Source: Candidatus Latescibacterota bacterium (GTDB lineage: Bacteria > Latescibacterota > UBA2968 > GCA-2709665). Taken from it: 64,000 nucleotides of DNA. The notes beneath the pieces are model-generated. The model was not told the DNA's origin, ran no database searches, and saw only the letters and a program-made list of their open reading frames with translations. The number at the start of each line of letters is the position of its first letter. Position 1 is the stretch's first letter. Positions 1 through 64,000 of this stretch are shown one piece after another. The position numbers and the translations under genes were made by a program. The stretch lies in the NCBI GenBank assembly GCA_965222075.1, contig OZ244937.1:4256001-4320000 (forward strand), given 5' to 3'.

Positions 1-648
1 GCCATTTGTACAGCGCCGGACATCGGATCGGTTGCCGCACGCATCTACCAGGCCGGTACAGATCGGATTGACTATGTGGGGCTCTACATGCGGCGCTGGC
101 TCACGGTGGTGAACAGCCAGAACGTTTCAGAGCCCGAGTTTGTTTTTTCAGGCAGCGGTTCTGCGCTGTTCTGCCGGCGTGCGATGCTGGAGGATATCCG
201 GCTTTTTGGCGAGTATTTCGACGATGCCTTTTTTGCTTATTGGGAAGATGTAGACCTGGCCTGGCGCGCACAACTGCGGGGGTGGCGCTGTCTGTTTGCT
301 CCCACGGCGGTTGCCCATCACATCGGGTCTGCCTCTCAGGGGGGGCAGGTGCGCGTGGTGAACAAGCCGGCTTTTATACAGCGACACGCCTGGAAGAACC
401 GCTATCTGACCCTGACCAAGAATGCACCTTTGGGCGTTCTCCTTGCTCTGCTCCCCTGGCTGCTCCTGGCCGAGTTCCTGTACTGGCCCTATCTTCTTCT
501 CCGGATCCCCCACCGCCTCCCCGTTTTTATTCAGGTCCCTGTTGATTATCTGCGCCTCTTCCGAAATACGATCAAAAAGCGCCGCTGCATCCAGAAGCGC
601 CGACGGGTGTCCGATCGGGAGATTCTGAAATTTTTCAGGAAAATTTAA
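1..648 (+). CDS. Glycosyltransferase family 2 (rhamnosyltransferase-like), 5'-truncated by window edge
   Basis: Frame 1 is open from base 1. GT2 motifs SGSALF, FDDAFFAYWEDVDLAWR and P.AVAHH. Confidence 0.85.
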   Translation, partial: AICTAPDIGSVAARIYQAGTDRIDYVGLYMRRWLTVVNSQNVSEPEFVFSGSGSALFCRRAMLEDIRLFGEYFDDAFFAYWEDVDLAWRAQLRGWRCLFAPTAVAHHIGSASQGGQVRVVNKPAFIQRHAWKNRYLTLTKNAPLGVLLALLPWLLLAEFLYWPYLLLRIPHRLPVFIQVPVDYLRLFRNTIKKRRCIQKRRRVSDREILKFFRKI

Positions 649-709
649 CCCTACAACCTTCGCGTTGCGGATTTCGGAATGTCAGACGCAATCCGCATTC
701 CGAAGTTAA

Positions 710-1828
710 GTGTCCATGATCGATATCCTTTTTGTGATTACGCGACTCGCCGTGGGCGGCGCCCCCCGGAATGTTCTGGCCACCATCCAGGGGCTTGAGC
801 AGTCGCGGTACCGGATCGCTTTAGTAACAGGCCGGCCAGAGCCGAACGAGGGGAGCCTGATTGAGGTGGCGAAGGCGCTTGATGTAGACCTCCATGTCCT
901 GCCTTCTCTTCAGCGGGAGGTCCACCTCCTGCAGGATCTGAAGGCGTTCTGGCAGCTCTACCGGTTCATCCGGCGCGGGCGATACCACATTGTCCACACC
1001 CATATCTCAAAGGCCGGTATCCTGGGGCGTCTGGCGGCTTACTGCGCCGGGGTTGGGCGCATTGTCCATACCTATCATGGGGATATTTTTGAGGGGTATT
1101 TCGGGCCGTTCAGGAGTGCGTTATTTCTCGGGGTTGAGCGCACCGTCGGGCTGGTGACAGACCGGTTTGTGGTGGTCAGCAAGGCCCTCCAGGCCCGCTA
1201 CAGGAGCTATCGGGTCGGGCGGCGGCGGGTGTTTTTCGTCGTGCCCAACGGGATATGGACCGATTCGTTTCCCGCGCCCAGGCCCGAGGCCCGAAAGGGG
1301 AGCTGGGTGGGGACAGCGGCGATGTTCTATCCGATCAAACGGGTGGATCTCTTCTTGGAGGTGGCCCGCCGGGTGTTGCAGCAGCGGTCCGATGCAGCGT
1401 TCGTGGTTGCAGGCGGCGGATCCGAAGAGGCTACGCTCCGGCAGGTTGCGCGGGATTTGGGCGATCCGGTCCGGTTTCTGGGGGTGCGGTACGATATGTC
1501 GGAGCTTCTCTCTACGTTTGATGTGTTTGTGCTGTGCTCGGATTTTGAGAGCGCGGGCGTCAGTCTGATGGAGGCGATGCTGGCCGGCGTGCCGGTGGTG
1601 GCCACGCACGTGGGCGGCGTGCCGGAGGTGGTTACCCATGGAGAGACCGGTTTTCTGGTCCCTCAGGGAGACGTGGATGCCCTGGCCGGCGCCGTGCTTC
1701 GGCTGTTGGAGGACGCGGCCCTGCGCAGGCGGATGGGAAGGGCGGCGCGGGAGGTGGCGCTGAAGCGATTTTCGGCAGAGGATATGGTCCGTCGGCTGGA
1801 TGCGTTCTACGGCGAGGTGTTGGAATGA
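710..1828 (+). CDS. Glycosyltransferase family 4
   Basis: GT-B fold motifs HTHISKAG, DVFVLCS, E..G..LMEAM..G.PVVAT.VGG..EVV. Confidence 0.9.
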   Translation: MSMIDILFVITRLAVGGAPRNVLATIQGLEQSRYRIALVTGRPEPNEGSLIEVAKALDVDLHVLPSLQREVHLLQDLKAFWQLYRFIRRGRYHIVHTHISKAGILGRLAAYCAGVGRIVHTYHGDIFEGYFGPFRSALFLGVERTVGLVTDRFVVVSKALQARYRSYRVGRRRVFFVVPNGIWTDSFPAPRPEARKGSWVGTAAMFYPIKRVDLFLEVARRVLQQRSDAAFVVAGGGSEEATLRQVARDLGDPVRFLGVRYDMSELLSTFDVFVLCSDFESAGVSLMEAMLAGVPVVATHVGGVPEVVTHGETGFLVPQGDVDALAGAVLRLLEDAALRRRMGRAAREVALKRFSAEDMVRRLDAFYGEVLE

Positions 1829-1841
1829 GGGATAAAGGAAT

Positions 1842-3098
1842 ATGTCCTATGAATTTCTGATCGCGCGCAGGCACCTTCGGTCCATGCGCGGGCGGAAGCG
1901 GGTTTCGTTTACGGCCATCATTGCGGTGGTCGGCGTGGCCATCGGGGTGGCCGCACTGGTGATTGTGCTGTCGGTGATGAACGGGTTTTCGGGGATGATC
2001 TGGGACCGGCTGCTGGGGATAAACGCCCACATTACGGTTCGGAAGGCTTACAGCGAGCGGATTGAGGAATACGGTCCTCTGCTTCGGACGTTGGAAGAAC
2101 ACCCGGAGGTTGTAGGCGCATCGGCGTTCATCCAGTCCGAGGGATTTGTGCTTCGCCGTCCACCGGGCGGAGAGGTGATCAGTTCGGGGGTGCTGGCGCG
2201 CGGGGTAGATGCAGAGAGGGCGCTCAAAACGAACGATCTGTCCGACTACCTCTGGGCAGGGCAAGTGGATCTGTCGCCCCGACAGGTGGAGGGGAAAAGG
2301 GCCGACGGGATGGTGATTGGCCGCGTTCTGGCCGAGAAGCTGGGGGCGATGCTGGGCTCCGAAGTCCGCCTGGGGATCTTTCCTAAAGAGATGCTCCTGG
2401 GGCAAATGCCACCGCTGCGTCGGTATGTGGTGACCGGGATCTTTAATACGGGGTATTACGAGTTCGATTCGGGACTGGTGTTTATCTCCCTGGGAGCTGC
2501 GCGGCGGGATCTGCAGTGGGACGATGTGGTTACGGGGATCCGGCTCCGGCTTCAAGATCCCTTTGCGGCCGATCGGGTGGGGGAGAAGCTCCGGGAGGTG
2601 CTGCGGCAGGTCTATCCGGGTCTTTTCCCGTCTTCCTGGATGTCCCAGCACAGCAACCTCTACGTTTGGATCCGGCTGGAGAAGTGGTTCAGCTTTCTGG
2701 CCCTGAGTCTGATCGTGATGGTGGCCGGGTTCAATATTATCAGCATTCTGACGATGAACGTGTCCGAGCGGCGGCGGGAGATCGGGATTCTCAAGGCGAT
2801 GGGGGCCACGCCGCGGAGTGTGGGCCGGATTTTTACCCTAGAGGGTTTAAGCATCGGCCTTGCGGGCGTGCTGCTAGGGAACCTGCTCGGGTTTGCTCTC
2901 TGCTGGGTGCAGCAGCGGTACAAGCCCATCAAGCTTCCGGGGGATGTCTACCTTATCAGTGCGCTGCCGGTGGAGATGCACGTTTTTGATTTTGCCATCA
3001 TTTCCGTTGCTGCCCTTATCCTGTGTTACCTCTTCACCCTCCTGCCTGCTCGAGACGCAGCGTCTCTGGATCCGGTGGAGGCGATTCGATATGAATGA
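1842..3098 (+). CDS. lolE: Lipoprotein-releasing ABC transporter permease LolC/LolE family
   Basis: GVAIGVAALVIVLSVMNGF, ERRREIGILKAMGA, DPVEAIRYE. Confidence 0.85.
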   Translation: MSYEFLIARRHLRSMRGRKRVSFTAIIAVVGVAIGVAALVIVLSVMNGFSGMIWDRLLGINAHITVRKAYSERIEEYGPLLRTLEEHPEVVGASAFIQSEGFVLRRPPGGEVISSGVLARGVDAERALKTNDLSDYLWAGQVDLSPRQVEGKRADGMVIGRVLAEKLGAMLGSEVRLGIFPKEMLLGQMPPLRRYVVTGIFNTGYYEFDSGLVFISLGAARRDLQWDDVVTGIRLRLQDPFAADRVGEKLREVLRQVYPGLFPSSWMSQHSNLYVWIRLEKWFSFLALSLIVMVAGFNIISILTMNVSERRREIGILKAMGATPRSVGRIFTLEGLSIGLAGVLLGNLLGFALCWVQQRYKPIKLPGDVYLISALPVEMHVFDFAIISVAALILCYLFTLLPARDAASLDPVEAIRYE

Positions 3099-3151
3099 AC
3101 AACACATGCGGATTGTGGATTGTGGTTTGCCGTTTTACAAGAGAGGTCTCT

Positions 3152-5509
3152 GTGCCCAGACGTGAGCTCCAGGTGCAATCTTTTCGGCAGGGTGTGGTGA
3201 TCGGACTTGTGTTGATGGCCGTTCTGATTCCCCTCAGTTACTCTTTTCTACTTCACGATTACCGTGTCTCCAAGCTGGTTATTTTACAGGTCTTCACGGT
3301 CTTTCTGGCGGTTCTCTGGGTTGTGGGCATGGCACTGGACAGGGAGATCTTTCTCCTTGATACCCCCCTCTACTATACCTTTCTCGCCTTCCTTGCCGTC
3401 CAGCTCATTTCCCTTTTTCAGGCCCATAACGTTTTTCAGGGGCTGGATACGCTGTTCGAATATCTCTGTTACTTCCTGATTGCGGTGCTGGTGTTTCACA
3501 CCGTCCGGGAGGAACGTCATCTTTACCTTCTTGCGGGGACCATGGCCCTTACCGGGAGTATTGTGGCGATCATCGGGCTGCTCCAGCACAACGGTATCCA
3601 CAGCATCGATTTCTTCGGCTGGTGGGCCATCCCCTTCTACAGCCGGTGGAACATTCCTATTTCCACCATTGGAAACGTCAATTTTGTGGCCGGGTATTAC
3701 AATGTGGTCTTTCCAATTTCTCTGACGCTGATGTTCCTTTTTCGGAGGATCTGGCTGCGGGTTGCCGCCCTCCTGGCCTGCTTTCTGATGGCGTGCCACT
3801 TCGTGGTGTTGGGCAGCCGTGGTGGATGGTTGGGCGTCGCCATCGTTTTTTTTGTGTTGGGGGGGATGGTCCTGATGCGTCACTTCCGCATCGGCCACCG
3901 GGTTCTGGATATGACCTTTGTTTCGATCGTGATACTGGGGCTGGGCTGGCCGGTCCTGGAGGGTCTGATGTCGGGCGTCCATGTCGGGCCGGGCCGAAAC
4001 CTGGAGAGATTGGCGGGGGATTACTGGAAGAACGTGGTTCGCCGGACCGAGGATGCCCTCAGAAGAAAGGACGATTCGAGCCTGCAGCGGTGGCTTTTTT
4101 GGATGGATACGCTCCGGTTGATTTACGACCGTCCTCTGGTCGGGGTGGGGGTCGGGAATTTCGAATACAATTTTCCCCGGTATATGAGCCCCCAGACCCT
4201 GAAGAAAAAGATGGACGTGGAGCGCATCCAGAAGAGGGAGTTGATGCTGTTCCGGGCGCACAACGAATACTTAGAGGTGTGGGCCGAGACCGGCATCCTG
4301 GGATTTGGCGTGTTCTTGTTTCTGCTTTACCAGATCGGAGCGGCCCTCTATGGTTTGCTCAAGCGTTACCTCTGGGGGGAAGTCGATCTTTTTGTCGTGG
4401 GGTTGACCGGGGCGATTGCCGCCACTCTGGCGCATTCTTTGTTTAGTTCCAACCTGCAGGATCCTGCCTCGGCGTCCCACTTCTGGATCGTGGTGGGCAT
4501 GGTCTGGTCGCTCAAGCTCAACACCGAGGGGGAAACACGGATCGGCCTGTTGGCCACAAAGGCAGGCGGCGTTGTATTTGGGGTGGTCGGAGCCGGGATT
4601 TTGGCCCTGGTTGGAACCATTGTTCTTGGGTTGCAGACGATATGGGGATCCCATTACTTCCTCAGGGGCATGCACTGGTTTGAAAATAAGGCCTATGCCG
4701 AGGCCGGGGCCGAGTTTCAACAGGCGGTCCGTTACAGGCATCTCCAGGCTTTTGCGGTTTATGAGGCGCTGGGCCGTACCCGCTATAACCAGAAGCGCTG
4801 GGATGAGGCTGTTCAGGCGTTTCAAAAGAGCCTTCTTTACCATGAGAACAATGACAAGGCTCACTATTATCTGGGGCTGTCTCTGAGGTATTCGGGGAAG
4901 TATCAGGAAGCCGTGGCGCAGCTTCGTCGAGCAGTTGAACTCAACCCATTCTCCGGCGCGTTCCGTCTGGAGCTTGGAAACGCCCTGGGGCTTGCCGGTG
5001 ATCCTCAAGCAGCCGTTGAGGAGCTGCAGGGGACGCTTCGGCTGTATCCGAACGCCCCTGAGGTCTACCACGCGCTGGGCGGCAATTATAAGCGGGCTGG
5101 AGACCTGGAGGCGGCTGTGGAGGCTTACGAGCAGGCCATCGCCTTAAGACCGGGCGACCCCGAAATTCTGAACAGCCTTGCGGCGGTTTACCTTGATCAA
5201 TCAAACTTCGAGGGGGCGCATCAGATCTTCCAGCGCCTGGTGGGGGAGTGGCCGGCCCGGCCCGACTACCGGGCCAACTTGGGTGTAGCCCTTTTCTTTC
5301 TGGGACAACCGGAGGCTGCACTTGCCGCCTGTGCCCAGGCCCTGAAGATAGATCCCGATTTTGCCAGGGCATACGGCATTATGGGTTCGATCTTCGAAGA
5401 CGCGGGGGACCGATCCCAGGCCCAGAGAGCCTACCGGGAGGCGCTGAAACGGGATCCCAACGACCCAAAAGTTCGAGGTCGTCTCAGGGCGCTGGAAGAG
5501 AAATGTTGA
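3152..5509 (+). CDS. O-antigen ligase (Wzy_C) family membrane protein with C-terminal TPR repeats
   Basis: Multiple TM helices; GSRGGW, P..GVG.GNF, AHNEYLE..AETG..G; many TPR repeats at C-terminus. GTG start after GAGG. Confidence 0.85.
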   Translation: MPRRELQVQSFRQGVVIGLVLMAVLIPLSYSFLLHDYRVSKLVILQVFTVFLAVLWVVGMALDREIFLLDTPLYYTFLAFLAVQLISLFQAHNVFQGLDTLFEYLCYFLIAVLVFHTVREERHLYLLAGTMALTGSIVAIIGLLQHNGIHSIDFFGWWAIPFYSRWNIPISTIGNVNFVAGYYNVVFPISLTLMFLFRRIWLRVAALLACFLMACHFVVLGSRGGWLGVAIVFFVLGGMVLMRHFRIGHRVLDMTFVSIVILGLGWPVLEGLMSGVHVGPGRNLERLAGDYWKNVVRRTEDALRRKDDSSLQRWLFWMDTLRLIYDRPLVGVGVGNFEYNFPRYMSPQTLKKKMDVERIQKRELMLFRAHNEYLEVWAETGILGFGVFLFLLYQIGAALYGLLKRYLWGEVDLFVVGLTGAIAATLAHSLFSSNLQDPASASHFWIVVGMVWSLKLNTEGETRIGLLATKAGGVVFGVVGAGILALVGTIVLGLQTIWGSHYFLRGMHWFENKAYAEAGAEFQQAVRYRHLQAFAVYEALGRTRYNQKRWDEAVQAFQKSLLYHENNDKAHYYLGLSLRYSGKYQEAVAQLRRAVELNPFSGAFRLELGNALGLAGDPQAAVEELQGTLRLYPNAPEVYHALGGNYKRAGDLEAAVEAYEQAIALRPGDPEILNSLAAVYLDQSNFEGAHQIFQRLVGEWPARPDYRANLGVALFFLGQPEAALAACAQALKIDPDFARAYGIMGSIFEDAGDRSQAQRAYREALKRDPNDPKVRGRLRALEEKC

Positions 5510-5517
5510 GGTCTGAG

Positions 5518-5682
5518 ATGTATCCCGACGATTCCCGAAAGAATCCGATGAAAGATCCAGGACAGCGGCCCTCACAGATGCTTCTGATCCTGATGGCAAT
5601 CGGTATTGCCGTTGCGGTGACCTTTCTGGGAGGCCCCGTTCTGTATCTGTCCGAGATCTGGAAAGCGCGACCGCTGGGGTAA
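5518..5682 (+). CDS. Small single-TM hypothetical protein (54 aa)
   Basis: ATG after GAGGT; hydrophobic stretch MLLILMAIGIAVAVTFLGG; fills the gap between convergent genes. Confidence 0.45.
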   Translation: MYPDDSRKNPMKDPGQRPSQMLLILMAIGIAVAVTFLGGPVLYLSEIWKARPLG

Positions 5683-5700
5683 ATGATCCTGGGCCCTGAT

Positions 5701-6447
5701 TTAATACGTTGCGCGGCCTCCGCTGATGTCGTAGCACTGGCCGGTGGTGAAAGAGGCTTCGTCCGAGACGAGGAAATGGACGAGGGCAGCAACTTCTGCC
5801 GGTTTGCCGAGACGGCCCATCGGGATCTTTGAGGCCATGTAGTCGATTTGTTGCTGATCCATGCCCTCGGTGATTGAGGTTTCAATGAGGGCCGGCGAGA
5901 CGCAGTTGACCCGGATGGAGTGGGAGACGACTTCCTTTGCCAGGGCTTTGGTAAAACAGATGATGCCGGCTTTGGAGACGGAGTAGGGGATCATGTTGGG
6001 GTTTCCCTCTTTGCCGGATATGGATGCGATGGAGACGATGGTGCCCCGCTGCCGGTCGATCATTTGACCGATGACGGCGCGCGAGCAGAGGAAGACACTT
6101 TTCAGGTTGGTATCCAGGACGCGGTCCCAGTCCCCCTCGGCCAGGTCACGGACCGGGACGTCCCGGCCGACGATGCCGGCGTTGTTGACGAGGATGTCGA
6201 TTGCTCCCCAGCGTTCCTGCAGGGTGCGGACGGTGCGATTGACGTCGTCGGAGCAGGAGACGTCGGCCTGAATGGGGACCGCGCCGATGGCAGCGGCGGC
6301 GGTTTCGGCGGCCGCCGGATCGATGTCGACAACGGCGACTCGGGCGCCTGCTTCCAAGAGCCGCTGGGCAACCGCACGGCCGATACCTCGGCCGGCGCCG
6401 GTGACGATGGCGGTGCGGCCTTTGAGGGACATAGGGTCTGGAGGCAT
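5701..6447 (-). CDS. SDR family NAD(P)-dependent oxidoreductase
   Basis: TGAGRGIG, NNAG, YSVSK. Confidence 0.9.
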   Translation of the reverse strand: MPPDPMSLKGRTAIVTGAGRGIGRAVAQRLLEAGARVAVVDIDPAAAETAAAAIGAVPIQADVSCSDDVNRTVRTLQERWGAIDILVNNAGIVGRDVPVRDLAEGDWDRVLDTNLKSVFLCSRAVIGQMIDRQRGTIVSIASISGKEGNPNMIPYSVSKAGIICFTKALAKEVVSHSIRVNCVSPALIETSITEGMDQQQIDYMASKIPMGRLGKPAEVAALVHFLVSDEASFTTGQCYDISGGRATY

Positions 6448-6490
6448 GGTTGACCTTTCGGTTTGCAAAAGGGGTTATTGTAGGGGCAGA

Positions 6491-7447
6491 TTAGAAGTAG
6501 AGCAGATAGAACGTTTTTTCGGGATAGATCCGGATCGCGGGCGCAGGGAGGTGGACGAAACGGAGCGCGGATTTGACGCGCCGCCATATCTTTCCGCTGC
6601 CAGGTAGGTGAGCAGCGTTAAAATCGAGGGCAAGGAAGATCTCGTGCTGGGCCTCGATGAGGTCGGGGTATCCCCTGTTTGGCCCTTTGCTCTGCTTATT
6701 TGACCCGTGCATCCCCTTAGCGCCCACGCCCACGCCCAGCCCCAGATAGTCGGGCCAGACGCTGCGAGCTCTCTGCCAGAGCAGGTGCTCCATGTCCAGG
6801 GTCATCCAGAAGGTCATCCCCTCGTAATCATCGATTATCGACTCGTAATGGGGCCTGTTGCTCGCCTTTCGCTGGGCTCGGTCCCGATAGAGCGCGGAGG
6901 GGAAGTAACTCACTTTGAACCGGACGGCTTGCGCCCCGGGAAAGAGGGTGTGGACCAGAGGGACTGCCGCACCCAGCACGTTGGCCGTGAAATCGGGGAT
7001 GCTGAAGCCCCACTGATCGAACCGGGCATCCCGCATTTCGACGAAGAAGAGTTCCCCCAGGCTGGTCAGAGACCCCAGGATTGTCGATGTGCGCGGTGAG
7101 AATCCAACCCACGCGTAGATGCCGCCTATGCCCTCAGCGAGGGCAATGCCGGAAAAAAAGTGTCCGAATTTGTCCATGTTGAGGTAGGTGTCTCCGGACC
7201 AGTCGTTGATAAACCGGATGTGGTCCAGCTTTTTGCCCTGCCACCAGGTCCTGTCCAGGTACCGATAGACGACGTAATGGGCACCCCCTCCGCCGACGCC
7301 TACCAGGGCCAGCCGTTTGTAGCGCACGCCGGTTTTCCCCTGCACCGGAATCTGGGTTATTGAGTCGGGTTCATCCGCGTCCCCCGGAAGCGGGAAGAGG
7401 AGCAGCGTCAGAGACAGCAGGATGGGCTTTAAAGGGTGATGTTCCAT
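6491..7447 (-). CDS. Exported DUF2279/YfiM-like protein
   Basis: Signal peptide; MDKFGH, WGFS..D..AN..G, DDYEG.TFW. Confidence 0.7.
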   Translation of the reverse strand: MEHHPLKPILLSLTLLLFPLPGDADEPDSITQIPVQGKTGVRYKRLALVGVGGGGAHYVVYRYLDRTWWQGKKLDHIRFINDWSGDTYLNMDKFGHFFSGIALAEGIGGIYAWVGFSPRTSTILGSLTSLGELFFVEMRDARFDQWGFSIPDFTANVLGAAVPLVHTLFPGAQAVRFKVSYFPSALYRDRAQRKASNRPHYESIIDDYEGMTFWMTLDMEHLLWQRARSVWPDYLGLGVGVGAKGMHGSNKQSKGPNRGYPDLIEAQHEIFLALDFNAAHLPGSGKIWRRVKSALRFVHLPAPAIRIYPEKTFYLLYF

Positions 7448-7459
7448 CGGTGGCTCTTT

Positions 7460-8569
7460 TTAGAAGGGTTCGAGAGGTCGTTCTTCTAAGAGGAAGTCAA
7501 TCAGTTTTCGATTGGCGCGGGAAAAGGCATAGTTAGAGAGTTCATCCGGCGACACCCAGCGGGCCTCCACGCAGCCCAGCGGGCGGGTCCGACCGGACCG
7601 GTAGGCGCATTGGAAGGCGTGCATGGTGACGCTGAAGTGCGTGAAGGCGTGTTTGACGGTGCGGAAACGGCTCACGATCGCCACTTGCACCCCGGTTTCC
7701 TCCCGTATTCCCCGGAGGCAGCAGTCCTGCAGGGTTTCTCCGGTTTGCAGGCGAGCTGCAGGGAATTCCCAGAGCCCCCCCAGGAGGCCTTTTTCGGAGC
7801 GGCGGGCGATGAGGAGGGCGCCGCCTCGCCAGACGAGGCCCACGCCCATCGTGTGGTGGGGCCGCGCCTTTTTCGGGGCTTTGACCGGGAGCGATTCGGG
7901 ACGGCCCGATTGGAACGCGGCGCAGTGGGGGGCCAGGGGACACGTCGCGCAGTCTGGCAGCTTGGGACGGCACACAATGGCCCCCAGTTCCATCATCGCC
8001 TGGTTGTAGGCGCCAGCCTTCCCTTTTGGAAGGAGTTTGTCGGCCAGTTCCCAGAGGTGGTTTTTAACGCGGATCTGAGAGGTGTCATCGGCGATTCCGA
8101 AGAGGCGGCAGAGCACCCGGATGACGTTGCCGTCGAGTACGGCGTGATCGCGGTTGAAGGCGATGCTGAGCACGGCCGCCGTGGTGTAGGGTCCAAAGCC
8201 GGGCAGAGAGGCGAGGTCGTCGTAGGTGTCGGGGACAGTGCTGTTGAATGCTTTGACGATGGTCTGTGCGGCCCGATGGAGGTTGCGCGCCCGGGCGTAG
8301 TATCCAAGCCCTTCCCAGGCCTTGAGGATGTCGGCCCGTGGGGCCGCGGCCAGGCACTGGAGGGTGGGAAAGCGGGCCAGGAAGCGGTGGTAGTAGGGGG
8401 TGACGGTGCCCACCTGGGTCTGCTGCAGCATAAATTCGGCAAGCAGGATGTGGTAGGGGTCGCAGGTCCGACGCCAGGGGAGGTCCCGTTTGGTCCGGTG
8501 ATACCAGGCCAGGAGACGGCGCTGGATTGCGGACCGCTTTTGGGGAGGGATGTTGAAGGGGTTGTCCAT
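7460..8569 (-). CDS. mutY: A/G-specific adenine glycosylase MutY
   Basis: LPWR, EFMLQQT, WEGLGYY.RARNL, HhH-GPD, C-X6-C-X2-C-X5-C Fe-S motif, NUDIX-like C-terminus. Confidence 0.95.
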   Translation of the reverse strand: MDNPFNIPPQKRSAIQRRLLAWYHRTKRDLPWRRTCDPYHILLAEFMLQQTQVGTVTPYYHRFLARFPTLQCLAAAPRADILKAWEGLGYYARARNLHRAAQTIVKAFNSTVPDTYDDLASLPGFGPYTTAAVLSIAFNRDHAVLDGNVIRVLCRLFGIADDTSQIRVKNHLWELADKLLPKGKAGAYNQAMMELGAIVCRPKLPDCATCPLAPHCAAFQSGRPESLPVKAPKKARPHHTMGVGLVWRGGALLIARRSEKGLLGGLWEFPAARLQTGETLQDCCLRGIREETGVQVAIVSRFRTVKHAFTHFSVTMHAFQCAYRSGRTRPLGCVEARWVSPDELSNYAFSRANRKLIDFLLEERPLEPF

Positions 8570-8813
8570 ACTGGAAAGGGTCACAAAAGCGTTTTGGAAA
8601 CATACACCGAAGGAGGGGCGAGGCATGCCTCGCCTTTACGGTTTTTCCCTGTGGGGGCACCCAGGCGGGCCTTCACGGTTTGAACGGCCCCGGGGCCTCC
8701 CTGCCGACGACCATTGTCCCAAAGCCGAGGTAGAGGGCCTGATCGCAGTAAGAGGAGATCGAGGGTTTGGGCTTTTGGGCCATTTTCTTCGAGTGATCCC
8801 TTTTGAGTTGGGT

Positions 8814-9107
8814 CTACCCTTCGCGCTCTGTGTTGTGAGCGATTTCGCGGGCGTGTTTGGTAACGATTTTCTCGGGGGTTTTTCGAATGAGATTCCGGAT
8901 GGAGAGGAGAAAGATGAAAAGATCCTCTCCAAGGCCGAAATGGGGAACGAAGGCTTCGGGGATAAGATCGAACGGAGAAAGCACGTAGAGGACCGCGGCC
9001 ACAACGATCAGTTTGAGGTACCAGGGTACACGGGAATCCACCATCAACCGCCAGGACAGCCTGAGGTATTTCGGCAGGCGTATGAGGATTGAGAAGAGTC
9101 CGTGCAC
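8814..9107 (-). CDS. YkvA/DUF1232 family membrane protein
   Basis: YVLSPFDLIPE..P.FG..ED motif. Confidence 0.8.
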   Translation of the reverse strand: MHGLFSILIRLPKYLRLSWRLMVDSRVPWYLKLIVVAAVLYVLSPFDLIPEAFVPHFGLGEDLFIFLLSIRNLIRKTPEKIVTKHAREIAHNTEREG

Positions 9108-9148
9108 AGTTTGTGATACCTCCAGACGATCATCAACTGCCTGCTTTC

Positions 9149-10027
9149 CTACGACAGAAAGAAGGGCTGCGTCCAGGCCATCCGCCCGCCCTGGCCGTAG
9201 CATTCTACCCGGACGTAGGTGGTGTTGGATCCGTAGGTGAGGTCATCGGGGAGACGGAAGGCGGCACCGTTGCTGTCTACCGTCTTCTGAATGACGCCAT
9301 AATCGCTGATCAGTCGGATGCGCTGGGCGTCGGACGCTGCGGTGAAGATGGTGTTTTCCGTTGTCTCGATTGTTTGGATGGTGACGCCGGTGGAGGCATA
9401 GAAGCGGCCCGTCCGGAGGGCCTCTATAATGGCTTCGGGCGTCCGTTCGTCCACCTGTACTGTGCTCCAGCTTCTGGCCACGTCTTCGGGCCGGTGGGAG
9501 TCGTCGGTGCCAAACCCCCAGACCCGGCGGCCCTGAGAGAGGAGGCGGTCCCAGCGGTCGGTGGCCAGCGGGATTCCCTGAAGACGTTCGATCACGCCGT
9601 TGTAGATTTCGATGCCGACGTAGCCCTGAAGCTGTTCCATGAGTTCCTGGGGGAAGTGGTTGTAGTGGCTCTGCCAGTTGGGATGATTGAGGACGGCAAA
9701 GGCGCCCTGCGCTGCAACGGCGTTGATGACCGTCTGACGATCTTCCCGGGGTTCGACGATTTCCGTCGTTCCGATGTGGAGGATGTGGGGCCCCAGGGCC
9801 GTGACTTCGACCGCAGGAAGCAGGACCATCGCGGTGTGTTCACGATGGGCGTCCGGATCAACGAATGCGTCGTGGTCCGAGATCGCCAGGTAGTCGTACC
9901 CCCGACTTTCGTAGTCGGCAATGACCTCTTGGGCAGGGTGGGTGCCGTCGCTGAGGGTGGTGTGGCTGTGCAGGTTGCCCCTCAGCCATTCGCCGGACGA
10001 TCGGTAGGTGCTCGCAATTGTGGCCAT
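9149..10027 (-). CDS. PHP-domain (CehA/McbA-like) metallohydrolase
   Basis: GNLHSHTT.SDG, AISDH, NHP, DDSH. Confidence 0.85.
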   Translation of the reverse strand: MATIASTYRSSGEWLRGNLHSHTTLSDGTHPAQEVIADYESRGYDYLAISDHDAFVDPDAHREHTAMVLLPAVEVTALGPHILHIGTTEIVEPREDRQTVINAVAAQGAFAVLNHPNWQSHYNHFPQELMEQLQGYVGIEIYNGVIERLQGIPLATDRWDRLLSQGRRVWGFGTDDSHRPEDVARSWSTVQVDERTPEAIIEALRTGRFYASTGVTIQTIETTENTIFTAASDAQRIRLISDYGVIQKTVDSNGAAFRLPDDLTYGSNTTYVRVECYGQGGRMAWTQPFFLS

Positions 10028-10044
10028 ATCTCCTCTTTCGTTGT

Positions 10045-11703
10045 TTATCCTTCTCCCCGCGTCACCATCTTTTGAACGATCTCCCGAAGGGCGTTGCGCT
10101 GTACTTTCCCGGTAGAGGTCATCGGTAGAAGATGGGGCTGCATGGGAATAACTTTGCGGGGGGCTTCATAGGGACTCAGACCGGGGATCTGCCCGGCCTG
10201 TCCAGCCTGGACAATACGGAGCGCAGCGGCCGCCTGTTTCTCCGGAGTGAGGCCGTTGCGGAAGATGAGGGCGGCGCAGATGTCTTCCCCCCAGCGGGGG
10301 TCTTCGATGCCGACGACGTAGGCGGCGGACAGGTCGGACAAGGCCTCCACCAGGGCATTTTCCACGGCGATAGGGGAGACGTTCACGCCGCCTTTGATCA
10401 GGATTTCCTTTTTCCGGCCGTGGACGAAGATATAGGTTCGGCCCCCGACCCTGCGCCTGAAGCCGATGTCGCCAGTGTGGAACCAGCCGTTGCGGAAGAC
10501 CTCGGCCGTGGCTTCGGGCTGGTTGAGGTAGCCTGCGGAGACGACCGGGCCCCGGACCAGGATTTCACCCAATTCGCCTTCGGGGGGATCACCGTCGATT
10601 CGGATGTTGTTGTTGGCCAGTTCCACGCCGGCGGCATTCTGGGCCAGGACCTCCCGGTAGTCCGCCTCGGGCAGGTCGGGAGGGACGCCGGTGACGCGGA
10701 GGCTGACTTCGGTGGCGCCGTAGCCCTGGACCAGGCGGACGCCGAAGCGGTCGTAGAACCGGCAGGCGGCCCCGGCGGGCACGGGCGCAGAGCCGATCAT
10801 GATCTTTTTGAGCGACGAGATGTCGTGGCCTTCCTCGAAGAAGCGGTCGGCGCCGGCGAGGAGGTCCCCCATGATGGTGGGCACGATGCTGCTGGAGGTG
10901 GCCCGTTCACCGGCGATGACGGGCCAGAATTTAGAGGCGCGGTAGCGGGAGTTGAGGATCAAGGTACCCCCGACCATAAAGAGGGTGATCGAGAAGATGA
11001 TGGAGTTGACGTGGTGGAGGGGGAGGACCAAGCTGAGGCGTTCGCGCTCATCAAATTCGAGCCATTGGGCAATGCCATCGGCGTTGCCGGCGATGCTCTG
11101 CCGGGTCAGCAGCACCCCCTTGGGATGGCCGGTTGTGCCGGAGGTGTAGAGGATGATATTTACGGCCTGTTCACCATTGGGAACGCCGCTCCACTCCGGC
11201 TCCAGGTCGGCGACCTTACCAGATGCACCGACAAGCAGGCGGTCTGTGGCGACGATGGGGATGTCCGAGACGATTTCTTTTTCCGTGTCCAGGTTTTCGG
11301 GCAGGACACACAGGAGCTTTGCGCAGGCGTCCTTCAGCTTGTAGCGCTTACGCTCCGGCACGTCCCGTTTCAGGTCGAGGGGGACGGAGGCTGCGCCCAG
11401 GCGGAAGAGGGCCAGGTTGAGCAGGAGGATTTCGGGGCAGTTGGGCAGGGCCAGGGCCACCCGGTCGCCCGGTCCGATGTCAAAGATGCGGTGGAGATGC
11501 CCGGCCAGGGCGGCGGTCTGGCGGTCTAAGTCGGCGTAGGTGATGACCCGGCGCGTTTCCCGGTCCAGTTCCCGAAAGATCAGGGCAGGTTTTTCACCTT
11601 GCCCTGACGCGCGCTCCTGGAGGAGGTGCGTGAAGTTTTTCCAGGGGAACCGGTAGGTATGTGTGGCGCCGTCTTTTGTGCAGGTGAAGATTTGAGGATG
11701 CAT
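10045..11703 (-). CDS. Class I adenylate-forming enzyme (acyl-CoA synthetase-like)
   Basis: YTSGTTGHPKGV, QGYG.TE, GWFHTGD, TGKVQR. Confidence 0.9.
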   Translation of the reverse strand: MHPQIFTCTKDGATHTYRFPWKNFTHLLQERASGQGEKPALIFRELDRETRRVITYADLDRQTAALAGHLHRIFDIGPGDRVALALPNCPEILLLNLALFRLGAASVPLDLKRDVPERKRYKLKDACAKLLCVLPENLDTEKEIVSDIPIVATDRLLVGASGKVADLEPEWSGVPNGEQAVNIILYTSGTTGHPKGVLLTRQSIAGNADGIAQWLEFDERERLSLVLPLHHVNSIIFSITLFMVGGTLILNSRYRASKFWPVIAGERATSSSIVPTIMGDLLAGADRFFEEGHDISSLKKIMIGSAPVPAGAACRFYDRFGVRLVQGYGATEVSLRVTGVPPDLPEADYREVLAQNAAGVELANNNIRIDGDPPEGELGEILVRGPVVSAGYLNQPEATAEVFRNGWFHTGDIGFRRRVGGRTYIFVHGRKKEILIKGGVNVSPIAVENALVEALSDLSAAYVVGIEDPRWGEDICAALIFRNGLTPEKQAAAALRIVQAGQAGQIPGLSPYEAPRKVIPMQPHLLPMTSTGKVQRNALREIVQKMVTRGEG

Positions 11704-11768
11704 AGCAGAGGTCAGAGATCAGGGGTCAACGGTCAGGAGCCAGTGGTTGGTTTTCTTACTTACGTGCC

Positions 11769-12854
11769 TTAGACCTCGCCGCACTGTGCCCGGTAGCGCA
11801 GGTAGTGGTCGCACAGGACGAGGGCGACCATAGCTTCTACTATTGGCACGGCGCGGGGCAGGACGCAGGGGTCGTGGCGGCCCCGGCCTTTCAGCGTGGT
11901 CGGGTTGCCCTGTACGTCCACGGTTTCCTGCTCTTTGAGGATGGTGGCCGTGGGTTTGAAGACGACCCGGAGCAGGATGTCTTCTCCGTTGGAGATGCCG
12001 CCCTGAATGCCGCCGGAGTAGTTGGTGCGGGTGCGCACCCGTTTCCCATTGCTGTAGAAGGGGTCGTTGTGGGTCGAGCCGGTCATTTCCACACCGGCAA
12101 AACCGGAGCCGACTTCGAAGCCCTTGCAGGCCGGCAGAGAGAGGAGCGCTTTGCCCAGGTCGGCTTCCAGCTTGTCGAAGACCGGCTGTCCCAGGCCGAC
12201 CGGGACGCTGCGGGCCACGGCTTCTACGATGCCGCCTAAGGAGTCTCCCTCCCTGCGCGCCTGTTCGATCCGTTCGACCATACGCTCTGCGATCTCCGGG
12301 TGGGGGCAGCGTACGATGTTGGCTTCTACCTGCTTTTGGGTGACCGTGTCGGGATCGATGTCGGCGGCGATTTTGTGGACCTGTTTGACGTAGGCCAGGA
12401 TTTCGGCGCCGCAGGCCTCCCGAAGGATTTTGCGGGCGACCGCCCCGGCTGCAACCCGGCCGACCGTTTCCCGGGCGCTGGCACGGCCGCCGCCCTGCCA
12501 GTTCCGAATGCCATATTTGGCCTGGTAGGTGTAGTCGGCGTGCGAGGGCCGGTATTTGGTGCGCATCTCCTCGTAGTCTTTGGCCCGGGCGTCTTTGTTC
12601 CAGACGAGCAGGGAGATGGGCGTGCCGAGGGTTTTTCCTTCAAAGAGGCCCGAGAGGATTTCCACGCGGTCGGCTTCCTGCCGCTGGGTGGTGATCCGGC
12701 TCTGTCCGGGCCGCCGCCGGTCGAGTTCAGCCTGGATTTCTTCCGCTGTGATCGCAAGGTTGGGGGGACATCCGTCGATGATTACGCCGCCGCCCCCCCC
12801 GTGGGATTCGCCCCAGGTGGTGATGCGAAACAGGTGTCCAAATGAATTTCCCAT
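11769..12854 (-). CDS. aroC: Chorismate synthase
   Basis: [40 protein letters not shown]. Confidence 0.97.
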
Positions 12855-13001
12855 TGCCCGCTGCTCCTGTTAACATTCTGTTGAAAGGCCACATCTTATA
12901 TCCAATTTACCGAATCAGAGTATGGGGGTCAAGAAAATTGAAGATTGCCAGGATTGAAGATTGAAGATTGAAAAATGCTCAATGCTCAATGTCTTTGTGG
13001 C

Positions 13002-13030
13002 TTGACAGGCGTCCGGCGCGGCCCTATTTT
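13002..13030 (+). promoter_or_regulatory. Sigma70-type promoter
   Basis: TTGACA-17bp-TATTTT upstream of the creatininase-family gene. Confidence 0.55.
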
Positions 13031-13082
13031 GGGACTTCAGGATTTGGGTTCAGCGATCGGATTTGATCAGGAGGATGTTGAG

Positions 13083-13862
13083 ATGGCGGAGATCTATTCG
13101 GGTATTTTAGAGGAGATGACGATTGAGGAGGTGCGGGCGTTGGATCCGAACGTGTGCGTGATTCCGATCGGGTCGACCGAGCCGCACGGGCCGGCGCTGC
13201 CTTACGGGACCGACAGTTTCCAGGTGGAGACAACCAGCTATGGGGGGACGCGGGAGTCGAACAGGCTGGGGGGGCGTGTGCTGTGCCTGCCGTCGCTGCG
13301 GATCAGTCTGAACAACAATTTTCGGGCATTTCCGTTTGCCTGCCGGATGCAGGTGTCGACGTTTATGGCGTTGTTGAAAGATCTGGTGGAGATGTGCGAG
13401 GCGGAGGGGATTCTGCGGGTGGTTCTTGTGAACGGACACGGCGGCAATCTGGATGCGATCCGCGCCGTGCAGCGCGACTTGGCCGCGCGTGACGGGGCTT
13501 TTGTCTGTCTGATCCCTGCAACGGGATGCGCCTCTGCAGAGGCCCGGAGCGTCTGGGAGAACCGGAGCGACCACGCCGGAGAAGAGGAGACCTCCCAGAT
13601 GCTGTATCTGCGGTCCGATCTGGTGCGCAAGCAGAAGATCGGGGACAATCCCCGGATGCAGCCCAGTGTGGAGGTATTGACGGAGTTCAAGGCGGAGTTC
13701 GTGCGGCCCTGGCACCTCTACCTGCCCACATCGGCCGGGGGAGACGCCACAAAGGCCTCGGCCGAGAAGGGAGAGAGGGTGATCGGATCGGCGATTGAAG
13801 GGATGGGGCGGTTCTTAGCGGAGCTGTCGAAGGTGCCGGAGGGTGAGACGTTTCCGTATTGA
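13083..13862 (+). CDS. Creatininase/creatinine amidohydrolase family protein
   Basis: PIGSTEPHG..LP.GTD, NGHGGN, DHAGE.ETS. Confidence 0.88.
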   Translation: MAEIYSGILEEMTIEEVRALDPNVCVIPIGSTEPHGPALPYGTDSFQVETTSYGGTRESNRLGGRVLCLPSLRISLNNNFRAFPFACRMQVSTFMALLKDLVEMCEAEGILRVVLVNGHGGNLDAIRAVQRDLAARDGAFVCLIPATGCASAEARSVWENRSDHAGEEETSQMLYLRSDLVRKQKIGDNPRMQPSVEVLTEFKAEFVRPWHLYLPTSAGGDATKASAEKGERVIGSAIEGMGRFLAELSKVPEGETFPY

Positions 13863-13882
13863 AGACGGCAGAAGGCAAAGAC

Positions 13883-13911
13883 GCAGGGGCGACCCGGCGG
13901 GTCGCCCCTGC
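13883..13911. repeat. REP-like palindrome (possible terminator)
   Basis: gcaggggcgaccc-ggc-gggtcgcccctgc perfect stem. Confidence 0.7.
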
Positions 13912-13923
13912 TGTGGATTTGGA

Positions 13924-13952
13924 TTGACCTGCAGAGCGCCGGGATTTATCTT
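13924..13952 (+). promoter_or_regulatory. Sigma70-type promoter
   Basis: TTGACC-17bp-TATCTT upstream of the gene at 13979. Confidence 0.55.
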
Positions 13953-13978
13953 GGAGTTGAGACGCGAAAGGAGAAAAG

Positions 13979-14947
13979 ATGGACGAGGTTAAGATCGGGT
14001 TTGTGGGATGCGGGGGGAACGCGCGCGGGCATATGAGGCGGCTGGTGGAAATGGAGGGGGCGCAGATTGTGGCGGTGTGCGACCTGGTGGAGGAGCTGGC
14101 GCAGCAGGCGGCGGAGCTGACGGGGGGCGCGGCTTATACCGATTTTCGGCGGATGCTGGAGCAGGATGACCTGGACGCCGTGTACCTGAGTATTCCGGTA
14201 TTCGCCCACGGAGAACCGGAGCTGGCCGTGATCGACCGGGGGCTGCCGTTTCTGGTGGAGAAGCCGGTGGCGCGGGATATGGAGACGGCCTGGAAGGTGG
14301 AAGCAGCGGTGCAGCAGGCGGGGGTGATGACTTGTGTGGGGTACCAGCTTCGCTATTCCGGGGCCGCGGATATTGTCCGGGAAGCGCTTGAGGGAGAGAC
14401 GATTTCGATGGTGGTGGGGAAGTACTGGAGTGGAAGCGGCCGGGGGGATGCCGGCGCCTGGGTGCGGCAGTTCGCGAAGTCGGGCGGACAGCTGGTAGAG
14501 CAGGCCACCCATACAATCGATATCATGCGCTTTCTGGTGGGAGAGGTGGTCGAGGTGACGGCGCGGCACGCGTCCCGGCAGCTCCACACGATCGATTGTC
14601 CGGACGTTCACACGGTTCTGTTCGAGTTCGAAAACGGGGCGCTGGGAACGCTGACGACGACGTGGGCGTACGACCCTTCGGACTGGTCGAATGCCAATGT
14701 TTTGGATATTCTTTACGGCCAGTGTCTGATAAGCTGGTCTGGAGGGCGGGTGAGGATTACCGAGCATGGTGAGGCGCGAGAGCAGACAGCGCCCGGCCCC
14801 GGTATCGACGAAGTTTTCGTGGAGGCCGTGCGCAGGGGAGACGCATCGGAGATTCGTTCGCCCTATAGTGATGCGGTGAAAAGCCTGAGGGTTTCTCTGG
14901 CTGCGGTGGAGGCCGGAGAGACGCAAACGACGGTTCGGGTGCTGTGA
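13979..14947 (+). CDS. Gfo/Idh/MocA family oxidoreductase
   Basis: GFVGCG, EKP, SGG..VEQ.TH..D. Confidence 0.9.
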   Translation: MDEVKIGFVGCGGNARGHMRRLVEMEGAQIVAVCDLVEELAQQAAELTGGAAYTDFRRMLEQDDLDAVYLSIPVFAHGEPELAVIDRGLPFLVEKPVARDMETAWKVEAAVQQAGVMTCVGYQLRYSGAADIVREALEGETISMVVGKYWSGSGRGDAGAWVRQFAKSGGQLVEQATHTIDIMRFLVGEVVEVTARHASRQLHTIDCPDVHTVLFEFENGALGTLTTTWAYDPSDWSNANVLDILYGQCLISWSGGRVRITEHGEAREQTAPGPGIDEVFVEAVRRGDASEIRSPYSDAVKSLRVSLAAVEAGETQTTVRVL

Positions 14948-14959
14948 AGGAGGCGTATT

Positions 14960-16060
14960 ATGGTGACGTATCAGGATCTGGGTATGCGGCCTTTTATCAA
15001 TGCGAGCGGGACGATCACGACGCTGGGGGGCAGCCTGATGCCTCAAGAAGTACTGGATGCGATGCAGGAGGCTGCGGGGGCGTTTATCGACCTGAACGAC
15101 CTCAACGTGAAGGCAGGGGAATACCTGGCGCGGCGGATTGGGGTGGAGGCGGCGTGCGTCTCCTGCGGCGCAGCCAGCGGCGTGCAGCTGTCGGCTGCGG
15201 CATGCCTGACGGGAACGGATGTGGAGCGGGTGCGGAGTTTGCCCAACATCGAGGGCTGGAAGAACGAGTTCGTGATCAGCATGGTTGACGCACACACGTA
15301 TATCCACCAGGGGATTGAGGTGTGCGGGGGAAGGCTGGTCCGGGTGGGAAGCAGGACGCAGGTGACCGCCGACGATATTGTAGGGGGCATCGGCGAGAAG
15401 ACGGCTGCGGTGGTCCACTTTCTGGGCAAGCAGAGCAAGGAGCAGCTGCGGGCAGTGGTTGCCGGGGCGGAGGAACGCGGGGTGCCGGTGATTGTGGATG
15501 CGGCTGCCCAGCTTCCTCCCCGCTCGAATCTGACCGAGATCGTGGGGATGGGTGCGAGTCTGGTGGTTTTCAGCGGGGGGAAGGGCCTGCGGGGCCCCCA
15601 AAGCAGCGGTCTGGTACTGGGGAAAAAGGCGTTTGTGGAGGCGGCTATGCTCAATGCGAGCCCCTACAGCGCTATCGGGCGGGGGATGAAGGTGGGTAAG
15701 GAGGAGACCCTGGGGCTGGTGGCGGCGGTGGATCGGTTTCTGAAGGGCAGGGACGAAGAGGACCGGCTCACCTGGGAATGGCAGGTGAGCTGTGTGGTGG
15801 AGGCGCTGGACGGCATCCCGGGCGTTCGGGCCTACATTTTAAGGGAGGGCCAGCAGGCTGCGCCCGATTTTGCGCCCCGGGCCTATGTCGATCTGGAAGG
15901 GGAAGCACAGGCGCAGGAGGTGGTTCGGGCAATGCGTGAGGGGGAGCCGTCGGTGGTGATCCGTGGGGGGCCGAAGGGTGTTGTTGTGGATCCGATGACG
16001 CTGATGCCAGGCGAAGAGGAGGTTGTGGCCCGGCGGTTGAAGGAGGTGCTGAGTGTCTGA
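14960..16060 (+). CDS. SelA-like PLP enzyme (DgaE/D-glucosaminate-6-P ammonia-lyase-like)
   Basis: INASGT.T.LGGS, VDAAA, FSGGK, GRGMKVGKE; short form. Confidence 0.8.
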   Translation: MVTYQDLGMRPFINASGTITTLGGSLMPQEVLDAMQEAAGAFIDLNDLNVKAGEYLARRIGVEAACVSCGAASGVQLSAAACLTGTDVERVRSLPNIEGWKNEFVISMVDAHTYIHQGIEVCGGRLVRVGSRTQVTADDIVGGIGEKTAAVVHFLGKQSKEQLRAVVAGAEERGVPVIVDAAAQLPPRSNLTEIVGMGASLVVFSGGKGLRGPQSSGLVLGKKAFVEAAMLNASPYSAIGRGMKVGKEETLGLVAAVDRFLKGRDEEDRLTWEWQVSCVVEALDGIPGVRAYILREGQQAAPDFAPRAYVDLEGEAQAQEVVRAMREGEPSVVIRGGPKGVVVDPMTLMPGEEEVVARRLKEVLSV

Positions 16061-16094
16061 TGGATGCGCCTGGTTTGGAAGATAAGGATTCCCT

Positions 16095-17546
16095 ATGGCC
16101 ATTTCGGTGAAACAGATTGATCTGAACGTGCTGAATATGAGGACCCGGATGCCGTTCAGGTACGGGATTGCGTCCTTAGTTGCACTGCCGCACCTGTTTT
16201 TGCAGGCGACAGTCGATGTGAACGGCCGGACAGCGGTGGGGCACTCGTCGGACGGACTGCCGCCCAAGTGGTTCACCAAATACGCCGAGACGTCGTTCGG
16301 CGAGGACTTAGAGGAGATGCTCACGGTGATCCGGCAGGCCTGCGCACTGGCGCAGCAGGCGGCGCCTGCGGATACGGTGTTTGACCTGTGGTGGGAGCTG
16401 TATACCCGGCAGAAGGACTGGGCCGCCGCGACCGCTTATCCCCCGCTGCTGTGGGGGTTCGGGGTGAGCCTGGTGGAGCGGGCGGTGATCGACGCGTTCT
16501 GCCGGTGTGAGGGCATGCCGTTTTTCCGGGCACTGCGCGAGAATACGCCGGGCATCCGCCTGGGAGAGATCCACGGCGAACTGGCCGATTTCAGCCTGGC
16601 CGATCTGTTGCCGGCGCATCCGAACCGATCGGTGATTGCACGCCAGACCATCGGGCTGACCGACCCTCTGACGGATGGCGATATTCCTGAGGAGGAACGC
16701 CTCGACGACGGCCTGCCTCAGTCTCTGGAAGCCAGCCTGCGTGCGTACGGGCTTACCCATTTGAAGATTAAGCTCTTCGGAGACGCGGAGACAGATTCGG
16801 AGCGGCTCAAACAGATTGCCGATCTGATGGCCCGCCATGCAAGCTCCGGGTACGCGTTTACGCTGGATTGGAACGAGCAGTATACCGAGTTGGAGCCTTT
16901 CAGGGTTCTCTGGGAATCCATCCTGGCGGATGCGTCTCTGGCCGCTCTTATGGAGGGGCTGCTGTTTGTGGAACAGCCGCTTCACCGCGATGTGTCGCTG
17001 GGCCCTCGGGTGAAGTCCGCGATGCAGGGCTGGCCCGATCGCCCGCCGCTGATTATCGATGAGTCGGACGCGACCTTCTCAAGCGTGCTTGAGGCATTAG
17101 ACTGCGGCTATGTCGGCACCAGCCACAAGAATTGCAAGGGGGTTTTTAAGGGGATCGCCAATGCATGTCTTCTGGAATACCGGCGGCGCACCGATCCGGG
17201 CGGGCGCTACATCCTGAGCAGCGAAGACCTGGCCAATGTGGGACCCGTGGCGCTTTTTCAGGATCTGGCGGTTGCGCTCAATTTGGGGCTTGACCATGTC
17301 GAGCGCAACGGCCACCACTATTTTGCCGGGTTGAGCATGTACCCCGAGGACCTGCAGGTACAGGTGCTTTCGCACCACGGCACGCTGTATCGCAAACACG
17401 AACGGGGATTTCCCGCCTTAGATATCCGAAGCGGCCGGATTGATACGAGCAGTGTTGTGGATGCGCCGTTCGGCTACCGGTTCGACTTAGATACGACACG
17501 GTTCACGCCGCTGGAAGACTGGACGGACGACTCTTTGGAGATTTGA
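16095..17546 (+). CDS. Enolase/mandelate-racemase superfamily protein
   Basis: KxK motif (HLKIKL) and metal ligands LD.NEQ, VEQP, IDESD. Confidence 0.65.
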   Translation: MAISVKQIDLNVLNMRTRMPFRYGIASLVALPHLFLQATVDVNGRTAVGHSSDGLPPKWFTKYAETSFGEDLEEMLTVIRQACALAQQAAPADTVFDLWWELYTRQKDWAAATAYPPLLWGFGVSLVERAVIDAFCRCEGMPFFRALRENTPGIRLGEIHGELADFSLADLLPAHPNRSVIARQTIGLTDPLTDGDIPEEERLDDGLPQSLEASLRAYGLTHLKIKLFGDAETDSERLKQIADLMARHASSGYAFTLDWNEQYTELEPFRVLWESILADASLAALMEGLLFVEQPLHRDVSLGPRVKSAMQGWPDRPPLIIDESDATFSSVLEALDCGYVGTSHKNCKGVFKGIANACLLEYRRRTDPGGRYILSSEDLANVGPVALFQDLAVALNLGLDHVERNGHHYFAGLSMYPEDLQVQVLSHHGTLYRKHERGFPALDIRSGRIDTSSVVDAPFGYRFDLDTTRFTPLEDWTDDSLEI

Positions 17547-17735
17547 GAAATTTCAAATGCAATCCTAAACGCTGTGCTGCCATCGGTGCAGGCCCTAAAC
17601 GTCTGGCGCCATTGAGATCGCGATTGTGGAAAAACAGAACTGGAACGGCCTCTCGGACGAAGACGGCATATAGGGGCACGGTGTGCCGTGTGGTAGGGTT
17701 GGGCCCGGTTGCCGGTTGTCACAGTGGAGGTGTAT

Positions 17736-19076
17736 GTGAGCAGAATCGACTGGAATGCGGTAAAAGAAGAGGTGGCCGGGTACCTTCAGGACCTGATCCG
17801 GCTGGATACGACGAATCCGCCGGGGAATGAGATTCTGGCGGCGGATTATCTGGCAGGTGTGCTGCGCCGGGAGGGGATCAAGCCGCAGGTGACGGAGTCG
17901 GTGCCGGGGCGGGGGAATGTGACGGCGCGGCTGGCGGGAGGGCCCAGGCCGCTGCTGCTGCTGGGGCATACGGATGTGGTGGCGGCAGAGCCGAAGAAGT
18001 GGACCCGTCCTCCATTTGGCGGGGAGCTGCACGATGGGGTTGTGTGGGGGCGGGGGGCACTGGATATGAAGAATATGGTGGCCGTGGAGCTGATGGTGTT
18101 TCTGATGATGGCGCGGCAAGGGGTTCCCCTGAGGCGGGATCTGATTTTTGCAGCGACAGCGGACGAGGAGGCGGGGAAGGGCGACCACGGGGTGGGCTGG
18201 CTGCTGGACCGGTTTCCCGAGCAGGTGGAGGCACCCTTTGTGCTTACGGAGGGGGGCGGGGGGGATTTCCGCATCGGCGGGCGGCGGTTTTATGCCTGCC
18301 AGACAGGGCAGAAGGGGATCTGCCGATTTCGGATGGTTGCAAAGGGGCTGCCGGGGCATGGGTCCAGGCCCCATGGGGAGAATGCTGTGGTGCGGCTGTC
18401 CGGGGCGGTGGCGGGTTTGGGAGAGGCCGAATTGCCGATGCATCCTTCCAAGACGCTCCGGGCGTTCTTAGCGGGGATCGCTGAGACCCAGGATGCGCAG
18501 ACGGCGGCGCTGCTGCGGGATGTGCTCCATCCGGAGCGGAGCGAGGCGGCCCTGGACGTCCTGCCGCTGGACGGCGAGATGACCTCCGGGCTTCGGGCGC
18601 TGCTGCGGAATACGGCTTCGGTTACGATGCTCCAGGCGGGGCAGAAGATCAATGTGATTCCCACGGAGGCCACGGCGTGGGTGGACGGGCGGCTGGCGCC
18701 GGGACAGACGGGTGAGCGGTTTTTTGAAGAGATCCGACCCTTTACCGGGAAGGACGTGGTCTTTGAGATGGATCAGTACAGCCCGCCCTTAGAAGCGGAT
18801 GTCGACTCGCCGCTTTACCGGACGATCGTTGAGGTGATGGGGGAACACGATCCAGAGGCGGTCGTGGTGCCTTCGATTTCAACAGGTGGGACGGATGCGA
18901 AGCATATCTGCCCCCGGCGGCCGGGGACGCAGGTTTACGGGTTTATGCCCTACCAACAGGCGCCCGGGGAAGAGGAGATGAACCTGATTCACGGACACGA
19001 TGAGCGGACGTCGGTGGAGAACTTAGTGTTTGCAACACGGGTTCTTTACGATATCGTCCGCCGCTTTTGCAGTTAA
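17736..19076 (+). CDS. M20/M25/M40 family metallopeptidase/amidohydrolase
   Basis: GHTDVV, GRGALDMK, DEE, HG.DER. Confidence 0.9.
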   Translation: MSRIDWNAVKEEVAGYLQDLIRLDTTNPPGNEILAADYLAGVLRREGIKPQVTESVPGRGNVTARLAGGPRPLLLLGHTDVVAAEPKKWTRPPFGGELHDGVVWGRGALDMKNMVAVELMVFLMMARQGVPLRRDLIFAATADEEAGKGDHGVGWLLDRFPEQVEAPFVLTEGGGGDFRIGGRRFYACQTGQKGICRFRMVAKGLPGHGSRPHGENAVVRLSGAVAGLGEAELPMHPSKTLRAFLAGIAETQDAQTAALLRDVLHPERSEAALDVLPLDGEMTSGLRALLRNTASVTMLQAGQKINVIPTEATAWVDGRLAPGQTGERFFEEIRPFTGKDVVFEMDQYSPPLEADVDSPLYRTIVEVMGEHDPEAVVVPSISTGGTDAKHICPRRPGTQVYGFMPYQQAPGEEEMNLIHGHDERTSVENLVFATRVLYDIVRRFCS

Positions 19077-19086
19077 GGAGGTCGGT

Positions 19087-19653
19087 ATGTGCAAGCGGTT
19101 TGTTTTTGTCGCGGTGTCCAGTTTCTGTCTGGCAGGTCTGATCGGGTGTGGGGGAGAAAAAGAGGGGCAGGCCCAGGACCTGGGGGCGATTTCGATCCGG
19201 GTGCCCGAGGGGTGGACGATCGAGCCGCCGTCGTCCAGGATGCGGAAGGCGCAGTACGTCTTGCCCAGGCAGGGGCAAGACCCGGAGGACGCCTCGCTGG
19301 TGGTCTTCCATTTTGGGCCGGGCCGGGGAGGATCGGTGGAGGCGAATCTGAAGCGGTGGTACGGGCAGTTCAAACAGCCCGACGGGAGACCTTCCGGCGA
19401 GGTGGCCCGGGTGGCCAAGAAGACGGTTTCCGGAATGCGGGTAACGGCCGCCGATGTGAGCGGGACGTATGCGCCTGCGGCGATGGGCCCTATGATGCCC
19501 GCGGGAGAGCCGAAGCCGAACTTTCGGATGCTGGCGGCGATTGTGGAGTCCCCACAGGGACCGTACTTTTTCAAGCTGACGGGACCGGAAGGGACGGTGG
19601 GGCACTGGAAGGGGGCGTTCGATCAGTTTATCGAGAGCGTCCAGAAAAAATAA
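19087..19653 (+). CDS. Hypothetical lipoprotein
   Basis: AAGGAGG RBS; signal peptide with lipobox LIGC; GGSVEAN..RW..QF. Confidence 0.7.
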   Translation: MCKRFVFVAVSSFCLAGLIGCGGEKEGQAQDLGAISIRVPEGWTIEPPSSRMRKAQYVLPRQGQDPEDASLVVFHFGPGRGGSVEANLKRWYGQFKQPDGRPSGEVARVAKKTVSGMRVTAADVSGTYAPAAMGPMMPAGEPKPNFRMLAAIVESPQGPYFFKLTGPEGTVGHWKGAFDQFIESVQKK

Positions 19654-19658
19654 TCCGA

Positions 19659-19721
19659 ACCGCAGCGAGCGCAGAGGAATTCAATTGAAGATTTTCTCTG
19701 CGTCCTCTGCGTCTTTGCGGT
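19659..19721. repeat. Imperfect inverted repeat built from ~9-bp units
   Basis: accgcagcgagcgcagag ... ctctgcgtcctctgcgtctttgcggt. Confidence 0.6.
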
Positions 19722-19735
19722 GTCAGGAGATGGGA

Positions 19736-20716
19736 ATGTCACGAAAAGTACTGGTCACCGATTACGCCTGGGCAGACCTGGAGGTGGAGAAGGGTGTTCT
19801 GGACGAGATCGGGGTGGAGGTGGTCGATGCGCCGGATGGGGAGGAGGAGACGCTGGCCGGGCTGGCAGGACAGGGGGTGTGCGGGATTCTGACGTGCTGG
19901 GCGCAGACGACGCGGCAGGTGATCGAGGCGTCATCTAATCTAAAGGCGATCGTGCGCTACGGGGTGGGGCTGGACAATATTGACGTGGCGTTTGCGACCG
20001 GGCAGGGCATTCCGGTGGCGTACGTGCCGGATTACTGTCTGGTTGATGTGGCCGAGCATGCGATGGCGCTGCTGCTGGCGCTCTCCCGAAAGGTGGCGCG
20101 GTTCGATCGGCTGGTCCGGCAGGGGACGTGGGACATCCAGGCGGGGCTGCCGCTACGCCGGCTGACCGGGCAGACGCTGGGGCTGATCGGGTTGGGGCGA
20201 ATCGCCCGGGCGGTGGTGCCCCGGGCGGTGGTATTTGGGCTTAAGGTGGTGGCATTTTCCCCGTCGCTGACACCGGAGCAGGCCTCAGAGGCGGGGGCGG
20301 AAGCAGTGGGCCTGGACCGGCTGCTGGAGGCGTCCGACTATGTGTCGCTCCACTGTCCCTCCTCGGAGAAGACACGGGGGATGATTGATGCGGATGCCTT
20401 AGCGAAGATGAAGCCGACGGCATGTTTGATCAATACGTCCCGGGGAGACCTGGTGGACGAAGCGGCGCTGGCCGAGGCCTTAGAGGCGGGCGGGATTGCA
20501 GGGGCCGCGCTGGACGTGCGGCCCCTGGAGCCGCCGGGCGAGGGGGACCGGCTGATCGGGATGGAGCAGGTGATCCATACCCCGCATGCGGCGTTCTATT
20601 CAGCGGAGTCCCTGGTGGAACTGAGGGAGCGGGCCGCGTGGGAAATGCGCCGGCTGCTGACGGGCGAGGATGCCGAGAATCTGGTGAATCCGGAATACAA
20701 GAAACGTGAGACGTGA
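19736..20716 (+). CDS. D-2-hydroxyacid dehydrogenase (CtBP/SerA-like)
   Basis: GVGLDNID, G.G.I, INTSRG, LDV...EP, TPH.A. Confidence 0.9.
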   Translation: MSRKVLVTDYAWADLEVEKGVLDEIGVEVVDAPDGEEETLAGLAGQGVCGILTCWAQTTRQVIEASSNLKAIVRYGVGLDNIDVAFATGQGIPVAYVPDYCLVDVAEHAMALLLALSRKVARFDRLVRQGTWDIQAGLPLRRLTGQTLGLIGLGRIARAVVPRAVVFGLKVVAFSPSLTPEQASEAGAEAVGLDRLLEASDYVSLHCPSSEKTRGMIDADALAKMKPTACLINTSRGDLVDEAALAEALEAGGIAGAALDVRPLEPPGEGDRLIGMEQVIHTPHAAFYSAESLVELRERAAWEMRRLLTGEDAENLVNPEYKKRET

Positions 20717-20728
20717 ATATCGGGAGGG

Positions 20729-20757
20729 TTCGGAGTCCGCCTGCGGCGGACTCCGAA
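20729..20757. repeat. Short palindrome
   Basis: ttcggagtccgcc-tgc-ggcggactccgaa; a related cggagt-ggg-actccg occurs near 60055. Confidence 0.6.
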
Positions 20758-20769
20758 AAGGACTTTCGT

Positions 20770-21726
20770 ATGTTAGATTGGATTGTTGACGGCAAACAGG
20801 CGTGGCGAGAAGATACCATTGATGACATCCGTTCATGCACCGTCTCTTTGCCGGAGGACGGTCTTTCTGTCCTGGATAAGGCGGTTGAAGATCTGAAGGC
20901 CGGGTCGTGTCCGATAGAAGAGGCGCATGTGCGCGATTACGACTGTCCTGTTTTACGAGAGGCCGCCGGGACCGTGGCTGCTGCGCTTAAGACGGGCCGC
21001 GGATTTGCGATTGTGGATCGCGTGCCGATGGAGCGATACTCGCCCCGGGAAGCGAGGTTGATTTTCTGGCTTTTCGGCCAGCTCATTGGTTTTCCCCATA
21101 AGCAGAGCGCGAAAGGAGGGGTGCTGTTCGATGTGCGGGACGAGGGGCATGACATAACAAAAGGCTCTCGTTATGCGGTTACCAATGCCGAACTTACGTT
21201 TCATACGGACAATGCGCGAAGCGAGGCAGTCCCCGAATACGTGGGACTGCTCTGCGTGCATGCCGCTAAGACGGGAGGGGTCAGCCAGCTTGTCAGTGTT
21301 TACACGGTCCATAACGAGCTGCTGAAAAACCATGCCGATGTACTGGAGGTCCTGTACCAACCGTTCTACTTTGACCGCCGGGGGTTGAGCACAGAGGAGG
21401 AGTCTCCCGTTTCCCGTTTTCCGGTCTTTGAATGGGACGGCCGGGAGTTGCTCTGCCGTTTTATCCGTTATTATATCGAAGTCGGCCACGAGAAGGTGGG
21501 AGAGCCCCTGGCGCCCGATCAGGTCAGGGCCCTGGATGTTCTGCAAAGCCTGCTGCAGCGCCGGGATTTGCGGGTGGAGTTCACCATACAGCGCGGGCAG
21601 ATGCTGTTTTCCAACAATCACCGGGTGCTTCACAATCGCACCGCGTTTGAAGATTATCCGGAACCGGAGCGGCGGCGCCACTTCGTGCGGCTGTGGCTTT
21701 CGAGGCGTGGAAAAGCAGGGCATTGA
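20770..21726 (+). CDS. TauD/TfdA family Fe(II)/2OG dioxygenase
   Basis: FHTD, NN..VLHNR.AF.D, R...R.WL. Confidence 0.88.
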   Translation: MLDWIVDGKQAWREDTIDDIRSCTVSLPEDGLSVLDKAVEDLKAGSCPIEEAHVRDYDCPVLREAAGTVAAALKTGRGFAIVDRVPMERYSPREARLIFWLFGQLIGFPHKQSAKGGVLFDVRDEGHDITKGSRYAVTNAELTFHTDNARSEAVPEYVGLLCVHAAKTGGVSQLVSVYTVHNELLKNHADVLEVLYQPFYFDRRGLSTEEESPVSRFPVFEWDGRELLCRFIRYYIEVGHEKVGEPLAPDQVRALDVLQSLLQRRDLRVEFTIQRGQMLFSNNHRVLHNRTAFEDYPEPERRRHFVRLWLSRRGKAGH

Positions 21727-21727
21727 C

Positions 21728-21757
21728 GGCCCCTGAAGCGTCCGGGGCTTTTTTGTT
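21728..21757 (+). terminator. Intrinsic terminator
   Basis: GC stem gcccc...ggggc followed by a T-tract, directly after the TauD stop. Confidence 0.7.
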
Positions 21758-21818
21758 GATATCCGGTGAGGAGAGAGGTGGAACTTGGAACCGGGGTTGC
21801 CCGATAAGGAGTGGGGAT

Positions 21819-21941
21819 AAAAAGGGCCATTACCAAAGGGACCCAAGGTAGATTGTTGAGCGGGCTGACGTTCGTTCAAGACGTTGTTCAGAGACCGCTG
21901 AAGGTTGGCTACCTGTGGTGCCTGAGCAATGGCCTTTGCGT
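21819..21941 (-). ncRNA. Putative ~120-nt 6S-like rod-shaped ncRNA
   Basis: Upstream TTGACA-17-TATCTT promoter. Sequence folds by eye into one long hairpin with a central C/A-rich bubble and ends in a U-tract. No credible ORF. Confidence 0.6.
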
Positions 21942-21947
21942 GTAGAA

Positions 21948-21976
21948 AAGATAGTGCAGGAACGGACGGGTGTCAA
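21948..21976 (-). promoter_or_regulatory. Sigma70-type promoter for the putative ncRNA
   Basis: Minus strand TTGACA (21976-21971)-17bp-TATCTT (21953-21948). Confidence 0.7.
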
Positions 21977-22040
21977 CAAAAATAGACGGCGGAGACTCAT
22001 GTTCAAAGTTCACAGTGACTTATTTTCACGGACGCCGGGC

Positions 22041-22069
22041 TTGACACGGAGAGCATAAATTGGTAATTT
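22041..22069 (+). promoter_or_regulatory. Sigma70-type promoter for the sigma factor gene
   Basis: TTGACA-17bp-TAATTT; implies a ~140-nt leader. Confidence 0.6.
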
Positions 22070-22214
22070 TTATAGTGTTGGGAGTATGAGAAATTCATCG
22101 GTTGGAAAATCGTCACATGGGCGGATCTCGTGCAAACAAACCGCACTGCTTTAGATGAGATGATGGTGGTGTGGTTTTTTTGTATGCACGGGATTATCAC
22201 TATAGTGAGGACCA

Positions 22215-23063
22215 ATGGCATCACTTGGCGATGAGAAGAACTCTCTCCAGCTTTACATGGAAGATGTGGCTACATCTCGCCCTCTTTCGGCCCAGGAGGA
22301 AGTTAATCTGGCGTCCCGAATCAAAAAGGGCGACATGGGGGCCCGTGCAAAACTGGTGGAGGCCAACCTGAGATTTGTAATTACTATTGCCCGGAAATAC
22401 CAGAACCAGGGGATGCCCTTAGAAGACCTGATCAGCGCCGGGAACCTTGGCCTGGTTACGGCTGCAGAGCGGTTCGACGAGACGCGAGGCTTCAAGTTCA
22501 TCTCTTATGCAGTCTGGTGGATCCGGCAGTCCATCCAGCACACCTTGGCAGAACACCCCCGCATGGTGCGCCTGCCGATAAACCGTGTGGATCTGCTGCG
22601 ACGGATCTTCAAATATATCAACAATCGAGATTGGGAGACCTCTCATCAGCCGGATGAAGAGGAGATTGCAAGAAAGCTGGGCGTATCTGTGGAAATGGTG
22701 AAGGATACACTGAGGCTGGCACGGAATGTCTGGTCTCTGGACGCCACATTTGGGGACGACAACGATAACAGTCTGATGAATCAGATGGTTGACGAGAACC
22801 AGGAGTCGCCCGATGCGCAGTCGATGCGCAACTCCCTTGTAAGGCAGATCGAAGTGGCTCTGGACACCCTCGACGAGCGTGAACGGGAGGTGATCAAGCT
22901 CTACTTCGGCTTAGATGGAACACACGGGATGACCCTGGAGGAGATCGGCTCCAAATTCGGGCTGACCCGCGAGCGCATACGACAGATTAAGGAAAAGGCA
23001 CTGCGCAGGCTTCGCAATCCCGCCCTGGCACGGCAACTCATGCCCTATGTAGAGGAAATTTGA
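22215..23063 (+). CDS. RpoD/SigA-family sigma factor, short FCB-type lacking region 1.1
   Basis: ANLRFV, FDETRGFKFISYAVWWIRQ, VRLP, TLEEIG..FGLTRERIRQI. Confidence 0.92.
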   Translation: MASLGDEKNSLQLYMEDVATSRPLSAQEEVNLASRIKKGDMGARAKLVEANLRFVITIARKYQNQGMPLEDLISAGNLGLVTAAERFDETRGFKFISYAVWWIRQSIQHTLAEHPRMVRLPINRVDLLRRIFKYINNRDWETSHQPDEEEIARKLGVSVEMVKDTLRLARNVWSLDATFGDDNDNSLMNQMVDENQESPDAQSMRNSLVRQIEVALDTLDEREREVIKLYFGLDGTHGMTLEEIGSKFGLTRERIRQIKEKALRRLRNPALARQLMPYVEEI

Positions 23064-23235
23064 TTTTAGTCATCATCAAATTCTCAGGAGTAACTGACCC
23101 CGGCGCTTCGCTACGGGGTTATGGATGAAAGAAACTTGCTCCCAGTCGGTTTATGGGGCGCATTTGAGCACCGTCCATATTGTATCGAATTGAGTTAAAT
23201 ACCGCAAGATGTGCTAAGTTTCTCAGGAGAGCATT

Positions 23236-23415
23236 TTGAATATGCAAGTTCACGGGAATGATATCGATAGAGCGCTTAAGGCCTTCAAACGCAAACTCCA
23301 GAAGGAAGGTCTCTTCAAAGAGATCAAAAAGAGAAGGTTTTATGAAAAGCCCTCAAAAAAAAAGAAGCGGAAACAGAGAGAGGCGAAGCGGAAAAGCGTG
23401 AAGCGTGGCATGTGA
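23236..23415 (+). CDS. rpsU: 30S ribosomal protein bS21 (59 aa; missed by the ORF track)
   Basis: AGGAG RBS. Translates as (M)NMQVHGNDIDRALKAFKRKLQKEGLFKEIKKRRFYEKPSKKKKRKQREAKRK; YEKPS motif. Alternative ATG at 23242. Confidence 0.9.
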   Translation: MNMQVHGNDIDRALKAFKRKLQKEGLFKEIKKRRFYEKPSKKKKRKQREAKRKSVKRGM

Positions 23416-23496
23416 AATGGAGATCAGCGTTTATACATCACCTTGCCGTTCTTTTGACGTTTGACAGTTGTAGAGGTTTTGTGGCATAGTGGAACG

Positions 23497-23521
23497 GGGG
23501 CACGGCATGCCGTGCCCTTAC
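23497..23521. repeat. REP-like palindrome overlapping the thiE stop
   Basis: ggggcacggcatgccgtgcccttac; copies at 25761 and 39257, variant at 8615. Confidence 0.75.
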
Positions 23522-24150
23522 GGGTGTACGGACCGGATGCGGTCCATCAGGGTGCGGGTGGCCGCTTCGGGGTCGCTTTGGCAGCAGACGGCGGAGATGA
23601 CGGCGATGCCGTGGGCGCCTGCGCAGATGACGTCTGCTGCTGCCGCCGCGTCGATGCCCCCGATGGCGATGACGGGGACGGACAGGTTGTGCACTATTTC
23701 GGAGAGTTTGCCCAGGCCCTGCGCCGCTCCAGCGTCCGGTTTGGAGCCGGTGGAATAGATGGGGCCGAAGCCGACGTAATCGGCCCCGTCGGCGATGCCC
23801 TGCTGCGCTTCTTCGAGATTGCCGCCCGAGACGCCGATGATCCGGTCGGGGCCCAGGAGGTCTCTGGCCAGGCGGACCGGGAAGTCGTCCTGCCCGAGGT
23901 GGACGCCGTGGGCGCCCGCGGCGATGGCCACGTCGACCCGGTCGTTGACGATGAAGGTGATACCGGCCTGCGTGCAGATTTCCTGCATGGCCTCTGCGGT
24001 CTCGATCATGTCGCGGGTGGCGCCGGTTTTCTGGCGGTACTGGACCGTGTCGGCGCCGCCGGCAGCGGCGAGGCGGGCCAGGTCGAGGTGCGAGTAGCGG
24101 TCCTGCAGGAGGGTGTCGGTGAGGACGTGGAGGACGCCGATTTTTTTCAT
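23518..24150 (-). CDS. thiE: Thiamine-phosphate synthase
   Basis: VQYRQK, IVNDRVD, GVHLGQDD, GPIY.T.SK, AIGGI. Confidence 0.92.
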   Translation of the reverse strand: MKKIGVLHVLTDTLLQDRYSHLDLARLAAAGGADTVQYRQKTGATRDMIETAEAMQEICTQAGITFIVNDRVDVAIAAGAHGVHLGQDDFPVRLARDLLGPDRIIGVSGGNLEEAQQGIADGADYVGFGPIYSTGSKPDAGAAQGLGKLSEIVHNLSVPVIAIGGIDAAAAADVICAGAHGIAVISAVCCQSDPEAATRTLMDRIRSVHP

Positions 24151-24220
24151 AGAAAATCTCCGATACAACTGGGCGCTGGCGACCCGTACCCAGGTATACC
24201 GTGAGCGCCAGGAAAGGAAG

Positions 24221-25018
24221 TCAATGGCCTTTTGAGAGGAAGTAGAAGTGGTTGGTGGGGCCGTGGCCGTGACCGATGGAGAGGCTGTAGCGGATCGCTT
24301 CGGTGACGTAGATTTTTGCGCTGCCCACGGCCTCTTTCAGCAATTTTCCGTTCGCCAGGCCGGCGGCGATGGCGGCGGAATAAGTACACCCGGTTCCGTG
24401 CGTGTTTTGGGTATCAATCCGTTCGCCTGCAAAGAGGGTCTCCTCACCTCCGTCGAAGAGGATGTCCAGGGCCTGGGGATGGTCTTCAAGGTGGCCGCCT
24501 TTGACCAGGACGGCCCGGGGGCCGTAGTCGAAGATTTTCCGGGCGGCCTCTTTGGCCTGGTCGACGGTTTCGATTTCCATGTCGGCCAGCAGCCGGGCTT
24601 CGTGAATGTTGGGGGTTACAAGCGTTGCGAGGGGGAGGAGGCGGTCTTTGACGCTTTCGAGGGCGTCCGGTTTGAGGAGCGCGAATCCGCTTTTGGAGAT
24701 CATCACCGGATCGACGACCAGGTTGGCGACCTGGCGTCTGGCGAGTTGTTCGGAGACGGCCTGGACTATGGCGCTGGAGGAGAGCATGCCGGTTTTGACG
24801 GCAGCGACCTCAAAGTCGTCGAAAATGGCGTTGATCTGGGCCACGATCAGGTCGGTCGGGAGGTCGAAGGCCTGCCGCACCTCCCGGCTGTTCTGGGCGG
24901 TGATGGAGGTGATGACCGACATGCCGAAGGCGCCGTTGGCGTGAAAGGCCTTGAGGTCGGCCTGAATGCCGGCGCCTCCTCCAGAGTCAGATCCGGCGAT
25001 GGTGAGGACTTGTTTCAT
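24221..25018 (-). CDS. thiD: Hydroxymethylpyrimidine/phosphomethylpyrimidine kinase
   Basis: IAGSDSGGGAGIQADLK, DPVM, KGGH, THGTGCT. Confidence 0.95.
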   Translation of the reverse strand: MKQVLTIAGSDSGGGAGIQADLKAFHANGAFGMSVITSITAQNSREVRQAFDLPTDLIVAQINAIFDDFEVAAVKTGMLSSSAIVQAVSEQLARRQVANLVVDPVMISKSGFALLKPDALESVKDRLLPLATLVTPNIHEARLLADMEIETVDQAKEAARKIFDYGPRAVLVKGGHLEDHPQALDILFDGGEETLFAGERIDTQNTHGTGCTYSAAIAAGLANGKLLKEAVGSAKIYVTEAIRYSLSIGHGHGPTNHFYFLSKGH

Positions 25019-25067
25019 AGGTTGGGGAATTGCAAAATGAAAATTGCAAATTTCAGATGGGTCGCCC

Positions 25068-25752
25068 CTACGACGTTTCCCAGGCACCGAGGTAGGCCCT
25101 GACTGCGGCTTCGATGTTTTCTGCGGCGAGAATGCCCGACATGACGGCGATGCCGGCAGCGCCTGCGGACCGGCAGAGGGGGACGCGCTCGGGCGTGATG
25201 CCGCCCAGGGCGAAGACCGGGAGACCTGCCTGCCTGCGTGCCTGCGTCCCTCGGACAGGCAGGCTGGGGAGTGCTCGGCAGGCAGGCGGTCTGAACTGCT
25301 GAGCGGAGACCGGAAAGACCGACCGCCGGACCGTAGCCGGGTTTGGAAGCCGGAGGATAGGTAGGGCTGTAGGTTACGAAGTCTGCGCCTCCCTCTGCTG
25401 CCCGTTCGAGTTCCTGCAGGGTGTGCGTTGAGCAGCCGATGAGGAGGTGGTTTCCGTATTTCTGCCGTACCGCTCCAGGCGCGGGCCCCAAGGCCGGTAG
25501 GTGGACGCCCCGGGCGCCAAGTTCGACAGCGACCTCGGCTCGGGTGTTGATGGTGAGATGGGCGCCGCAGGCATCGGTCAGGCTCAGGATGTTACCGGCC
25601 AGCCGCCGGAGGGCATCCGTGTCCAGGTCTTTCTCCCGGAGTTGGACGAATCGGACGCCGGCGTCGAGCGCCCGGGCCAGGACCTCTTCGAGGGGGCGAG
25701 GCGCGCATGTGGCGCGGTCGATGATGAGGTAGAGGGGCGGCAGGCTGTCCAT
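25068..25752 (-). pseudogene. tenI: TenI/ThiE-like protein frameshifted by a 58-bp palindromic insertion
   Basis: VQLREKD, GVHLP, GCSTH, SKPGYG. The canonical C-terminus LPVFALGGITPERV...GIAVMSGI lies in another frame after the insert at 25229-25286. Confidence 0.8.
25229..25286. mobile_element. Nested miniature palindromic insertion (cctgcctgc...gcaggcagg)
   Basis: Removing these 58 bp restores QTAGLPVFALGG. A 23-bp inner element at 25241-25263 sits inside a 35-bp outer element. Confidence 0.75.
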
Positions 25753-25781
25753 CCGTTCTGGGGGCACGGCATGCCGTACCC

Positions 25782-26564
25782 TTAGGCCTCGGTCCGAACT
25801 GCGCCTTCTGGGGGCGTGGAGGCGGTGGCGTAGAGCTTTTTGGGGATGCGCCCGGCCTCGTAGGCGAGACGGCCGGCTTGGACGGCTTTGCGCATGGCCT
25901 CGGCCATTTTGACCGGGCGGCGGGCGCCCGCCACGGCGGTGTTGAGGAGGACGGCATCGCAGCCGAGTTCCATGGCCACGGCAGCGTCGGAAGCGGTGCC
26001 GACGCCTGCGTCGACGACGACGGGAACGACGACGGTGTCGAGGATGATCTGGATGTTGTAGGGGTTGCGGATGCCCATGCCCGATCCGATGGGCGCGCCC
26101 AAGGGCATGACGGCCGCGCACCCGATGTCTTCCAGTTTTTTGCAGGTGATGGGGTCATCGTTACAGTAGGGGAGTACCGTGAAGCCGTCTCGAACGAGGG
26201 TATCAGCGGCCTCTAAGAGGCCGCTGACGTCGGGAAAGAGGGTGCGCTCGTCGCCGATGACTTCGAGTTTAATGAGGTCGGTTTCGAGGGCCTCGCGTGC
26301 CAACTTGGCCGTGAGGACGGCATCGCGGGCGGTGAAGCAACCGGCGGTGTTGGGGAGCAGGGTGTAACGCGTCCGGTTGATCAGGCCGATCACGCTTTCG
26401 CCCGAAGGGTCGTTCAGGTTGAGCCGCCGGACGCCCACGGTGATGATCTCGGCGCCGCTGGCTTCGATGGCTTCAAGCATGATCTGCATGTTGGGGTAGC
26501 GGGCGGTGCCGATCAGCAGCCGCGATCGATAGGTTTTTCCCGCAAGCGTGAATTCTTCTGACAT
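25782..26564 (-). CDS. thiG: Thiazole synthase
   Basis: [38 protein letters not shown]. Confidence 0.96.
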
Positions 26565-26645
26565 GATGGCCTCTTATAATTGCGGATTGAAAAACGTTAA
26601 ATCCGAGTTCCGAAACCCACAATTGAAGGGAAGGGGGCCAGGGGG

Positions 26646-26855
26646 TTAGGTTCCTCCCTGCACCGCGTGGATAATATCCACCTGGTCGCCTGCTTGCAGG
26701 CGGATTGACGCCCAGTCTCTTTCGGCTGCGATCTCGGCGTTGATCGCTACGGCGATGCCTTTCTGAGAGGGGTCGATCTGGATGTCGATCAGCAGGTCGC
26801 GGACGGTGAGCCCGTCTTTGACCGTTCGTGCTTCTCCGTTGAGTGTGATCTGCAT
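26646..26855 (-). CDS. thiS: Sulfur carrier protein ThiS
   Basis: MQITLNGE...AVAIN...GD.VDII.AVQGG(T); lies between thiO and thiG. Confidence 0.9.
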   Translation of the reverse strand: MQITLNGEARTVKDGLTVRDLLIDIQIDPSQKGIAVAINAEIAAERDWASIRLQAGDQVDIIHAVQGGT

Positions 26856-26867
26856 GTCCGAGTCGTT

Positions 26868-28004
26868 CTACGAGAGGAATCGTTCGATCCCGAAGGGACG
26901 GATCGCGTCCGGCGTTTGACCGGTGAAGATGAGTTCGGCGATGGCATAAGCCGTAATGGGGGCCAGGAGGATGCCTTTCCGGTAGTGGCCCGTGGCCATA
27001 ACGAGGCCTTCGACCGGGGTTTTGCCCAGGATCGGGGCGTCGTCGCGGCTGCCAGGGCGAAGCCCGGCCGTGGTTTCCACGACGGGGAGATCGTAGATAC
27101 CGGGAACGGCCTCATAGGCGGTGCGAAGGAGTTCGAACAGCCCGCCCGCTGTCAGGCAGGCCTCGTATCCCATCTCCTCGGAGGTGGCGCCCACGACCAG
27201 GTGGCCGTTGTCTTTGGGGGCAAGATAGGCGACGGCAGAGGTTGACACGCGCGAGTACCAGACCATGGCGCCAAGGCGCAGGTCAGCGGTCATCTTCAGT
27301 CGGAGGATCTGACCGCGCACGGGGCGCACCGGCGGTTGAACAGCCCTGGGAAGGCCGGGGATAAGACGGGACCAGCAGCCAGCGGCCAGGACGACCGTGG
27401 CGGCGCTGTAGACCTCGTTGTGGACGCGTACGCCCCGGACGCGCTCGCCCTGGATTTCGACCGATTCCACAGGGGTCGATTCCCGAAGGGTTCCCCCCGC
27501 CTTCCGAAAGCCGAGCTTGAGGGCGTCGATGAGGAGGCGGTTGTCCACCTGGTGGTCCCCCGGACACCAGACCGCGGCGCTGATCTGCGCGGCGAGATGG
27601 GGCTCCCGTTCTCGCGCCTGCGCGCCGCTGAGCCACTCGACGGGCAGACCCAAGTTCCGCTGATAGGTGTGGCGGAACCGGAGGTATTCCACGTCGTCCC
27701 GGGTGATGCCCACCAGGAGGACGCCGTCGGGGCGGTAGCCTACATCGCGGCCGATGTCGGATTCGAGTTCGGCGACGAATTCGGGGAACCGCCTCAGGCC
27801 TTCCAGGCCGAACCGGAGGAGGCCCTCTTCTTCGAACCGGACCTCCGCTAAGGGGGTGAGCATGCCCGCAGAGGCCCAGCTTGCAGCCCGACCTGCCCGG
27901 TCGCGGTCGAAGAGGATGACCTCCCGGCCTCCCTTTGCAAGGCGCCATCCGATGCTGAGGCCGATGACGCCTCCGCCGACGATGATGATACGGTCTTTGT
28001 CCAT
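26868..28004 (-). CDS. thiO: Glycine oxidase
   Basis: GGGVIG, AS.ASAGML, PVRGQ, GLRP, GHYR.GILLAP.TA. Confidence 0.92.
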   Translation of the reverse strand: MDKDRIIIVGGGVIGLSIGWRLAKGGREVILFDRDRAGRAASWASAGMLTPLAEVRFEEEGLLRFGLEGLRRFPEFVAELESDIGRDVGYRPDGVLLVGITRDDVEYLRFRHTYQRNLGLPVEWLSGAQAREREPHLAAQISAAVWCPGDHQVDNRLLIDALKLGFRKAGGTLRESTPVESVEIQGERVRGVRVHNEVYSAATVVLAAGCWSRLIPGLPRAVQPPVRPVRGQILRLKMTADLRLGAMVWYSRVSTSAVAYLAPKDNGHLVVGATSEEMGYEACLTAGGLFELLRTAYEAVPGIYDLPVVETTAGLRPGSRDDAPILGKTPVEGLVMATGHYRKGILLAPITAYAIAELIFTGQTPDAIRPFGIERFLS

Positions 28005-28059
28005 TCCCAAAAAAGGACCGCCCTTCGAATCGTATCGAAAAGCGGCAACCGCCCGTTTT

Positions 28060-28138
28060 TTCGACTCCCTGCGCCGGTATGACCCGGATCAGGTTCAAAG
28101 GGTATGATCTCAGCTCGACAGACGAGCACCCCTGCACA
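28060..28138 (-). ncRNA. TPP riboswitch
   Basis: Minus strand AGGGGTGC...GCTGAGA..ATACCC.TTGAACCTGATCCGGGTCATACCGGCGCAGGGA upstream of the thi operon. Confidence 0.93.
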
Positions 28139-28163
28139 ACCTTAATTTGTTGGACCATCAATA

Positions 28164-28192
28164 AAGATACCATTTTGGCCCGCTTTGGTCAA
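28164..28192 (-). promoter_or_regulatory. thi operon promoter
   Basis: Minus strand TTGACC-17bp-TATCTT just upstream of the riboswitch. Confidence 0.65.
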
Positions 28193-28490
28193 GGGTTTCT
28201 CCTGTTCCTCCGTGGGTATTGCCAACATCCGCCGTTTCTCTATGGGTACCCGAGTTGGAATCCAACATGACAATCATGCTTATGCGCATGGTTTGGCATC
28301 ACCATCAACGCATCTCAGTAGATAGCCACAAGTTCCCTACTTTGACATTGAGGCAGGCGTTATTATGCAATTGAAATTCCCAATCTCGTACGGTTTTTAA
28401 ACCTCTTGACATCTGCAGTTAATTGATTATCTAAGAGAGCAGAAGGACAGACGACGGGCAGGTTCGACCATTTTTGAGGAGGGTTGTATT

Positions 28491-29645
28491 GTGGCGGATT
28501 TGAGCTTGACGGTGAGCGCCGGACCGCACCGGCGGGTACACTGTCCTGTATCGACGGTTGTTGAGGCGCCCGAAGGGGGTTTGGCCGTAACGATGACGAG
28601 GTCGAAAGAAAGGGTGCCTTGCCAGGCGCGTCGGGAGGGCGTGGGACTGCGGGTGAGCTGGATTGTAGAGGACCTGGCGGCGGGAGAGACCGCCGGGTAC
28701 GAACTCGACTTCGGCGGGGGAGAAGCGGCGGCGGATGGGGTGGCGCTTTCGCAAAAGGAGGACGAGGTCGAGGTCTTCATCGGAGGAAAGCATTTTACCA
28801 GCTACCGGTTCGGCTCAGACCTGGTCCGGCCGCACCTGTATCCGGTGGTTGGGCCTTACGGCGATGGGGTGACGCGCCGGTTGATACGCGAGGGTGAGGG
28901 AGACCACCACCACCACCGGTCGATCTGGATCTCCCACGGGGAGGTGAACGGGTTCGACAACTGGTCGGAGGCGCCGGGGCACGGGCGGACCGTGCACCGG
29001 GAACTCGATGCGCTGGAGAGCGGGCCGGTGCTGGGACGGGTTGTGGCAAAAAGCGTCTGGGTCGGAACGGAGGGGTGGAAGGGCCCCGGCAGGTCGGATG
29101 AGCTGGTTGAGGAGCGGGCGGGATTTACGTTCTACCACACGCCGCAGGAGGTCCGGATGATTGACATGCACCTGACGCTGACGGCGCTGAACATGGATGT
29201 GCTTTTTGGGGATACAAAGGAGGGAGGCCTGGCGTCGGTGCGGCTGGAGGAGTCGATGGAGGTCCGGGCCGGGCAGGGAGGACAGATCGAGAATGCGATC
29301 GGAGGGATCAACGAGGACGAGACCTGGGGGAAGCAGGCGGCCTGGTGCGACTATTCCGGGCCCGTGAACGGGAAGCGGGTGGGCGTTGCGATTATGGACC
29401 ACCCGGACAGCTTCAGGCATCCGACATACTGGCACGTGCGGAATTACGGGTTGATGACGGCGAATCCGTTTGGCCTTTCGCACTTTTACAACGATCCGAA
29501 GCGGCGGGGATACCACGTGCTGTCGCCGGGGGAGTCGCTGGTGGGGATCTACCGATTCTACATCCACACTGGAGATGCGGCAGAGGGACAGGTGGGGGAG
29601 CGGTACCACGATTTTGCGCATCCGCCAAAGGTGGAGGTGGGGTAG
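28491..29645 (+). CDS. DUF6807 ('PmoA-family' annotation) carbohydrate-associated protein
   Basis: P..YPV, DH.HHRS.W, GDTKEGG, WCDYSG, WHVR.YGL..ANPF. Confidence 0.7.
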   Translation: MADLSLTVSAGPHRRVHCPVSTVVEAPEGGLAVTMTRSKERVPCQARREGVGLRVSWIVEDLAAGETAGYELDFGGGEAAADGVALSQKEDEVEVFIGGKHFTSYRFGSDLVRPHLYPVVGPYGDGVTRRLIREGEGDHHHHRSIWISHGEVNGFDNWSEAPGHGRTVHRELDALESGPVLGRVVAKSVWVGTEGWKGPGRSDELVEERAGFTFYHTPQEVRMIDMHLTLTALNMDVLFGDTKEGGLASVRLEESMEVRAGQGGQIENAIGGINEDETWGKQAAWCDYSGPVNGKRVGVAIMDHPDSFRHPTYWHVRNYGLMTANPFGLSHFYNDPKRRGYHVLSPGESLVGIYRFYIHTGDAAEGQVGERYHDFAHPPKVEVG

Positions 29646-29716
29646 GGAGTTGCGAGTTTGTTGGGGGACGGAACTTTGAACTTTAAACCGGGGCGGTGCT
29701 GAGAAGGGAGGATAAT

Positions 29717-30718
29717 ATGGCAGACGAGGTGCGGTTTGGCATTGTCGGGCTGGGCATGGGGTTGGGTCGGGCGAAGGTCGCGCTGGAGACAGAGGGGGCG
29801 CGGCTTGTCTGCGTGTGTGATTTGCAGGAGGAGAAGGCGAAGGCGTTTGCGGAGAAAGCCGGGTGTGACTGGACGATGAGCCTGGATGACCTGCTGGGGC
29901 GCGGGGATATCGATGCAGTGGGGATTTTTACCCCCAGCGGCACCCACTGCGACCTGGCGGTACAGGCCCTTCAGGCGGGGAAGCACGCCTTTGTGACCAA
30001 ACCGATGGATATCCAGGTGGAGAAGTGCGATACGGCCATTCGGGCGGCAGAGGAGGCCGGGAAGGTTCTGGCGGTTGATTTTGGCAACCGGTACTCGAAG
30101 ATCAACCAGCAGGTGAAGGCGGCCTTAGACGGGGGGAAGCTGGGGGAGATTTTCCTGGGGGACGTGCGGCTGAAGTGGTTCCGAAAGCAGAACTATTACG
30201 ATGGGGGCTACCCACCCGGATGGCGCAGCCGGAAGGAGACGGAGGGGGGGTCAATCGCCAACCAGGGGGTGCATTACGTGGATCTGATCACCTGGTTTCT
30301 GGGGCCTGTGGTGGAGGTCTACGGCCGGATCGGGACATTGGGACACCGGATTGAAACGGAGGATATCTGTATCGCCCACCTGAGTTATCAGAGCGGCGCG
30401 CTGGGGCTGATTGAGACCACGACCTCGAACTATCCGAGTCTGGGAACGACAGTGGAGATTAGCGGTACGGAAGGTTCTCTGGTGTGGAAGGATAAGGGGA
30501 TCGAGATGTTCCAGACCCGGGATGAGGAGCAGGTGGATGTGGAGGGGATCGAGGTACCGCCCGGGCCGAAGAATATTATCGAGGATATGGTCTCTGCGAT
30601 CACACAGGGTACTCGACCGGCCGTGCCGGGCGAGGAAGGACGCAAATCCGTAGAGATTTTTACGGCGGTCTACGAGTCGGCGCAGAAGGGGAGACCAATC
30701 GTCTTGCATCAGCAATAA
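29717..30718 (+). CDS. Gfo/Idh/MocA family oxidoreductase
   Basis: GIVGLG, TPSG.H, TKP, GG...NQGVH..D. Confidence 0.9.
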   Translation: MADEVRFGIVGLGMGLGRAKVALETEGARLVCVCDLQEEKAKAFAEKAGCDWTMSLDDLLGRGDIDAVGIFTPSGTHCDLAVQALQAGKHAFVTKPMDIQVEKCDTAIRAAEEAGKVLAVDFGNRYSKINQQVKAALDGGKLGEIFLGDVRLKWFRKQNYYDGGYPPGWRSRKETEGGSIANQGVHYVDLITWFLGPVVEVYGRIGTLGHRIETEDICIAHLSYQSGALGLIETTTSNYPSLGTTVEISGTEGSLVWKDKGIEMFQTRDEEQVDVEGIEVPPGPKNIIEDMVSAITQGTRPAVPGEEGRKSVEIFTAVYESAQKGRPIVLHQQ

Positions 30719-30722
30719 AAGC

Positions 30723-30785
30723 AACCACAGATACACGCAGATCAAGGGGGGAAGACATCTTTCCCATCTGTGTGTATCTGTGGTT
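30723..30785. repeat. Imperfect inverted repeat built from ~9-bp units
   Basis: aaccacagatacacgcagat ... atctgtgtgtatctgtggtt. Confidence 0.65.
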
Positions 30786-30802
30786 TCATTCCTGCGAAGT
30801 GT

Positions 30803-32242
30803 ATGATGGCTAAGCAGAACCAACGTCCCAATACCGTGCTCATTACCACCGACCAGCAGCGGGGAGACTGCACGGGGATCGACGGGCATCCGATTTTGGA
30901 GACGCCTCACTTAGACCAGCTCGCGAACGAAGGGGTCTACTTCCCAAAGGCCTACTCGCCCTGTCCGGTCTGCGTGCCGGCGCGGATGGTGATTATGACA
31001 GGGCAGTCGCCTTACAGGATAGGGTACTTTTCGAACTCGAGCCAGGCGCTGGCGCAGACGGAGACCCTGCCCCGGATTCTGGGTAGACTGGGCTATCAGA
31101 CGCAATTGATCGGCAAGGGGCACTTTTCCCCGCAGCGGGCGCGGCTGGGGTTTGACAATACGGTGATCAATGAGTCGGGCCGGTACCGGGAGGGGGACGA
31201 TTACCACCGGTGGCTGATGAAGACGCCTTACGCCGGGCTGGAACGGGCGACGAGCATCGGAAACAACGATGTATTTGCCCGACGGTCGGTGGTTCCGGAG
31301 ACGCACCATGTGAATACGTGGACAGCGAACGAGTGTATCGAGTTCTTAGACCGGCGAGACCCGACCTGTCCCTTTTTTTTGTGGATGTCGTTTTCCCGGC
31401 CGCATTCCCAGTACGATCCGCCGGCGCCTTATGACAGCTGGTACGATTTAGAGGATGTGCCGCCCCCGATCCAGGCACCGAGCGATCATTTCCTGCCGTC
31501 CCAGCTCCGGGAGATGCCCGGGCGGTACGACTGGGACAGGATGTCACCCAAACAGGTCGGGAAGGCGCGGCAGCATTACTTAGGGCAGATTACCCACATC
31601 GACCACCAGATCGGCCGGTTTACCGCGGCGCTCCGGTGGAGGGGGCTGTGGGAGGATACGCTGGTCCTGTTTACGTCGGACCACGGCGATATGATGGGGG
31701 ACTACGGGCTATTTTTCAAGGGCCACTTTTTCGAGGGGTCCGGCCGGGTGCCCATGATCCTGCGGCCCCCGGGGTCCTGGGAGGGAACGATTCCGGCGCA
31801 GTGGTACGAACGGCCGGTGTCGCTGGTCGATGTGCTGCCCACCCTGGTGTCGGCGGCGGGCGAGGTGCCAGATGGCGTGGAGGGGAGTTCGCTGCTGCCC
31901 GCGGTCTGGGGCGAGGACCCGATCGGAGACCGGGTTTTCCACGGGGAGATCGGCAGTATGGAGGCGCGGCACCACTGCCTGACGGACGGGCGGTTCAAGT
32001 ATATGTGGTTCCGGGTGGGAGGCGTGGAGTACCTGTTCGATCTGAAGGAAGATCCGCAGGAGGTGAACAATCTGGCGGGGAACGAGGAGATGCTACGCCC
32101 CTGGCGAAATCAGCTCCTGGAACTCCTGGAGGCCCGGAACGACGACGCGGCGGAAGAGGGGAACCTGGTACCGACCCCGTATGAGCCTACACCTGAAGCA
32201 CAACTGCGGGCGATGGACCCGTTTGGGAGACGGCCATATTAG
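30803..32242 (+). CDS. Sulfatase family hydrolase (Cys-type)
   Basis: DQQR, CVPAR, GKGH, PH, SDHG. Confidence 0.9.
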   Translation: MMAKQNQRPNTVLITTDQQRGDCTGIDGHPILETPHLDQLANEGVYFPKAYSPCPVCVPARMVIMTGQSPYRIGYFSNSSQALAQTETLPRILGRLGYQTQLIGKGHFSPQRARLGFDNTVINESGRYREGDDYHRWLMKTPYAGLERATSIGNNDVFARRSVVPETHHVNTWTANECIEFLDRRDPTCPFFLWMSFSRPHSQYDPPAPYDSWYDLEDVPPPIQAPSDHFLPSQLREMPGRYDWDRMSPKQVGKARQHYLGQITHIDHQIGRFTAALRWRGLWEDTLVLFTSDHGDMMGDYGLFFKGHFFEGSGRVPMILRPPGSWEGTIPAQWYERPVSLVDVLPTLVSAAGEVPDGVEGSSLLPAVWGEDPIGDRVFHGEIGSMEARHHCLTDGRFKYMWFRVGGVEYLFDLKEDPQEVNNLAGNEEMLRPWRNQLLELLEARNDDAAEEGNLVPTPYEPTPEAQLRAMDPFGRRPY

Positions 32243-32339
32243 AAAATATGGCGGAATCTGGCTCAGTGGAACGCCCTGACGAAGGCGCTCCGGGTACGAT
32301 TGTTGCAGGGCCCCCACGCCTGGTGCTGTTGGAGACTAT

Positions 32340-32379
32340 GTCCTGTGGTAAGACGGCGTGCGGAGTCTTACCACAGGAC
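32340..32379. repeat. 15-bp perfect inverted repeat
   Basis: gtcctgtggtaagac-N10-gtcttaccacaggac. Confidence 0.7.
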
Positions 32380-32410
32380 GTTCGATAAAAGGTTCAGGAG
32401 ATTGGGTTTC

Positions 32411-32893
32411 ATGCTGGAAGCGCAACTGGGCAGGTGGTTGACCAGGCGAGGGTGGACCCTGGCGGTGGCTGAGACCACGACGGGAGGGCTGATCAGTTCG
32501 CGGATTGTGGGAGTGCCAGGCAGTTCGGCCTATTTTGATCGGGGAATCGTGGTTTATAGCAAGGCGTCCAAGGTGGAGATGCTGGGGGTGAGCGAGGCGT
32601 TGCTGGAGATGTACGGGGCTGTGAGCGAGGAGACGGCGACCGCGCTGGCCAGGGGGGTGCGGCAGATTAGTGGCGCGACCCTGGGGCTGGCCGAAACCGG
32701 GATCGCAGGTCCCCTGCGGGGGCGCTCGCCCAAACCGATCGGGTTTGCCTGTATTGTTCTGGCCACACCGCAGGACACCCGGTGTGAGGCATTTGTGTTT
32801 GAGGGAGATCGACAGGAGATTCGCGATCAGATTGCAGAGCAGGCCCTGGCGCTGGCTGTTTCCTATGTGGAAGATCGGACCTTTTGCGCTTGA
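32411..32893 (+). CDS. CinA C-terminal/PncC (NMN deamidase)-like protein
   Basis: LAVAE.TTGG, PGSS.YF, GAVS, TGIAGP, F.GDR..IR. Confidence 0.85.
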   Translation: MLEAQLGRWLTRRGWTLAVAETTTGGLISSRIVGVPGSSAYFDRGIVVYSKASKVEMLGVSEALLEMYGAVSEETATALARGVRQISGATLGLAETGIAGPLRGRSPKPIGFACIVLATPQDTRCEAFVFEGDRQEIRDQIAEQALALAVSYVEDRTFCA

Positions 32894-32918
32894 CTTTGAA
32901 TCAGGATTTCTGTAATAT
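32890..32918 (+). promoter_or_regulatory. Sigma70-type promoter of infA
   Basis: TTGACT-17bp-TAATAT. Confidence 0.6.
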
Positions 32919-33081
32919 TATCTGCGGACTGTATCAAGGTCTTCCTTGGTTACCTGTTTATTCAGCGGTTCAAAGGCAAAGATCCGGAGGTTACGGTCTT
33001 TGCCTTTCTGGTTCTGGGAAGAATCGTGGATCGTGGACTGTAGGGAAGGGGAGGGGACGAGTCACAAAAAAAGGAGGGTGT

Positions 33082-33375
33082 ATGGCAAAAGAAGAGAAAG
33101 TGACGCTTGAAGGCATCATCGACGATACCCTGCCCGACGGGCAGTATATCGTTGAAGTTGAAGGAGGACATAAAATTCTCGGGTATTCGTCGGGTAAGAT
33201 GCGCAGGAACAATATCCGGGCTCTGGTCGGCGACCGTGTGACGATTGAGACTTCACCCTACGACCTTAACCGGGGCCGGATTATCTGGCTGCACAAGTTG
33301 CCAGCCACGGATCAACCAGGCTCTGCTCCCCGGAAGGGAGGCGGGCGAGGACGTCCCCGGAAGAGACGCCGCTGA
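33082..33375 (+). CDS. infA: Translation initiation factor IF-1 (with basic C-terminal tail)
   Basis: AAGGAGG RBS; MAKEE...EG...LP, SGKMR...IR...GDRV.IE.SPYDL.RGRI. Confidence 0.9.
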   Translation: MAKEEKVTLEGIIDDTLPDGQYIVEVEGGHKILGYSSGKMRRNNIRALVGDRVTIETSPYDLNRGRIIWLHKLPATDQPGSAPRKGGGRGRPRKRRR

Positions 33376-33556
33376 AGCCACGTTGTGCCGGATGAATTCG
33401 TTTTGATGCCGGGGTGAGAGCGCTATGCTTATCATATAAAATATACATCTGGTCATACGGGTGCATTTTTCCGCTGACCGTATCGCCCAGTTTTGGCTGC
33501 GTTCCGATATTTTATAAGATTTCATCATCAGAAGTTATTCGCTTTGGGGGCGGGTT

Positions 33557-34897
33557 TTAAAACCCGCCCCCAAATTTTTTTGAGCGATAGCGCTCCTTGA
33601 TGGCGTTGAGGTCGTGGATGATCGTGGCCCGCTCCCGGGACAGGCGATTCAGGTAGTACCTGCGTTTGCGCGGCAATACCACGCTTTGCCACAGGGGCCA
33701 TTTTTGTAAGATATGCTCATCGAACAGGAGGGTGACGAGGCCGCTGGTGGGGAGCGTGAGTCCGTAGATGAGGGCGCTTTGGAGGTCCATCAGCAGGCAG
33801 GCGACTCCGACCAGGATCAGGTACCAGAGGGGGAAGAGGACGGCTCCGACCGCCATTTTAACGGTGCCTATGGTTTCGGGCTTGTCACGATAGGGGCGCA
33901 CAAAAAGCCTCGGGAGGTAATAGGGCAGGGCATTGTGGATGAACCCGTAGAGTACAATCGGAGAGGTGAGCAGGGCAAGCAGCAGGCACCCGCCCGGAGG
34001 GGATGACGCTGGCGGGAGGTCGGGGGAGAGACGGAGCCGCCTGAGTTTACGGTGGTGCGCGCACAGACGCTCAGCAAAGGTCCGGACCAGTTCCGGGTCG
34101 GCCTGGGCAAAGTGGTGGACGGCTTGGATGATTTCCTGCTGGGCCTGGAGTTTTCGGCTGAGTTCGGAGGAGTCCGGGATTTCGTCCGCGACGGTGTCGG
34201 TATAGATGGCGGAGAGGTCGTTGATGACGGTTCTTAGGTTGGGGTTGTCGATGTGCCGGGTCAGGGCCGTGAGACGCTCGTGGATCTGCGCGGTCAGGTC
34301 TTGCTCGGCCGCGTTGCGATTTTCATGATAGGCCCTTAGGAAGGGGAGGATTTCGATGGCCTCGCCGAAATGCACAGATACGTCGCTCCGGAAGAGGCCG
34401 GGGTCGGTGTAGGTCAGGCCGACGGGGACGATGCAGACCCCGGTCTGGCCGTCCGCTTCGGCTTCGGTTCTGAGGGCGATGCGCGCAGCGCCCGGTTTCA
34501 GGTCGCGCACTTTGATTTCCGCATGGCTGATGCCTTCGGGGAAGATGACCAGCGAATGTCCATCCCGGAGAGCCCCGCAGGCTGCGCGCAGCATGTCCCG
34601 GTTGCTGTACGTTTTGGACCCTCTGTCCCGGGTGCGGGCAACAGGGATGACGCCGAGCTGTCGCAGAAACCAGGCGTAGAAGGGGTTCTTGAAGAGGGTG
34701 CTTTTTCCGAGGAAACGCGGCACGCTGTCCGGCAGGGTGAGCCCGAGGATGAGGGTGTCGAGCATGACGTTGGGGTGGTTGGCCGCGAAGACGAGGGAAC
34801 GGTCGGACGGGACCCGGTCGTGTCCTCTGACGTCGATCTTGCGGAAGAAGATCCAGAGGGCCAACCGGACGATAGGACGAAGGACGCAGAGGAGCAT
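33557..34897 (-). CDS. Lysophospholipid/glycerol acyltransferase family membrane protein
   Basis: ANHPN..LD, FPEG.SH, IVPVGL. Confidence 0.85.
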   Translation of the reverse strand: MLLCVLRPIVRLALWIFFRKIDVRGHDRVPSDRSLVFAANHPNVMLDTLILGLTLPDSVPRFLGKSTLFKNPFYAWFLRQLGVIPVARTRDRGSKTYSNRDMLRAACGALRDGHSLVIFPEGISHAEIKVRDLKPGAARIALRTEAEADGQTGVCIVPVGLTYTDPGLFRSDVSVHFGEAIEILPFLRAYHENRNAAEQDLTAQIHERLTALTRHIDNPNLRTVINDLSAIYTDTVADEIPDSSELSRKLQAQQEIIQAVHHFAQADPELVRTFAERLCAHHRKLRRLRLSPDLPPASSPPGGCLLLALLTSPIVLYGFIHNALPYYLPRLFVRPYRDKPETIGTVKMAVGAVLFPLWYLILVGVACLLMDLQSALIYGLTLPTSGLVTLLFDEHILQKWPLWQSVVLPRKRRYYLNRLSRERATIIHDLNAIKERYRSKKFGGGF

Positions 34898-35019
34898 GGC
34901 TAAAATCGAATGTCGAATGTTGAGTAAAGGCAGTCGCAAGTCACGGGTCACGGGTCAACCCCAAACCGGAGTTGGGCGGGGGACGCGCGACTTTCGACTC
35001 GTGACTGAATAACGATACG

Positions 35020-36366
<1,347 letters not shown>

Positions 36367-36381
36367 AGAAGGTCTCCGCTT

Positions 36382-38376
36382 CTAATAATTGTGAAAGCCG
36401 TGGCCCGATCCCGGGAACCAGATGATATCCACTACCTGCGCTATGCCGATTCCCACGCAGTACCCCACCACCGTCCCATAAAAAAAGGGCTTCGCGCGTT
36501 CGTAGAGCCGGGGGCCGCCGTAGCGCACGATCAGCAGCTTGGCCGTCCACACCATCAGGATGCTCAGCGCATAATACCTCGGTCCCGTCGTATACTGGAA
36601 CGCCAGCCCCAGCGGGTGCAGCGGCCACCAGGAAAACCATGTTCGCAGCAGCGCCAGCAGCCCCGCCTCGCCCGCGCCTAAGAGCCAGACCCCCAGCTTC
36701 TGTGGGTCAAACACCGTCCTGTCCGCCTCCCCCAGCGACGTCGCCATCCGCCCGAAGATCCCGTGAGGCCCCTGCCACAGCGTCCACGATCGCAGGAACA
36801 GCGCCGAGTGCGTGTAGCAGAAATAGATAATCGCGGCCGCGCACACCGTAAATCCCACCGCAAACGCTAAGAACACCGTCCCACCCACCCACCCTCTTCC
36901 CTGCTTCACTTCCTCCAGCGCCTTTAAATGGTGCGGCATCGTCTGCACCCCCTGCAGCCGGCCCGCCCCGTAAAACGCGCTGCTGTTCAACAGCTCCAGC
37001 GCCGTTAAGTTCCGCGCCGACATCGGCGCCGTCCCCATCACCGCCTTGATCCACCACCCCCCCTTGCCGCCTACGGGCACGAGGTACCCGAACCCGCTCG
37101 CCGCGATATATTTCGCTGCTGTAAAATAAGCGATAAACATCAGCGCCATCTGCATCAGCGCCGTGGCCAGCGTCATCCCCGCCGCCATAAAAAACCCGCA
37201 TATGTACCCCGCACAAACCACAAATCCCACCAGCGCCGTCCGGTAGGAAACCGGCCCCTCTTCGCCCTCCCCGGCCCACGCCTTCCGCCACACATCGGCC
37301 AGGTGCCGCCGCGCCATCCACATCGACCAGACCACCAGCACCGTCATCGCCCCGTGGCTCTCTAAGCTGATAATCTCGCTCCCCTTGGACGGCTGCCCCT
37401 GCAGCCCCACCGTAAGCCCCGTCCGGTTTATCACCCCCACCTTCACCACCGCCAGCAGTCCGAAAAACCAGAAGCTGAACAGCAGGTCTAAGCGGCACAG
37501 GTACCCCAGCCCGATCACCAGTGGGAGCACCCGAAGGTAGACCGGGGGAAAATTCCGCGCCACCGTCATCGCCTTGGTATTCACCGAATCGAACAGCGTA
37601 ATCCGGGGCACCCCCGGATAGAAAAATGGTATGATATTCCAGAAAATGATCCCCGCCGTCCACCCCACCCCCAGCCAGAACACCGGCCGCTTGAAAATCG
37701 TGGGGATGCAGTGCCCCTCGTTGAACCCCTCCGTCATATCTACCGGGAAATTTACCAGCGGATACGTCAGCCGCTCTGCATCCGCCCACTGCCGGTGGAA
37801 AATCGCCGTCACGCAAAACGCCACTCCCGTCATCGCCACACACGCCGAAAACCACCACCACACCGGCATCACCCACCCCCCCCATGGCACCGACTCCCCC
37901 CTGTGCAGCCCGAAGTAGAACCGATCCATAATCTCCGGCACCGGTTCTGGAAACGCCCATGCGGGCAGCTCGTCCAAAATCAGTTCCGCCCACCGGTTCT
38001 CCGGCGTGGCAAAAAAATGGGGCGCTGGAAGGCACCCGATCAGGTAGCCCATCCAGCCCACCCCGGGCATCATGCCCGCCACCCAGGTCATTCCGAATAT
38101 CACCATCAGCTCGGTGCTGGACAGCGCCGTCTGGGGGGCGACCCGGGCGATTGCCATGTTGATCATAATCCAGATCGTGAAGACCAGGATCAGGGATACC
38201 GGGAAGTTCGACTTTACGAGCGAGCCTATATGCAGCACCATCTCTCCCGCGTTCCCGTAGAGCGCGATCCCGGCCGCGGTCAACAGGCCCAGAATGACCG
38301 ACCGTGCGGTAATCGGCCCGGCCTTCCCCGCGGCCGTATCGGTATGCGCCGATTCTTCGGGATATGTGATAGCCAT
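36382..38376 (-). CDS. DUF6785-family polytopic membrane protein (putative transporter)
   Basis: Many TM helices; RQW...ERL.YP, WWPLHPLG, YGG..LY..A.PFF.G. Confidence 0.7.
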   Translation of the reverse strand: MAITYPEESAHTDTAAGKAGPITARSVILGLLTAAGIALYGNAGEMVLHIGSLVKSNFPVSLILVFTIWIMINMAIARVAPQTALSSTELMVIFGMTWVAGMMPGVGWMGYLIGCLPAPHFFATPENRWAELILDELPAWAFPEPVPEIMDRFYFGLHRGESVPWGGWVMPVWWWFSACVAMTGVAFCVTAIFHRQWADAERLTYPLVNFPVDMTEGFNEGHCIPTIFKRPVFWLGVGWTAGIIFWNIIPFFYPGVPRITLFDSVNTKAMTVARNFPPVYLRVLPLVIGLGYLCRLDLLFSFWFFGLLAVVKVGVINRTGLTVGLQGQPSKGSEIISLESHGAMTVLVVWSMWMARRHLADVWRKAWAGEGEEGPVSYRTALVGFVVCAGYICGFFMAAGMTLATALMQMALMFIAYFTAAKYIAASGFGYLVPVGGKGGWWIKAVMGTAPMSARNLTALELLNSSAFYGAGRLQGVQTMPHHLKALEEVKQGRGWVGGTVFLAFAVGFTVCAAAIIYFCYTHSALFLRSWTLWQGPHGIFGRMATSLGEADRTVFDPQKLGVWLLGAGEAGLLALLRTWFSWWPLHPLGLAFQYTTGPRYYALSILMVWTAKLLIVRYGGPRLYERAKPFFYGTVVGYCVGIGIAQVVDIIWFPGSGHGFHNY

Positions 38377-38395
38377 AGGCCCGCTCACCCTCACT

Positions 38396-39226
38396 TTATT
38401 CGCCGGGTACGAACCGTCGTAAATATTGTACCGCCCTGAGTACCGCTGTTTCCTCCGCCTCGGCCTGCTGGCCTTCATAAACAACCGATACCCATCCGTT
38501 GTAGTTCACTTTTTTGAGAATCTCAAAAATTTTCGGATAGTCCAGCCAGGCCTCCTCCCCCGTCTGAATCCGGTAAACCTTCGCCCGCACGTGAACCGCT
38601 AAGGGCGCCGTCTCCTCGATGCTCCCGTAAAAATTCAGCGCCGGATCTTCCTTTCCACCCGCACCCGACGCCCCGGGAGACCCCACATACTGCCCCGTAT
38701 CTAAGATGTGGGAGAAATAGGGATTGTTCACCTCCTCGATAATCCGCCGCACCTCCTTCCCCGTCCGCGTCACGCACCCGTGGTTGTGGTTGTGTAGCCC
38801 CAGCACCACTCCCTTCTCCTCTCCATACGCCGCCACCTTATGCATACAGGGCATCATCCGCGCCCAGACCGCCTCCTCGGGCTCTCCCTCTGGAATCCAC
38901 GCCGCAAAAATACGCACCAGCGGCACCCCCATAAACGCCGCCACATCCACCCACTGTTTCACCTCATCCACCGCCTCCTGAAGTTCCGGCTCCGGCCTCC
39001 CGAAATTGTTGCTCACCCCGATATAAGAAATCGCCAGTCCCCGCTTCAGGCACCGCATCCGGATATCCCGCAAATACGCCGCATCCGTCAACGCAAACGC
39101 CCGCGTATGGATATCGATCCCGTCCAGCCCCAGCTCACAGGCCCTATCGATAAATCGCACCAGATCCATCTCTCCTGCGGCGAACTGATCCTTGTAACTC
39201 AGCGACATGCATCCCAGCTTCATCAT
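38396..39226 (-). CDS. Sugar phosphate isomerase/epimerase (xylose isomerase-like TIM barrel)
   Basis: HNH, LDTG, HV.AK, Y.GW.SV.YEG. Confidence 0.82.
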   Translation of the reverse strand: MMKLGCMSLSYKDQFAAGEMDLVRFIDRACELGLDGIDIHTRAFALTDAAYLRDIRMRCLKRGLAISYIGVSNNFGRPEPELQEAVDEVKQWVDVAAFMGVPLVRIFAAWIPEGEPEEAVWARMMPCMHKVAAYGEEKGVVLGLHNHNHGCVTRTGKEVRRIIEEVNNPYFSHILDTGQYVGSPGASGAGGKEDPALNFYGSIEETAPLAVHVRAKVYRIQTGEEAWLDYPKIFEILKKVNYNGWVSVVYEGQQAEAEETAVLRAVQYLRRFVPGE

Positions 39227-39526
39227 CTCAGATACCTCCCCTATTATCAGGCCAGAGTAAGGGCACGGCATGCCGTGCCCGGTGCGGTCGACTTCTTAGC
39301 CCCAGTCCCACAATCGCCACGCGATACGTCTTTATAAGGTCCCCCAATGATAATGATAAAGACCATGGAGCACAAACCGCTCTGTCGTCCGCTGTGAGAA
39401 TCGAACTTAATACCGGAGTGCTGCCTCGTCAAGCCCAAAACAGAAGGGTTGACATCGGACCCAATCCTGTGCATCATTTTCTGTACCGATTCACGATCCA
39501 CAGTTACTATACCGGCGAACCGAAAA

Positions 39527-40336
39527 GTGAACGAACGGAAAAAAACAAACGCCGAACGCAACGGCCTGCGCCGCCGCATTGCCGAATTGGAAGCATCCGA
39601 AGCCGAGCAAAAGCGGATGGAGGAAGCGCTCCGCAGGAGCGAGGAACGCTACCGTGCCGTGACGGAAACGGCCTTTGCAGGCATCGGCATTACAGATCCG
39701 GACGAAAACATGGTCTTTGTCAACCCCGCCTTCGTCCAGATGCTGGGGTACACCCAGGAAGAACTGGAGGGGGGGTACACCCAGGAAGAACTGGAGGGGA
39801 TGAACCTCTCCCGGTTAACGAACCCGGAGGAGTTCGCCAGATATCAGAAGTTCACACAACAGCGAAAAGAAGGGGTAGAAAATCACTACGAGACCCGTAT
39901 ATACCGCTCCGTGAATGCCGCGCTCACCCTGTCCGAACACACCGTCTTGTCACAGAAAATAGACCTCTGTGTACGCCTGAAAGAAGACCTGCCCCGTGTT
40001 GTCGCCGACCCGACCGAGTTGGAACAGGTGGTGCTCAACCTGTTCAACAACGCCGTAGACGCCATGCCCGACGGAGGGCGTCTGAGCGTCACCACCTCGG
40101 CAGAACACGGGTGGGTCTGTCTCCGGGTAGAAGACACCGGGATGGGCATTCCCGATGGTGATCTGCACAGGGTCTTCGATCCCTTTTTCACAACCAAACA
40201 GGTGGGAGAGGGAACCGGCCTGGGTCTCTCCGTCAGCTACGGAATCATCCAAAAAATGGGCGGTCGCATCGAGGTGCAAAGCAATCAGGGCCGGGGCACA
40301 ACATTTACCGTCATGCTGCCTGTCCAAAGGGGGTGA
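39527..40336 (+). pseudogene. PAS-domain sensor histidine kinase with HisKA (H-box) region deleted
   Basis: PAS N-part joins directly to HATPase (QV..NL..NA.DAM, DTG.GI, FFTTK..G.GTGLGL). No HE..NP H-box. Internal 27-bp duplication. Confidence 0.75.
39746..39799 (+). repeat. Exact 27-bp tandem duplication (GYTQEELEG x2)
   Basis: gggtacacccaggaagaactggagggg repeated twice. Confidence 0.9.
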
Positions 40337-40339
40337 ACC

Positions 40340-41353
40340 TTGTCAAAAGGACACGTTCTGGTCATCGACGATGAACCCACGTTGTTGGAGGCCTGTGAGG
40401 AGACCCTCTCCTATCACGGCTACGATGTCCGCCTGCAGGCCACGGCCCGCGATGGGGTCGAATCGGTCCGGCAGGAGACCTTCGACCTCGTGCTGATCGA
40501 TCTGAGAATGCCCGACACAGACGGCCTGCACATCCTGCGCGAGATCAGGTCCATCGACGAAAACGTGATGACGGTCATGATCACCGGTTTCCCCACCATC
40601 GCCACCGCCGTAGAGGCCGTCAAAGAAGGGGCGTTCGACTACCTGCCCAAGCCGTTTACCCCCGACCAGTTGCTCATCGTGGTGGACCGGGCGCTCTCGC
40701 AAAAACGGCTCACAGAGGAAAACCTGCTGTTGCGCAAAACGCTCAGGTTTCGGCGGGGATTTGCAGGCATGGTGGGCAAGAGCCGCGCCATGGAACGGGT
40801 GATTTCGGCCACCAATGAAAACCTGGAGCAGATGGTCGCCGACGGCCGCTTCCGGGACGACCTCTACTACCGGCTCAACGTCATTACCATCCCCCTGCCC
40901 CCCCTTCGGGAACGGGTGGAAGACATCCCCCTTCTAACAGAGCACGTGCTTAAAAGTCTGAACAGCGAACACAAAAAGTATGTCCAGGGCATATCAAAAG
41001 AGACCATAAATCTCCTGCAGGGCTACGCCTGGCCGGGAAACGTCCGGGAGCTGCAAAACGTGATCGAACGGGCCTTCTTCCTCACCGACGCCGAAGAGAT
41101 CACACCGCTCGACCTGCCCGCCCATCTGACCCGTCAGGAGACGCCGGTCCTGCCTGTGGACACCCAGCTCCCGTTTCCGCAGGCCAAAAGGGCCTATCTT
41201 GAGCCCTTTGAGCGGGAGTACCTGGCAAAACTCCTGCTGGACTGTGGGGGTAACGTGTCCCGGGCGGTCGAACGCGCACAGGTACACCGTTCTTCCTTTC
41301 AGCGCCTGTTGAAAAAGCACGGCATCCGCCCCAGGGATTACCGGGGCGCTTGA
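40340..41353 (+). pseudogene. NtrC-family sigma54 response regulator with most of the AAA+ domain deleted
   Basis: REC domain intact. VGKS.AM.RV runs straight into ISATN..L...V..G.FR.DLYYRL; no Walker A, GAFTGA or Walker B. WPGNVREL and Fis-type HTH present. Confidence 0.8.
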
Positions 41354-41491
41354 GGGGCTGCCGCTTTTATCAGGAAAAGGGTAGTGCGTTGATGCAGCAC
41401 AACCTGGTCCGCGAGCTTCGCAGCCCACATTGAGAGGCGCACTTTGGAATCCAGCCCCCAAGCACATCCATCGCCTCCAAGGAGAACATCC

Positions 41492-42661
41492 ATGACCTCG
41501 GACCTCCTCAGTTCCCTCACAAGGGTCAAAAACGCCCGAACCCTGCGGTCCTCCTCCTGGGACACCTCTGGCCGCAACAGCGATGCCTGGACGGTTGAGG
41601 CCGGACAGACCCGGGTGCTCGCAAACCAGAAAGGCCCCGGATGCGTCACCCACATCTGGATGACCCAGACGGGCGAAAAAACCTTCCGGGACGTCCTGCT
41701 CAAAATGTACTGGGACGACGAAAAAACCCCCAGCGTCCTGGTCCCCTTGGGCGACTTCTTCTGCCTGGGCCACAACCTCATGAACTCCTTCCAGTCACTC
41801 CCCTTCTCCGCATCGGCGCACACCGGCAGGGAAAACCGGTTCGGGGCGAACGTGGCCCTCAACAGCTACTTCCAGATGCCCTTCAATCAATCCGCCCGGA
41901 TCGAAGTCACCAACGAAGGCGAAGAGGCCTACAGGCAGTACTTCTATGTTGACTACGAAGTCTACGACGCCCCCCTCGCAGACGACATCGCCTACTTCCA
42001 CGCCCAGTTCCGGCGGGAGAACCCCTGCGACGGCTGGGGCCACGAAATCCGTGTCAACACCCCCGAGGCCAACATCGCCAACAAAGAAAAAGAGGCCTGG
42101 GCAAACAACTACGTTATCCTCGAAGCCAAAGGCACCGGCCACTACCTCGGCTGCAACCTCTCCGTCACCAATTTCCAGGGCACCTGGTGGGGAGAGGGCG
42201 ACGACATGATCTGGGTGGACGGCTACAAATGGCCCCCCGACCTCCACGGCACCGGCAGCGAAGACTACCTTGGCCAGGCCTGGGGCATGCAGGACAACGC
42301 CTACCTCTTTAACGGCAGCTCCATCTACGAACACAACACCGGCGGCTACCAGACCTCCTACGTCTTCCACCTCACCAACCCGGTCCGCTTCCGGAAAGAA
42401 ATCAGGGCCACCATCGAACACGGCCACGGCAACCACCTCGCCAACGAAATGTCTTCCGTGGCCTACTGGTACCAGCTCGAACCCCACAGGAAATTCGGCA
42501 TCCTCCCCGTCCAGAAACGTCGGCCCGTGGAACGCCTGGGCGAACACTGGACCGTGGACTGGAAGACAGATCGCGCGTCGCAAACCACCCGTCGCAAACC
42601 CACCCTCAATGCCGAAATGGTAAAGATAAAGCGTCGGTGGGCCAGGAAGCAGGGCCGATAA
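41492..42661 (+). CDS. DUF2961/GH172-family protein
   Basis: GPG..THIW, PSV.VPLGDFF, WWGEGD, GTGSEDY, IEHG. Confidence 0.85.
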   Translation: MTSDLLSSLTRVKNARTLRSSSWDTSGRNSDAWTVEAGQTRVLANQKGPGCVTHIWMTQTGEKTFRDVLLKMYWDDEKTPSVLVPLGDFFCLGHNLMNSFQSLPFSASAHTGRENRFGANVALNSYFQMPFNQSARIEVTNEGEEAYRQYFYVDYEVYDAPLADDIAYFHAQFRRENPCDGWGHEIRVNTPEANIANKEKEAWANNYVILEAKGTGHYLGCNLSVTNFQGTWWGEGDDMIWVDGYKWPPDLHGTGSEDYLGQAWGMQDNAYLFNGSSIYEHNTGGYQTSYVFHLTNPVRFRKEIRATIEHGHGNHLANEMSSVAYWYQLEPHRKFGILPVQKRRPVERLGEHWTVDWKTDRASQTTRRKPTLNAEMVKIKRRWARKQGR

Positions 42662-42798
42662 CTGGAACCACCTTTGTCAGATCTCTGGAATACAGAAGCT
42701 CGTGCCTGCGGGGCTTTTTTCGTGGGACGCGTACAGGACGCTTTGACGCCCTCATCGGATTGCCAAATCCGGCGAAGATGGCCCGGCGAGAAAATCGG

Positions 42799-42827
42799 TT
42801 GACAGAATCCCCTCCTCCGACTATCAT
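42799..42827 (+). promoter_or_regulatory. Sigma70-type promoter
   Basis: TTGACA-17bp-TATCAT. Confidence 0.6.
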
Positions 42828-42897
42828 CATGGCCGATCAAGGGTGGATCGTGGATCGTAAAAACGAGACCCGAGACCCGAACCCCGAGACCCAACCC

Positions 42898-43995
42898 ATG
42901 CCAACCTCATCCGTAACCGTCCTGGGCGGCGGCAACACCGCCTTCTCTGTGGCTGCCAACCTGACTCTAAAAGGTGTTGACGTCACCCTCTACGAAATTT
43001 CGGGCTTTAAAGGCGCACTGAACCCGATAAAGGAATCGGGCGTCATCCACCTGGTCGGCGTCGGCGAACAGGGTGCGGCAAGAATCCACCGTATCACGAC
43101 CGACGTTGGTGAGGCCTTAAACGCCTCCGACCTCGCCCTCCTCATCGTGCCGGCCTACGCCCATAAGCCCTTCGCCGAAGTCTGCGCCCCTCACCTCCGG
43201 GTCGGGCAGACCGTTGTCCTCATGCCCGGCACCCTCGGCATCCTCGAATGGGCGCGCATCCTCCGCGAGGCCGGAACCGGCGGTGTCACCCTCGCCGAGG
43301 TGGACACCGCCCCTTACGTCTGCCGAAAAACCGCCCCCGACACCGCCACCATCTGGGGCATCGTCTCTGGTCTGGGCCTGGGGGTGCTGCCTGCCACACA
43401 GACGGAACGCGTATTGGAGCAGATCGCCCCTCTCTTTCCGGGTATCTCCCCTTACCCCGACGCCATGGCCTGCGGTCTGGCCGCCATGAACCCGGTGGTC
43501 CACCCCGCAGGCGTCCTGCTCAACGCCGGGCGCGTGGAGTATTCACACGGCCAGTTCTACTTCTACGAAGAAGGCGTCACCCCCTCTGTGGCAAAGGTCA
43601 TCATGCAGGTCGACGCGGAACGCCGGGCGATCGCCAGTGCCCTCGGCTACAACCTCTGTCCCGCAGACGAGGCCTTTCACAGGGCCGGGTTCGGGCCCAG
43701 GGGAGATCTCTGGGCCACCATCAACGGCTCCTACATGCTCACCCGCCTCAAGGCCCCCGGCTCCTTGGACAGCCGGTGGCTCACCGAAGACATCCCCTAC
43801 GGTCTGGCGGCCTGGAGTTCGGTCGGCGCTCAGTATAATGTAGAAACGCCCACCATGAGGGCGCTGGTGGACATCGGATCTGTTGTGATGGGATTGGACG
43901 GCTGGGCAGCCGGCCGGGGTGTGGGTGAACTCGGGATCGCGGGAATGGATCGCCAGAGGTTAACAGCGTTCCTTCAGAGTGGGGAAACGGGATAG
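42898..43995 (+). CDS. NAD/NADP octopine/nopaline (opine) dehydrogenase family
   Basis: VLGGGN, NP.VHP...LN.G, FY.EG, R...ED.PYGL. Confidence 0.85.
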   Translation: MPTSSVTVLGGGNTAFSVAANLTLKGVDVTLYEISGFKGALNPIKESGVIHLVGVGEQGAARIHRITTDVGEALNASDLALLIVPAYAHKPFAEVCAPHLRVGQTVVLMPGTLGILEWARILREAGTGGVTLAEVDTAPYVCRKTAPDTATIWGIVSGLGLGVLPATQTERVLEQIAPLFPGISPYPDAMACGLAAMNPVVHPAGVLLNAGRVEYSHGQFYFYEEGVTPSVAKVIMQVDAERRAIASALGYNLCPADEAFHRAGFGPRGDLWATINGSYMLTRLKAPGSLDSRWLTEDIPYGLAAWSSVGAQYNVETPTMRALVDIGSVVMGLDGWAAGRGVGELGIAGMDRQRLTAFLQSGETG

Positions 43996-44040
43996 CGGTG
44001 GACCAGAAAACCGATATTGAAATTTTTCAAGAACAACCTG

Positions 44041-45102
44041 TTATCCTATTCCCACCGCCCGCCCTTCTTCTGCCGAGCGATAGATCGCATCCGTAATCTG
44101 CTGCACCACCAGCGCCTCCTCCAGCCCCGTCTTGGGTCGGCGGTTCTCCCGGATCGCCAGGGCAAAATCCCCCACCGGCCCCGCGTGGACCAACCCTGAG
44201 TCTTCGTCCCCCTCCCAGATCGTCTCCGAAACCACCCCTTCCTCCGACGACGCCCGGTTGTAGACGATCCGCTTGCCTTCTCTAACCGGCATATCCAACT
44301 CCAGAGACCCCTCTGTCCCTACAATCTTCCACGCATCCTCTGCCCGGGCCGCGGTCATCTCCCCTCGTTCGAAATGGATCACCGCTCCTCCCTCGCAGCG
44401 GACGATCGCTGCTGCGTGGGTCTCGGCATCGGACCCCGGCGCGGTCAGCGCTTCGAACTTTGGCGGCACTGTCCAGGTCTGTCCCAGCACCAGCTTCGGT
44501 CTGAGCGACCAGCCCGTAACCCCCAGCAGGTAATCCAGGTCGTAACACCCCCAGTTGGACATAATCCCGCCCCCGTTGAGCACCACCTTCAACCGCCACT
44601 CCGGCGGTGGCGTCTGGGAAGGGCCGCTCCCCGGCCGAATCGCCCGGCACTGAATCATCCTCAACGCGCCCAAGGCGCCCGTGGCAAGAAACTCCGTCAC
44701 TGCATCGGCGGACGGCAGAAACCGGTACCGCGACGAACAGCACCCCGCAACCAGATCCCCCCGCGCCTGGATCAACTGCCGGACCTCGTCCGCATTCATC
44801 GCCACCGGTTTCTCGGTCAGCACGTGTTTGCCCCGCTCAAACGCCCGAAGCCCCAGCCCGGTTCGGATGCAGGCCGGCATCGCCAGCACCACCGCCTCAA
44901 CCCGGCCGTCCTCCAGCAAGTCATCCCCCTGGGCATACACCGTCTCCACCCCGTATTTCTCGGCCATCTCCCGGGCAACCGTCTCGCGCAAATCGGCCAC
45001 GGCCACCACATCGATCGCCGTCGAATCCGTAGCCGCCTCCAAGTGCCTCCGGCCGATCACACCGCACCCGATAATCCCCAGACGCACAGGTTCCATTGCC
45101 AT
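44041..45102 (-). CDS. Gfo/Idh/MocA family oxidoreductase
   Basis: GIIGCG, TEKP, GGG...WG.Y..D. Confidence 0.88.
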   Translation of the reverse strand: MAMEPVRLGIIGCGVIGRRHLEAATDSTAIDVVAVADLRETVAREMAEKYGVETVYAQGDDLLEDGRVEAVVLAMPACIRTGLGLRAFERGKHVLTEKPVAMNADEVRQLIQARGDLVAGCCSSRYRFLPSADAVTEFLATGALGALRMIQCRAIRPGSGPSQTPPPEWRLKVVLNGGGIMSNWGCYDLDYLLGVTGWSLRPKLVLGQTWTVPPKFEALTAPGSDAETHAAAIVRCEGGAVIHFERGEMTAARAEDAWKIVGTEGSLELDMPVREGKRIVYNRASSEEGVVSETIWEGDEDSGLVHAGPVGDFALAIRENRRPKTGLEEALVVQQITDAIYRSAEEGRAVGIG

Positions 45103-45132
45103 GCCCTTTCCGTCTCCCCCGTAGGGGTGCCT

Positions 45133-45732
45133 TTACCGCTTTCCCTGCAACCGCTCCTCCCGCATCGCTCGGGATCGGTCGTAATAGGTCCAGAGGTCTT
45201 CCAGATCGAACTCCCGTTCAACATCCTCCACCGTCACATCCTCCATCAGCGACTCCATCACAAACGTCGCTTCGGGTCTCAGGATCGAGAACCGCACCCC
45301 GGGGCCGTATTTTGCCTCAACAGCCCCCAGCTTCGCCTGATTGAAATCTAAGTGATACGCCTTGCAGTCCGTATTGACGTCTGCAAATGCAAAAGGCGAC
45401 AGGTCGCCCTTGTCCACCAGAGTCTCCTGGTATCCCTGCCAGGCCAGACGTCGGCCGCACATATCCACAATCACACTCTCTTTAGACTGGCTCACCACCA
45501 GAAAAACCCCGTAGTCCCGGGCCCAGGCCCCGTGGCGCTGTCCGCCGTGAAACATGCTCGGAAAAAACACGATGCGCGCCCCGGCCCGGGCAAGCATCAT
45601 CGCTACCTCCGGGAACTTCAGGTCAAAACAGATACACATCCCCACCCGTCCACAGTCCGTCTCCCACGTTGGCGCCTCCGTACCGGGAAGCGTCCCATTG
45701 TTCATCTCCGTCATCGTCGGCTGAACCTTCCG
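45133..45732 (-). pseudogene. Carbon-nitrogen hydrolase (nitrilase superfamily), N-terminally deleted
   Basis: RKVQPT (catalytic K), G..ICFD..FPE (catalytic C). The N-terminal part with the catalytic Glu is absent and the upstream PhyH gene occupies its place. Confidence 0.7.
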
Positions 45733-46580
45733 GGGGTTCGGGTTCTCTCGTATTCTACGTTTGGGTCGGCCTTCGGCCTTGCCACGCCTCGGATTACGTC
45801 TGGAATTTCTCCTTTCCACCAGGTCGGCGGATCGGGGAAGGGGAAGACCGAATGCCATTGCAGCAGGAGGGTCCGACGCTTACCGGTCCGATTCGGCCAG
45901 GCTGCGTGGAGCACACGGGCGTCTGCGATCACCAGATCTTCAGACTTGACCGGGACATCCACAGCATTGGGGTGGTCCATAAAAGCCGGGTGTGACAAAT
46001 CTTCGACCGCCTGGATCTCCTCGCCGTGCGCCGCAGGCAGGAAATCGTGCAGATCAATCCGCATGTGATGCGTACCCGGAATAACCCGGAGGCACCCGTT
46101 TTCCCGTGTCGTATTCGTCAGATAATAAGACAGGAAAATCCGTGTGGGCCACCGGGACGCGGCCTCAGGGTGGTTCCAGTTCGTAAAGTCCTGGTGCCAG
46201 TACAGGGGCGGGCCGTGAGGGGGTTTGGATAACAGGATGATTTTGTCGTCGGCCCGCTGGCCTTCCAGCCCGAGCAATCGGCATGCTTCCCACTGTTCTG
46301 GAAGATCGATAATGCGTTCTACAATCGGATCGGATAACTGGCGCTCGTCCGGCGTCTGGCCTTTAGGGGTGCGCCATTTCCGCTGGGTGGACACGTGGAT
46401 GTCGCTTCCCTGGTAGCGGTATTTTGGATTGACGGGCACGCGGTCGAAGATGTCCTCGGACCAGTGGCGTAATTCGTCGAGAAACGGGTTCTGCAAAACT
46501 CCCGGAACCACGGTATATCCCAGCTCCACCAACTCCTGCCGCTTTTGCAGTGCCTCTTTGGGGGTAAGAATCGACATCAT
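45711..46580 (-). CDS. Phytanoyl-CoA dioxygenase (PhyH) family
   Basis: WHQD, NGCLRVIPGTH, LHA..PN...RR. Confidence 0.88.
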   Translation of the reverse strand: MMSILTPKEALQKRQELVELGYTVVPGVLQNPFLDELRHWSEDIFDRVPVNPKYRYQGSDIHVSTQRKWRTPKGQTPDERQLSDPIVERIIDLPEQWEACRLLGLEGQRADDKIILLSKPPHGPPLYWHQDFTNWNHPEAASRWPTRIFLSYYLTNTTRENGCLRVIPGTHHMRIDLHDFLPAAHGEEIQAVEDLSHPAFMDHPNAVDVPVKSEDLVIADARVLHAAWPNRTGKRRTLLLQWHSVFPFPDPPTWWKGEIPDVIRGVARPKADPNVEYERTRTPGRFSRR

Positions 46581-46622
46581 ATCCTCATGCGTCCTGGTTT
46601 TAAAACAACCTCTCCCGAATAT

Positions 46623-47600
46623 CTACCGGTCGCCATAATAATGTTTCAAACATTCGTTCATTACCCACGCTGTCCGCGCCCCGCTCTCCCCGGTCGATTC
46701 ACAGACTCCTTTTCTCAAAAGCTGGTCCACCACCGTCTGGACCAGCGGTTGGTGTACGTGGAGCGGATTTCGAAACTCCAGAATCTCCTCTTTGCCCTCC
46801 TTTTTAACCGTGATCCCCGTATCGGAAAAAACCGGACACTGCAGTTCCCCTTCCGACCCGGTAAACGTGATCCGATCTTCTTCGTGGTCCGCATTGAAAT
46901 TCCAGACCCCCGTGCCCACACTCCCCGGCTCGAACTCGAAACAGGCCGCCGTCACATCCTCGGCCCGATACGCCCCTCCCGTATTCACGGAGAAGCCCCC
47001 CACCGCCTTGATGGGGCCCACCAGAAAATCGAGCAGGTCCAGTCCATGAGACCCAAGATCCGTAAACAGCCCGCCGCCCGCAATAGAGGGGTCGTAACGC
47101 CAGCCCAGCGCCTGCTCGCCCGTATCCAGCGGCCCGTACTGGACGATATGCACAGAACTCAACGTCCCCAATACCCTTTCTCGCAGCAGTTCCCGAACCT
47201 TTAAAAACCGGGGAAGGCCGCGGCGGTAATACGCCACAAAAAGTGGCGCCCCCTTCGCCTTGAACGCCTCCACCATCCTGGTGCATTCCGCATGGGTCAT
47301 CGCCATCGGCTTTTCAACTAAGCAGGGCTTGCCGGCCTCTGCAACCTTCAACGCCAGCTCGCAGTGGGAAGACGGAGGCGTTGCAACATAAACCGCATCC
47401 ACCTCAGCATCGGCAATCAAATCCTCCGCCCGGCCGTAGGACCGGGGCACGCCGTGCCGCTGCGCATAATCGGCCGCTTTCTTCTCATCCCGCCGCATCA
47501 CCGCCACAAGCGCCGAACCTTCCGCCTTCTGAAACCCCGGCCCGCTCTTCACCTCCGTCACATCCCCGCATCCGATAATCCCCCATCTGACAGTCTCCAT
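46623..47600 (-). CDS. Gfo/Idh/MocA family oxidoreductase
   Basis: WGIIGCG.V.E.KSGP, ATPP..H, EKP, GGG.F.D.GSH..D. Confidence 0.9.
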   Translation of the reverse strand: METVRWGIIGCGDVTEVKSGPGFQKAEGSALVAVMRRDEKKAADYAQRHGVPRSYGRAEDLIADAEVDAVYVATPPSSHCELALKVAEAGKPCLVEKPMAMTHAECTRMVEAFKAKGAPLFVAYYRRGLPRFLKVRELLRERVLGTLSSVHIVQYGPLDTGEQALGWRYDPSIAGGGLFTDLGSHGLDLLDFLVGPIKAVGGFSVNTGGAYRAEDVTAACFEFEPGSVGTGVWNFNADHEEDRITFTGSEGELQCPVFSDTGITVKKEGKEEILEFRNPLHVHQPLVQTVVDQLLRKGVCESTGESGARTAWVMNECLKHYYGDR

Positions 47601-47921
47601 TTCACCTTCCTTTCACCACTTATTATGAAACTGGCATCTTTCTCCACGCAGCCAATTTCCAAGATAACGCTTTTGCGACGGATTTCCAAGCGCTCCACAC
47701 CTCCGAGAAAAAGAAACGCATCTCCACGATCAGGAAGAGAAAATAGACTGGATTTAAGTCTCCCAAAATGGTACCTTGGGTTCTACAGAGTGGCTCTTGA
47801 CGTTGGGTTTTCCCCTCTCTCTTCTGCACGTTATCTGTGTCTACCTGTGTTCATCAGTGGTCGCTTTTGCCTTTCTCTGCCGTCCAACCCACTCATCAGA
47901 AAGGAACAGAAAGGAACAGAG

Positions 47922-48725
47922 ATGGAAACGTCCGAACCAACCGTCCAGCAGTTATTCGACCTGACCGGGAAAGTTGCGCTCATCACCGGCGGCACAGGCT
48001 ACCTGGGCTCGACCATGGCTCGGGCCCTGGCCGAAGCCGGCGCATCGGTCGTCATCAGCAGCCGGGACCGCAGCCGGGCGCAGGCCGCCATGGAGACGCT
48101 GCCCAGGGCAGGCGGCGCGGAGCACTTCGGCGTCCTGCTGGATCATATGGAACCGTCGTCCGTCGAATCCGGTTTTGCCGAAGCGGTCGAGTCCGCTGGA
48201 AAGGTCGATATCCTGGTCAACAACGGGAACGAAGCGCAGGCCAACGACTGGACCAGCGTCACGCATGAACAGTTCACCCGCCAACTCGCCAACGCGTCGG
48301 GATATTTCACACTTGCCCGCCTCCTTCGAAACCACGCTGTCGAACGCAGCGCCCCGGCAAGCATCGTCATGCTTGGCTCCATGTACGGCCAGGTCGCCTC
48401 CTATCCCGATGCCTACGAAGGGGTCTGCAACGCCAGCCCCGCCGGCTACCATGCGCTCAAAGGCGGGATCATCCACCTGACGCGTCACCTGGCCATCTAC
48501 TGGGCCCGCGACAACGTACGCGTCAACTGCCTCAGTCCCGGTCCATTCCCCAACAACCCAAAGGTCCAGTTAGAATTGGTAAAACGCCTGTGTGTCAAAA
48601 GCCCGATGGTGCGCATGGGCCTTCCCTATGAACTCAAAGGCGCCATCCTGTTCCTCGCCAGCGACGCCAGCAGCTACATGACCGGCCAGAACCTCACCAT
48701 CGACGGCGGCTGGACCGCCTGGTAA
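47922..48725 (+). CDS. SDR family oxidoreductase
   Basis: TGGTG.LG, SMYG, Y.A.K, DGG.TAW. Confidence 0.9.
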   Translation: METSEPTVQQLFDLTGKVALITGGTGYLGSTMARALAEAGASVVISSRDRSRAQAAMETLPRAGGAEHFGVLLDHMEPSSVESGFAEAVESAGKVDILVNNGNEAQANDWTSVTHEQFTRQLANASGYFTLARLLRNHAVERSAPASIVMLGSMYGQVASYPDAYEGVCNASPAGYHALKGGIIHLTRHLAIYWARDNVRVNCLSPGPFPNNPKVQLELVKRLCVKSPMVRMGLPYELKGAILFLASDASSYMTGQNLTIDGGWTAW

Positions 48726-48739
48726 AAGGAGATCTCATC

Positions 48740-50092
48740 ATGGCAGAACAGATTGCCGCACCGGTAAAACACTCGGTAAGACGTTCGATGGAAGTCTTCG
48801 AAAGGGCACAGCAGGTGATCCCCGGCGCCACCCAGTTGATCAGCCGTCGCCCGACCCGTGCGGCCTTAGGCTTCAGCCCCATCTATGCCGAACGCGCCAA
48901 AGGGTGCCGCATCTGGGACATCGACGGCAACGAATACGTGGACTGGATGAGCGCCGTCGGCCCCATTATCCTGGGATATGCGGATGACGCCGTGGACAGC
49001 GCCGTGAAAGAGCAGATCGCTAAAGGATCGATTTACAGCATCGTACACGAAACTGCGGTGGAACTGGCCGAGGAACTCGTGCGCCTCATCCCCTCCGCCG
49101 AGATGGTGCGCTACGCCAAGGGAGGCGGGGAAGCCTGCACCGTCGCGGTGCGCATCGCCCGCGGCGTCACCAGCAGAGACAAGGTCCTCTTCTCCGGCTA
49201 CCATGGCTGGCACGACTGGTACCTGGCGGCGAACCTGGTCGGTGAAAGGCTGGACACCCACCTCCTGCCCGGCATCGAACCCATCGGCGTGCCCAGCGTC
49301 CTGGAAGGCACAACCATTCCCTTTCAATACGGCGACCTGGACATGCTGGAAGACCTGTTAAAGCGACACGACGGCGACGTCGCCTGCATCATCATGGAAC
49401 CTATGCGCACGGAATTGCCCCCCGAAGGCTATCTGGAAGGGGTGCGCGAACTGGCCACGCGCTACGGCGTAATCCTCATCTTCGACGAAGTTTCCAGCGG
49501 CTTCCGAATCGCCCTGGGCGGAGTGCAGGAATATACCGGCATCATCCCCGACCTGTCCGTCTTCGCCAAAGCCATCTCCAACGGCTATCCCATGGCGGCG
49601 GTCGTGGGAAAACGGGAAGTCATGGAGATGGTATCCCGCATGTTCATCTCCAGCGCCTACTGGGACGACAACATCGGTGTTGTGGCTGCGCTCACCACCC
49701 TCAAGGAACTCCAGCGCCGCAATGCCGTGGCCCATTTCGAAAAGGTCGGATCGTCGTTCAGTGAACGGATCAACCGGGTCGCCCGGGAAGTCGGACTGGA
49801 TGCAAAGTGCGTGGGCGTCGCCGCGCATCCGGGCATCCGGTTCAACGTGGAGGGTGCGGAAACGGCCAAAAAGGTCACCACCCTCTTCATCCAGGAGAAC
49901 GCCCGCAGGGGCCTCATCCTCTCCACCGGCTTCTTCTTCAACTGCGCCCACGACGACGCGGCACTGGATAAGACAGAAGCAGTGGTTCGGGAGAGCTTTG
50001 CAGTCGTCAAAGACGGGCTGGAAAACGACCGGCTGGATGAGCTCCTGGAATGTGAGATGCAGGAGGATCTATTCAGGCGGATGGTTCGCTAA
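48740..50092 (+). CDS. Class III aminotransferase (GSA-aminomutase-like)
   Basis: D.DGNEY.D, GYHGW, IFDEV.SGFR, FAKA..NG. Confidence 0.88.
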   Translation: MAEQIAAPVKHSVRRSMEVFERAQQVIPGATQLISRRPTRAALGFSPIYAERAKGCRIWDIDGNEYVDWMSAVGPIILGYADDAVDSAVKEQIAKGSIYSIVHETAVELAEELVRLIPSAEMVRYAKGGGEACTVAVRIARGVTSRDKVLFSGYHGWHDWYLAANLVGERLDTHLLPGIEPIGVPSVLEGTTIPFQYGDLDMLEDLLKRHDGDVACIIMEPMRTELPPEGYLEGVRELATRYGVILIFDEVSSGFRIALGGVQEYTGIIPDLSVFAKAISNGYPMAAVVGKREVMEMVSRMFISSAYWDDNIGVVAALTTLKELQRRNAVAHFEKVGSSFSERINRVAREVGLDAKCVGVAAHPGIRFNVEGAETAKKVTTLFIQENARRGLILSTGFFFNCAHDDAALDKTEAVVRESFAVVKDGLENDRLDELLECEMQEDLFRRMVR

Positions 50093-50113
50093 GAAAGGCG
50101 GAGGCGAGATCCT

Positions 50114-50218
50114 ATGGGAGAAATCGACTACCGGGACCTCGACCGGGAAATCTGGGAAAATGAACCGGAGGACTTCGTCCCGTCCCAGATCTACGACATG
50201 CACCTCTGGTTGACCTAA
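50114..50218 (+). pseudogene. N-terminal fragment of an amidohydrolase-family gene
   Basis: GGAGG RBS. MGEIDYRDLDREIWE.E.EDFVP.QIYDMH resembles an amidohydrolase N-terminus (D.H) but stops at 34 aa just before REP-like palindromes. Confidence 0.55.
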
Positions 50219-50221
50219 AAA

Positions 50222-50291
50222 CCCAGGGGCGAGATCACCTCGCCCCTGGGTTCTTTATGTCCTACCGGGCGACCGGCCCGGTCGTCCCTAC
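50222..50291. repeat. Two REP-like palindromes (also a probable terminator)
   Basis: cccaggggcgag-atcac-ctcgcccctggg and gggcgaccgg-c-ccggtcgtccctac. Confidence 0.7.
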
Positions 50292-50352
50292 ACCATCGGT
50301 GTTCATCGGTGGTTGCTTTTCACCGACCTCTAACCCCTGAACCCTGTCCTTT

Positions 50353-51516
50353 TCACGTCTTCTCCATCTTACGCCGCAAAAACGTCGGATACTCTAAGTC
50401 GTCCAGGGACACATCCTTTAAGATATTACCCTCCTTCTCATGCGCTTGGCCCGTCTCTCCATTCCCACCAACCTGCCGCATAAACGCGGGAATATCCCGG
50501 CTCACCTTCCGGTTGGACTCCTGGACCTCCTTGGTGTTCTTGCTCCGGCAATCCTCCACGATCGAAAATCCCGTGGCAATCACAGTCACCTGGAGCCCGT
50601 CGCCCAGGCCGTCGTCTAACACCGTCCCCCAGATAATATTCGCCTCGCTGCCCGCCGCCTCGGTAATCACCGAAACCGCTTCGTTGACCTCAAAAAGCTT
50701 CAAATCGCTCCCCGCCGAAATGTTCACGAGCACCCCTCGGGCCCCATCGATGGAGACATCCTCTAACAGGGGGCTCTTGATCGCCTTCTGCGAGGCCTCC
50801 ACCGCCCGGCTCTCGCCCACCGCAGCCCCTGTGCCCATCATCGCATCGCCCCCCTCCAGCATCACGGTGCGCACATCGCTGAAATCTAAGTTCACCTCTC
50901 CTGGGATCGTAATGAGATCCGAAATCCCCCGCGTCGCCTGCAGCAGAACGTCGTCGGCCATTCGAAATGCCTCGCGCAGCGTCGTATCTGCTGAACTCAC
51001 GGCCAACAGGCGCTGGTTCGGGATCACAATCAGCGTATCCACCGCCTCCTTCAGTTCTGCAATCCCCACCTCCGCATTGCGCATCCGGGGCACACCCTCC
51101 ATCGTAAACGGCTTGGTCACAATCCCCACCGTCAGCGCCCCCGCCTCCCGGCCGATCTCGGCCACCACAGGCGATGCGCCCGTGCCCGTGCCTCCTCCCA
51201 TGCCGGCCGTTATAAAGACCATGTCGGAATCGGCCAAGAGTTCGGTCACCTGTTCCCGGTTCTCCTCAACCGCCTGGCGCCCAACCTCCGGGTTGGCCCC
51301 CGCGCCCAGCCCCTTGGTCGCATTCTGCCCGATCTGAACCCGCCGGGGCGCCTCCGACAACTCCAGATCCTGTATATCCGAGTTGATCGCAATAAACTCC
51401 ACCCCCTGCAGGTCCGCTTCAATCATCCGATTCACTGCGTTGCCCCCCGCGCCCCCCACCCCGACCACCCGTATCTTGGCCTGATTCTCGCTATCTACAA
51501 TCGAAAAAGTAACCAC
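50353..51516 (-). CDS. ftsZ: Cell division protein FtsZ
   Basis: GVGGAG.NAV, GMGGGTGTG, NLDFSD, C-terminal L.YPTFLR. Confidence 0.97.
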   Translation of the reverse strand: MVTFSIVDSENQAKIRVVGVGGAGGNAVNRMIEADLQGVEFIAINSDIQDLELSEAPRRVQIGQNATKGLGAGANPEVGRQAVEENREQVTELLADSDMVFITAGMGGGTGTGASPVVAEIGREAGALTVGIVTKPFTMEGVPRMRNAEVGIAELKEAVDTLIVIPNQRLLAVSSADTTLREAFRMADDVLLQATRGISDLITIPGEVNLDFSDVRTVMLEGGDAMMGTGAAVGESRAVEASQKAIKSPLLEDVSIDGARGVLVNISAGSDLKLFEVNEAVSVITEAAGSEANIIWGTVLDDGLGDGLQVTVIATGFSIVEDCRSKNTKEVQESNRKVSRDIPAFMRQVGGNGETGQAHEKEGNILKDVSLDDLEYPTFLRRKMEKT

Positions 51517-51629
51517 CTTATGACCTCCTCTTTGCTGACGAACTGAGAGAACAGAAACAAAAGACTGGAAACTTGCGGAAGCACTCTCTTTTGGGATGGG
51601 CGGGAGGGGCTGACCCCTGGCCCCTGTAT

Positions 51630-52865
51630 TTAGAAAAAGTCCTTTACCCAGTTTTTCATACGACTCAAAATCGCCTCAAAGGAATCGTCGCTGCCTACCC
51701 GCAGCAGATCTTTTCGGTTTTGATGGTGCCCCCCAAAGAGCACAAGCCCCACGCCGGTGGCGTAGATCGGCTGGGTCACGGCGTCCACAAGTCCGACGAC
51801 CCCCCCGGGTGTGCCAAGGCTGACCGGCATCCCGAAGACCTCTTCTGCCAGCTCCACGCACCCCTCCAGCATCGCGCCCCCCCCGGTAATTACCACACCG
51901 GCCGCGAGCAGATCGGCGTAATCGGTGCGGCGGATCTCCCGGTGGACCAGGGCGAAGATCTCCTCCATCCGCGCCTCAATAATGGCAGTCAGCTCCGCCC
52001 GGGGAACGTGGTACGAGGGGCGTCCGGCCAACCCGGGGACCTCGATCGCTTCCTCTTTGCTCACCAGCGAGCAGAGCGCACAGCCGTGCGCCCGCTTGAT
52101 CTCTTCGGCCTGCTTCCAGGGGGTGCGCAGCCCAATCGATACATCGTGGGTCACATTCTCTCCCCCCAGGCCCACCACCGCCGTATGCCGGATGCTCCCA
52201 TCGTAAAACACGGCCAGATCGGTCGTGCCGCCGCCCACATCGATCAGCGCCACGCCCATCTCTTCTTCCTCCGGAGAAAGCACCGCATAGCTGGATGCAA
52301 GGGGCTCCAAAACCAAGTCCACCACCTCCACACCTGCGCGCCGGATGCTCTTGCAGATATTCTGGGCGGACGTAACCGCGCCCGTTACAATGTGCACATC
52401 CGCCTCTAAGCGCACGCCCGACATCCCGATGGGATCTTTCACCCCAGGCTGATCGTCCACCACAAACGATTGGGGAAGCACGTGGATAATCTCCCGGTCC
52501 ATTGGGATGGAAACCGCCTTGGCCGTCTCGATCACCCGGTCCTCGTCGTGGGCCGTAATCTCGTTGTCAGGGCTTGATACCGCAATCACGCCCCGGCAGT
52601 TCAGGCTCCGGATGTGATCGCCGGCAATCCCCGCATACACCGCCGCAATCCGGGCATCGGACATCCATTCGGCCTCCTCAATTGCCCGCTGGATCGACCG
52701 GACGGTCTTCTCCACATTCACCACAACGCCCCGTTTTAACCCATCCGAAGGGCTGCTCCCCACACCGGTGACCTTGAGCTGTCCGCCCTCTTCTGCCTCG
52801 GCCACAATCGCACAAATCTTGGTGGTCCCGATGTCGAGTCCAACAATCCGATCGACTTTGACCAT
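51630..52865 (-). CDS. ftsA: Cell division protein FtsA
   Basis: LDIGTTK, P.GMSGVRLE, D.GGGTTD, TGGG, ATGVGL. Confidence 0.96.
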   Translation of the reverse strand: MVKVDRIVGLDIGTTKICAIVAEAEEGGQLKVTGVGSSPSDGLKRGVVVNVEKTVRSIQRAIEEAEWMSDARIAAVYAGIAGDHIRSLNCRGVIAVSSPDNEITAHDEDRVIETAKAVSIPMDREIIHVLPQSFVVDDQPGVKDPIGMSGVRLEADVHIVTGAVTSAQNICKSIRRAGVEVVDLVLEPLASSYAVLSPEEEEMGVALIDVGGGTTDLAVFYDGSIRHTAVVGLGGENVTHDVSIGLRTPWKQAEEIKRAHGCALCSLVSKEEAIEVPGLAGRPSYHVPRAELTAIIEARMEEIFALVHREIRRTDYADLLAAGVVITGGGAMLEGCVELAEEVFGMPVSLGTPGGVVGLVDAVTQPIYATGVGLVLFGGHHQNRKDLLRVGSDDSFEAILSRMKNWVKDFF

Positions 52866-52923
52866 TTGCCATGTCCTTTCAAAGGGTTACCAGAACAAAC
52901 CGCGTCTCCCATGCGGGAGAGGG

Positions 52924-53739
52924 TTATCGCTTCCCGACAACCACCTGGTCCCAAAACCGGAGGTCCACATAGGCCAGCGCCTCCTCCTGGTGCGCCCCCG
53001 CCGCCAGATAGGCCTGAAAGTTTCGGACCTGGTGGTCTGCATCCTCAAACCGCATCCGAAGCTCCAGCCCATCCCCTACCATGTAGATCCGCGCCTCGTC
53101 TGGAGACTCGATGCGGACCTCGGAAATATCGTCCAGAAACGCGGGCGAGCGGACGTTCAGGGTCTCTAAAAAACCGACCAGGCGGGAGAACACCTGCCTC
53201 TGTTGGTAGCCCGTAGAATCCGATACCGCCGTCTCAACGCCCGTTATCACCGGCAGATCAAGCGAGACTTGTGGCAGAGGAACGAACGCCTCTTCCCGGT
53301 CTATTCCAAAAAGCCCCTCAGACGTAGAAACCAGCGCAATCGGCTGGCGCTCCTCCACCGAAATTACCAGGGCCTCCGGGGGTTGGCGCAGCAGCAGAGT
53401 CTCTCGAATCAGGGGATGGGATCTCAGCCGCTTGGTGGCCGCCGCAAGATCGGCCTCAAACAGATTGCCCCCAATCTCCAGCCCCGACCGAACCGTCACA
53501 TCACGCGGGGTCAGCAGCCGGTTGCCCACTACGGAAATCCGCTTCAACCGGAAGAGGTCCGATTCGATAAGGGCCGGGTAGGCATTCTGGATACCAAAGA
53601 ACAGCAGCCCCAGCATGACCAGGAGCAGGAACCATCGCAAGACCCGTGTCGGCCTGCGAAGCGCCCTGCTGTTGGCAGCCTCTTGTATAACCCGTTCTTT
53701 CTCTTTCAGTTGAGGATAAATGGGTGTATGTCCCGGCAT
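52924..53739 (-). CDS. ftsQ: Cell division protein FtsQ/DivIB
   Basis: TM helix, POTRA domain, ER.P.A, YVDLRF; dcw position. Confidence 0.85.
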   Translation of the reverse strand: MPGHTPIYPQLKEKERVIQEAANSRALRRPTRVLRWFLLLVMLGLLFFGIQNAYPALIESDLFRLKRISVVGNRLLTPRDVTVRSGLEIGGNLFEADLAAATKRLRSHPLIRETLLLRQPPEALVISVEERQPIALVSTSEGLFGIDREEAFVPLPQVSLDLPVITGVETAVSDSTGYQQRQVFSRLVGFLETLNVRSPAFLDDISEVRIESPDEARIYMVGDGLELRMRFEDADHQVRNFQAYLAAGAHQEEALAYVDLRFWDQVVVGKR

Positions 53740-53817
53740 AAAACCTCCAATCCCCTGAATCGGTTGCGGATTGCGGAATAAAGGCTTTTCAATCCGAAAT
53801 TTCTCTGTTTTGCCTTC

Positions 53818-54753
53818 TCACGGATTTTCAACGCCGTGTGTTCCAACAATGCGAACTTCGGTCTCCAGCTCAACGCCGTGTGCCCAGTGCACCCGCTCCC
53901 TCACCTGCTCAATAAGGGCCAGCGCCTCCTCTGCGGTCCCCCCGCCTGTGTTCGCCATAAAATTGGCGTGCAAATCCGACACCTCCACAGCGCCGGCCGA
54001 AAGCCCCTTGCACCCGGCCTGGTCGATCAGCAGCCCCGCAGATCTCCCCGGCGGATTCTTGAAAATACACCCCGCATTGCGCTTCCACAACGGCTGGGAG
54101 GCTTTGCGCTGGGTCAGCATCTCGTCCATCCGCCGCTTCACAACCTCCGGGTCTTCCTCTGCTAAATGGAACGCCGCGTCAACCACCACCAGCCCGGCAG
54201 GCAGATCCGTATGCCGGTACCCGAAGGAGACCTCGTCCTGCCCTAACCTGAGCGCTTCGCCGGACCTCAGATCGATCCCCCGCAGCCAGATCAACCGCTC
54301 TACGGTCTCTCCCCCCCAGGCGCCCGCGTTGCCCCAGATCGCCCCGCCCACCGTCCCTGGAATGCCGCACCCGAACTCCATCCCCGTCCGGCCTGCGCGC
54401 TGGCAACGCCGGGAAAAGACCTGCAGGCTGGCCCCCGCCTGCGCCTGCCCCAAGTCGGCCTCTACCCGGGTGCGGGTCAACCCGCTGGTCAGGCAGAGCA
54501 CCAGCCCCCGAAAACCGGCCTCCCGCACCAACATGTTCGTCCCCCCCCCCAGGGGCAGCACCGGCAGCCCGGAATCCCGTACTAAGGGAACCGCCCTGCC
54601 CAGGTCGTCCAGGTCCGCAGGCAGGAAGAAGAGGTCCGCAGGACCGCCCATGCCAAACGTCGTATGCCCCGCCAAGGGCTCGTCAACCCTCAATTCGCCG
54701 CGGCATCGCGCCCGGATTTCACGGGCCAGCAGGTCCCTCTTTGAGCTTTTCAT
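53818..54753 (-). CDS. murB: UDP-N-acetylmuramate dehydrogenase
   Basis: HTTF..GG.A, GIPGTVGGA...NAGA, GC.FKNP, HANF, LE.EV. Confidence 0.95.
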   Translation of the reverse strand: MKSSKRDLLAREIRARCRGELRVDEPLAGHTTFGMGGPADLFFLPADLDDLGRAVPLVRDSGLPVLPLGGGTNMLVREAGFRGLVLCLTSGLTRTRVEADLGQAQAGASLQVFSRRCQRAGRTGMEFGCGIPGTVGGAIWGNAGAWGGETVERLIWLRGIDLRSGEALRLGQDEVSFGYRHTDLPAGLVVVDAAFHLAEEDPEVVKRRMDEMLTQRKASQPLWKRNAGCIFKNPPGRSAGLLIDQAGCKGLSAGAVEVSDLHANFMANTGGGTAEEALALIEQVRERVHWAHGVELETEVRIVGTHGVENP

Positions 54754-56101
54754 AGACCTCATACGCCACCTGCTCCACATCTCCCGCGCCCATCACAACC
54801 ACCAGGTCTCCTGCCACCGCATCCGCCACTAAGGCCGGTCCCAGATCCGCCAAGTCGGGCACATATTGCGCCTTGGTGTCCCGTACGGAGGCCGCAACCA
54901 GGGCGCCGTCCACCCCCCGAATCGGCTCTTCGCGGGCGGGGTAGACATCGGCCACAAAGACCCGGTCAGCCCTACTGAGGGCCTCGCCGAAATCTGCTGC
55001 AAAATCCCGTGTGCGCGAATACAGGTGGGGTTGAAAAATTGCTACGATCCGACCCGACCAACCTGCTCTGGCTGTCTCCAGCGTCGCCCGGATCTCTGTT
55101 GGGTGGTGCGCGTAGTCGTTTATCACCACCACCCCACCCGCCTCACCCAAAACCTCGAACCGCCTGCGCACCCCCCGGAAGGCCTCCAACCCGGCCTTTT
55201 GCGCCTCCCAGGAAAGCCCCAGCGCCGTTCCGACCCCCACCGCCGCAAGCGCATTGGACACATTGTGCAGACCCGGAACCTGAAGTCGAAGCTCCCCCAG
55301 CTCCTGATGCCCGTCAAAGACCCGAAACCGGCTGTTAAACCCCTCCTGTGCGATTTGATCCGCACGGATGCGCACATCCGATTCAAGCCCGTAAAAAATC
55401 CGCGCAGTACCACCCGTTACCGCTAAGTTTCGCACCCGATCCGCGTCCCCACACAGGACCGCATGCCCGCCCGCAGGCACCGATGCTAAGAACTGCTCAA
55501 ACGCGCGGTAGATCGCCTCTAAGTCCCCGTAAGAGTCGAGGTGGTCCGCCTCTAAGGACGTCACCACAGCCACCGCCGGAGTCAACGCTAAGAAGGAGCG
55601 GTCGAACTCATCGGCCTCCACAGCCCAGAACGCCCCCTTGCCCACCCGCAAATTGCGCTCCTCCCCTCGAACCACGCCCCCCACCAGCACCGTCGGGTCC
55701 AGCCCGGCGGCCTCCAAAACCGTGCCCACCATCGCCGTGGTGGTGGTCTTTCCGTGGGTGCCGGTAACGCCCACAACCCGATGTCCCTCTGTCAGGCGCC
55801 CCAGAAGTTCTGCACGCTTTAAGGTCGGAATCCCCCGCTCCCGCGCCGCCTGGAGTTCTGGATTGTCAAACGAAACAGCGGCGGTATAGATTACCCCGGC
55901 CACATCGCCCACCGCCCCGGCCGAATGCCCGATCTGCACCGGAATGCCCAGTTCGGCCAGATGGTCTGTCAGCGCGGAAGCCTGACGGTCCGAACCCGTA
56001 ACCAGACATCCCCTTTGGTGGAGGAACTCGGCCAGAGCGCTCATACTAACGCCTCCGATTCCAACAAAGTGTATTCGGGCACCCGCCCTCAACTTGACCA
56101 T
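54719..56101 (-). CDS. murC: UDP-N-acetylmuramate--L-alanine ligase
   Basis: HFVGIGG..MS.LA, GTHGKTTT, EADE.DRSF, DYAHHP.E, FQPH.YSR. Confidence 0.96.
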   Translation of the reverse strand: MVKLRAGARIHFVGIGGVSMSALAEFLHQRGCLVTGSDRQASALTDHLAELGIPVQIGHSAGAVGDVAGVIYTAAVSFDNPELQAARERGIPTLKRAELLGRLTEGHRVVGVTGTHGKTTTTAMVGTVLEAAGLDPTVLVGGVVRGEERNLRVGKGAFWAVEADEFDRSFLALTPAVAVVTSLEADHLDSYGDLEAIYRAFEQFLASVPAGGHAVLCGDADRVRNLAVTGGTARIFYGLESDVRIRADQIAQEGFNSRFRVFDGHQELGELRLQVPGLHNVSNALAAVGVGTALGLSWEAQKAGLEAFRGVRRRFEVLGEAGGVVVINDYAHHPTEIRATLETARAGWSGRIVAIFQPHLYSRTRDFAADFGEALSRADRVFVADVYPAREEPIRGVDGALVAASVRDTKAQYVPDLADLGPALVADAVAGDLVVVMGAGDVEQVAYEVYEKLKEGPAGP

Positions 56102-56131
56102 GAGCCACGATCCACGCCGGTCTGCCGCTTT

Positions 56132-57235
56132 TCATTCCCCTCTGAGTAATCCCACCCGCGCCATCCCCGCCACGATCCGCTCCGCCGCATCCGGCACCGC
56201 CAGCCTCCTGCTTCGGGCCCCCATCTCCGCTAAAGCCGCCTCATCGTCCATCAGTTCCACAACCGTCGATGCCAGCTTCGCGGCGTTTAAATCCGACTGC
56301 CGGACCATCCGGGCGGCCCCGGCCCGCGCCGTCGCAAGCGCATTGTAGTCCTGGTGATGCTCGGAAGCCGTTGGCAGCGGTACCAGCACCGCCGGCACGC
56401 CCAGGTGGGTCAACTCGGCCACCGTCATCGCCCCCGCCCGGGTCAACGCCACATCGGCCGCACTGTAGGCCGCTTCCATATCGTCGATAAAATCCTTCAC
56501 GACCACGCGCCCCCCAAAGGCCCTGGCCGCAGAAACGGCCGTTTCATAACCCGGCTTTCCCGTCTGCCAGAGCACCTGTATCTCCCGCTCCACCAGCGCA
56601 GGCAGCGCCTTGGCCATCGCCTGATTGATTCCCGTTGCCCCCTGGCTTCCCCCGACCACCAGCAGCGTCGGTCGGTCCAGCGTCAGTCCACAGCGTCTGC
56701 GAGCCTCAGCCCGTTCAACCCGCGTCCATCCACCCCGGACCGGATTTCCAACCGCCAGCCGTTCGCGCCCTCCAAGCCGTCGAACAGCACCCCCAAAGGC
56801 AAGGTAAACCTGCACGGCAACGCGCGAGAGCACCCGAATCGCAATCCCGGGGAAATTGTTCTGTTCGTGTAAGACCAAGGGAACGCCCAGCAGCCAGGCC
56901 GCCATACCGATCGGACCGCTGACGTAGCCGCCGGTGCAGATCACAGCGTGGGGACGATACGTGGAGAGGATACTCAGAGAGCGAACCATCCCTTTGACAA
57001 GCATCCAGGGGAATTGGAGCAAGTCGGGGTGGGGGTGTCGGCTCAGGCCGATCACCGGGATGATTTCTAAACGATAGCCCGAACGCGGGACCAGCCTCGC
57101 CTCCACACCCTGCGCGACTCCGGCAAACCGGATCTCCGCATCGGGATACCGCTGGCGCACCGCCTCGGCCACCGCCAGCGCGGGAACCGTGTGCCCCCCC
57201 GTCAGCGTAACGGCGAATAAGAGGCGTAGTGCCAT
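56132..57235 (-). CDS. murG: Undecaprenyl-PP-MurNAc-pentapeptide GlcNAc transferase
   Basis: TGGH, TGGY.S.P, HEQN, GNPVR, GGSQGA, RAGA.T..E. Confidence 0.92.
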   Translation of the reverse strand: MALRLLFAVTLTGGHTVPALAVAEAVRQRYPDAEIRFAGVAQGVEARLVPRSGYRLEIIPVIGLSRHPHPDLLQFPWMLVKGMVRSLSILSTYRPHAVICTGGYVSGPIGMAAWLLGVPLVLHEQNNFPGIAIRVLSRVAVQVYLAFGGAVRRLGGRERLAVGNPVRGGWTRVERAEARRRCGLTLDRPTLLVVGGSQGATGINQAMAKALPALVEREIQVLWQTGKPGYETAVSAARAFGGRVVVKDFIDDMEAAYSAADVALTRAGAMTVAELTHLGVPAVLVPLPTASEHHQDYNALATARAGAARMVRQSDLNAAKLASTVVELMDDEAALAEMGARSRRLAVPDAAERIVAGMARVGLLRGE

Positions 57236-58410
57236 CACAATCGCCGGACGGCCGGACGGAGGCCCCGGTGCGCCTCGGCCCGCCGGGGAGGCGTTGTGGC
57301 TGCGCCGGCCCGGCCGATGTTGATGAGAATCCCGATGGCGATCAGGGTGAGGAGCAGTGAGGATCCACCGTAGCTGATAAAAGGAAGGGGAAGCCCTGTG
57401 GTGGGCAACAGCCCGGTGCAGACCCCCATATTCACAAACGCGTAAACCAAAACCATGCAGCTAATGCCCGACGCCAGCAAAAAACCGTGCAGGTCGGGTG
57501 CACGCCGGGCAGCTTGAAACCCGAGCCGCCCCAGGATCAGAAACAGGACCAGCAAGCCTCCCGTGCCCACCAATCCCAGTTCTTCTCCCACAATGCTGAA
57601 CACAAAATCGGTGTGGGGTTCCGGCAGGAAAAAATATTTCTGCAGGCTCTGCCCCAGTCCTACCCCGGTCACTCCCCCGCTGCCTAAGGCCAACAGCGAC
57701 TGCGCCACATGGTAGCCGATCCCCTGAAGGTCATCGGTCGGATTTAAAAAGGCGAGGATGCGCTCCTTCCGGTAGCCAAACACAAAGACCCCCAGGTAGA
57801 GCAGGGGCGCAAGCGCCGTGCATGTGCTGAGAAGGTGTAAGACCCGAACTCCGGCTAAGTAAAATATCAGCGCACATGTCAGCCCAATGGCCAAGACCGT
57901 CCCCAGATCGGGCTGCAGGACAATCAGCCCCATAGCCGCACCCACAATGGCAATGTGGGGCAGATACCCCTGCCGAAACTCCCGTACCAGACCCTGACGC
58001 CGGCTGAGCGAATCCGCCAGATAGATCACCAGGGCCAGGCGCATCAGATCCGACGGCTGGAACGCCATGCCGAAAAAATGAATCCATCGGTAAGCGCCCC
58101 GCACCTCCCCGATTCCCACAAGCTTGAACCCCAGCACAACCACCAGCCCTGTGAACCCCAATGCCAGGATCGCCCGCGAGAACCGTGCCCAGAGGCGGTA
58201 GTCGGTCCGCATCACCAGGTACATGGCCACCAGCCCGACCAGCGCTCTAAAAGCCCAGCGCTTCAGAAAAAAGTGGCCGCTCTCAAACCTGACCTGGGCC
58301 AGCGCCGCGCTGGAACTGTAGACCATCACCGTCCCAAATCCTACCAGGCCGACCACCAGGAGCATGAGCAGATAGGCCTGCCGGTCCCCCTGTTCTGTCT
58401 GAGTCGCCAT
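57235..58410 (-). CDS. ftsW: SEDS peptidoglycan polymerase FtsW
   Basis: GA.RW, FQPS, QPD.GT, G.G.S.QK, LPEPHTDF, LP.ISYGGSS. Confidence 0.95.
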   Translation of the reverse strand: MATQTEQGDRQAYLLMLLVVGLVGFGTVMVYSSSAALAQVRFESGHFFLKRWAFRALVGLVAMYLVMRTDYRLWARFSRAILALGFTGLVVVLGFKLVGIGEVRGAYRWIHFFGMAFQPSDLMRLALVIYLADSLSRRQGLVREFRQGYLPHIAIVGAAMGLIVLQPDLGTVLAIGLTCALIFYLAGVRVLHLLSTCTALAPLLYLGVFVFGYRKERILAFLNPTDDLQGIGYHVAQSLLALGSGGVTGVGLGQSLQKYFFLPEPHTDFVFSIVGEELGLVGTGGLLVLFLILGRLGFQAARRAPDLHGFLLASGISCMVLVYAFVNMGVCTGLLPTTGLPLPFISYGGSSLLLTLIAIGILINIGRAGAATTPPRRAEAHRGLRPAVRRL

Positions 58411-58568
58411 CGAAAGCTATCGTGTGATCTGAAGAAAGGGGAGAAAGAGGGGATTCTTTCAGAGAAAGTCAATCATTTCCGGTTAGAAAATTGCTTGTTA
58501 GAGGAACGTTTAATCAGATAATTAGAAACAAAGAGTTAACTCAGAAGCCTTTCTTGCCATACATCTCT

Positions 58569-59963
58569 TCACTCTTCAAACCCCAGCGCCCGGGCAACCT
58601 CCTCCATCGCCAGCCCCCGCGACCCCTTCAGCAGCAGCAGGTCTCCCGGCATCAGGAAGTCCTCAAGCGCACCCACAAGGGCGTCCCGGCCGGTAAAAGC
58701 CCGCGACCGCTCTGCTGGAAGCCCCCCTTCTACGCCCCCCTCGGCCACCTTTCGGGCCAGGTCGCCCAGCGCAAAAAGGGCGTCTATACCCCGGATCGCT
58801 GCAAAGATGCCCACCTCCCGGTGATCTCTCTTGGCGACCGATCCCAGTTCCAGCATATCGCCCAGCACGGCAACGCGCCGTCCCCCTTTTTTGGGCGGGG
58901 ACATCTGCGAAAGTGACTCCAGCGCCGCACGCATCGAAACGGGATTGGCGTTGTAGGCATCGTTCAAGAGGCGAACACCGCCCTGTTCTACAACCTGGCT
59001 GCGCAGCCTGGAGGGGTGAAAAGATGCCAGCGCAGCGGCCGCCTCGGCAACCGGGACGCCCAGCGCCGCCCCCACCGCAGCAGCGGCCAGGGCGTTGTAG
59101 ACGTTGTGGCGCCCCGGAATCGAAAGGTGAAAAGAACGGCCCTGTAGAGAGAAATGACCGCAGCCCTCCTGATCCAAGATGAGTCCCTCCCCACGAAACT
59201 GACATATCTTCTCGATGCCGAAGTCCAGGAGTCTCCCCTTTAGTCTTGCTCGCTCCTTGGACGTCCACAGGTCGTCGAGATTTAAGATAGCCATTGAAGA
59301 CTCATCTAAATATTCCAGGAGTTCCCCTTTGGCCTTGGCCACCCCCTCTACAGAGCCTAAAAACTCTAAATGTGTGGGTCCAATATTGGTAATCACGCCG
59401 ATCGTGGGATCGACGATCTCGCACAGATCACGCAGGTCGCCCTCTTCGCTGATCCCCATCTCAATCACGGCAACTTCATGCTGGCTCGAAAGCCGGAAGA
59501 GCGTCAGCGGCACCCCCAGGTGGTTGTTCAAATTTCCCTCGGTGGCGAGTACCCGGTAGCGGGTCCCAAGCACCGCGGCGGCCATATCTTTCGTCGTCGT
59601 CTTCCCAGTGCTCCCCGTGATCCCCACCACCGGAATCTCAAACCGGCGTCGATAGACCCGCGCCAAGTCGCCCATCGCCAGGCCGGGATCGTCGCTTAGA
59701 ACCAGCGCCCCCCGGGGCCGGTCTTCCACCTCCCGGTACCACGCCCGGGAGACCACAGCCGCCGCCGCCCCCTTCTCAAGCGCAGCCCCCACAAACCGGT
59801 GTCCGTCGGTATGCTCCCCTGAAAGCGCGAAGAAGACCTCCCCCGTCTTCAGCTTTCGCGTATCAATACACCCGCCGGTCGGATATACCCCCGACGCATC
59901 CCCCTCGGCCACCAGCTCCCCGCAGACCGCCTCGGCCACCTCCACCAGCGTCATCCCTTCCAT
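58569..59963 (-). CDS. murF: UDP-MurNAc-tripeptide--D-Ala-D-Ala ligase
   Basis: ITGS.GKTTTK, N.NN..G.PLT, D.YNANP.SM, GDMLELG, KGSR. Confidence 0.96.
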   Translation of the reverse strand: MEGMTLVEVAEAVCGELVAEGDASGVYPTGGCIDTRKLKTGEVFFALSGEHTDGHRFVGAALEKGAAAAVVSRAWYREVEDRPRGALVLSDDPGLAMGDLARVYRRRFEIPVVGITGSTGKTTTKDMAAAVLGTRYRVLATEGNLNNHLGVPLTLFRLSSQHEVAVIEMGISEEGDLRDLCEIVDPTIGVITNIGPTHLEFLGSVEGVAKAKGELLEYLDESSMAILNLDDLWTSKERARLKGRLLDFGIEKICQFRGEGLILDQEGCGHFSLQGRSFHLSIPGRHNVYNALAAAAVGAALGVPVAEAAAALASFHPSRLRSQVVEQGGVRLLNDAYNANPVSMRAALESLSQMSPPKKGGRRVAVLGDMLELGSVAKRDHREVGIFAAIRGIDALFALGDLARKVAEGGVEGGLPAERSRAFTGRDALVGALEDFLMPGDLLLLKGSRGLAMEEVARALGFEE

Positions 59964-60018
59964 GGGCACTCTCCTCTATCCCCCACAGCCCGATTGTAGA
60001 TTGCGGATTGGAAACTTT

Positions 60019-61521
60019 TCATTCCAGGGAGGGAAAACGATCCGGTGAATCGTCCGGAGTGGGACTCCGAAATCCGCATTCCCCAATTGCACTCAGCACC
60101 TCTCGCGCCACCTCCCGGTCGTCAAAAGGGATCTTCTCCCGCCCGATATCCTGATAATCCTCGTGTCCCTTCCCGGCAATCATCACCAAGTCCTCAGGAC
60201 TTGCAAGCCGGATCGCCGCCTCAATCGCGCGCCTGCGGTCCGGCTCGACCCGGTAAGGCGCCGACCCCAAGCCGGGCAGAATCTCTCGAATGATCGCCTC
60301 CGGGGCTTCCGTCCTGGGGTTGTCGGACGTCACTACTGTCAGGTCGGCCCGTTGGGCCGACACGCGGCCCATTTCCGGCCGTTTTCCCCGGTCCCGGTCT
60401 CCGCCGCAGCCAAAAACGCAGATCAGCCGTCCTTCGGTCAGCGCCCGTGCCGCCTTAAGCACGTTCTTCAGGCCGTCGGGCGTGTGCGCATAGTCCACAA
60501 TCACCCCAAATGCCTGTCCCTGGTCAACCTCTTCAAACCGCCCCGGCACCCGAACCTCGCGCACCGCCTCTACAATCACACCCGGCGCAACCCCCATTGC
60601 CAGCCCCACAGCCACCGCAGCCGCAGCGTTCCAGAGGTTGAACCTGCCTTTGAGCGCCAGGCTCAGGTCCAGTCTCCCTACCGGCGTCTCAAGGCTCAGC
60701 GCTGTACCCCGCCAGGTCGTCCGACCCTCTAAGATGCGCACCGCAGCCCCTCCGGAAGCTCCATATCCCATCACGTGTGCAGGGCATTGCGCCAGCAGGG
60801 TCTCCGCCGCCGGATCGTCGACGTTGACAACCGCCTGTGCGTCTGAATCCAGATTATCAAAGAGCAGGGCCTTCGCGGCCAGATAGGCTTCAGAAGACGG
60901 GTGAAAATCGAGGTGATCTCGGGTTAGATTGGTAAAAACGGCCGTTTCAAACCCAATGCCGTAGACCCGGTCCAGCGCCAACCCGTGGGAAGAGACCTCC
61001 ATCACCGCCGACCGGCATCCCGCCCCGACCATCTCCCAAAACATCCGCTGGAGGTCGTGAGCCTCCGGTGTTGAATTTGACGAGGGCAGGCGTCGTGCAC
61101 CCAGGTGGTGTTCAACGGTGCCGATCAGTCCCGGCTGCCAGCCAGCCGCCTCTAAAAGCGCGTGGATCAGATAGACTGTTGTGGTCTTCCCATTGGTGCC
61201 CGTTACCCCCACCATCCGTAGCGAGCCGCAGGGGACACCGTAAAACCGTTCTGCAAACACCGCAAGCGCCCGCCGCGCTGAGGGCACCTGTACGGCCGCC
61301 TCTTCCACCTCAACCGCCTCTTCCACCACAGCCGCCGCCGCCCCCTTCTCAAACGCATCCATCACAAACCGGTGTCCATCAGTCTTCTCCCCCCGCAGGG
61401 CGAAGAAAACCTCCCCCGGCTTCAGCCCCCGGGAATCCGTGGCCAGCCCCGTCACCTCCACATTGCCGCCTCCAAGCAGCCGGGCCCCGGGAAATCCGGA
61501 AATCAGCTCCTGCAGCCGCAT
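60019..61521 (-). CDS. murE: UDP-MurNAc-dipeptide--meso-DAP ligase
   Basis: TGTNGKTT, EVSSH, DYAHTPD, GCGGDRD, DNPR (DAP-type), AGKGHE. Confidence 0.96.
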   Translation of the reverse strand: MRLQELISGFPGARLLGGGNVEVTGLATDSRGLKPGEVFFALRGEKTDGHRFVMDAFEKGAAAAVVEEAVEVEEAAVQVPSARRALAVFAERFYGVPCGSLRMVGVTGTNGKTTTVYLIHALLEAAGWQPGLIGTVEHHLGARRLPSSNSTPEAHDLQRMFWEMVGAGCRSAVMEVSSHGLALDRVYGIGFETAVFTNLTRDHLDFHPSSEAYLAAKALLFDNLDSDAQAVVNVDDPAAETLLAQCPAHVMGYGASGGAAVRILEGRTTWRGTALSLETPVGRLDLSLALKGRFNLWNAAAAVAVGLAMGVAPGVIVEAVREVRVPGRFEEVDQGQAFGVIVDYAHTPDGLKNVLKAARALTEGRLICVFGCGGDRDRGKRPEMGRVSAQRADLTVVTSDNPRTEAPEAIIREILPGLGSAPYRVEPDRRRAIEAAIRLASPEDLVMIAGKGHEDYQDIGREKIPFDDREVAREVLSAIGECGFRSPTPDDSPDRFPSLE

Positions 61522-61606
61522 ACCATCTCCTCCCCCCGCACACAGCACCCCAGTCGCAAGTCCCGAGTCCCCCACCACTCCACCGTTTTCGGCGCCAACT
61601 CGCCAG

Positions 61607-63691
61607 TCACAACTCGCTACTCGCTACGCTCCTTCCCTCAATCCGGCAGACCGTCCCCCGCTCGACGACCGTGCCCGATCGGGGCGTCTGTCCCACCACA
61701 CACCCGCTGCCGGATGTCTCCACCCTAAGGCCTGCGGCCGTAAGCCGGTAAACTGCCTGACGCAGGGGAACGCCAACCACATCGGGCGTCCGAACCGCAC
61801 CCTCCACCTGCCCAGAACCGTCTGGGGCCACATAGAGGAGGACTTCCTTCCGTTGAACGACCTGGTCTACCACACGGGTCCCCCTGCCCACCACACGGGC
61901 CTGAAATCCACGTCGATCCAACACACGCACGGCCGACTCCCGCGAGAGCCCTTTCAACACCGGAACCTGTTTCTCGGAGAGTCTGCCACCCCTCTTGTCG
62001 CCCACAACCGCCCGGTGCCGCAGCCGCGTCTTCCTCAGGCTCAAAATCCGCTGCATAATCCGGCTGAAAACCGGGGCCGCGACCTGGCTCCCCCAGCGGG
62101 TACCCTGCGGGCTGTCTACAATTACCAGACAGAGGAGTTCGGGACGCTCGGCCGGCAGGTATCCGATAAAAGAAGCGTTGTAGGCATCGGGTGCATACCC
62201 CGCGGCACCTTCCAGCGCCTTCTGCGCCGTGCCGGTCTTGCCCGCCACCTGGTAGCCCGATACCCGAGCATTGCTGCCGGTGCCCCGAGTAACGGCGCCT
62301 CCCAAAACCTTGGTGACGGTCGCCGCGGTCTCAGGCGAAATCACTTGCCGCACCACCTGTGGACGCTGCACCGAGACAACGCTGTCTCCCCGCAGGGTTT
62401 TGAGGAAAATTCGGGGAGCCAACAGACGTCCTCCATTGGCAATTGCGCCGTAAGCCGTCACCATCTGCAGCGCCGTCACCCCCACCTCCTGCCCAATTGC
62501 GATCGTCTCTAAGGACCGCTTCGACCACTCTGAGGGGTGCTTCACGTCCCCTGGCACCTCCCCCGGCAGGTTCCCCCCTGTCAGGCTGCCGAATCCGAAA
62601 AGGCGTATATACCGAAAAAACCCTACCTTCCCCAGCGTCCGGGCAATCTTGATCGTCCCAATATTGCTCGACGCTTCGATAATCTCCCGGACGGTCAGCC
62701 ACCCGTTTGGATGGGTATCGCGGATCACGTCCCCCGCGACCTCCATCGCGCCGTTCTCACAGAAAATCCGGTCTTCGAGTGCGTAATCCTTCTCCTCTAA
62801 AGCCCCCGCAAACGCAACCACCTTAAACGTCGAGCCCGGTTCGTAAAGATCGGTCACCGCCCGATTGCGGCGCACCTTCAGATCGTAGCGGCCAAAGGCA
62901 TTGGGATCGTAGAGGGGCACATTCGCCATCGCCAGGATTTCTCCGGTATTGGGCCGCGTCACGATGACAATGCCGCTCTGGGCTTGAAAGCGCGCAACGG
63001 CTGCCTCCAGTTCCTCCTCTGCAATCGACTGGTAGTCGGCATCGATCGTCAGCACCAGATTCCCCCCATCCTCAGGCAGTCGGAGAACCGCCCCCAGCGC
63101 CCCCAGCGCCTTTCCCCGTGCGTCCACCCGGGAGACCATCTCCCCCGGCTTTCCCTTAAGGAGAGAATCGAAACGGTGCTCAATCCCCTCAATTCCCACA
63201 TTGTCGATGTCGGTATACCCCAGCATCTGGCCTGCCAGGGTCCCCATCGGATAGGACCGGCGCATCTCCACCATCCGGCCCACCCCCTCCGGCACCCGAT
63301 CCTCAGGAAGACCGTCCATAACCTTTCGAGCCAGCCACACAAAAGACCGCTTTCCCCGCAGCCGCTTCAGCACCTCCGCGCCGTCTTCCCCATCACGCCG
63401 GGAAAACCGTACGGCGATTGCCCGCAGGTTGTCGAGTTCAGATATATTGTTGAGAAAGAACGATTGCGCTTCTAAGTTCGTTACCAGCACCCGTCCGTGC
63501 CGGTCCAAGATGCGCCCCCGGTTGGCCTGCAGCACGATCCGTTTCTCGTGCTGGCTTCGCGCCTGGGCGATATACGCCTCACCCGCCCAAAGTTGCAAGG
63601 AGGCCAGCCTGAAGGCCAGCGCCACGGCGAATCCGATCCCCAGCAGAGAAACCACCTTCAGCCGGCGGGTATGTCGCGCCTCAATCTGCAT
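61607..63691 (-). CDS. ftsI: Penicillin-binding protein FtsI/PBP3 with PASTA domains
   Basis: RG.I.DR, EPGSTFK, SSN, KTGTAQ, C-terminal PASTA repeats. Confidence 0.93.
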   Translation of the reverse strand: MQIEARHTRRLKVVSLLGIGFAVALAFRLASLQLWAGEAYIAQARSQHEKRIVLQANRGRILDRHGRVLVTNLEAQSFFLNNISELDNLRAIAVRFSRRDGEDGAEVLKRLRGKRSFVWLARKVMDGLPEDRVPEGVGRMVEMRRSYPMGTLAGQMLGYTDIDNVGIEGIEHRFDSLLKGKPGEMVSRVDARGKALGALGAVLRLPEDGGNLVLTIDADYQSIAEEELEAAVARFQAQSGIVIVTRPNTGEILAMANVPLYDPNAFGRYDLKVRRNRAVTDLYEPGSTFKVVAFAGALEEKDYALEDRIFCENGAMEVAGDVIRDTHPNGWLTVREIIEASSNIGTIKIARTLGKVGFFRYIRLFGFGSLTGGNLPGEVPGDVKHPSEWSKRSLETIAIGQEVGVTALQMVTAYGAIANGGRLLAPRIFLKTLRGDSVVSVQRPQVVRQVISPETAATVTKVLGGAVTRGTGSNARVSGYQVAGKTGTAQKALEGAAGYAPDAYNASFIGYLPAERPELLCLVIVDSPQGTRWGSQVAAPVFSRIMQRILSLRKTRLRHRAVVGDKRGGRLSEKQVPVLKGLSRESAVRVLDRRGFQARVVGRGTRVVDQVVQRKEVLLYVAPDGSGQVEGAVRTPDVVGVPLRQAVYRLTAAGLRVETSGSGCVVGQTPRSGTVVERGTVCRIEGRSVASSEL

Positions 63692-63693
63692 CC

Positions 63694-63984
63694 TTATTTT
63701 CGCGTATCAATGGGCTTCAAATAGAGGTTACGGGGCGGGTCCGACGGAAAAACCATCCCCAGTTCTTTCGAAGCAATCTCGCGTATGCGGCTGCTCCGCA
63801 CAAGCCCGGCGACCTCCGCCCTGAGGCGGTCCTGCTGACGGATCAGCGTCTGCCGCTTTGCCTGGAGCCGCGTCAATTCCTCCCCCTGGCGCATCGTCTT
63901 CACATGCCCCCAGAGGTAAACCAGCAACCCCAGCACCAGCAGCACAAGAGCGCCAAAATACGACCGGTAGAAGCCCGATGCCAT
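63694..63984 (-). CDS. ftsL: Cell division protein FtsL
   Basis: Short cytoplasmic N-terminus, one TM, coiled coil, RI..IA...LGM..P; directly upstream of ftsI. Confidence 0.8.
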   Translation of the reverse strand: MASGFYRSYFGALVLLVLGLLVYLWGHVKTMRQGEELTRLQAKRQTLIRQQDRLRAEVAGLVRSSRIREIASKELGMVFPSDPPRNLYLKPIDTRK

Positions 63985-64000
63985 CCCCTACTCCTCTCCC

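Follow-up and report, generated by a model that had tools for sequence, protein, structure and literature searches.

A conserved rod-shaped noncoding RNA gene of Candidatus Latescibacterota defines a new RNA family with a general 6S-like shape

Latescibacterota is an uncultured candidate phylum. The window, the whole 64,000-nt stretch of DNA that was analysed, corresponds to G000:C1:4256001-4320000 of a single-contig 5.36-Mb genome from this phylum, and between a TauD-family dioxygenase gene and a sigma-70-family gene it carries a short gene on the minus strand whose predicted transcript folds into a rod. The parts of this gene and the features around it are as follows, with mean column identities taken over 28 distinct CM-found sequences.

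20713-21726, plus strand: TauD-family dioxygenase gene, with its own terminator at 21731-21747
21971-21976, minus strand: -35 hexamer TTGACA, from the promoter scan
21948-21953, minus strand: -10 hexamer TATCTT with a C directly 5', from the promoter scan
About 21941-21819, minus strand: predicted transcript of ~123 nt, its start placed from the -10 spacing and its end from the U-run
21909-21934, minus strand: 5' strand of the closing arm, P1-P4 (GGCCAUUGC, AGG, ACC, AGGUAG), from the fold; identity 0.916
21899-21908, minus strand: 5' bubble strand CCAACCUUCA, unpaired in 17/17 single-sequence folds; identity 0.893, 10-15 nt
21860-21898, minus strand: apical arm with GCGG/CCGC, CUGA/UCAG and the apical hairpin, compensatory changes in both helices; identity 0.756
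21852-21859, minus strand: 3' bubble strand UCAACAAU, variable in sequence; identity 0.598, 7-8 nt
21825-21851, minus strand: 3' strand of the closing arm (CUACCU, GGU, CCU, GGUAAUGGCC), from fold and covariation; identity 0.909
21819-21823, minus strand: U-run, an intrinsic-terminator-like tail directly 3' of the closing stem
22215-23063, plus strand: sigma-70-family gene of 282 aa with regions 1.2, 2, 3 and 4, RpoS/RpoD-like
23518-24168, minus strand: thiE, last gene of the TPP-riboswitch-controlled thi operon of the window
28049-28143, minus strand: TPP riboswitch, the sole Rfam match in the window at gathering thresholds

Analysis of the promoter reveals TTGACA and TATCTT separated by a 17-nt spacer at 21976-21948, a site that scores 10/12 in the promoter scan and coincides with the TTGACA-17-TATCTT arrangement that the original prediction, made from the letters of this DNA, had placed on the minus strand. 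A 2-kb region contains three promoter-like sites, against 1.0 +/- 1.2 in shuffles, and the site of the RNA ranks best of the three. TTGAC- is kept at the same spacing in 21/21 aligned sequences of the window's family (f1) and in part of the sister family (f2), and (C)TATCTT is retained in nearly all homologues aligned with their flanks. Counting hexamers downstream of TTGAC[AT] at 16-18 nt spacing in the window's genome gives 82 sites for TATATT, 48 for TATTTT, 47 for TATCTT and 10 for TATAAT, which places TATCTT third among the -10 elements; since its 47 sites stand against a chance expectation of ~4 by our own arithmetic, the RNA gene appears to be driven by a full-consensus housekeeping promoter of the host. 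The predicted ~120-nt transcript from ~21941 to a U-run is likewise recovered, at ~123 nt with the U-run at 21823-21819, and a T-run lies 3' of the stem in all aligned homologues. As also foreseen, no ORF in the ORF list of the window lies wholly inside the transcript, which rules out a protein-coding gene; the ORFs at 21830-22006(-) and 20953-21879(-) are shadow frames, their starts lying either 5' of the promoter or within the rod.

The MFE fold of 21945-21815(-) reaches -43.6 kcal/mol with z = -4.8, and none of 200 shuffles folds as well (RNAfold), while the complementary strand folds less exceptionally (z = -3.3). Specifically, the fold is one rod composed of a closing arm with the stems GGCCAUUGC/GUAAUGGCC, AGG/CCU, ACC/GGU and AGGUAG/CUACCU, an asymmetric central bubble, CCAACCUUC(A)/(U)CAACAAU, and an apical arm with AGCGG/CCGCU, CUGA/UCAG and an apical ACG/CGU hairpin, reproducing every stem, as well as the bubble, of the single rod drawn in the original prediction. 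All 17 representatives folded singly give the same rod with the bubble at the same position. The bubble measures 10-15 x 7-8 nt and is bordered by G-C pairs on both sides, while small loops break both arms. CCAACCU forms the near-invariant core of its 5' strand, and its 3' strand keeps 7-8 nt in all rows save one that is misaligned. RNA length is about 118-123 nt in the window's family, 119-120 nt in genera g10 and g11, 136 nt in g9 and 153 nt in g8; the extra length of the long homologues is a straight extension of the apical arm, the apical domain spanning 38-41 nt in the window's family versus 53-80 nt in sister genera. Inspection by eye for 6S-type refolding, as a 3'-bubble hairpin or a bubble-collapse helix, revealed no conserved alternative pairing.

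The element is single-copy in the window's genome, and a DNA search of 41 related genomes gives 23 positives counting G000, with 20/21 in f1 and 2/19 in f2. Two CMs were used, R1, built from 21 sequences, and R2, a second and broader model. R1 recovers the window's RNA at G000:C1:4277818-4277937(-) with 117.4 bits and finds the RNA in 29/53 genomes of the order (f1 20/21, f2 8/31), with one forward match per genome, any second match being the reverse strand at that same locus; it finds none in the two remaining families of the class (0/3 genomes of f3, 0/76 of f4). R2 confirms the eight f2 matches at 63-95 bits and yields a single f4 match among 41 sampled genomes, at E = 0.06, leaving no convincing one. 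Presence in f2 is patchy, with the RNA found in four genera and not found in a fifth. Genus g6 of f2 has no R1 match in its 21 genomes; R2 matches in 5/21 of them are marginal (E = 0.016-0.55), the two inspected have neither promoter nor rod, and these were rejected as homologues. At the syntenic site downstream of thiE the RNA is absent from 4/4 g6 genomes examined. An exact-pattern scan of 185,579 species' genomes returns 25 loci, which by title comprise 19 from Latescibacterota or Latescibacteria, three from Gemmatimonadota MAGs and three from unclassified MAGs, and the same pattern occurs in 12 metagenome contigs. The range of the RNA is limited to a part of one order of uncultured Candidatus Latescibacterota, the host genomes being MAGs. 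The -35 element, spacer length, -10 element, whole rod and T-run are conserved, while the DNA on either side, beyond the -35 and beyond the T-run, cannot be aligned between genera. Because 28 other genomes preserve promoter, rod and U-run amid divergent flanks, this is a genuine gene, beyond chance. The locus is thus a conserved, structured, single-copy, stand-alone ncRNA gene without coding potential.

The rod structure is supported by covariation. The original prediction had looked to homologues and covariation as its check, and both are now at hand: in the set of 40 matches (33 distinct, including metagenome sequences), 97.2% of 1018 cells are paired and two-sided, compensatory changes occur in 8/31 pairs, and the set of 33 matches (28 distinct) gives 98.0% and 7/31, in alignments fitted to the CM's own structure and with pattern-derived sequences whose selection had required part of the 5' strand in helices 1 and 3. 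In both sequence sets 0/500 shuffles reach any of five covariation measures, and sliding the 3' partners by 1-3 columns as a control lowers pairing in the 40-match set to 22.7-47.7%. The compensatory changes are spread over four helices, and the internal loops and the bubble keep their position. Helix 1 (9 bp) shows no compensatory change but wobble-type substitutions only (U-A to U-G, G-U to A-U, C-G to U-G), which preserve pairing on the minus strand alone; one of its pairs is G-U in 30/33 sequences and would be a mismatch on the opposite strand. Together, these G-U pairs and the CM score of 117 bits forward versus 35 bits reverse indicate that the RNA is read from the minus strand of the window, the strand on which it had been predicted.

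The genes around the RNA change from lineage to lineage. The sigma and TauD genes flank it only in the window's genus, in 2/29 loci, an adjacency too rare to sustain a functional tie to the sigma-factor gene, and this candidate link was ruled out; the sigma gene itself scores best against the RpoS and RpoD models of NCBIfam, all below cut-off. In 17/29 loci thiE lies directly upstream on the same strand. This synteny is not found in the sister family, and it was read as inherited gene order rather than as a link to thiamine genes. An ORF at 23461-24204(+), considered as a conserved neighbour, proved to be the antisense shadow of thiE. Several other loci have a 2-hydroxyacid dehydrogenase gene pointing towards the RNA. 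In all loci examined, the gene that follows downstream is convergent and never on the same strand; the RNA is therefore not a leader, and a cis-regulatory role of that kind is ruled out.

Twenty listed public runs from eight studies contain the stretch or part of it, four of which are RNA libraries of one study, a sponge metagenome. Contigs from these RNA libraries, 100% identical to the window, span 21595-21926, 21596-21893, 21659-21858 and 21598-21833, thereby overlapping 21833-21926 of the predicted transcript and reaching within 15 nt of its predicted start; others separately begin at 22113 or 22136 and cover the 5' part of the sigma gene. They give a weak hint that the RNA gene is transcribed, as such contigs cannot show strand, ends, level or absence and may derive from DNA carry-over. 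The contigs extend ~220 nt beyond the U-run, and termination there may accordingly be incomplete. Neither 21927-22112 nor 21300-21594 is covered by any RNA-library contig examined, and three contigs end at 21595-21598, gaps and ends that we do not interpret.

At gathering thresholds the element matches no family of Rfam 15, and a permissive scan of 21600-22250 at E<=10 places nothing on it, 6S and 6S-Flavo included. For RF00013 (gathering score 46.4 bits) there is no match on the element and none at E<=1 genome-wide, and for RF01685 (gathering score 85 bits) none on the element at E<=10 or in the genome at E<=1. The Rfam search proposed along with the original prediction thus returned neither 6S, nor 6S-Flavo, nor any other family, so that a riboswitch or another Rfam family was rejected for the element. 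SRP RNA (RF00169), already set aside in that prediction, is encoded elsewhere in the genome, at G000:C1:2391133-2391233 with 72.4 bits, and has nothing on the element. A Y RNA of a Ro RNP was likewise rejected, with no Rfam match on the element and no TROVE gene (PF05731) found in the genome. Hfq, CsrA and Ro/TROVE were searched for in the window's genome and none was detected. A dispersed repeat or MITE was discarded, as the genome has a single copy and relatives show no more than one forward match each. The outcomes named beforehand as contrary to the prediction, another known family or a dispersed repeat, therefore did not arise. Being conserved, covarying and single-copy, with its own promoter and no Rfam match to E = 10, the RNA represents a new family of rod-shaped ncRNA, absent from Rfam 15, and this conclusion is supported. 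The original wording, a miniature 6S or a new ncRNA class, holds in its second half, as a new family without an Rfam match; the miniature 6S does not hold, with no RF00013 or RF01685 match and a reversed pattern of conservation, though the general shape fits.

Canonical 6S RNA was sought across the host lineage. RF00013 finds nothing in the 53 genomes of the order, and f1-f4 are all zero in the class sample. Sub-threshold full-length matches, up to 43.2 bits, occur in 6/151 genomes sampled and belong to two further families of the phylum, which as a whole therefore cannot be called 6S-free. These six sequences are near-identical in alignment, and the flanks of their genes share no context. In the window's genome no 6S lies upstream of the 5-formyl-THF cyclo-ligase gene and nothing obvious upstream of folE. 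Additionally, a non-exhaustive scan for promoter, rod and T-run reduces 501 promoter-like sites to 14 rods, none of them 6S-shaped; the RNA ranks third, and the top-ranked rod is a dispersed repeat. A dispersed palindromic repeat of ~170 nt, unrelated to the RNA, is found elsewhere in these genomes. Since g6 (0 convincing of 21) and f4 (0 convincing of 41 sampled) lack the RNA and, equally, any detectable 6S, it does not neatly fill a 6S gap.

With no recognisable 6S in the genome, a 6S-like function is the best single guess, and the architecture, the housekeeping promoter and the failure to detect canonical 6S, Hfq or CsrA in the genome fit such a role. We hold the reading as an RNA-polymerase decoy of the 6S kind tentatively, giving it somewhat less than an even chance, while identity as a member of the 6S family is not established. 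The RNA does have a rod with closing stem, central bubble and apical stem-loop, backed by covariation, but it has no CM match to 6S, falls short of 180-200 nt and is least conserved in just those regions, 3' bubble strand and apical arm, where 6S has its recognition elements. It would act as a protein-binding decoy that is read through the closing arm and the CCAACCU loop, and its likeliest partner would be the RNA polymerase holoenzyme, occupied through open-promoter mimicry as by 6S RNA; variation in the 3' bubble strand and in the length of the apical arm would be tolerated by the protein.

The most telling point against 6S membership appears to be where the sequence is conserved. The 5' bubble strand and the closing arm are conserved here, whereas in 6S it is the 3' bubble strand and the apical flank. 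Specifically, the conserved letters of the Rfam 6S consensus lie next to the bubble on its apical side and along its 3' strand (CCCACCUgg...), with CCCACCUgg at the junction of upstream-like arm and bubble, while the 5' strand of that bubble is lower-case and A/U-rich. In the relevant passages of PMC8876501, the apical arm of 6S holds its '-35-like' element and the 3' bubble strand its '-10-like' element (A131, C132, U134, U135 and G136 in E. coli), the 5' bubble strand serves as template, the terminal stem is dispensable for binding, and single mutations of -10-like residues have little effect on binding. The same passages describe a 78-nt truncated B. subtilis 6S-1 that binds RNAP, templates pRNA and gets released in vitro, so that small size alone is not disqualifying. 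Such a reversal of conservation suggests that the RNA is a mimic of inverted topology or else belongs to a different RNP.

If the partner is RNA polymerase, the geometry would be reversed relative to canonical 6S, placing the RNA ends on the upstream-like arm. The closing arm would then stand for the duplex on the upstream, '-35' side, CCAACCU(U) in the 5' bubble strand for the non-template '-10-like' strand and the 3' bubble strand for the template, while the apical hairpin loop would cap a downstream-like arm lying in the downstream channel. The 3' half of the molecule would thereby template the product RNAs, a mode that to our knowledge has not been described for any natural 6S. Two sequence correspondences, both noticed post hoc, agree with this arrangement: the invariant core shares ACCU(U), 4-5 nt only, with the -10-like residues of E. 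coli and with the 6S consensus, whose CCCACCUgg likewise sits at an arm/bubble junction, and AACCUU, located 17 nt downstream of UUG in helix 1, equals TATCTT at 4/6 positions (A, C, U, U). That the RNA is a natural inverted-topology, circularly permuted 6S analogue is improbable.

The same conservation pattern accommodates a reading without RNA polymerase, in which the RNA is a subunit or decoy of another protein, as in a lineage-specific RNP or sponge, that recognises the closing arm and CCAACCU. Identity of the nucleotides, beyond mere pairing, is kept across the order in the closing arm (0.916 on its 5' and 0.909 on its 3' strand) and in the bubble's 5' strand (0.893), as is usual where a protein makes sequence-specific contacts; helix 1 varies by wobble only, without compensatory change, and the patchy presence in one family, in four genera and not in the fifth, fits a losable accessory system. 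No neighbouring protein gene is conserved, however, with thiE at 17/29 loci and a 2-hydroxyacid dehydrogenase gene at others, and with Ro/TROVE, Hfq and CsrA not found in the genome no candidate partner has been identified; this reading is rather unlikely, though it carries real weight. CCAACCU could alternatively be the seed of a trans-acting sRNA that pairs with mRNAs, the rod serving as scaffold and terminator only. A most conserved unpaired stretch of 7-8 nt has the typical length of a seed, and the gene has its own promoter and an intrinsic-terminator-like 3' end, but this seed would sit in an internal loop of a long stable rod rather than at a 5' end or in a hairpin loop, in a genome where Hfq was not found. 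The paired arms are, moreover, as conserved as the putative seed, and complementary words of 9-13 nt occur at about chance with no outstanding site, in a crude genome count that took no account of gene positions or conservation, which leaves base pairing fairly improbable.

The element could also be a passive hairpin, either a terminator or insulator between convergent genes or a decayed mobile palindrome, with no RNA function. Its position between convergent transcription units in the loci examined and the ~170-nt palindromic repeat elsewhere in these genomes speak for this, but a perfectly conserved dedicated promoter precedes the element, which is single-copy and unrelated to that repeat. 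Its bubble and internal loops are fixed in position, covariation extends over four helices, and G-U pairs make the fold strand-specific. Conservation counts against the passive hairpin, which is largely refuted and carries a very small residual probability. A 6S-like RNA-polymerase decoy stays our tentative choice of function.

Orphan rods of this sort turn up in many uncultured lineages, and the possibility of an inverted mimic is what would set the present RNA apart from them. A full-text literature search found no paper pairing '6S RNA' with 'Latescibacter', and a looser one returned a Latescibacterota sponge-MAG genomics study without any 'noncoding RNA'; no described regulatory RNA for Latescibacterota came up in the search, and '6S-Flavo' led only to Weinberg et al. 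2010 (PMC2864571). The family gives Latescibacterota a defined, strongly promoted and structurally supported sRNA, fit for Rfam, and, in a class without any hit to the standard 6S model, provides a concrete candidate for the role that 6S would fill. If the inverted geometry is true, open-promoter mimicry would have evolved in, or been permuted into, a second topology, with direct relevance to the recognition of 6S-type decoys by RNA polymerase. Otherwise, the invariant internal loop would point to a new RNA-binding partner in sponge- and marine-associated bacteria.

Several known RNAs share parts of this architecture. Bacterial Y RNA (Ro60/Rsr) is likewise an end-paired rod whose internal loop is conserved and whose 3' end is a U tail, but the element has no Rfam Y-RNA match and no TROVE/Ro gene was found in the genome. 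Ms1 of Actinobacteria is much longer, about 300 nt. As presented in the pertinent parts of PMC9130861, it is a 6S-like structured RNA that occurs where canonical 6S is missing and binds RNA polymerase, with the difference that it binds the core enzyme and not the holoenzyme. The 6S-Flavo family is set apart from the RNA by CM non-match alone, there being no RF01685 match. Its hosts and those of the Latescibacterota RNA belong to the same FCB-group neighbourhood of phyla. Like the present RNA, 6S-Flavo (RF01685; PMC2864571, in the portion describing this family) is a short lineage-specific rod, of 108 model positions, whose 6S function was assigned by shape.

The likeness to 6S itself (RF00013) lies in a stand-alone sRNA gene of the abundant type with a strong housekeeping promoter, in one rod composed of closing arm, G-C-flanked central bubble and apical arm with small loops in both arms, and in a conserved ACCU-containing bubble strand adjoining an arm. 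The RNA differs in being 118-153 nt long, versus about 180-200 nt for 6S, and in its bubble, which is 10 x 8 in the window's RNA versus about 16 x 13 in the 6S consensus. The engineered B. subtilis RNAs 6S78 and 6S82cp, as treated in the corresponding sections of PMC8876501, are artificial, bind ~10-fold more weakly and are not homologous to the Latescibacterota RNA, and 6S82cp is a poor template for pRNA. Nevertheless, they demonstrate that two short arms around a bubble, 78-82 nt in all, are enough for RNAP binding, pRNA synthesis and release in vitro, and in 6S82cp a loop caps the downstream-like helix, which is the topology proposed here for the Latescibacterota RNA (PMC8876501).

The neighbourhood of the rod-shaped RNA gene contains a sigma-factor gene on the plus strand and a thiamine operon on the minus strand, whose features in the window are as follows.

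22215-23063, plus strand: sigma-70-family gene, 282 aa, with regions 1.2, 2, 3 and 4
28049-28143, minus strand: TPP riboswitch, 73.4 bits, exceeding the gathering score
24221-25087, minus strand: thiD, near the operon end
23518-24168, minus strand: thiE, last gene of the operon

The sigma gene scores best against the RpoS and RpoD models, with every score falling under its cut-off, and it adjoins the rod RNA in the window's genus only. Contigs assembled from RNA libraries start at 22113 and 22136, placing these ends approximately 80-100 nt 5' of the sigma gene start codon. The thiamine operon carries the TPP riboswitch at its head, and its genes reach down to 23518. An ORF at 23461-24204 on the plus strand was rejected as a gene, being merely the antisense shadow of thiE. 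In another genome, G022, three tandem copies of a ~45-nt unit, seen by eye in stretch L096, lie ~270-390 nt 3' of thiE and occupy the position held by the rod RNA gene in the window's family; each unit holds an inverted repeat, GAACTGGC...GCCAGTTG.

Elsewhere in the window's own genome, another promoter-like motif precedes a strong hairpin outside the window.

G000:C1:2693779-2694089 (stretches L117 and L118), minus strand: 225-nt near-perfect hairpin, preceded by TTGACA-17-TATATT, -115.6 kcal/mol

The ~170-nt core of this hairpin is a dispersed palindromic repeat with 12 blastn matches in the genome (two long, the others fragments), none of them in the window; in the sister species and in genus g2, scored matches reach at least 18 per genome and first-look candidates up to 199. 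The repeat has no match in Rfam and is probably a MITE-like element.

Directly 5' of the SRP RNA of the same genome (L024, ~1640-1700, minus strand), the sequence resembles the 3' part of a tRNA, including a T-arm-like GGTCGAATTCCC. This putative tRNA and the SRP RNA may share one transcript.

In two other families of the phylum, whose genomes are small and AT-richer, full-length RNAs of 176-180 nt match the Rfam 6S model just below threshold, at 22.7-43.2 against 46.4 bits (L080-L085, from genomes G145, G141, G160, G136, G153 and G149). These RNAs are likely genuine 6S genes overlooked by standard annotation.
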